IMG/VR virus record: IMGVR_UViG_2778261065_000005
Source of the DNA: a virus
Lineage: Duplodnaviria > Heunggongvirae > Uroviricota > Caudoviricetes
DNA: 9,356 bases
Direction: 5' to 3' (one strand)
Shown here in pieces: positions 1 through 9,356 of the stretch; positions within the stretch are counted from its first letter, which is position 1; every line of letters starts with the position of its first letter. Below the pieces are notes generated by a model. It was not told the DNA's origin. It saw only the letters and a program-made list of their open reading frames with translations, and did not search any database. The translations under genes were made by a program, and so were the position numbers.

Positions 1-9
1 TATTAAGAC

Positions 10-29
10 TATCACTTATTTAAGTGATA
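10..29. promoter_or_regulatory. 20-bp perfect palindrome TATCACTTATTTAAGTGATA; candidate operator for a dimeric DNA-binding protein
   Basis: Read directly: 9-bp arms with a 2-nt centre, perfectly self-complementary. It lies in non-coding DNA about 130 bp beyond the operon terminator. No flanking U-tract on either strand, so it is unlikely to be a terminator. Confidence 0.3.
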
Positions 30-160
30 CTGGTTGTCTGGAGATTCAGGGGGCCAGTCTACTGACTGCACTGATTAACTACGTCACCAGCTCACAGATG
101 TCTATGCAGGATCTGCAAACACATCTCGACTATTGTGCCGAACAACTACGAAAACAAACC

Positions 161-188
161 ACATAAAGAAAAGGCCGCGAAAGCGGCC
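161..188 (-). terminator. Rho-independent terminator ending the minus-strand operon
   Basis: GC-rich hairpin GGCCGC-GAAA-GCGGCC at 173-188 (6-bp stem, GAAA loop). On the minus strand it is followed by a U-rich run (plus-strand acataaagaaaa at 161-172). No T-tract follows it on the plus strand, so it is directional for the minus-strand transcript. Confidence 0.6.
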
Positions 189-202
189 TGTGACATGTCA
201 CA
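189..202. repeat. 14-bp perfect palindrome TGTGACATGTCACA abutting the terminator hairpin
   Basis: Read directly: positions 189-202 are self-complementary. Could be a second stem-loop of a compound terminator or a protein-binding site. Confidence 0.4.
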
Positions 203-208
203 CTCACG

Positions 209-349
209 TTATGACAAGCCTATGTATCCTGCTACACCAGATAATATCAAAATAACTGCAACAGCAAATTCGCCATCGTCAATGATACATTTACGGTTCA
301 TAACGCCAAGTGCAACAAGCGCAAACACAACAAGAATAAAAGCAATCAT
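209..349 (-). CDS. Candidate small hydrophobic (two-segment membrane) protein, 46 aa: MIAFILVVFALVALGVMNRKCIIDDGEFAVAVILILSGVAGYIGLS
   Basis: Hand-translated; too short for the supplied track. ATG at 347-349 is preceded on the minus strand by TAAGGATGAGAA (AGGA with a 6-nt spacer), directly after the TAA of the 824-aa gene and upstream of the terminator. Two hydrophobic stretches flank a short polar loop (NRKCIIDDGEF). Wobble positions are more AT-rich than in the large genes, so it is either acquired or non-coding. Confidence 0.35.
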   Translation of the reverse strand: MIAFILVVFALVALGVMNRKCIIDDGEFAVAVILILSGVAGYIGLS

Positions 350-358
350 TTCTCATCC

Positions 359-2833
359 TTATTGCGGAGTGACATCCTGTGGTCGCCACCAGTATGTCTG
401 GTTAAACTCTTTCTTCGAACGTTGCTCCATTTTACGCAAATAGCCTGGTGAAAAATACTCCTGCATCTGGTTAAAGATCATGTGATCGAGAGCCGCCTTC
501 AAGTACCAGAGATTCGCACCTGGCATCAGCCCCTTCCCCAGCTTAACCAGATCACCACCAGTCTGCTCATTCTTCCCTTCCACAGCATTTAACGGTATGC
601 CCTGAGCAATCTTCACTACGTCATCAACCAGACCAGCTACCGGGCCAAGCATCGACGCCAGCGCGCCGCTTCCGTACCTAGTGTGATCTGACAATAAAAA
701 GTCACCGTAAAGGCCAAGACCACCACCTTTCAGTAGAGCACCAAGCCAAAATTTAGCAGCATCTTCTCCTGTCATCTCGCGATGATTACGACCAGACGCA
801 AGGTCGTTAAGTTGCTGAGACAAAGCGCCAAGAATGGTCGTGCTGGCAATAAACGTCGCAATATATGCCGCACGCCCACCAGCAGACGGCATACCCATAG
901 CGCGTGACCAGTGACGCATAACCACCGAGATAGGGAACGATTTAAACAGGAAAACACTTCTCGTTAATTCACCTTTCCATGTTCCACGCTGAATACCAGA
1001 ACCGGTTATCAGTTGCTCACGTGCTCCCGGTGTAATAACAGCCATATCAACTTCTTCAGTTACGGCACCGAGCAGTTTACGCATTGCCTCAAATTTCACG
1101 CGTTCAGGCTCACCAAGATGTTTAACTGCTGAATCAGGGATACGCATAATGCTTTCCGGTGTCAGCATCGTATTATTACCGTTCCCCCAGTCCTCCTGTT
1201 GCGCCAGCTTCCATACGCTCCAGTCTGTGTCAGTAATCCCTTTGCTTTTCAGGATACGAAAATCAGAGTCATCGAGGCTACGAAGGTCTGGTGTCCGTGA
1301 CACTACTTCTCCCAGGCTTCCCATCATGGTTACGCCATAGGCGCGCTTGTGCGCATCTGACCATGCTGTAAGCCCACTGGCACGCATTACCGCCGTTGCA
1401 GCCCAACGAGACACTGACGGCCCCATATTATCCATCGCCCAGCGGTTAACGCTGCCAAGTAGAGATTCCATCGCCAGACCAGCGCGGCGCGCCCGCGCAA
1501 GCTCAGTACGGTTCGTTGGGTCCATAGCTTCAAGCTGGTTGCGGAATAACTGGTTCATTGGAAGGTTGGTCACCTTCGCAGACAGATACATGGTTCCAAG
1601 ATCAGAGAACGATGACAGCAACGCGGATCCGAGTCTGCTGGCAACCAGCCAGTTGCGGATATTGTCAGACCATCGCGCGATGTGCGGATTTGCTACAGGC
1701 TGTGTCTTTCCGGAAATAAAGTTGTACAGATTCTCTGTGTTGTTCGCCAGCCGCTCGACTTTACCGGTTTTACTCGGGTTAGCTGTTGCCGTTTCTGCCT
1801 TCACCTGATCAAGAAGAGAGCGGAAAACATGATCGGGGTTTGGGCCATATGTTTCCACCAGTGCAATATCTTTACTGATACCTTCCAGGTGACCGACCAT
1901 GATTTCCCATAGAGAGCGATCGCCATAAAGTTGCTGATATTGCAGATAGGAATCTGCATCTTTGAAATGTATCTGTCGTGATGCATTACCACGGTTAGCA
2001 CGTGCGCCGGAAATTCGCATTCCGGTATCAGTAAGCTTATTCAGCCCACCAGTAGCGATCGTGTTATAAGCCTCTCCAAGAAATGCAGACAACTCGGCAT
2101 CGTTCATCAGTTGTCCATCGGCTCGGATATAATATTTGCGATCCAGCTTACCTATAACATCGCTAACCCACTTATCCTTTGATACCGCCCCAACCTTTTC
2201 CATAGAATGATGTTGAGGGATCCCCCAGTTTTCGAGATAGCCAATGTCCCCACCAGCATCATTAAACCGGCGGCGCAGCAGCTCTGTAACTTCTCTCCAC
2301 GCCTTAGCACCTTTTCTTGCTTTAGCATTGCCAGTATTTTGCCCCCGCATTTCATATACCAGGTCACGTACGCCCGCTTCATCTTCAAACAGACCAAAAA
2401 AGCGAGGATCAACTGCTTCGAATGCCTCCTGCAATTGACTCAATGCATAATCACGGGTGGCTTTTGTTCTGGATTCAACAGAGAGGAAATTAGATTTACC
2501 GTCTGCATTAAAAGCTATAGTACGGTTAAGAGCGCCAAGTTTCCCATCAGCCCCTTGATAGCTATTGATAAATTTATCCAATCTCTGACGTGCAGCTATA
2601 GTGAGAGCCACACGACGTTTCTTTAATGCCGCTTCTCGCTGTAATTCTTCAGATGCCAATTGTGCTGCACGATACAGCCGCTCTGACTCGGAAAGTTGTC
2701 GCCACGACATAGGGTCATCACGAGCAATGGAGCGCATATTGCGATAAATGCGGTCTTCAATGTTCTGTATTTCTCGCGCCGTTAACGTGCGCTGCGCCGC
2801 CTGCTGGACCGCTTGTATACATTCCTGTCTCAT
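359..2833 (-). CDS. Large internal virion / ejection protein (824 aa)
   Basis: ATG at 2831-2833 with GAGAGG upstream, 5 nt after the stop of the 600-aa gene. Long uninterrupted frame ending at TAA 359-361. Gly-rich hydrophobic segments near the C-terminus (AAYIATFIASTTILGALS, FWLGALLKGGGLGLYGDFLL, GSGALASMLGPVAGLV). Last large gene of the operon. Confidence 0.8.
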   Translation of the reverse strand: MRQECIQAVQQAAQRTLTAREIQNIEDRIYRNMRSIARDDPMSWRQLSESERLYRAAQLASEELQREAALKKRRVALTIAARQRLDKFINSYQGADGKLGALNRTIAFNADGKSNFLSVESRTKATRDYALSQLQEAFEAVDPRFFGLFEDEAGVRDLVYEMRGQNTGNAKARKGAKAWREVTELLRRRFNDAGGDIGYLENWGIPQHHSMEKVGAVSKDKWVSDVIGKLDRKYYIRADGQLMNDAELSAFLGEAYNTIATGGLNKLTDTGMRISGARANRGNASRQIHFKDADSYLQYQQLYGDRSLWEIMVGHLEGISKDIALVETYGPNPDHVFRSLLDQVKAETATANPSKTGKVERLANNTENLYNFISGKTQPVANPHIARWSDNIRNWLVASRLGSALLSSFSDLGTMYLSAKVTNLPMNQLFRNQLEAMDPTNRTELARARRAGLAMESLLGSVNRWAMDNMGPSVSRWAATAVMRASGLTAWSDAHKRAYGVTMMGSLGEVVSRTPDLRSLDDSDFRILKSKGITDTDWSVWKLAQQEDWGNGNNTMLTPESIMRIPDSAVKHLGEPERVKFEAMRKLLGAVTEEVDMAVITPGAREQLITGSGIQRGTWKGELTRSVFLFKSFPISVVMRHWSRAMGMPSAGGRAAYIATFIASTTILGALSQQLNDLASGRNHREMTGEDAAKFWLGALLKGGGLGLYGDFLLSDHTRYGSGALASMLGPVAGLVDDVVKIAQGIPLNAVEGKNEQTGGDLVKLGKGLMPGANLWYLKAALDHMIFNQMQEYFSPGYLRKMEQRSKKEFNQTYWWRPQDVTPQ

Positions 2834-2838
2834 TTAAT

Positions 2839-4641
2839 TTAACCTCTCAAGAAACACGCCACAGCAACATCAAACAGGCTGGAATCCTGTATTGCCTGCT
2901 CACTTTCCCTGTTAGCTTCATCCAGTACTTCACGCGCACTGCGCGATTGTGGATTACCATCATCATCCAGCACGGTGATTATCATGTCAGGTGATTCAAG
3001 CAGCGAGTCTTCAGCTATACGCAGATCAATATCTCCTGCCGGATCTGCCATCATTTTTTGTTCTGTCTGTTGCAATATCTTACCGGGCTCAAAAGGAGCT
3101 ACTTCGTCTGGCGTCCTGACCTCTGCTGTTTTATAGAATGAAACAGCCTGAGCATTAAGTTCACTTTCTGCCTGCTGTCGCCGTGCCAGTTCTGCTCGAG
3201 CTTCAAAAAACTGACCTCCAGGCTCGTGCGGTGCCAACGCGTTACGGGAAAATTCCAGGCGTTCTTGTGCCTGCCGGATTCGTTGATCAATATCACGAAG
3301 TCTGGCCTGTTTATCTGATCGAGCACGAGACAAAGCTTTACCGCTACCGGTTGGCTCTTCTGCAAGAATTTGTGCACGCTGTTCAGTGAGATTTTCAATA
3401 ATTCGTTGGCTATTAGCGATTTCAGACTGGTAAACCTGTCTATCTCCACGCGGCAAAAGCTGCGCGGCCTGTTCTTCAAGCAACCGATTTTCTATAGCGC
3501 GCGCCGTTACTCCATCATCTACAGATGACAGAGCCTCATTAACTGCCTGAGACAGCAGACTCTTGCGCCCAGGAATTTCACTGAAAGATGCAGACTCAAC
3601 AATGCTGGCAACGTCTACAGGTCTCCCCTGGCTAACATCAGACATAGCTTTTCGCAGAGCCTGAATGTGAGAATTGCGCGAAAGCACGTTGATCGGCACG
3701 CCGGGCGCAATATCAATTTCAGCATGATGAGCGGCATTCGCCGCCAGTGCAGCATCAATATCAACTGGTGAAAAATTTGGTGCGCTTGTAGACTCGCCGC
3801 GAGAGTTAATAAATCTGCCGACACCACCAAACGCCACCCCAAGAACAGCATCAATAGCAATTGCCTGTCGATCCAACACATCATACTGGTTAGCCATTTC
3901 GCTATAGCCACCATCACGAAGCGTTTTTGCAGTAAGCCCACGCTGTGCCATACCGAACGCAATATTTGTACCTGCGGCATAGGCAATATCTGGCGTTGCA
4001 CTTACTGCTGTTGCTGCGGCGCGTCGCACTGAACTTTCACCCGTCCGCGCAAGCTGAGCCGCCACACCTTCCGCCAGCGCACCACCAGCACGTAACCCGA
4101 GGCTCATAGGGATCATTGTTCCGGCACCAGCAGTAATACCCTGCACTAATCCCGCTTCCTGCGCCGTCCTGAAATCAACACCCTGTGCTGTCAGCCGTTC
4201 AAACTCAGAAAAACCCTGTAGCGAAGTTACCGCCGCAGCACCTCCGGCCGGACCACCGAGCGTTGTACCGATAACAGCCTGCCCGCCCATATCGAACAAC
4301 CCATAAAGAACCTGCCCGGCGGTTCCGGTTGTCGCGGCATCAGGCGTCAGCCGCTTAACCTGCTGCTCTGCTAGTTTTCTCTGCTCGGCAATGTATGAAA
4401 CTGAAGTGTCATTGAGCGAGGTGTTTTCGTTAACAAACTGAGCAATCGGGGATACGATTTTATCCATCCCTGCCCAGAGCAACTGATCTGGCTTTGCCAC
4501 CAGCCCGGAGTACAAACCAGACAATGCCGCTCCTACAGCATTGTCGAAAAAACCAACATCGCTGTTAAAGCCAGCTGGATTTGATGCTGCTTCGTCAAGC
4601 TGCTGATTCTGGTTTACTGGATTAAGGCCAAAGTAACTCAT
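2839..4641 (-). CDS. Internal virion / ejection protein (600 aa) with Gly/Ala-rich hydrophobic segments and a charged C-terminal helical region
   Basis: ATG at 4639-4641 in an ATGA overlap with the upstream stop; GGAG about 10 nt upstream. The N-terminal half has repeated small-residue hydrophobic stretches (GGQAVIGTTLGGPAGGAAAV, ITAGAGTMIPMSLGLRAGGALAEGVAAQLA, IAIDAVLGVAFGGVG) typical of membrane-inserting segments. The C-terminal third is E/R/Q-rich and likely coiled coil. Confidence 0.8.
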   Translation of the reverse strand: MSYFGLNPVNQNQQLDEAASNPAGFNSDVGFFDNAVGAALSGLYSGLVAKPDQLLWAGMDKIVSPIAQFVNENTSLNDTSVSYIAEQRKLAEQQVKRLTPDAATTGTAGQVLYGLFDMGGQAVIGTTLGGPAGGAAAVTSLQGFSEFERLTAQGVDFRTAQEAGLVQGITAGAGTMIPMSLGLRAGGALAEGVAAQLARTGESSVRRAAATAVSATPDIAYAAGTNIAFGMAQRGLTAKTLRDGGYSEMANQYDVLDRQAIAIDAVLGVAFGGVGRFINSRGESTSAPNFSPVDIDAALAANAAHHAEIDIAPGVPINVLSRNSHIQALRKAMSDVSQGRPVDVASIVESASFSEIPGRKSLLSQAVNEALSSVDDGVTARAIENRLLEEQAAQLLPRGDRQVYQSEIANSQRIIENLTEQRAQILAEEPTGSGKALSRARSDKQARLRDIDQRIRQAQERLEFSRNALAPHEPGGQFFEARAELARRQQAESELNAQAVSFYKTAEVRTPDEVAPFEPGKILQQTEQKMMADPAGDIDLRIAEDSLLESPDMIITVLDDDGNPQSRSAREVLDEANRESEQAIQDSSLFDVAVACFLRG

Positions 4642-7151
4642 TGCGGAATATCTCCGGAGAATCTCTGACGCTTCTGTGTCAGATCAAGAACAACGGGAGA
4701 ACCATCATCTTTTAGCAGATAACCAGTACCAAGTTTCACCAGGTACTGACTATCGCCGTAACTTTGCAAACCATACTGACCAGGCGGTGTTTTTATCCCT
4801 GTGCCAACAACTTGTTCATTCCAAGCCTGATTAACCTGCTTATCGAATTGCTCTGCAGACATTCCCCACGGCAAAAGAACATTCCCCATTCCGTTATAGT
4901 CATGCACGCCACCTGTAGCTACGTTAACAGCCTGTTTCCAGATATCATTGTCAATTTCGCCTGATACCACGCCTTTTTTCGCCATCACACCAGCGTAATA
5001 GTCCTTTGCGATCTCGTATGCCATTGATGCCCCCTGAGCATCACCAGCAAATGCATCCTTCACCATGTCAGAAAACTCAAGGCGGAGATCAGCATCTTTA
5101 GGCATCGGAATACCTTTCGCGTCATCAGTACCTTTACGAGCCGCCGCGCCAGCAAGAATTGTCTGCGCAGCGGTTTCAGGAGACACGGAAACATCCGGAT
5201 TAAACCAGTTTTTTTCTGCCAAAATACCACCTGGCTTATCCATCAGTATCCCGGCAACGGCAGCAGATGGAGCGTTGGCACTGATCTGCTGTAGTGCTGA
5301 CATATACACCTGCCCACCACCAGTGCTCTGCCTGATGGTATCGAGATATGCTGCCTGTTGGGAAACGGGCGCATCACGAAAGAAAACACCGATCTGATTG
5401 GCCTCGTCTTTGGAAAAGAACGTCAGTGGAGTGCCATATGACTTAGCAAGGTCACTGACCTGAGCAGCACGCAAGGCAACGCTCTGTCCAAAGTTATCCT
5501 TATTGCTCATGTCGATAGGCTTTGCCTGTCCGGCGGCAAGAGAGAACTGTACAGGATCAGCCTGTCGCTGCTTTATCACCTGACTTGCAGCCGACACAAC
5601 GTTGTCATAAAGAGCGGCTCGTGCCGCATAACCCTCCCCTGTCTCACCAGTATCCGGGCGTAATTGCTCAACATATGCTGTAATGCTGCTTGTCGGCATG
5701 TTGCGGAAAGAGCCTATATACTGTCCGGCGATTTGCGTATTTCTGAACTCGGTATATCGCAGTTTTCCTTCTCTGACTCCATAAGCTGCAATAAAATCAG
5801 CCTCACCAGGTGGGTTAGGAAATTCAACGCCACGCATATACGCAGCTGTCGCATCGCGAACCTGGCTGTCAATCATCGTTTTATATTCAGCCTGCTGCTG
5901 CCGACGCAGTTGATCCGCCTGTCGCATAAAACTTGCCTGCGCCTCAGGAGATGCCGCATCGAATGCTGCATTACCGGTATAGCGTTTGGTGTTGGTTGGA
6001 ATTGTTGATAAACCAAGTGCTGCACTGACACCAGCAGTTAACTGCTGATCACTGTATGGCTGGCTACCGTTCTCATGATGGATAATGGCTGCACAAAGCG
6101 CCTTCAGGGTATCAGGATTAGATGCATCGAGAGGCTCATCAGCAGAAACGCCAAGTTGTTCGCACACTGCTTTGATATACGACATAGTGTCATTTTTATC
6201 AGTAGGCGGTGCCCAGCGATTAATTATCTCGCTGACGGTATCAATACCCTGCCTCTGATACGACATCAGGTTCCGCCCTAATGCACGAATCCCGTGTTCA
6301 GGTGTTTCGAATTTAGCAAATCGACCATCATCACCGGTCTGGCCTACCCACGGATTAGTTTTGCTGTATTCGAGATTTCCTGGGTTATTGTTGCGTATGC
6401 CACGGGCACGCTCGGAAGAGTCACTATCTGCTACAGCACGGCGAGCTCCAGCAGCAGTATCGCTTAACTCGCCATTACTTTGGATAAATGAGATCGCATT
6501 GTTTGCCGACCACTGGGACAATGCTGCATCAGCAACCTTCTCTTTAAACTCGATTTTCTTGGCCTGTATTTGCTCGTCGCTCCAGCCATGTGCAGCACCG
6601 TACTCCTCAATTTGCTGGAAAGTTTGCTTATTAGCCAATACGTATGCGGCATTGTCGCCATACAATGCTGCGGCATTTTTACCATTGTTCAGCAGCGTCG
6701 CCTGAAACTGACCTTCTTCGTAGGCATTTATTTGCCCTATCTCGTGCCGCCCGGCCTGCGTAGTGAACTGAATACGCTGCTGCTGCGCCTGCTGCATGAA
6801 AGCATTACGAGCCTGTTCATCCGGCAGCGACATAGCCAGTTGTTCGATCTGAGCATCAAACTGCTGCGTATACTCCTGACCTTTTCCAATAGCATTTTTC
6901 CCTTTCAGGTTAAGCAAACCTGTTTCAGGGTTATTCAGCAGATCGCTGCCTGTCTGACTGAGTTTAAGGGATGCCTCCTGAGCCAGAGCGATATTGGCAC
7001 GCTGTTTTGCCTGACCAAAAACATCAATTGTCTCTGCCCCTGCCCGAACAAAAGCATCACCAATACCTGGCTGAGAAAACGTCTGCAAGCCTGCTGACTG
7101 AACTCCACGGCTCTCAACCTGACGTCCGGATACTGTTGGTACGACTGGCAT
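4638..7151 (-). CDS. Large internal virion / ejection protein (837 aa), with a conserved-looking central block
   Basis: Long open frame. The track ORF (862 aa) starts at GTG 7226 and would overlap the upstream gene by 76 nt. The internal ATG at 7149-7151 has a strong Shine-Dalgarno (GGAGGA, 5-nt spacer) and forms a TAATG junction with the upstream stop, so I call the start at 7151. Stop TGA overlaps the next ATG (ATGA). Q-rich helical N-terminal region; distinctive block RGIRNNNPGNLEYSKTNPWVGQ...HHENG. Confidence 0.8.
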   Translation of the reverse strand: MPVVPTVSGRQVESRGVQSAGLQTFSQPGIGDAFVRAGAETIDVFGQAKQRANIALAQEASLKLSQTGSDLLNNPETGLLNLKGKNAIGKGQEYTQQFDAQIEQLAMSLPDEQARNAFMQQAQQQRIQFTTQAGRHEIGQINAYEEGQFQATLLNNGKNAAALYGDNAAYVLANKQTFQQIEEYGAAHGWSDEQIQAKKIEFKEKVADAALSQWSANNAISFIQSNGELSDTAAGARRAVADSDSSERARGIRNNNPGNLEYSKTNPWVGQTGDDGRFAKFETPEHGIRALGRNLMSYQRQGIDTVSEIINRWAPPTDKNDTMSYIKAVCEQLGVSADEPLDASNPDTLKALCAAIIHHENGSQPYSDQQLTAGVSAALGLSTIPTNTKRYTGNAAFDAASPEAQASFMRQADQLRRQQQAEYKTMIDSQVRDATAAYMRGVEFPNPPGEADFIAAYGVREGKLRYTEFRNTQIAGQYIGSFRNMPTSSITAYVEQLRPDTGETGEGYAARAALYDNVVSAASQVIKQRQADPVQFSLAAGQAKPIDMSNKDNFGQSVALRAAQVSDLAKSYGTPLTFFSKDEANQIGVFFRDAPVSQQAAYLDTIRQSTGGGQVYMSALQQISANAPSAAVAGILMDKPGGILAEKNWFNPDVSVSPETAAQTILAGAAARKGTDDAKGIPMPKDADLRLEFSDMVKDAFAGDAQGASMAYEIAKDYYAGVMAKKGVVSGEIDNDIWKQAVNVATGGVHDYNGMGNVLLPWGMSAEQFDKQVNQAWNEQVVGTGIKTPPGQYGLQSYGDSQYLVKLGTGYLLKDDGSPVVLDLTQKRQRFSGDIPQ

Positions 7152-7696
7152 TATAATCCTCCAGGTAATCTGGTTCCTGCTGCTGCCCCGATTGGCGCAG
7201 GAGTGCTTTGAGTAAACGGACTCCACGTCCCACCAAACATCTGGTACGCACCGTATGCCTTCAGAGGCGCAGTGAGCAATGTTGTTGCTGCTCCCACATT
7301 CCCCTGTTTACGGGCTGAACTGGCTTCTGCTTTATAGTTAGCAGCCTGAACCTGATAACCGTAAGCCTCGCGTTGCGCGTTATTCACCGTCGTCAGCGAA
7401 TCAAGGGCGCCAAACTGAGCAGTGTCACCAAATATATCCAGCGCGTTACCTGTAGATAAATCGGCGCCGGTCGCCCCCATTGTCGCCGCCTGTGTACCAA
7501 GCCGCTGTCGGGTCTCTCTGCGCCGTTGCTCAGCTTCAGCGTTACCCCTATTTATTGCATCATTTGCCTGAGCTGTGGCTATATCTGCGTTCGCTTCTGC
7601 AACCTTCGAGGCATACTTTCCCTGTTGGTACTGGGTGTATGCCTGAATGCCACTCATGGCGAGCATTGCGCCACCAGCAATAACCGGATCGCACAT
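7151..7696 (-). CDS. Ala/Gln/Gly-rich small internal virion (core) protein, 181 aa
   Basis: ATG at 7694-7696 preceded by GGAGAG. Low-complexity A/Q/G-rich composition beginning MC..., of similar length and position to the small internal virion protein (T7 gp14-type) of podoviruses. Stop TAA at 7151-7153 overlaps the next ATG (TAATG). Assignment is from composition and synteny, not a verified alignment. Confidence 0.7.
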   Translation of the reverse strand: MCDPVIAGGAMLAMSGIQAYTQYQQGKYASKVAEANADIATAQANDAINRGNAEAEQRRRETRQRLGTQAATMGATGADLSTGNALDIFGDTAQFGALDSLTTVNNAQREAYGYQVQAANYKAEASSARKQGNVGAATTLLTAPLKAYGAYQMFGGTWSPFTQSTPAPIGAAAGTRLPGGL

Positions 7697-8160
7697 TATT
7701 TTCTCTCCATGTGAAATCTGTGGAAATTAAGACCAAGAGCACCATAAGGCGCGGCTTCTTCAAGCCTGAATCCAAGCCAGTGGAGCCATGCTTTGGCAAC
7801 ATGGTTTCGCTCGTCGACGTAGTTTTCCAGGCGCGGATAAACTGCCAGCATCTGCCGCAATACAGGGTGGCAGTGGCGAAGAAATGTCTTCTGATATTTT
7901 TCAATACGGCTGGTCCCGACCAGCCAGGGCGTACCATTGCCACCGATCATTGACGCCGGAGATACACCAAACATGGTTACCAGTTCTCCGTTCGCGAACC
8001 CTGACCAGGCCATAGTCGCAGTGCGCAGACCAACACGCAGCGCATCTTCGGTAGTCATCAGCGATACCGCATACAGTTCGTCAATATCAGCCTGACGAAC
8101 ATCCGGCAAAATCATCTGAAGATGCTCTTCGGTTGCGGGAATAATTTGAACACCAATCAT
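7696..8160 (-). CDS. Phage virion-associated protein of unknown function (154 aa)
   Basis: ATG at 8158-8160 preceded by GGGGGA with a 5-nt spacer. Start overlaps the upstream stop (TGATG) and the stop TAA overlaps the downstream ATG (TAATG), indicating translational coupling. Size and position match the small protein that precedes core proteins in podovirus clusters. Function not assignable by eye. Confidence 0.75.
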   Translation of the reverse strand: MIGVQIIPATEEHLQMILPDVRQADIDELYAVSLMTTEDALRVGLRTATMAWSGFANGELVTMFGVSPASMIGGNGTPWLVGTSRIEKYQKTFLRHCHPVLRQMLAVYPRLENYVDERNHVAKAWLHWLGFRLEEAAPYGALGLNFHRFHMERK

Positions 8161-9356
8161 CAGAATCCCCCAACAGTAAGGCGAGGAATAACGGCAAGAA
8201 CAGACAGCGGCAACGGATCAAGCTGACGGATTTTTACACGTCCGTTTTTGCCCCAGTTACTGTCCAGTTTCACTTCTACTTTTCCGGTAGCATCATCAAC
8301 AGGATCATCGTAGAACTCGAATTCACGCTGTGGATATTCGTACCATTTACCGCCGGGCGTAGTCGCCCAGATGCCGCGGCTGGCATTCACAACCAGAGTA
8401 ACGGATGGGATCACCTGTTTTTTGTCCAGCAGCGTTTCCTGTCCGTTAATGTTGATATCCAGTGTTTCGAATTCAGCAGTTATTGGCAGGCCGATGTGCA
8501 CTACAGCCCCCGGAGATTCCAGCGTGACGGCACCTCCGGAAACCACTTTCTGTGGTTCCACGTTCGCATCAGAGAGAATGTTTACGGTCTGGCCTTCAAG
8601 ATGAGACAGGCCTCCAAATGTCCGGCGCGCCATCTGCCAGTTCGTGGTGGCCACATTCCTGAGGGATGGCGGGACGTTCCTGTTAGCACGAACCACTACA
8701 GCGGTATTGCTGGTTACAGAAATAATGTCGCAACGTAATTCTTTTGACACTTCATCGCCAGTATCAGGATCAGTTCCGGTATAAGGGAATTGTAGTTGCG
8801 CACCGACATCACTACTGGTGAAGTACGCACCACCAGAAATACTGATTGTATATTCCACGCGGTAATCCCATTCACCAGAACCACCAGTGATGGTCATCGT
8901 TCTGTCAGACGTATTTCTTCCATCATAGCTAAGGCCAGAATCAACAAAGAAAGCATCTTCATCGCTGGTAAATAAACGGCTGGACAGCCGCTCGATGTAT
9001 CTCACTGTTTGCCCGTTAACGGTTCGGTTAACGACGAAATACACCGCATCTTCATTTCCTTCGCTGATACTGCATGTGCTTTCATATTTTCCGGTACTGG
9101 ACTGTGGTGCCCATGCAAAAACCTGTTGATCACGCAAATAGGTCATCACCAGTAATTTACCGTCATCACGAATGCAGAAGGCGCTGGAGTAAGGGACAAT
9201 AGAGAAGCACCAGTCAACAATGCTGTGCTTCTGAAAAAGATGATTGGCAAGGATAGTAAGGTCGTTCCCCTGATAGCCGTCAACATCGAATGAGTAGATA
9301 CTGTTATGGCCTGCAAGTTTTTTTCTACCCTGGTTTCCCAGATTGCAGGCATGCCA
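8160..9356 (-). CDS. Phage virion structural protein, partial (5' end lies beyond the window; at least 398 codons here). Possibly a tail hub/nozzle-type protein by position.
   Basis: The frame of the listed 329-aa ORF (8160..9149) stays open with no stop codon up to the window edge at 9356, and reads as ordinary protein (WHACNLGNQGRKKLAGHNSIYSFDVDGYQGNDLTILANHLFQKHSIVDW...). The track ORF begins at GTG 9149 only because there is no start codon further upstream inside the window. Stop TGA at 8160-8162 overlaps the next ATG (TGATG). Product is a guess from position immediately upstream of the core-protein genes. Confidence 0.7.
   Translation of the reverse strand, partial: WHACNLGNQGRKKLAGHNSIYSFDVDGYQGNDLTILANHLFQKHSIVDWCFSIVPYSSAFCIRDDGKLLVMTYLRDQQVFAWAPQSSTGKYESTCSISEGNEDAVYFVVNRTVNGQTVRYIERLSSRLFTSDEDAFFVDSGLSYDGRNTSDRTMTITGGSGEWDYRVEYTISISGGAYFTSSDVGAQLQFPYTGTDPDTGDEVSKELRCDIISVTSNTAVVVRANRNVPPSLRNVATTNWQMARRTFGGLSHLEGQTVNILSDANVEPQKVVSGGAVTLESPGAVVHIGLPITAEFETLDININGQETLLDKKQVIPSVTLVVNASRGIWATTPGGKWYEYPQREFEFYDDPVDDATGKVEVKLDSNWGKNGRVKIRQLDPLPLSVLAVIPRLTVGGF

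Follow-up and report, generated by a model that had tools for sequence, protein, structure and literature searches.

The inverted repeat at positions 10 to 29 of a 9,356-nucleotide stretch of viral DNA (IMG/VR record IMGVR_UViG_2778261065_000005; here called the window) is very probably an operator/promoter region through which an IS2 copy regulates itself, located at the inner edge of the element's left terminal inverted repeat (IRL); this copy is inserted in a gene of a phiV10/epsilon15-like prophage. The dyad is a known part of the left end of IS2, described since the 1990s, and not a phage or host regulatory site. An earlier note on this DNA had proposed a generic binding site for a dimeric regulator and had left the insertion sequence end unrecognized; the site is one of element-internal autoregulation. 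Annotating this end as IS2 explains the palindrome, shows that the homologue of phiV10 gp24 is disrupted, and shows that the site plays no role in the control of the phage structural operon; the feature itself was already known and has little importance beyond its correct annotation. What our comparison of relatives adds is mildly new, namely, the three-half-site framing, the covariation across the IS2 group, the lack of conservation of the central heptamer, and the AA/TT flip of the center. This comparative result is a modest refinement that concerns the coupling of end recognition to autoregulation in the IS2 group.

The left end of IS2 in an epsilon15-like prophage

The reverse complement of window positions 1 to 61 is the first 61 bp of the 1,331-bp IS2, TAGACTGGCCCCCTGAATCTCCAGACAACCAGTATCACTTAAATAAGTGATAGTCTTAATA, with 61/61 identity to annotated copies. 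The element end is read on the minus strand, from IS2 bp 61 at window position 1 to IS2 bp 1 at position 61, with the window cut inside the element; IS2 position n corresponds to window position 62-n, and the dyad occupies IS2 bp 33 to 52. Read from position 61 to position 1, the window begins with 5'-TAGACTGGCCCC, the start of the IS2 IRL, and the copies used for comparison carry the RefSeq label "IS3-like element IS2 family transposase." At IS2 bp 32 the window copy has G (CCAGTATCAC), a common variant of the canonical A. The IRL, which is 42 bp long and is laid out as a cleavage domain and a protein-binding domain (PMC3299598), fills window positions 20 to 61 on the minus strand (IS2 bp 1 to 42) and is the substrate for transposase binding (PMC3299598). 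On sequence-identical copies elsewhere, the IRL (42 bp) and its imperfect counterpart at the right end, the IRR (41 bp), align as published. Used as a query, window bases 1 to 60 were found at 19,636 places in 4,582 of 5,426 complete Escherichia coli genomes (16,150 places on chromosomes and 3,486 on plasmids; the median genome has 3 copies and the richest has 41), and the flanks differ among the window and two further copies (L001 and L002), which marks a dispersed element. In two annotated IS2 examples, the match directly adjoins interrupted host genes and lies 30 nt upstream of a CDS annotated "programmed frameshift." End sequence, dispersal, and a boundary with a corresponding empty site, which are the features of IS2 membership that can be tested within the window, are all present. 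Near-identical IS2 sequences (94 to 99% OrfA identity) were also seen on contigs of 558 to 1,543 bp, that is, of approximately IS length, in assemblies of Streptosporangium, Paenisporosarcina, Lamprocystis, and Brevibacterium (L041, L044, L049, and L067); these are most likely E. coli-derived contamination and not genuine host range.

On the other side of the boundary lies phage DNA. A megablast search of the whole window against phage genomes gave 98% identity to Escherichia phage phiV10 and its relatives (genus Uetakevirus, epsilon15-like podoviruses), over positions 61 to 9297 only. Positions 62 to 166 (plus strand) hold a 3' gene remnant of 34 codons and a stop, belonging to an 85-amino-acid hypothetical gene like those for phiV10 gp24 and epsilon15 gp19; its translation, LTALINYVTSSQMSMQDLQTHLDYCAEQLRKQTT followed by the stop, is the C-terminal 34 residues of the 85-amino-acid PhiV10p24. 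The intact 85-amino-acid gene is present in two E. coli prophages (L089 and L090), both identical to the window over positions 61 to 230. The empty site in L089 reads GCCGA up to the boundary and continues with ACTGACTGC, an intact phage gene where the window has IS2, and the comparison with phiV10 likewise gives a sharp boundary and an uninterrupted target site. The empty site and the boundary at 61/62 thus show that this phage gene was the target of an IS2 insertion. IS2 and the empty-site phage sequence have base 61 in common. IS2 duplicates 5 bp of its target, and the phage bases that abut the IS2 terminus, CTGAC at positions 62 to 66 (no strand assigned), are predicted to form one copy of this duplication; the other IS end lies outside the window. 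A 40-mer across the IS2/phage junction (window positions 43 to 82) had no match in genome_contigs, viral_contigs, or metagenome_contigs, and the junction was absent from the complete E. coli genomes, in which the best places span positions 61 to 400 only. An exact-protein look-up of the neighboring 824-amino-acid gene returned many prophages, with loci that were only uninterrupted or differently arranged.

The repeat had been placed by the earlier note in a region beyond an operon terminator. A GC-rich hairpin does lie at positions 172 to 189 (no strand assigned; its stem has 7 pairs, 6 of them GC, and the minus strand carries a T-run), between convergent phage genes, and it is terminator-like and separate from the IS2 feature, but that description missed both the phage gene remnant at 62 to 166 and the insertion sequence at 1 to 61. 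The site at 10 to 29 takes no part in regulating the window's phage genes.

Several observations concern the prophage itself. A related prophage in E. coli MFDS1019527 (L092, 2799 to 5340) is 100% identical to the window over positions 61 to 400 and carries an independent IS2 insertion inside its homologue of the window's 824-amino-acid virion gene; this prophage type has therefore been struck by IS2 more than once. Near positions 166 to 170, the window is without a segment of ~1 kb that is present in phiV10 (L003, 2607 to 3640) and that holds a Bro-N domain antirepressor-like gene and a small open reading frame (ORF) between the gp24 and gp21 homologues. A still larger insert with Bro-N is found in L087 and L088, and L089 and L090 have the short form seen in the window; the position is a variable moron slot between convergent genes. 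At the right edge, phage homology ends at 9297, and the last 59 bases (9298 to 9356) are the end of a multicopy element, which was found at 30 places in only three E. coli genomes (6 to 18 copies each), the matches adjoining a frameshifted "IS110 family transposase" CDS. The phage gene at this edge (ORF 9146 to 9352, minus strand) is presumably also disrupted. Because an IS2 end lies at one edge and an IS110-family end at the other, the data suggest that the window is a whole short-read contig, broken at repeats and bounded by two different IS ends.

The dyad and the promoter that it overlaps

The sequence at 10 to 29 (TATCACTTATTTAAGTGATA) had been taken for a perfect 20-bp palindrome, of which about 0.01 would be expected by chance. 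Compared with its own reverse complement (TATCACTTAAATAAGTGATA), it mismatches at positions 19 and 20 (T, T). A repeat lies exactly there, but it is a quasi-palindrome, TATCACTTA-TT-TAAGTGATA (no strand assigned), with 9-bp arms at 10 to 18 (TATCACTTA) and 21 to 29 (TAAGTGATA) around a noncomplementary TT center, and it cannot be extended outward. The quoted expectation holds for perfect 10+10 palindromes (0.0089 per window) but is too low for the repeat that is actually present, with 0.036 repeats with 9-bp arms expected per window at one fixed spacer and ~0.25 at spacers of 0 to 6. In 300 windows simulated from a first-order Markov model of the window, repeats with arms of at least 9 bp and spacers of 0 to 6 arose in 58, with a mean of 0.28. 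Since ~0.28 such repeats are expected per window, the repeat at 10 to 29 is unremarkable by statistics alone. Two other short palindromes lie within phage structural genes, at 6032 to 6047 (CAGCAGTTAACTGCTG; 8+0+8) and 7908 to 7925 (GGCTGGTC-CC-GACCAGCC; 8+2+8), a number about as high as chance predicts. Nonetheless, the repeat at 10 to 29 is a real feature: it is fixed in a multicopy element and is maintained through compensatory changes in relatives.

Read in the orientation of IS2, the dyad is TATCACTTA-AA-TAAGTGATA, and we propose it as an operator for an OrfA dimer. The outer half-site, TATCACTTA (window positions 21 to 29, minus strand; IS2 bp 33 to 41), is the innermost conserved block of the IRL (element III). 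The inner half-site, the same 9-mer on the plus strand of the window (positions 10 to 18; IS2 bp 44 to 52), is inverted relative to the outer one and reaches across the TG motif of PIRL into its -10 hexamer, of which it covers the first two bases. This weak, extended -10 promoter (TGATAGTCT; window positions 6 to 14, minus strand; IS2 bp 48 to 56) fires leftward into orfA/orfAB, and the dyad overlaps it while straddling the inner edge of the 42-bp IRL. PIRL lies just inside the IRL, the "TGAT of base pairs 48 to 51" of Lewis et al. (2012; PMC3299598) being its first four bases, and it is also present in an oligonucleotide shown in PMC3219604. The published docking site of OrfA (InsA), TAAATAA (window positions 16 to 22, minus strand; IS2 bp 40 to 46) (PMC3299598), is centered on the dyad axis (bp 42/43). 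The published coordinates of PIRL, the docking site, and the IRL match the window sequence exactly, and 15 of 16 distinct relatives have an unchanged TAGTCT hexamer. A generic σ70 scan for -35/-10 pairs did not report PIRL, because the scan requires a -35 hexamer and PIRL has none. A full-text literature search with the dyad sequence returned a match only in an unrelated paper on phage resistance in Shigella.

OrfA has an N-terminal helix-turn-helix (HTH) and a coiled-coil, leucine zipper-like segment at residues 73 to 100 (Lewis et al. 2011; PMC3219604), and its dimerization was mapped to residues 58 to 105 by Lei and Hu, as cited in PMC3219604. Translated from an IS2 copy, OrfA matches Pfam family PF01527 (HTH_Tnp_1) with an E value of 1.8e-19, and in intact copies the orfA start, at IS2 bp 92, lies 30 nt past the left edge of the window, which ends at bp 61. 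The transposase OrfAB has the same N terminus as OrfA and protects IRL bp 39 to 48 (PMC3299598). This protection was strong in footprints obtained with OrfAB-GFP preparations (PMC3299598), and OrfA was present besides OrfAB in the footprinting preparations (PMC3219604, PMC3299598). In PMC3299598, which cites Hu et al. (1994) and Lei and Hu (1997), TAAATAA is said to serve the repressor function of the 14-kDa OrfA; the OrfA site named there is limited to the 7- to 10-bp center (TAAATAA, bp 39 to 48) and does not extend over all 20 bp of the dyad. That OrfA binds and represses at this position is thus taken from the literature, by way of papers that cite Hu et al. (1994) and Lei and Hu (1997).

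Much of what the earlier note had proposed from the letters is borne out by these data. A dimeric regulator site was expected, and the center of the dyad is the published docking site of OrfA/InsA (PMC3299598), a protein that dimerizes (PMC3219604). Control of something to the left was expected, and the dyad overlaps a promoter that fires leftward out of the window; an HTH regulator gene was to be sought just left of the edge, which is where orfA starts in intact IS2 copies. The proposal was to be given up if the palindrome were unique, not conserved, and without a regulator gene or promoter nearby; it is multicopy and conserved, PIRL overlaps it, and orfA lies nearby in intact copies.

Taken together, the published and the present data suggest the following model. 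According to the literature, PIRL drives orfA/orfAB leftward, away from the phage genes, and OrfA (InsA) binds at the TAAATAA core on the dyad axis and represses PIRL. We infer that an OrfA dimer could place one HTH on each TATCACTTA arm and that its occupancy could block the access of RNA polymerase to the TG/-10 element. The result would be negative feedback on OrfA/OrfAB synthesis, together with competition with the transposase at the inner IRL, and the lone half-site in the IRR may serve transposase binding only.

Half-sites across IS2 and its relatives

The 9-mer TATCACTTA occurs exactly three times in the 1,331-bp IS2, at 33 to 41 (plus strand), 44 to 52 (minus strand), and 1292 to 1300 (minus strand), the last being the mirror position in the IRR, 32 to 40 from the end. 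The sequence of the outer arm is therefore shared by both terminal repeats as their conserved innermost block, and the inverted inner copy is unique to the left end. We compared 80 loci with OrfA relatives at 81 to 99% identity and three plasmid loci at 77 to 83%. Within IS2 proper, two forms are common, and the center alone tells them apart: it reads AA in the canonical form, to which the window belongs, and TT in the other. The TT form amounts to the 20-mer in inverted orientation (IS2 bp 42 to 43; L006 and about 38 other loci) and predominates in Shigella flexneri SFBU1023 and E. coli ECMA0423; that two neighboring bases are changed at the tip of a quasi-palindrome suggests mutagenesis by template switching (loop inversion). 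In the relatives from Klebsiella, Enterobacter, Pantoea, and Providencia, the arms persist with a single mismatch and the center is TAAGTT or TAAATT; in Klebsiella and Enterobacter it is changed to TAAGTTA. Conservation thus extends to the arms but not to the published TAAATAA heptamer. This pattern in Klebsiella and Enterobacter fits recognition through the arms and conflicts with the center as the specific contact.

More diverged elements have changed the arms themselves. The Rahnella element reads TCACTTA-a-TAAGTGA. The Aeromonas elements (82% OrfA identity) carry CCTCTTAA-c-TTAAGAGG directly abutting TAGTCT, with TCCCGCTTAG in the IRR, and a lineage at 77% identity carries CTCTTA-aaa-TAAGAG(G), with TCTCTCTTA in the IRR; neither has kept the TG motif (GAGGTAGTCT). 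All three copies of the half-site therefore change together in these two lineages, and the symmetry is retained. In an alignment of the arms only, drawn from nine distinct lineages and anchored on CTTA and TAAG, paired cells made up 85%, whereas slid registers gave 37 to 56% and column shuffles gave 79% (with 1 of 500 as high), and the covariation score was 0.262, compared to 0.141 in shuffles (again, 1 of 500 as high). Two pairs, IS2 35:50 and 37:48, are changed on both sides. Dyad symmetry with compensatory change, as expected of a dimer site, is thus found among the relatives, although the independent lineages are few, as are the independent events behind the covariation.

Only in IS2 proper do the two outermost pairs hold, because the TA of the right arm opens the -10 hexamer and is thereby fixed; the conserved core therefore comprises ~7 bp per arm. 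The spacer that separates the CTTA core from the TAAG core is 1 in Rahnella, 2 in IS2, and 3 in Aeromonas and the 77% lineage; such a range would be awkward for a rigid dimer and would require a flexible one. The OrfA proteins of IS2 and of the Aeromonas element have ~22 differences, 7 of them in residues 34 to 53 (the predicted HTH), which is consistent with altered specificity, without proving it. Conservation of the right arm could come partly from promoter constraint (the TG and the TA of the -10 element), and conservation of the left arm could come from the constraint of transposase binding.

Two plasmid-borne elements deserve mention in their own right. A hybrid IS on the Klebsiella pneumoniae plasmid pKP037-1 (L086, ~1410 to 2740) encodes an OrfA with 83% identity to IS2 OrfA and combines a left end of the IS2 type, including the canonical dyad, with the IRR half-site TCTCTCTTA of the 77% lineage; it looks like a recombinant of two IS2-group elements with mismatched end half-sites. 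On plasmid pTR1 (L084, ~1390 to 2750), a 77% IS2-group element lies ~300 bp from the quinolone resistance gene qnrS1, and the 77% lineage accounts for 681 of the best 5,000 plasmid records (60 to 80% identity band).

These observations can be joined into a broader reading, which we put forward tentatively, giving it slightly less than an even chance. The whole dyad, and not the short TAAATAA center, would be the true OrfA operator across the IS2 subgroup, made by placing a third, inverted half-site over the promoter; the three half-sites (IRL, inner copy, and IRR) would coevolve with the recognition helix of OrfA/OrfAB; and the AA-to-TT flip would stem from template switching and would be functionally neutral because the site would be read symmetrically. 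If this is true, each lineage of the IS2 group would have a private operator/terminal-repeat code.

Alternative explanations and known systems

The alternative that survives best, though we consider it unlikely, is that the dyad is only a binding sequence for the transposase OrfAB plus a promoter, its symmetry being a by-product, and that no OrfA-dimer operator exists. In favor of it, the left arm also occurs in the IRR, where there is no partner arm, OrfAB-GFP preparations protect IRL bp 39 to 48 (PMC3299598), and the TA and TG of the right arm are promoter bases, the TA being invariant in all relatives even where it does not pair. However, in the Aeromonas and 77% lineages, which are without the TG, the right arm still mirrors the changed left arm (35:50 and 37:48), and because promoter constraint alone predicts no such mirrored change of the right arm, this explanation is disfavored. 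In addition, the preparations used for the footprints contained OrfA as well as OrfAB, and OrfA binding and repression are reported at this very position (PMC3299598).

Far less probable still is that the palindrome acts as a nucleic acid hairpin, either as an RNA stem-loop in transcripts that enter IS2 from outside or, during transposition, as a cruciform or single-strand hairpin of an intermediate, and not as a protein site. The predicted RNA fold has an 8-bp stem and a 4-nt loop (-7.6 kcal/mol; z = -3.3 relative to shuffles), the compensatory changes fit a stem equally well, and the AA/TT flip of the center in many copies resembles loop inversion. Against this, the repeat lies upstream of the -10 hexamer and thus outside the PIRL transcript, and it is ~40 nt from the ribosome-binding site, with no sequestration. 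A hairpin also leaves the third, unpaired half-site in the IRR unexplained, although it covaries with the other two, and published footprints show protein protection here (PMC3299598). Its AU-rich stem has no T-run and is absent from the terminator-like sites; an intrinsic terminator was rejected as a candidate on the same features, there being no T-run on either strand.

The two remaining alternatives are each negligible in our estimate. One of them takes the site for a lambdoid-type operator that belongs to the prophage or the host, as suggested by a half-site that starts with TATCAC and by the prophage origin of the window. The lambda operator consensus half-site does begin with TATCAC, and lambdoid operators are 17 bp long (8+1+8) and lie in tandem triplets between cI and cro. 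The site, however, is internal to IS2, with phage homology starting no earlier than 61 to 62; the host prophage is a Uetakevirus, an epsilon15-like podovirus and not a lambdoid phage; the architecture is 9+2+9, not 8+1+8; the window has no further copies, its two 9-mers with one mismatch equaling the chance expectation of 2.0; and the uninterrupted phage locus is without the sequence, so that the empty-site comparison refutes this explanation. The resemblance to lambdoid operators pointed out in the earlier note is therefore coincidental. The other, a functionless chance inverted repeat, draws on the ~0.28 repeats of this class expected in a window of this size and composition, but the sequence is identical in thousands of IS2 copies, its symmetry survives sequence change in three diverged lineages, and it coincides with experimentally protected bases (PMC3299598).

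With the dyad read as the autoregulatory operator/promoter region of IS2, its closest known system is IS2 itself (IS3 family, IS2 group), with which the window agrees in sequence (61/61) and position, TAAATAA, TGATAGTCT, and the 42-bp IRL all lying at their published coordinates; the difference is that the literature has a central site of 7 to 10 bp, whereas the 20-bp dyad framing and the covariation are added here. The OR and OL operators of lambdoid phages (half-site TATCACCGC) share with the IS2 dyad the TATCAC hexamer, the dyad symmetry, and a dimeric HTH repressor that overlaps a promoter, yet they are tandem triplets of 17-bp sites, in contrast to the single 9+2+9 site found here in an insertion sequence. 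The regulatory logic is the same as in the autoregulation of IS1 by InsA and in that of the IS30/IS911 type, in which an HTH protein of the element, sharing the DNA-binding domain of the transposase, represses the transposase promoter at the left end; the binding partner there is a small N-terminal protein or the N terminus of the transposase, and its target is the terminal repeat overlapping that promoter. The parallel between IS2 OrfA and the 17-kDa derivative of IS30 has been drawn before (PMC3299598), and the same source describes the OrfA of IS911 as being without this repressor function (PMC3299598). These elements belong to different families and have different sequences, and in IS2 the promoter stands at the inner edge of the IRL, as an extended -10 promoter with no -35 element.

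Follow-up and report, generated by a model that had tools for sequence, protein, structure and literature searches.

Genomic setting of the 46-codon ORF

The DNA analysed here is a stretch of 9,356 nucleotides (hereafter, the window), in which the long open reading frames (ORFs) all lie on the minus strand. By megablast, it belongs with the Uetakevirus-type (epsilon15/phiV10-like) podophages and their E. coli prophages, the identity being 98% to PAS61 and phiV10, and 82-83% to the SPN1S-type Salmonella phages. The 862-, 600- and 824-aa proteins of the window have their PHROG matches among families for virion or internal proteins. [quoted passage not shown]

Behind this gene lies a 46-codon ORF, the subject of the present analysis, whose ATG follows the 824-aa stop codon by 9 nt (Table 1). 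The original prediction had placed this ORF after the 824-aa gene and before a hairpin terminator, within the transcribed unit, and had credited it with a plausible Shine-Dalgarno (SD) sequence. Both statements agree with what was found: no promoter- or terminator-like site was detected between the 824-aa gene and the ORF, and the AAGGA motif upstream of its start codon is retained as an SD-like sequence with changed bases (GAGG, GGAG, AAGGAG) in divergent relatives, such as loci L052, L053, L059 and L080.

Table 1. Features of the window that bear on the 46-codon gene (positions in nucleotides of the window)
Feature	Position	Strand	Basis or remarks
862-aa ORF	4638-7226	minus	ORF list
600-aa ORF	2839-4641	minus	ORF list
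824-aa gene, IVP-D homologue	359-2833	minus	matches phiV10p20; related to epsilon15 gp17 and BcepC6B gp17
Shine-Dalgarno sequence AAGGA	356-360	minus	overlaps the TAA of the 824-aa gene (361-359); 6 nt upstream of the ATG
46-codon gene	209-349	minus	ATG 349-347, TAA 211-209; product MIAFILVVFALVALGVMNRKCIIDDGEFAVAVILILSGVAGYIGLS; PhiV10p21 / PHROG 7892 / WP_000559990.1
Predicted helix 1, codons 2-19, first hydrophobic segment	293-346	minus	hydropathy, AlphaFold2
Turn M-N-R-K-x-I-I-x-D-G-E-F, codons 17-28	266-301	minus	most strongly conserved portion of the family, with I23, D25 and E27 invariant
Predicted helix 2, codons 25-45, second hydrophobic segment	215-277	minus	hydropathy, AlphaFold2
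12-bp perfect palindrome GTGACATGTCAC	190-201	no strand	between stop codon and terminator; right-hand boundary of the slot
Intrinsic terminator of the late operon	162-189	minus	hairpin from 189 to 172, with stem AGGCCGC/GCGGCCT and loop TTTC; T-run TTTCTTTATG; annotated as terminator in phiV10

Selection on the reading frame and its base composition

Relatives of the ORF were gathered from 51 IMG/VR loci and one Citrobacter locus, and Nei-Gojobori proportions were calculated over 33 distinct haplotypes. Expressed as sums over non-independent pairs, and hence descriptive, the values in the 46-codon frame were 0.249 for pS and 0.052 for pN, i.e., a pN/pS ratio of 0.21, compared with 1.31 and 2.74 in the other two frames of the same strand and 0.05 in the last 600 nt of the 824-aa gene. 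In the most divergent pair, that of the window and L052, 30 of 34 synonymous but only 21 of 104 non-synonymous sites differ (Fisher p = 1e-12). The start codon, the stop codon and a length of 45-48 aa are kept across the E. coli, Salmonella, Citrobacter, Hafnia and metagenomic relatives, the most divergent ones included. Three alleles with a single-base frameshift, each independent of the others, were seen in the 51 loci, which means either that the gene is dispensable in some prophages or that those assemblies contain errors.

Short ORFs are indeed common, there being 93 of at least 30 aa in the window, and the DNA that separates the terminator from the last structural gene could harbor one by chance without coding for anything. 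However, selection that is specific to one frame effectively refutes this explanation, and the conserved start, stop and length, the maintained SD sequence and the extreme hydrophobicity of the product (see below) all speak against it as well, leaving it a negligible probability. The checks named in the original prediction, conservation of the frame among relatives and a bias of substitutions to synonymous sites, thus speak for a small coding ORF, and we hold with high confidence that it is a genuine gene whose product is a small hairpin protein of the membrane type.

The ORF was also said to be richer in AT than the structural genes, and this is the case. Its GC content is 0.376, against 0.498 for the window, which places it in the lowest 0.2% of 141-nt windows, and its GC3, at 0.277, lies below that of the window's six large ORFs, which ranges from 0.41 to 0.50. 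Part of the low GC comes from the hydrophobic amino acid composition of the product; the deficit nevertheless persists when the same residues are encoded with codons chosen as in the three large genes (z = -2.2).

Predicted structure of the product

The 46-aa peptide is the most hydrophobic product among the 93 ORFs of at least 30 aa in the window, its GRAVY score of 1.78 comparing with 0.98 for the runner-up and with a mean of -0.05 (sd 0.58) for the small ORFs of the window. Hydropathy delineates two hydrophobic stretches, residues 1-17 and 28-46, with the loop NRKCIIDDGE between them. AlphaFold2, supplied with the family alignment, returned a helical hairpin of two helices, residues 2-19 and 25-45, at a mean pLDDT of 92. 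Thus, hydropathy and the structural model both reproduce the two hydrophobic, helix-like segments and the charged loop of the original prediction, including the two transmembrane (TM) helices that it implied. Localisation to the inner membrane is likewise a prediction from the hydropathy and the AlphaFold hairpin, according to which the product would be a helical hairpin seated in that membrane. The MNRK-IIxDGEF turn would lie on one face of the membrane, probably the cytoplasmic one because of the positive-inside rule, with both termini on the opposite face. The predicted helices are short, with 17-19 hydrophobic residues each, and this topology is a predicted one.

When the model was searched with Foldseek against BFVD and the PDB, the sole significant match was a member of the same family, the rest being generic helical hairpins. 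A profile search of the PDB gave one spurious match, to a designed repeat protein, and no stretch that passed on its own.

A known family of narrow distribution

Judged by its sequence, the 46-codon gene is not new, but is already recorded as PhiV10p21, PHROG 7892 and RefSeq WP_000559990.1. The phiV10 counterpart is PhiV10p21 (AAZ95943.1), and the same ORF is annotated in PAS61 and, as WP_000559990.1, in E. coli chromosomes; in the Salmonella phages SPN1S, SPN9TCW, SPC32H/N, 65FD and 66FD, members of the family are annotated as 'putative (integral) membrane protein'. By hmmscan, the match to PHROG 7892, a PHROG without an assigned function, covers residues 1-46 of a 46-position profile (E = 5.5e-33). 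The tblastn identity of the protein is 100% to PAS61, 97.8% to phiV10 and 85-87% to the Salmonella phages; no residue separates the window copy from PAS61 or WP_000559990.1, and one separates it from phiV10. The PhiV10p21/PHROG 7892 family therefore shares with the window gene its 46-aa length, its position and 85-100% of its sequence, and nothing substantive differs. The description of the ORF as unlisted holds for the gene list from which the original prediction was made, but not for GenBank and RefSeq, where it is annotated. GenBank, RefSeq and PHROGs already list the gene, as one for a hypothetical membrane protein, so that its finding adds no new genetic element.

The family is very narrow. 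A collection of 5.8 billion proteins contains 42 of its clusters when grouped at 90% identity; they come from E. coli, Salmonella, Citrobacter and Hafnia, and none falls below 72% identity to the query. When 1.84 billion representative proteins were searched exhaustively with a profile, only 5 clusters at 50% identity were retrieved, all from the same family, and no distant or chromosomal (non-prophage) homologue came up; a scan of genome contigs added a single locus, in Citrobacter braakii. The position of the gene is equally constant. It lies directly downstream of an IVP-D-type gene in the window, phiV10, PAS61 and the 51 IMG/VR loci, and every divergent member that could be placed, including L059, L060, L147 and L148, is also found directly behind an IVP-D-like gene. 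The family is, in other words, always located immediately after the last internal-virion (ejection) gene of Uetakevirus-type podophages.

Scans of the 46-aa protein and of the proteins that replace it in other phages (see below) against Pfam, NCBIfam and PADLOC gave no match above threshold. Below threshold, the only matches were to DUF5367, DUF6773 and a holin family. The literature on phiV10, Uetakevirus, SPN1S/SPC32H and epsilon15 gp17/gp18 was searched for functional work on the protein or on its slot, and none was found.

A slot for interchangeable cassettes

To describe what occupies this position elsewhere, we surveyed 78 IMG/VR loci in which the C-terminal 250 aa of the 824-aa protein are at least 97% identical to those of the window. 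Three types of content were found: a 57-aa ORF with two TM segments followed by PHROG 3075 (40 of the 78 loci), the 46-aa family (30 loci), and a small TM ORF with a lipoprotein of PHROG 3716 (8 loci). The three cassettes encode small envelope proteins that are mutually unrelated, yet the first ORF of each begins 9-10 nt after the same TAA. The slot is thus a site of several unrelated, interchangeable cassettes for small envelope proteins, and the separate acquisition of the ORF, which had been suggested from its codon usage, finds support in these unrelated cassettes that occupy the same position behind 97-99% identical C-terminal regions (250 aa) of the 824-aa protein.

Named phages extend this picture, as there are Uetakeviruses whose 824-aa protein is 87-99% identical but whose slot content is different. 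In phiv142-3 and Klebsiella phage BUCT711, the slot holds an unannotated 57-aa two-TM ORF and then a 98-118-aa multi-TM protein of PHROG 3075; in Enterobacter phage Tyrion, it holds a 103-aa two-TM protein, and in the epsilon15-like phage VB_ST_E15, a 64-aa two-TM protein of PHROG 29212. One divergent locus carries a distant, 1129-aa IVP-D-like gene, then a protein resembling Tyrion gp19, and then a 45-aa homologue of the window protein. At the corresponding position, Pseudomonas phage Shamal has an unannotated multi-TM ORF, and Yersinia phage YeP4 has a convergent lipoprotein gene without a co-directional small ORF.

The left boundary of the slot is the stop codon of the IVP-D (824-aa) gene. 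On the right, the palindrome GTGACATGTCAC and the GGCCGC...GCGGCC terminator are present in all these phages whatever the cassette. Two known types of binding site were considered for the palindrome: the spacing of the half-sites does not fit a CRP/FNR site, and the match to a LexA-type site (CTGT-N8-ACAG) contains one mismatch and a GC-rich spacer.

Expression of the gene and comparison with morons

No sigma-70-like hexamer pair with at least 8 of 12 matches was found in the last 243 nt of the 824-aa gene, in a scan with a crude consensus that a weak or non-sigma-70 promoter could escape. The third codon positions of the same 243 nt vary freely among relatives, with no conservation of synonymous sites. 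Considering the 9-nt gap and the failure to find a promoter, the 46-codon gene is most simply regarded as the last cistron of the late structural operon, possibly coupled in its translation to IVP-D.

A moron has been defined as an extra gene that differs in GC and has its own promoter and its own terminator (PMC3594210, after Juhala et al. 2000). The 46-codon gene shows three of the classical features. It is present in only some close relatives (30 of the 78 loci, the other 48 having other cassettes), its GC content differs, and it is followed by a terminator, an element that doubles as the terminator of the late operon. The feature that was not found is a promoter of its own for expression from the repressed prophage, as judged in the 9-nt gap and the last 243 nt upstream. 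With no recognisable promoter, such expression from a repressed prophage, which is where exclusion usually operates, is unsupported.

Superinfection exclusion as the preferred reading

The original prediction had named superinfection exclusion, modulation of lysis and a toxin-like activity as candidate functions. Superinfection exclusion appears the most reasonable of the three, as a guess by analogy, both of position and of protein type; for modulation of lysis and a toxin role, specific support was not found. Specifically, we propose, with a probability of about 0.3, that the protein is a dispensable inner-membrane accessory factor that acts against the incoming DNA of related podophages. 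The 46-aa hairpin would interfere with the conduit of ejection proteins at its membrane end, or with a host partner of this conduit, in the manner of SieA or HK97 gp15. Since it appears to have no promoter of its own, the protein would be made mainly with the late genes, in lytic growth or upon induction, and any expression in a lysogen would come about through read-through or an unrecognised promoter.

SieA of P22 is an inner-membrane exclusion protein that blocks DNA injection, with escape mutations located in gp16 and gp20; the sieA gene is absent from many relatives, and very divergent types are found in the same slot (PMC10883804). The gene order in P22 is 16, sieA, mnt/arc/ant and 9, and in phiV10, it is p20 (IVP-D), p21, p22-p24 (the Bro-N antirepressor region), the p25 tailspike and then the O-antigen acetyltransferase. 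Both are temperate podophages specific for the O-antigen, and in both, the gene of a known or predicted membrane protein separates the last ejection-protein gene from the antirepressor/tailspike/O-antigen-conversion region. The resemblance in position is nonetheless partial, because sieA is convergent to gene 16 and is transcribed from its own promoter, whereas the window gene is co-directional and a promoter was not found. SieA is also larger, with 162-164 aa and three predicted TM helices, compared with 46 aa and two helices here. BLASTP produced no alignment between the two proteins at E values up to 100, and the motif FxRYPxEAxxFNK of SieA types A-C (PMC10883804) is absent from the 46-aa sequence.

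HK97 gp15, by its published description, is likewise a small inner-membrane exclusion protein encoded in the structural operon beside the DNA-delivery genes (PMC3594210), and it shares with the window gene an atypical GC content and the existence of related phages that lack it. It differs in being expressed from the prophage with its own promoter and terminator, and in its derivation from the host YebO family (PMC3594210), since neither a promoter nor chromosomal homologues were detected for the window gene. It also counts against the exclusion reading that phiV10 already excludes itself by O-antigen acetylation (PMC11854483).

Alternative functions

The other explanations are best weighed against the same body of evidence. 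Co-transcription and perhaps translational coupling with the late genes, with no promoter of its own, would also suit a late-phase modulator that acts on the inner membrane, e.g., on holin triggering, lysis timing or proton-motive force, and not on incoming phages. Holins and antiholins are typically small two-TM proteins, the window protein resembles class II holins in being a small phage protein with two predicted TM helices, and the PHROG 3075 protein of one alternative cassette matches a holin family of Pfam weakly, below the threshold (E = 0.027). However, phiV10 carries a complete lysis cassette elsewhere, consisting of the p27 membrane protein, the p28 holin, the p29 endolysin and the p30/p30a spanins, about 5 kb from the 46-codon gene and in a different transcription unit; no endolysin gene is adjacent. 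The 46-aa protein ends in GYIGLS, without the charged, hydrophilic, cytoplasmic C-terminal tail of class II holins, and has no holin family match in Pfam or PHROG. A holin role is therefore unlikely in view of the separate holin/endolysin/spanin cassette and the missing tail; as close relatives without the gene hold unrelated cassettes in the slot, the broader idea of a late membrane modulator is also improbable. A peptide so small and so hydrophobic might also act in abortive infection, or in the manner of a type I toxin, by making the membrane permeable once expressed. A hairpin of two helices is predicted here, however, and the well-known toxins of type I have one TM helix. No promoter-like site was found on the plus strand in positions 1-1000, and Rfam gave no family at gathering score or at E values up to 1, save a spurious snoRNA match; PADLOC gave no match either. 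With no antisense promoter or RNA family found, and with the gene embedded as a cistron of the late operon, a type I toxin role is unlikely, and we consider its chances very slim.

The constant location immediately after the IVP-D gene, together with the overlap of the SD sequence with the IVP-D stop codon, which suggests coupled synthesis, would suit a protein that assists the hydrophobic IVP-D, as a partner or chaperone, or that confers immunity to it. Such a hairpin might shield the membrane of the producing cell from IVP-D prior to packaging, or it might be a minor component of the virion that aids the inner-membrane channel; small hydrophobic proteins are easily missed in virion proteomics. 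Against this, three unrelated cassettes are found behind IVP-D genes whose products are 97-100% identical over their last 250 aa, and the IVP-D proteins of phiV10 and phiv142-3 are both 99.4-99.6% identical to that of the window while their slot contents differ. Yersinia phage YeP4 has no co-directional small ORF at this place, frameshift alleles occur, and the selection on the gene (pN/pS 0.21) is about four times more relaxed than that on IVP-D (0.05). An obligate partner of IVP-D is thus unlikely, considering the near-identical IVP-D C-termini with unrelated cassettes and the relaxed selection, and an ejectosome accessory of any kind has a low probability. A factor for lysogenic conversion or host fitness, which would modulate a membrane protein of the host (a transporter, sensor kinase or protease), a mode of action shared by many small proteins of bacteria, appears a somewhat poorer prospect still. 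The gene does belong to an accessory, horizontally exchanged, AT-rich cassette of a temperate phage, its polar turn is the best conserved part, which suggests a specific binding surface, and one of the alternative cassettes includes a lipoprotein, a common product of morons. On the other hand, a promoter for expression in the lysogen was not found, the family occurs at a single position in a single group of phages (the 5 clusters in 1.84 billion proteins), and there were no chromosomal, non-prophage homologues in that search.

Implications of the slot

Superinfection exclusion, our preferred function, may also be combined with the properties of the slot into a larger scheme, namely a cassette-exchange slot, a new ejection-blocking family and a palindrome that serves as the swap boundary, although as a whole this combination is rather unlikely. 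In such a scheme, the slot from the IVP-D stop codon to GTGACATGTCAC and the terminator would be a dedicated site of exchange whose proteins are co-expressed with the late genes, and the palindrome would be a recombination or regulatory boundary that permits the cassettes to be swapped. The 46-aa hairpin would then be the smallest known phage protein to block the inner-membrane step of podophage DNA ejection, and would represent a new exclusion family, unrelated to SieA, that acts on conduits of the IVP-D/T7-gp16 type.

The modest value of the finding resides in its context, a hot spot of Uetakevirus-type podophages at which small membrane proteins and lipoproteins are interchangeable, directly behind the gene of an inner-membrane ejection protein. 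Should the cassettes turn out to encode exclusion factors directed at the ejectosome, they would offer compact means of studying the passage of podophage DNA across the inner membrane. They would then also matter for phage typing and reporter phages in E. coli O157 and Salmonella, in which resident prophages similar to phiV10 and SPN1S could block the detection phages. The part worth following up is the whole cassette slot with its conserved boundary of palindrome and terminator, of which the terminator region folds better than shuffled controls (z = -2.7).

Alternative cassettes in the slot behind IVP-D

The slot, i.e., the variable site between the stop codon of the gene for IVP-D (the 824-aa ejection protein of the window) and the palindrome and terminator of the late operon, is occupied in related phages by small envelope proteins different from the 46-aa two-helix ORF of the window. 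In phiv142-3 and BUCT711, and also in 40 IMG/VR loci (e.g., L064), it holds a two-TM ORF of 57 amino acids, which starts with GTG or TTG 9 nt past the IVP-D stop, is absent from the annotation of the phiv142-3 and BUCT711 GenBank records, and returned no PHROG match. The pN/pS of this ORF, at low divergence, was 0.32 in frame versus 0.75 and 1.21 out of frame; it is likely to be a genuine gene overlooked in annotation and to correspond in function to the 46-aa ORF. The third cassette, found in L080 and seven more similar loci, has first a small hydrophobic ORF, which a frameshift may have split, and behind it a 126-aa lipoprotein with the lipobox LLVGC, which belongs to the function-unassigned family PHROG 3716. 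A convergent lipoprotein gene is also located right behind the IVP-D gene of Yersinia phage YeP4, and its product, judged by eye, resembles the L080 lipoprotein.

Enterobacter phage Tyrion encodes another two-TM protein, gp19, which also occurs in a metagenomic phage (L060) with a very unlike IVP-D of 1129 amino acids. In L060, the gp19-like protein adjoins a 45-aa member of PHROG 7892, the family of the 46-aa ORF, which indicates that slot cassettes can be stacked. Lastly, an ORF in Pseudomonas phage Shamal overlaps the IVP-D gene at its end and runs on into a 464-nt 'gap' ahead of the tail fibre gene; thus, the placement of membrane proteins behind IVP-D may extend outside enterobacterial phages.

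Coordinates of slot cassettes and neighboring features
Feature	Location	Remarks
57-aa two-TM ORF	phiv142-3 (L003) 4985-5158; BUCT711 (L005) 4985-5158; L064 from 3263	xFLIILSVIISG..FIDRYKYF..
Lipoprotein cassette	L080 (IMG/VR) 3260-3853	
YeP4 lipoprotein gene	L061 4028-4435	
92-103-aa two-TM protein	L060 3668-3946; Tyrion (L004) 4988-5299	strongly charged C-terminal tail (..LWLKRKKLE..)
Multi-TM ORF	Shamal (L062) 3981-4412	absent from annotation
Perfect palindrome GTGACATGTCAC	window 190-201 (14-bp form 189-202); phiV10 (L145) 19493-19504 and 2262-2273	in window, between 46-aa ORF stop and terminator
IS2 end	window 1-62	
epsilon15p19-like gene remnant	window ~61-165 (+)	ends in DLQTHLDYCAEQLRKQTT, then stop

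The palindrome and a possible module edge

The palindrome was kept in all Uetakevirus loci examined, regardless of the slot cassette. The complete phiV10 genome contains exactly two perfect copies, the second being 3' of the reverse-strand gene p03 in the same order of stop codon, palindrome, GC hairpin and T-run. The palindrome may bind a protein or mark a recombination boundary. Window 61-189, which takes in the terminator and the 3'-terminal part of the convergent gene, is 98-99% identical to the E. coli phage records TL-2011b and EC.W1-9, and this identity ends at 188/189, the hairpin edge adjoining the palindrome; such an end of homology fits the palindrome as a module boundary.

The IS2 end, which matches the IS2 ends of Stx phages and of thousands of E. 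coli genome sites at 100%, cuts off the convergent epsilon15p19-like gene, leaving only its last ~34 codons. CP169309, the closest genome without this insertion, carries IS2 within the 824-aa gene instead.

Follow-up and report, generated by a model that had tools for sequence, protein, structure and literature searches.

Related phages and the contents of the window

The ejectosome mechanism of the phages T7 and PhiM1 has been described (PMC11784390 and bioRxiv 10.1101/2024.02.19.577657). In epsilon15 the portal is topped by an internal core, and a tubular density becomes visible during infection (PMC5850374). Both have been imaged by cryo-EM and cryo-ET. The phage phiV10 (DQ126339 / NC_007804; Uetakevirus) has the same genes in the same order (p15-p21), and in epsilon15 the seven genes gp12-gp18 are laid out alike, again with tight junctions. 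The window, i.e. the whole stretch of 9,356 nucleotides that was analysed, contains the following operon, all of whose genes are on the minus strand:

8160..9297, minus strand: 3' part of the tail nozzle gene, 378 codons (phiV10 gp15 / epsilon15 gp12; T7 gp12 analogue)
7696..8160, minus strand: 154-aa GNAT-fold protein (phiV10 gp16 / epsilon15 gp13), T7 gp13 position
7151..7696, minus strand: 181-aa Ala/Gly/Gln-rich protein (phiV10 gp17 / epsilon15 gp14), T7 gp14-family core
4638..7151, minus strand: 837-aa protein (phiV10 gp18 / epsilon15 gp15), T7 gp15 position
5958..6407, minus strand: PHA02564-type muralytic domain, residues 249-398 of the 837-aa protein
2839..4641, minus strand: 600-aa protein (phiV10 gp19 / epsilon15 gp16), putative counterpart of the N-terminal half of a giant ejected protein in related phages
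359..2833, minus strand: 824-aa all-helical protein (phiV10 gp20 / epsilon15 gp17), putative counterpart of the C-terminal half of that giant protein
209..349, minus strand: 46-aa ORF, phiV10p21 homologue with two hydrophobic helices, seventh coupled gene
172..189, minus strand: intrinsic terminator hairpin AGGCCGC-TTTC-GCGGCCT plus T-run, which ends the operon

The window is 98.0% identical to phiV10 at the nucleotide level over positions 61-9297, a prophage of E. coli MFDS1019527 has 100% DNA identity to the block, and at least 80% of the window is present in 307 of 5,426 complete E. coli genomes. Protein identity to phiV10 gp15-gp21 is 97-100%, and to epsilon15 gp12-gp17 it is 28-89%. The identity to epsilon15 falls along the operon: 89% for the C-terminal part of the nozzle, 62% for gp13, 78% for gp14, 59% for gp15, 33% for gp16 and 28% for gp17. 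Every window protein matches phage families in PHROGs, and 80 of 80 IMG/VR relatives share the gene order, as do phiV10 and epsilon15. It is the order of T7 genes 12-16, i.e. nozzle, small protein, ~190-aa protein, ~800-aa protein and largest protein(s), as proposed. In phiV10, epsilon15 and the E. coli prophage, the terminase, portal, protease, capsid and adaptor genes lie on one side of the block, the tailspike and lysis genes on the other.

The original prediction of a T7-type or epsilon15-type podovirus core/ejection module is thus supported by the identity to the epsilon15-like phiV10. The window is very probably a fragment of a phiV10/epsilon15-like (Uetakevirus) E. coli prophage, carrying the distal part of the late morphogenesis operon, with T7-like ejection roles. 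Judged by these sequence matches, the tail-nozzle and DNA-ejection block is already known and had been sequenced before. It is ordinary in the sense that it consists of already-sequenced prophage genes, cut by insertion sequences at both ends.

Insertion-sequence ends

The flanks of the operon carry three further features:

1..62, no strand assigned: terminal 62 bases of IS2, abutting phage DNA (100% match to the IS2 end)
61..166, plus strand: last 106 nt of a phiV10p24 / epsilon15 gp19-like gene, cut by IS2 and convergent to the operon
9289..9356, no strand assigned: end of an IS110-family element, within the nozzle gene (multicopy element match)

The IS2 end is 100% identical to positions 15582-15643 of E. 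coli MFDS1019527 (L001), beside an annotated IS2 transposase, and probably accounts for the thousands of multicopy hits in E. coli genomes. For the IS110-family end there are just 3 E. coli genomes with a match, in which an element present at 6-18 copies and adjoining an IS110-family transposase is 98.6% identical to bases 9289-9356. No phage relative matches the window beyond 9297. Positions 61-166 align with the end of the CDS PhiV10p24 (L002, 12001-12106), and the stop TAA of this fragment is at 164-166. In phiV10, unlike in the window, p24 is not interrupted by IS2, the nozzle gene is complete (the window copy is without its 5' 445 codons owing to the IS110-family insertion) and a roughly 1-kb Bro-N 'moron' lies beyond the terminator. 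In principle, the IS ends could be contig-end artefacts instead of true insertions beside this DNA. Since the nozzle gene is interrupted, this copy of the prophage probably cannot make infectious particles, and the IS2 end on the other side likewise suggests a defective copy; the genes downstream are intact.

Organization of the operon

The gene junctions were recomputed and are exactly as predicted: TGATG with a 1-nt overlap between the nozzle and 154-aa genes (8160), TAATG between the 154-aa and 181-aa genes (7696) and between the 181-aa and 837-aa genes (7151), ATGA with a 4-nt overlap between the 837-aa and 600-aa genes (4641/4638), and a 5-nt gap between the 600-aa and 824-aa genes (stop 2841-2839, start 2833), all on the minus strand. 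The predicted Shine-Dalgarno sequences were also found: each start is preceded at 5-9 nt by a GGAG/GAGG-type sequence embedded in the upstream gene. Stop/start overlaps are commonplace in phage late operons, so the junction pattern is real yet not unusual. Tight coupling implies coordinated expression, and to this extent the proposed co-translation holds; it does not imply the fixed or equal stoichiometry proposed along with it, the T7 core being 8:8:4 (PMC11784390). A scan for internal promoter-like sites found none above chance (8 seen vs 11.4 expected).

The coupling of the operon was correctly described, but the count of six genes overlooked both the seventh, 46-aa ORF and the terminator. 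This ORF has an AAGGA Shine-Dalgarno sequence, starts 9 nt past the 824-aa gene, matches PHROG 7892 (E 5.5e-33) and is 98% identical to phiV10p21, which is annotated as 'putative integral membrane protein'; its Kyte-Doolittle hydropathy peaks at 2.2-2.3. The terminator hairpin is strong: its stem, found by the terminator scan, has 7 pairs, 6 of them G-C. It sits between two convergent genes, and the phiV10 annotation has a terminator at the equivalent position.

The nozzle and the two small proteins

The nozzle fragment matches residues 457-828 of 830 of the 'Tail Nozzle' of phage Carin-1 (PDB 8ck1_A, E 1.6e-85). From residue 21 of the window translation it is 99% identical to phiV10p15 and 89% identical to epsilon15 gp12; the full-length phiV10 gene has 823 codons. 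The first 'large protein' had been taken for a core protein, but it is in fact the C-terminal 378 residues of this external tail part, truncated by the IS110-family element. Its frame is continuous and open to the end of the window, and the 329-aa GTG ORF and the 68-aa ORF of the ORF list are artefacts of the listing rules.

The AlphaFold2 model of the 154-aa protein (pLDDT 94.1) has only GNAT acetyltransferases as top Foldseek matches (E 5e-9, TM 0.65-0.76). The protein scores 14.5 bits with Pfam PF11090 T7_Gp13, which is under the cut-off of 25, aligns with T7 gp13 in hhalign at Prob 38.6% (E 3e-4) and matches PHROG 308 'internal virion protein'. Judged by its homology with T7, PhiM1 and epsilon15, it would act in assembly or be an internal protein, like gp13. 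The 181-aa protein belongs with T7 gp14: residues 1-160 match Pfam PF24072 T7_gp14 (31.2 bits, cut-off 27, E 2.5e-7), an orthologue at the same position is named 'virion core protein, T7 gp14 family' in RefSeq, and the protein matches PHROG 418 'internal virion protein'. Its composition (A 20.4%, Q 8.3%) agrees with the A/Q-rich protein of about 180 aa in the original prediction, and G is also high at 11.6%.

The 837-aa protein and its muralytic domain

The 837-aa protein, the presumed periplasmic tunnel protein, is 98% identical to phiV10p18 and 59% identical to epsilon15 gp15, which is annotated as 'putative lytic transglycosylase', and it matches PHROG 992. [quoted passage not shown] The activity of the PHA02564-type family has been demonstrated for Enc34 ORF39 (PMC8943055). 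This cell-wall-cutting domain is part of the 837-aa protein, not of the last one. In T7, on the other hand, the wall hydrolase is at the N-terminus of gp16 and is of a different family. The non-enzymatic parts of the 837-aa protein are kept in the gp15-position proteins of the relatives L086-L089 (E 8e-38 to 4e-16), and no similarity between this family and T7 gp15 was detectable with hhalign (Prob <1%).

Glycine-rich, uncharged/hydrophobic stretches, predicted for the three large proteins, are present but modest (837-aa protein: residues 608-637; 600-aa protein: 118-145 and 259-279; 824-aa protein: 724-743).

The 600-aa and 824-aa proteins

The 600-aa protein is 97% identical to phiV10p19 and 33% to epsilon15 gp16, and matches PHROG 1145. 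Residues ~1-357 form a conserved glycine-rich module; the part past ~357 is charged and Gln/Glu/Arg-rich in its composition, with no recognised domain. The 824-aa protein is 99% identical to phiV10p20 and 28% to epsilon15 gp17, which has 918 aa, including an insertion. Its PHROGs match is PHROG 684 'virion structural protein', its family has 5,086 representatives, and its AlphaFold2 model (pLDDT 83.8) has no match among solved structures.

The original prediction pointed out that there are two genes here where T7 has one. The presence of two genes is understandable because in distant relatives a single fused protein at the T7 gp16 position comprises both halves. Five fused representatives (at most 50% identity; 1,707-2,913 aa) have a 600-aa-like N-terminus and a full 824-aa-like C-terminus. 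The N-terminal part of the 600-aa protein matches the N-termini of P0139, P0148, P0235, P0194 and P0142 (E 3e-23 to 9e-9). The four fused proteins whose context was looked up (P0139, P0142, P0148 and P0194) come directly after gp14-like and gp15-like genes; two of these four are in a T7-like context with a T7-type terminase, one of them (L089) also with a T7 tail fibre. In PhiXacm4-11 the same gene slot holds a 2,300-aa protein, gp35. In the giant virion proteins called 'polyvalent' (Iyer et al. 2017, PMC5512222), which have 1,700-2,900 aa and the same gene slot, one end corresponds to the first ~350 residues of the 600-aa protein and the other to the entire 824-aa protein. Between the two ends, the fused relatives carry ddrB-ParB, RadC-JAB, ART-PolyVal or phiKZ gp144-type transglycosylase domains, whereas a Pfam search of the window pair found no recognisable effector domain.

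A profile comparison points in the same direction. The 824-aa family aligns with the C-terminal sequences of T7 gp16 (residues ~993-1149) in hhalign at Prob 71.5% (E 3.6e-5, 154 columns), with a template of only 8 sequences, T7 alone giving 7%. A FKSF motif is common to both, and the reversed and ten shuffled controls remained at Prob <=1.2%. With moderate confidence, the 824-aa protein is related to the C-terminal third of T7 gp16. On sequence comparison, then, the 600-aa and 824-aa genes are probably a split version of the one giant protein that related phages have at the gp16 position, in T7 likewise a single gene.

Alternative explanations

It is unlikely that the 600-aa and 824-aa proteins are independent and that the fused relatives are gene-calling or assembly artefacts, or functionally uninformative secondary fusions. 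Fusions are indeed rare, since 5 of the best 150 representatives exceed 1,500 aa and 121 have 700-950 aa, and gp16 and gp17 are handled separately in epsilon15 genetics. Moreover, the frames differ in the window and a stop codon plus 5 nt separate the genes, therefore there is no read-through from one into the other. Nevertheless, the five fused proteins are mutually diverged, come from different samples and have both halves in the right order, and the four looked up share the slot past the gp15-like gene, which in PhiXacm4-11 is occupied by the giant protein. In addition, P0194 retains the C-terminal 58 residues of the 600-aa protein right before its 824-aa-like part, and a relative with split genes has an ART-PolyVal domain at the end of the upstream gene, at an ATGA overlap.

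Slightly less likely still is that the 837-aa and 824-aa proteins (epsilon15 gp15 and gp17) are external tail components, forming a central adsorption-apparatus tube on the portal rather than an ejected core. Guichard and co-workers reportedly found that attachment of epsilon15 gp17 depended on gp15 and gp16. The genetics of Guichard et al. 2013, as summarised in PMC12391199, place gp4, gp20, gp15 and gp17/16 in the packaging/injection (tail) device of epsilon15, not in the internal core. However, both podovirus tail-tube builders are already encoded, i.e. the nozzle (8CK1, see above) and the adaptor (epsilon15 gp11, with an HHpred match to T7 tail tubular protein A). The adjacent 181-aa protein is of the T7 gp14 core family, the muralytic domain is in the 837-aa protein, as in ejection proteins, the 824-aa family matches T7 gp16, and the internal core of epsilon15 is visible (PMC5850374). 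An origin of the block from a non-phage system (tailocin, gene transfer agent or secretion apparatus with borrowed phage-like genes) is highly improbable. The window itself is without a capsid, portal or terminase gene and has IS ends on both flanks, but phiV10, with its 98% identity, is a plaque-forming phage, all proteins match PHROGs phage families, and terminase, portal, capsid, tailspike, lysis and integrase genes flank the block in phiV10, epsilon15 and intact prophages.

Proposed role in DNA ejection

The location and ejection order of the window proteins are inferred by homology with T7, PhiM1 and epsilon15. By this analogy, the proteins of 181 aa (gp14 family), 837 aa, 600 aa and 824 aa would be packed in the capsid above the portal and, in infection, would be expelled through the nozzle before the DNA. 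The gp14-like protein would then lengthen the channel across the outer membrane, the PHA02564 domain of the 837-aa protein would digest the peptidoglycan while the protein itself builds a periplasmic tube, and the pair of 600-aa and 824-aa proteins would reach or cross the inner membrane.

Identity and gene context of the block

The window shares 98.0% DNA identity with phiV10, an epsilon15-like Escherichia podovirus of the genus Uetakevirus, across positions 61-9297, and its proteins are 97-100% identical in amino acid sequence to phiV10 gp15-gp21. The gene order is common to the window, phiV10, the Salmonella phage epsilon15 and 80 IMG/VR loci; the locus search gave close relatives only (87-99% identity), a set too shallow for deep profiles. 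From these matches the block can be assigned to the Uetakevirus (epsilon15/phiV10-like) group as its late morphogenesis operon. The prophage of E. coli MFDS1019527 is 100% identical to the window except for an IS2 within its 824-aa gene, and at least 80% of the window is present in 307 of 5,426 complete E. coli genomes.

The block is preceded, in phiV10, epsilon15 and the intact prophage alike, by terminase, portal, protease, major capsid, cement/staple and adaptor genes, and it is followed by tailspike, O-antigen acetyltransferase, lysis cassette and integrase genes. The capsid, portal, terminase and tailspike neighbours that the original prediction proposed to look for are present in all three. 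Because related genomes place the block among phage morphogenesis genes, neither a non-phage affiliation nor a neighbourhood devoid of such genes was found, and the near-identity to a plaque-forming phage, phiV10, excludes the possibility that the block is part of a non-phage system. We note that the feature is already known and ordinary; sequences and annotations of its phage relatives have been available for years.

Operon structure

The block is read from the minus strand. The epsilon15 counterpart of each larger protein is given with its amino acid identity.

Features of the window
ORF open to the window end, stop at 8160, minus strand; nozzle, C-terminal part (epsilon15 gp12, 89%)
8160-7696, minus strand, 154-aa gene (epsilon15 gp13, 62%)
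7696-7151, minus strand, 181-aa gene (epsilon15 gp14, 78%)
7151-4638, minus strand, 837-aa gene (epsilon15 gp15, 59%)
4641-2839, minus strand, 600-aa gene (epsilon15 gp16, 33%)
2833-359, minus strand, 824-aa gene (epsilon15 gp17, 28%)
349-209, minus strand, 46-aa ORF, absent from the original prediction
189-172, minus strand, strong hairpin-plus-T terminator

The junctions described earlier (TGATG, TAATG, TAATG, ATGA and a 5-nt gap) were reproduced exactly, and a further gap of 9 nt separates the 824-aa gene from the 46-aa ORF. Embedded Shine-Dalgarno sequences were also recovered: a GGAG/GAGG-like motif lies 5-9 nt before every start codon, within the preceding gene. Promoter-like sites in the window are not more frequent than in shuffled sequence, and the block is therefore regarded as one transcription unit. 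Such coupling gives coordinated synthesis; by itself it does not imply the fixed stoichiometry that had been proposed, or an equal one, since the T7 core is built in the ratio 8:8:4. An additional junction or frameshift at 9146-9149 ('GTGATG', with ORFs of 329 and 68 aa) was considered and rejected, since the reading frame of the nozzle continues uninterrupted to the edge of the window and its alignment with phiV10 is gapless; the apparent junction is an artefact of how ORF listing treats reading frames that run off the window.

The 46-aa ORF, translationally coupled at the operon end, encodes two hydrophobic helices. It is kept in phiV10 (p21) and occupies the same position as epsilon15 gp18 (64 aa). 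The product may act in the virion or in ejection, as a small protein comparable to T7 gp6.7 or gp7.3, or it may be a membrane 'moron'. Beyond the terminator, phiV10 has an insert of about 1 kb between the convergent transcription units (12107-13118 of the phiV10 locus L002, corresponding to window 164-172) that carries a Bro-N domain gene and a small ORF. The insert is missing from both the window and the MFDS1019527 prophage, which is a typical 'moron' polymorphism. The window contains no tRNA genes.

Window ends and insertion sequences

Positions 1-62 are an IS2 end, and 9289-9356 correspond to one end of a rare IS110-family element inserted in the nozzle gene; phage relatives give no match past 9297. 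Of the roughly 823 nozzle codons, the final 378 alone adjoin the operon. At the other end a small convergent gene, homologous to phiV10p24 and epsilon15 gp19, is cut by the IS2, and its last 106 nt remain (61-166). The window looks like an entire short-read contig broken in repeats. Provided that the joins to the IS ends are genuine, the nozzle gene of the prophage is disrupted and the prophage probably defective; the five genes downstream of the nozzle are intact. In E. coli MFDS1019527, the closest of the complete genomes, the IS2 is at yet another site, and the IS110-family element is present in 6 copies.

Nozzle, GNAT-fold and gp14-like proteins

The first ORF matched the 'Tail Nozzle' in the solved structure of the Carin-1 podovirus tail assembly (8ck1_A; E 1.6e-85, template residues 457-828); the fragment has no Pfam match. 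It is accordingly assigned to the podovirus tail nozzles of the T7 gp12/Carin-1 type. The original prediction had taken this 'large protein' for a core protein; the 8CK1 match points instead to an external tail protein, the analogue of T7 gp12.

The AlphaFold2 model of the 154-aa protein is of high quality (pLDDT 94.1), and its Foldseek comparison with the PDB gave 476 matches at E <= 0.001, the top 50 of which are all GNAT enzymes (TM 0.6-0.76). A GNAT fold is therefore predicted from the model, and the HHpred note in the epsilon15 record agrees with it. At the junction of strand 4 and the following helix, inspection by eye reveals LVGTSRIEKYQ (residues 80-90) without the motif Q/R-x-x-G-x-G/A that binds the pyrophosphate of acetyl-CoA. 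The loop motif being absent by eye, the protein may not be an enzyme, and its catalytic activity is doubtful. A link to the T7 gp13 family is suggested weakly by several sequence comparisons: Pfam PF11090 (T7 gp13/DUF2833) scored 14.5 bits, below the cut-off of 25; an alignment of 40 homologues against T7 gp13 in hhalign gave Prob 38.6% and E 3e-4; and one homologue is named DUF2833 in UniRef. The gene also follows the nozzle gene, as T7 gene 13 does.

The 181-aa protein is rich in Ala, Gly and Gln and matched Pfam PF24072 (T7_gp14) with 31.2 bits (cut-off 27), residues 1-160 corresponding to positions 1-174 of the 187-position model. The PGAP/RefSeq name of the orthologue in this position is T7 gp14 family too. 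The profile match thus places it in the T7 gp14 internal virion protein family. A small alignment of the family compared by hhalign with the single T7 gp14 sequence was not significant, and a PDB sequence search with the 181-aa protein gave nothing.

The gp14-like gene (7151-7696) occurs as two sharply different alleles among the 80 IMG/VR relatives, which are otherwise 90-99% identical. Its identity to the window is either about 99-100% or about 63-64%, and in loci that have the divergent allele the neighbouring 837-aa gene is also slightly less identical to the window (90-95%). This pattern, noted at loci L038-L061 and L074-L084, suggests cassette exchange at the gp14-like gene.

The 837-aa protein and the wall-cutting domains

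Residues 249-398 of the 837-aa protein (window 5958-6407) correspond to a PHA02564-type muralytic domain. [quoted passage not shown] The latter is probably an ejection protein similar to gp16, from a podovirus whose structure was determined recently, and would be the structural reference of choice. The motif HENGS (E360) as well as W313 and Y325 are aligned and are invariant in the window, phiV10 and epsilon15; the roles of the catalytic Glu and of the Trp/Tyr of the active-site groove are taken from PMC8943055. The protein is thus predicted to carry a muralytic domain of the PHA02564/Enc34 type.

Distant relatives conserve the remainder of the protein in their gp15-position proteins. With T7 gp15 only position and size agree (837 versus 747 aa): phmmer and BLASTP found nothing significant, and a 6-sequence family profile reached Prob 0.8% in hhalign. 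Small family alignments against the single T7 gp16 or gp14 sequences were likewise not significant, and the protein has no Pfam match.

Here the wall hydrolase resides in the gp15-position protein, whereas T7 gp16 has an N-terminal lytic transglycosylase domain. Both the domain family and its carrier vary further among relatives: in locus L086 (7341-10004) the gp15-position protein has a Glyco_hydro_108 domain, and in L089 (2577-7700) a phiKZ gp144-type transglycosylase lies within a giant protein (P0142, residues ~370-490).

Split and fused forms of the last protein

The 600-aa and 824-aa proteins have no Pfam, NCBIfam or PDB sequence match, a 40-sequence profile of the 824-aa family found nothing in the PDB, and NCBIfam gave no match for any window protein. 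T7 gp16 is a single polypeptide of about 1,300 aa, whereas the window has two genes with the hydrolase domain in neither. A close-homologue search with the 824-aa protein returned only relatives at 87-99% identity, which are unfit for deep profiles; an exhaustive search of 1.8 billion representative proteins yielded 5,086 representatives of the family.

Five of the best 150 of these 5,086 representatives are giant proteins of 1,707-2,913 aa. In all five the N-terminus shares homology with residues 1 to ~350 of the 600-aa protein (E 3e-23 to 9e-9) and the C-terminus is a complete 824-aa protein; one of them, P0194, retains the last 58 residues of the 600-aa protein immediately ahead of the junction. 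The genomic context was examined for four of the five (P0139, P0142, P0148 and P0194, leaving out P0235). Where the upstream region was present, the giant gene is preceded by adaptor, nozzle, small, gp14-like and gp15-like genes, in this order and each homologous to that of the window. A T7-type terminase follows in two cases, one of which (L089) also has a T7 tail fibre, and the giant gene is therefore placed in the slot of T7 gene 16. These fused relatives offer an explanation for the earlier remark that two genes stand where T7 has one.

Between the conserved ends the giant proteins carry either ddrB-ParB with a RadC-like JAB domain, an ART-PolyVal ADP-ribosyltransferase or the phiKZ gp144-type lytic transglycosylase. 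Of these, ddrB-ParB, RadC-like JAB and ART-PolyVal belong to the repertoire of the 'polyvalent proteins', which are thought to be injected with phage DNA (PMC5512222). Polyvalent proteins have several disparate effector domains (Iyer et al. 2017), whereas the 600-aa and 824-aa proteins are without any Pfam domain, and their homology is confined to the two ends of such proteins, N- and C-terminal respectively. L098 (1-711) offers a distant relative of the split type: the gene upstream of the 824-aa-family gene, joined to it by an ATGA overlap, has ART-PolyVal at its end (E 1.4e-21), so the upstream half can carry injected effector cargo. A cryo-EM preprint describes the same plan in PhiXacm4-11: gp33 (167 aa), gp34 (730 aa), which bears a transglycosylase, and gp35 (2,300 aa).

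A relation to T7 gp16 is suggested by profile comparisons. Direct phmmer and BLASTP searches of all window proteins against T7 gp11-gp16 gave nothing significant. T7 gp16 alone aligned repeatedly and weakly to the same stretch of many members of the 824-aa family (best E 5e-5 among 150), and the 40-sequence profile compared with the C-terminal 418 residues of eight T7-like gp16 sequences gave Prob 71.5% and E 3.6e-5 over 154 columns. Residues 489-671 of the 824-aa protein are aligned with gp16 ~993-1149, and both have an FKSF motif followed by a hydrophobic helix. The real score was 49.5, versus 15-26 for the controls (reversed and ten column-shuffled templates; Prob <=1.2%). The AlphaFold2 model of the protein is all-helical (pLDDT 83.8, pTM 0.84). 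Homology to the C-terminal region of T7 gp16 is likely but not proven.

Taken together, the fused relatives, their slot, the split relative and PhiXacm4-11 lead us to regard the window pair as a single giant gp16-position protein in split form and without cargo. In its full form this reading is tentative, with a chance of being right that we put slightly short of even: epsilon15-type gp16 and gp17 may be the minimal, cargo-free, split 'chassis' of giant ejected podovirus proteins, in which a conserved glycine-rich N-terminal module and a likewise conserved C-terminal module of about 820 aa, a distant homologue of the C-terminal third of T7 gp16, bracket a permissive site. At this site other phages would insert ADP-ribosyltransferase, ParB-like, JAB or transglycosylase domains, to be injected with the DNA.

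Possible course of ejection

The observed gene content, coupling, homologies and IS disruption can be complemented by a mechanism modelled on better characterised podoviruses (PMC8954989, PMC11784390, PMC5850374, bioRxiv 10.1101/2024.02.19.577657). By analogy to T7, PhiM1 and epsilon15, the gp14-like, 837-aa, 600-aa and 824-aa proteins would make up a core that sits on the portal within the capsid. Binding of the tailspike would open the nozzle, and the core proteins would unfold and exit before the DNA. The gp14-like protein may then line or extend a channel in the outer membrane, the 837-aa protein would cut the peptidoglycan and form a periplasmic tube, and the 600-aa and 824-aa pair could complete the channel in the inner membrane. 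For the GNAT-fold protein the most likely role is that of an assembly factor or a minor internal protein, like T7 gp13.

An older genetic reading, as cited in PMC12391199, places epsilon15 gp15 and gp17/16 in an external tail tube. This assignment is weakened, since clear adaptor and nozzle homologues are already encoded and the proteins of the block have the features of ejection proteins. The original prediction of a podovirus core or ejection module of the T7 or epsilon15 type is thus confirmed in its observation and, given the near-identity to phiV10 and the epsilon15 homologues, supported in its interpretation with the corrections described.

Table 1 of PMC8954989 lists gp11 (229 aa), gp12 (499 aa) and gp13 (708 aa) as ejection proteins of epsilon15. 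The epsilon15 record (L004, AY150271) gives 201, 825 and 154 aa for these products, which are the counterparts of the adaptor, the nozzle and the GNAT-fold protein. The listed sizes look like those of a P22-like phage, and the placement of epsilon15 in the trees of that review is therefore doubtful.

Significance

The block is a routine genome feature, a common E. coli prophage module. Its comparative value is modest: epsilon15-type phages share the T7 plan nozzle/gp13/gp14/gp15/gp16, the wall-cutting domain shifts between the gp15-position and gp16-position proteins, and the last protein is found in two pieces or as one, and effector domains can be built into it. The assignments help to annotate many 'hypothetical proteins' in such prophages and correct assignments in the literature. 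Three points are of modest specialist interest, namely the giant protein in its split or fused form, the mobility of the hydrolase domain and the gp16 link; they were not found stated in the literature examined, in which the work on epsilon15 is represented by reviews. If the pair is indeed a split form of a giant ejected protein, this would unite the T7 gp16 family, the epsilon15/BPP-1-type core proteins and the phage 'polyvalent proteins' in one lineage, and would point to a site at which cargo is naturally inserted, for the delivery of proteins by podoviruses.

Follow-up and report, generated by a model that had tools for sequence, protein, structure and literature searches.

Entry of the T7 genome into cells with highly cross-linked murein requires the transglycosylase domain of gp16 (PMC8954989), and in K1E and K1-5 lysin activity is found on the gp15-like proteins (PMC8954989). 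Among the lysins of other phages, the Enc34 endolysin's catalytic domain lyses outer-membrane-permeabilised E. coli, P. aeruginosa and Hafnia, with a groove lined by Glu131, Trp79 and Tyr95 (PMC8943055), and the M4Lys domain of Salmonella phage BSPM4 degrades purified peptidoglycan (PMC7143992). Epsilon15 gp15 and its phiV10 counterpart gp18 have both been annotated before, under the labels 'putative lytic transglycosylase' and 'similar to structural protein P5 from PM2'. On the location of epsilon15 gp15 in the particle the literature consulted is not uniform: one review names gp17 alone as the core, whereas another paper counts gp15 in the packaging/injection device.

We analyse here a window of 9,356 nucleotides, that is, the whole stretch of DNA under study, which is a segment of a Uetakevirus prophage and is 98% identical to phiV10 at the DNA level. 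The prophage is flanked on both sides by insertion-sequence ends within the window, and therefore this copy may never make particles. The features discussed below are collected in Table 1. The gene of main interest encodes an 837-aa protein; it begins with an ATG at 7151, has its stop codon at 4640-4638 and a GGAGG Shine-Dalgarno sequence 7 nt upstream, and matches PhiV10p18 in position and length, while phrog_992 covers the full length of its product. Neither a transmembrane segment nor a signal peptide is detected in the protein (maximal 19-residue Kyte-Doolittle hydropathy 1.02). Compared with epsilon15 gp15 the overall identity is 59%, and it is unevenly spread: the N-terminal 540 residues outside the motif block described below keep 68-90% per 40 residues, the block itself is slightly above them with 87% (85-87% for the whole domain), and in the C-terminal 300 residues the identity falls sharply to 25%. 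Actually, the block stands out only at a larger distance, where it is the sole part that distant relatives share with the 837-aa protein. This block had originally been pointed out at 6057-6401. The peptide is present there, but the gene lies on the minus strand: window:6057-6401:- encodes GIRNNNPGNLEYSKTNPWVGQTGDDGRFAKFETPEHGIRALGRNLMSYQRQGIDTVSEIINRWAPPTDKNDTMSYIKAVCEQLGVSADEPLDASNPDTLKALCAAIIHHENGSQP, which is residues 251-365 of the protein (GIRNNNPGN...HHENGSQP). The plus strand of the same interval reads as a frame with stops, and the plus-strand open reading frames over the block (6075-6281 and 6361-6705) are regarded as spurious, as shadows of the gene on the minus strand.

Table 1. 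Features of the window around the gene of the 837-aa protein (residue numbers refer to this protein)
Feature	Position	Strand	Basis or remark
824-aa virion structural protein gene (homologue of phiV10p20 / epsilon15 gp17)	359..2833	-	phrog_684 'virion structural protein', full length
600-aa protein gene, downstream (homologue of epsilon15 gp16 / phiV10p19)	2839..4641	-	phrog_1145
837-aa carrier protein gene	4638..7151	-	ORF and translation; homologue of phiV10 gp18 / epsilon15 gp15
Enc34-type (PHA02564 / PM2 P5-like) putative peptidoglycan glycosidase domain, residues ~249-379 (~130)	6015..6407	-	block 6057-6401 is its core
Codon of E360 (in HHENGS), equivalent of the Enc34 catalytic Glu131	6072..6074	-	alignment to 7q47_A; invariant in A1 and A2
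Codon of Y325, equivalent of Enc34 Tyr95	6177..6179	-	alignment to 7q47_A; invariant in A1
Codon of W313, equivalent of Enc34 Trp79 (substrate-positioning aromatic)	6213..6215	-	alignment to 7q47_A
N-terminal signature RGIRNNNPGN, residues 250-259	6375..6404	-	nearly invariant across the Enc34-type family
Predicted disordered linker ahead of the domain, residues ~219-248	6408..6497	-	AF2 pLDDT <50 for 219-251
T7 gp14-family internal virion (outer-membrane pore) protein gene, upstream	7151..7696	-	Pfam PF24072 T7_gp14, phrog_418
gp13-like internal virion protein gene	7696..8160	-	phrog_308 'internal virion protein', E 6e-62

Our analysis places the block in the Enc34-type endolysin family (NCBI PHA02564, PM2 P5-like). 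With phmmer against PDB sequences, residues 249-367 match the Enc34 endolysin catalytic domain (7q47_A, E 2.7e-17), and residues 249-398 match the gp16-like Gp29 of a Kayfunavirus (9vvp_L, E 3.9e-38) at about 55% identity; phrog_873, phrog_992 and phrog_1044 match at E 1e-21 to 1e-69, and the PHROG families matched by the domain carry the annotations endolysin, tail injection transglycosylase and tape measure. The AF2 model of the domain (pLDDT 87.9) finds 7q47 as the sole significant Foldseek match (E 2e-11) and superposes on the active Enc34-type enzyme at 1.5 Å. The predicted fold is the one that defines the family, all-helical and resembling the alpha-lobe of lysozyme, with a long alpha1-alpha2 loop replacing the beta-lobe. 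Thus the sequence and profile searches and the structural comparison suggested in the original prediction both lead to one family. The suggested extent of residues about 260-400, by contrast, has to be corrected: the domain covers residues ~249-379, extending slightly past the block with an extra C-terminal helix at residues 368-378 in the AF2 models.

In Pfam, no family matches the 837-aa protein at E<=1, and this includes the SLT and lysozyme-family models; scans of Pfam and NCBIfam together give no family match either for the whole protein or for the domain alone, because these libraries have no model for the Enc34-type family. There is also no detectable structural or sequence similarity to the GH73 N-acetylglucosaminidases of the FlgJ / TM0633 type, and T7 gp16 is not among the PDB sequence matches of the 837-aa protein. 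In the gp16-like protein of Kayfunavirus PE3-1, residues 125-1294 align to residues 152-1314 of T7 gp16 (1300 bits), but the segment before them is of another kind: residues 3-122 match the Enc34 domain, which stands in place of the T7 transglycosylase domain; the Gp29 of 9VVP, for which our literature searches found no publication, is a Kayfunavirus protein of the same kind. Membership of the SLT / GH23 lytic transglycosylases is rejected at the family level on the missing SLT match in Pfam and on this replacement. The domain would be a third lysin family with the same presumed job beside those of T7 gp16 (SLT) and phiKMV gp36, the latter being set apart here by the absence of a match to Pfam lysozyme-family models.

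For the conservation of the block we use an alignment of 58 diverse homologue sequences (A1). In all 58, G270, F281, G287, R289, A290, Y298, A314, P315, Y325, E360 and G362 are invariant, and at least 90% of them keep G251, R253, N254, N256, P257, G258, N259, W268, W313, N320, T322, N361 and P365. The invariant-looking Asn, Pro, Gly and Glu positions that had been read by eye from the single sequence are accordingly conserved in A1, but the His residues of the block are not invariant across the family. At the N-terminus, a motif of the RGIRNNNPGN type is also seen in Enc34 and in the Kayfunavirus Gp29. Aligned to 7q47_A, whose chain index is the native numbering plus one, W313, Y325 and E360 correspond to Trp79, Tyr95 and Glu131 of Enc34, where the spacings are 16 and 36 residues. 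The block is not only kept throughout A1; the family is very large, with 18,932 protein clusters (50% identity level) matched by a profile of the block at E<=1e-3.

The rest of the carrier protein is less easily placed. Among the 120 matches listed in a search with its full length, there are only near-identical E. coli prophage proteins. Since this search gave no deep alignment, the full-length AF2 model (pLDDT 65.8, shallow alignment) is only moderately reliable, and its C-terminal 300 residues are uninterpretable. At this moderate confidence, the flanks of the domain are predicted to be helical, in line with the helical surroundings described originally, to which the model adds a probably disordered linker at 219-251. 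One 935-aa allele from an E. coli prophage (P0122) carries an extra module of about 100 residues between the positions of query residues 242 and 249; this insert matches nothing in Pfam or the PDB and falls into an unannotated PHROG only. As for T7, the carrier protein has no detectable sequence similarity to gp15 or gp16. By hhalign of shallow profiles against T7 gp15 the probability is 0.1, and in Foldseek with the low-confidence full-length model the T7 gp15 chains come next after 7q47, at E 5e-3 to 7e-2 and TM 0.12-0.16. With hhalign negative and the Foldseek matches weak, homology of the carrier to T7 gp15 is not claimed.

The neighbouring genes are informative about the role of the carrier. 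Upstream, the product of the T7 gp14-like gene passes the gathering score of the Pfam model (E 2.5e-07) and also matches phrog_418, which is annotated 'internal virion protein'; the stop codon of this gene and the start codon of the 837-aa gene overlap (TAATG). Before it lies the gp13-like gene, whose Pfam match to T7 Gp13 is weak (E 0.047). Downstream, an ATGA overlap couples translation of the 600-aa gene to that of the 837-aa gene, and the gene of the 824-aa protein is the final large one in the presumed ejection-protein block. The order of gp13-like gene, gp14-like gene and 837-aa gene is the same as in epsilon15 and phiV10, and the 837-aa gene directly follows the other two, as in a T7-type gp14-gp15-gp16 ejection set. 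Elsewhere in its genome, phiV10 has a separate lysis cassette with the holin p28, the GH19-like endolysin p29 and Rz/Rz1.

Taken together, we consider it most probable that the block is the core of an Enc34-type glycosidase domain in a virion-borne ejection protein, which would cut the cell wall at entry. The entry role is proposed because of the separate lysis cassette, the internal virion gene context and the domain replacement in Kayfunavirus; from homology and gene position we infer the enzymatic activity, the packaging, the ejection and the action at entry. The idea of a peptidoglycan-degrading domain within an internal virion protein, as originally put forward, is thus supported by the match to the Enc34-type family and by the virion gene context. 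In the proposed mechanism, the 837-aa protein would be packaged in the virion alongside the other internal (ejection) proteins and, on infection, be expelled via the tail to the periplasm. There the domain, which is inserted between predicted helical regions of the protein, may cleave the glycan strands of murein locally, using E360 as its only catalytic glutamate, which W313 and Y325 flank in the all-helical fold, and the ejected proteins would then build the channel for DNA across the envelope. In T7 this job falls to the N-terminal SLT domain of gp16, which is unrelated. In the searchable literature we found no experiments, including any on muralytic activity, for the 837-aa protein or its epsilon15 and phiV10 orthologues.

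The activities reported or annotated for the family vary, including N-acetylglucosaminidase, muramidase, endopeptidase and lytic transglycosylase. What has been published for Enc34 and M4Lys favours an N-acetylglucosaminidase as the probable bond specificity. In the alternative, the domain could be a lytic transglycosylase, cutting non-hydrolytically to leave 1,6-anhydro-MurNAc, so that the chemistry would differ while the role would be the same. This fits the GenBank label of epsilon15 gp15, 'putative lytic transglycosylase', which is based on an HHpred match to SltB, the label 'peptidoglycan lytic exotransglycosylase' of the Kayfunavirus homologues, and the single catalytic Glu of Enc34 with its distant resemblance to GH23 enzymes; we regard it as rather unlikely. 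The domain might also have lost catalysis and be retained in the ejection protein as a remnant that binds peptidoglycan or has a purely structural role. In laboratory conditions phages can indeed often do without their virion lysin domains, and that of T7 gp16 is needed conditionally. However, all 11 family-invariant positions are intact in the 837-aa protein, together with the proposed catalytic W313, Y325 and E360, the identity of the domain to epsilon15 gp15 is slightly above what is seen elsewhere in the N-terminal 540 residues, and the predicted fold superposes on an active enzyme at 1.5 Å, so that such a remnant is quite improbable. Finally, the domain could serve as the phage's lysis enzyme, or as an additional one, that works from inside the cell when the infection ends, like its relatives in Enc34, chiviruses and Pseudomonas phage JBD69. 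This reading is rejected as extremely improbable because phiV10 (98% identical across the window) has a complete lysis cassette of its own and the gene lies in a structural operon, translationally coupled to internal virion genes: although the characterised family members are mostly lysis-cassette endolysins (Enc34 ORF39, M4Lys and JBD69 gp25, the last a 138-aa stand-alone protein beside an Rz-like spanin), the domain here is internal to a protein that lacks a transmembrane or signal segment, and in Kayfunavirus it takes the place of the T7 gp16 entry lysin.

Beyond the preferred reading of an entry glycosidase, it may be speculated that the ejection protein at the gp15 position of epsilon15-like phages is a modular enzyme carrier, with the linker at ~219-248 as a hot spot for cassette swaps and a domain that is perhaps bifunctional (glycosidase and endopeptidase), as was suggested earlier for M4Lys. 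Such a hot spot would account for the presence of both the Enc34-type domain and the ~100-residue module of the 935-aa allele at the same point; we nevertheless hold this view to be unlikely.

The presence of the domain in an epsilon15/phiV10-type protein is in itself ordinary, being covered by existing annotation. The main gain is a precise family name for the wall-cutting domain on this type of internal virion protein. Of 5,426 complete E. coli genomes, 327 have the protein under the RefSeq label 'hypothetical protein', because neither Pfam nor NCBIfam has a model for the Enc34-type family, and a curated family model would correct thousands of annotations. The domain is found at the gp15 position here, at the gp16 N-terminus in both Kayfunavirus and Ampunavirus, as an endolysin standing alone, and also in the tailless PM2-like phages, and this spread is a clear case of a single lysin module shuffling between entry and exit roles. 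The domain may in addition be a small soluble candidate lysin against Gram-negatives.

We then compare the locus with the known systems as a whole. The 837-aa gene is the same gene as those of epsilon15 gp15 and phiV10 gp18, its Uetakevirus orthologues, although the C-terminal ~300 residues are strongly divergent here from epsilon15 gp15. With Enc34 ORF39 (7Q47) and M4Lys it shares the PHA02564 family, while here the domain is internal (residues 249-379) to an 837-aa soluble protein; and unlike that of the Enc34 ORF39 endolysin, the gene here lies among internal virion genes, with the lysis cassette of phiV10 being separate. The T7 gp16 N-terminal SLT / GH23 domain has the same presumed job, murein cleavage by an ejection protein encoded after gp14, but belongs to a different family; the Enc34-type fold is an all-helical permuted core without the beta lobe. 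In K1E and K1-5, gp35 (gp15-like, with lysozyme activity) likewise puts the lysin on the protein at the gp15 position and not on gp16, and this likeness is in architecture only (PMC8954989). The structural protein P5 of PM2 and its homologues in Vinavirales have the same domain with the same conserved Trp, Tyr and Glu, again in a virion protein (PMC9502842), and the tblastn matches of the domain include genomes of NO16-like and Vibrio Autolykiviridae size; in the phages of the PM2 P5 kind, which lack a tail and contain a membrane, the protein is small, whereas here we have an ejection protein of a podophage. In Burkholderia phage AMP1, the same domain is located at the N-terminus of a 1665-aa internal virion protein. 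By sequence, the closest solved relative is the Kayfunavirus gp16-like protein (9VVP Gp29; PE3-1 PE3_042), which has the same domain and is also a podophage internal virion protein; there, however, a true orthologue of T7 gp16 begins with the domain at its extreme N-terminus, while here it is inserted midway in a protein encoded at the gp15 position.

Window positions 6057-6401, which the original prediction took for a candidate enzymatic and possibly cell-wall-targeting domain of a podovirus internal virion protein, do encode the expected peptide, but on the minus strand: the plus-strand frame is interrupted by stops, whereas minus-strand translation gives GIRNNNPGNLEYSKTNPW...AAIIHHENGSQP, part of an 837-aa ORF with GGAGG 7 nt 5' of its ATG. 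The block has no matching model in Pfam or NCBIfam, whereas in PHROGs a 155-residue segment matches phrog_873 and phrog_1044 ('endolysin') as well as phrog_7182 ('tail injection transglycosylase') and phrog_2276 ('tape measure'). A PDB sequence search finds two solved relatives, 9vvp_L ('Gp29', 1295 aa, E 3.9e-38, chain residues 3-146) and 7q47_A ('Endolysin', E 2.7e-17), and these bear out the predicted cell-wall-enzyme domain as Enc34-type. The protein in 7Q47 is the Enc34 phage endolysin's catalytic domain (family PHA02564), which lyses E. coli, P. aeruginosa and Hafnia when the outer membrane is permeabilised; its fold is all-helical, distantly like the lysozyme alpha-lobe, and its groove holds the catalytic Glu131 with Trp79 and Tyr95 (PMC8943055). 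Its relative, the M4Lys domain, breaks down purified peptidoglycan (PMC7143992). A HMMER alignment places Enc34 Trp79, Tyr95 and Glu131 at W313 (INRWAPP), Y325 (TMSYIK) and E360 (HHENGS). When the window domain is aligned with 57 diverse homologues from the databases, neither Y325 nor E360 varies; W313 is kept in at least 90% of the sequences, as are various Gly/Phe/Arg/Ala/Pro positions and the RGIRNNNPGN signature, which fits the Asn, Pro, Gly and Glu positions picked out in the prediction. The folded domain is slightly larger than the block, since an extra helix (368-378) belongs to it. On the whole, this lysin domain has every testable defining feature of the Enc34/PHA02564 family.

The finding is correct but already known, because the 837-aa gene is essentially phiV10 gp18, whose similarity to PM2 P5 was noted at annotation (PhiV10p18, 'head protein; similar to structural protein P5 from Alteromonas phage PM2'), and the epsilon15 counterpart, gp15, is labelled 'putative lytic transglycosylase'. 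What our analysis adds is the exact family to which the domain belongs, the positions of the catalytic residues with their coordinates, a domain-displacement argument, and a gap in the major profile libraries for a very large family.

Coordinates of the features discussed, with the order of the minus-strand genes
Feature	Window	Strand	Order	Detail
Insertion-sequence end	1-60			
phiV10p24-like gene, C-terminal part	~61-166	+		
Site lacking phiV10 segment	~166-210			
Bidirectional terminator hairpin	173-188			GGCCGCGAAAGCGGCC
46-aa gene	209-349	-	7	two-helix membrane protein
824-aa gene		-	6	virion structural
600-aa gene	2839-4641	-	5	
837-aa gene	7151-4638	-	4	ATG at 7151, stop 4640-4638
Lysin domain	6015-6407	-		residues ~249-379
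Block	6057-6401	-		residues 251-365
Insert site of 935-aa allele	~6408-6425	-		between residues 242 and 249
gp14-like gene		-	3	Pfam T7_gp14, E 2.5e-07, above threshold
gp13-like gene	7696-8160	-	2	
Tail tubular B-like gene		-	1	
End of multi-copy element	9298-9356			last 59 bases

The full-length AlphaFold model (shallow alignment, pLDDT 65.8) contains a confident lysin domain and a poorly modelled C-terminus. The surroundings, expected to be helical, are so in the predicted long helices 30-241 and the helical region 395-540 but not in a predicted disordered linker (219-251). Foldseek on this pLDDT-65.8 model ranks T7 gp15 chains (7k5c_A, 6yt5_A, 9jyy_G, 7eyb_A) straight after 7Q47, although as weak matches (E 5e-3 to 7e-2, TM 0.12-0.16); profile-profile comparison of the carrier with T7-type gp15 proteins gives no match. 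Identity to epsilon15 gp15 is 76% in residues 1-246, 85-87% in the lysin domain, 76% in 378-540 and only 25% in 541-837; therefore, within the genus, the block is just modestly above its N-terminal surroundings in conservation, while at larger distances it alone is shared and so stands out. An allele of 935 aa that is widespread among E. coli prophages (P0122) is 95-99% identical to the window protein, with an insert of ~100 residues (243-346 of 935, including …GNINLFNRPSVKNEDGTISTVRTISIG…) in the disordered linker immediately before the lysin domain. Neither Pfam nor the PDB has a match for this insert; its sole hit is phrog_19413, of unassigned function in PHROGs.

By megablast, Escherichia phage phiV10 and close relatives (genus Uetakevirus) show 98% identity across 99% of the window, Salmonella phage epsilon15 being a more distant relative. 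The first 60 bases are not phage: they match the end of an insertion sequence, with 19,661 occurrences spread over 4,590 of 5,426 E. coli genomes, and they interrupt the phiV10p24-like gene. This sequence is apparently the IS2 terminal inverted repeat, with an IS2-family transposase annotated under a joined match. At the other end, phiV10 similarity does not extend beyond 9297, a position within the tail tubular B-like gene, and the rest matches the end of a multi-copy element (6-18 copies in three E. coli genomes) that adjoins an IS110-family transposase. Mobile elements thus flank the prophage segment on both sides. The tail gene is probably disrupted, and this prophage copy may be defective as a result; the lysin-domain gene itself is intact. 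Also missing is a ~1-kb phiV10 segment (positions 1750-2650 of its sequence, L002) with a Bro-N antirepressor-like gene and a small ORF, which in phiV10 lies beyond the terminator hairpin; in the window the p24-like fragment leads straight into the hairpin.

A profile of the lysin-domain alignment, searched against 1.84 billion representatives, matches 18,932 clusters of the 50% identity level with E<=1e-3, of which 13,447 reach E<=1e-10. The architectures comprise single-domain proteins of ~140 aa, proteins of ~220 aa with a C-terminal extension, and proteins of 600-1700 aa with the domain N-terminal or central. The top match, a 762-aa metagenomic representative (P0241), has four separate matched stretches, apparently four tandem copies of the lysin domain. 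Among annotated phages, the domain's carriers are the endolysins of chiviruses and Seuratvirus, gp25 of Pseudomonas phage JBD69 (a stand-alone 138-aa endolysin adjoining an Rz-like spanin), large internal virion proteins of Autographiviridae, and the P5-like structural proteins encoded by small PM2-like (Vinavirales) genomes; for these last, an Enc34-like fold and the same conserved Trp/Tyr/Glu have been shown (PMC9502842). None of the database homologues listed carries a precomputed Pfam domain. The major profile libraries lack this family, and RefSeq therefore labels the 837-aa protein 'hypothetical protein' in 327 of 5,426 complete E. coli genomes. An Enc34 endolysin likeness is also reported for the N-terminal part of Tae5, a Stenotrophomonas rhizophila type VI secretion effector (PMC13340143), and the family may also be in use as an interbacterial toxin.

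We favour a role in entry over one in lysis, because phiV10 encodes a full lysis cassette at another place in its genome (holin p28, GH19-like endolysin p29 and the Rz/Rz1 spanins), because the 837-aa protein has no hydrophobic stretch fit for a signal peptide or membrane helix, and because its gene lies inside the internal virion gene block, within which it is translated, as the stop/start overlaps at both ends (TAATG and ATGA) indicate. Beside the fold, residues and genomic context observed here, we infer that the protein is most likely packaged in the particle and ejected, following the gp14-like protein, into the periplasm, where it would cut glycan strands locally so that a trans-envelope channel can form; its activity and bond specificity are likewise putative. 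The searchable literature yielded no experiments with this Uetakevirus protein. The 46-aa protein, phiV10p21 equivalent and last in the structural operon, has two strongly hydrophobic helices, and the 600-aa protein has one hydrophobic stretch (residues 260-279); both are candidates for membrane-inserting parts of the ejection machinery. The gp13-like protein matches Pfam T7 Gp13 weakly (E 0.047), and its epsilon15 orthologue bears a GNAT acetyltransferase label from HHpred. A GNAT acetyltransferase is also conserved in PM2-like phages with the same lysin domain (PMC9502842), which may be coincidence.

The large internal virion proteins of Autographiviridae bear most directly on function. In the 1295-aa protein of Kayfunavirus PE3-1, residue 125 to the end aligns with T7 gp16 152-1314 (1300 bits) and its N-terminal 122 residues match the domain of Enc34; 9VVP Gp29 is a Kayfunavirus protein of this type, and in Burkholderia phage AMP1 (Okabevirinae) the domain is N-terminal in a 1665-aa internal virion protein. 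These alignments show that in true gp16 orthologues the Enc34-type domain stands exactly at the position of T7's SLT lytic transglycosylase. The lysin domain does not belong to the SLT family, but its role is most likely that of the SLT domain of T7 gp16, which T7 needs to internalise its genome where the murein is highly cross-linked (review PMC8954989). According to the same review, K1E and K1-5 carry their lysin activity on the gp15-like protein and not on gp16; the 837-aa protein has this same arrangement, with the putative lysin on a protein at the gp15 position that may be a diverged gp15.
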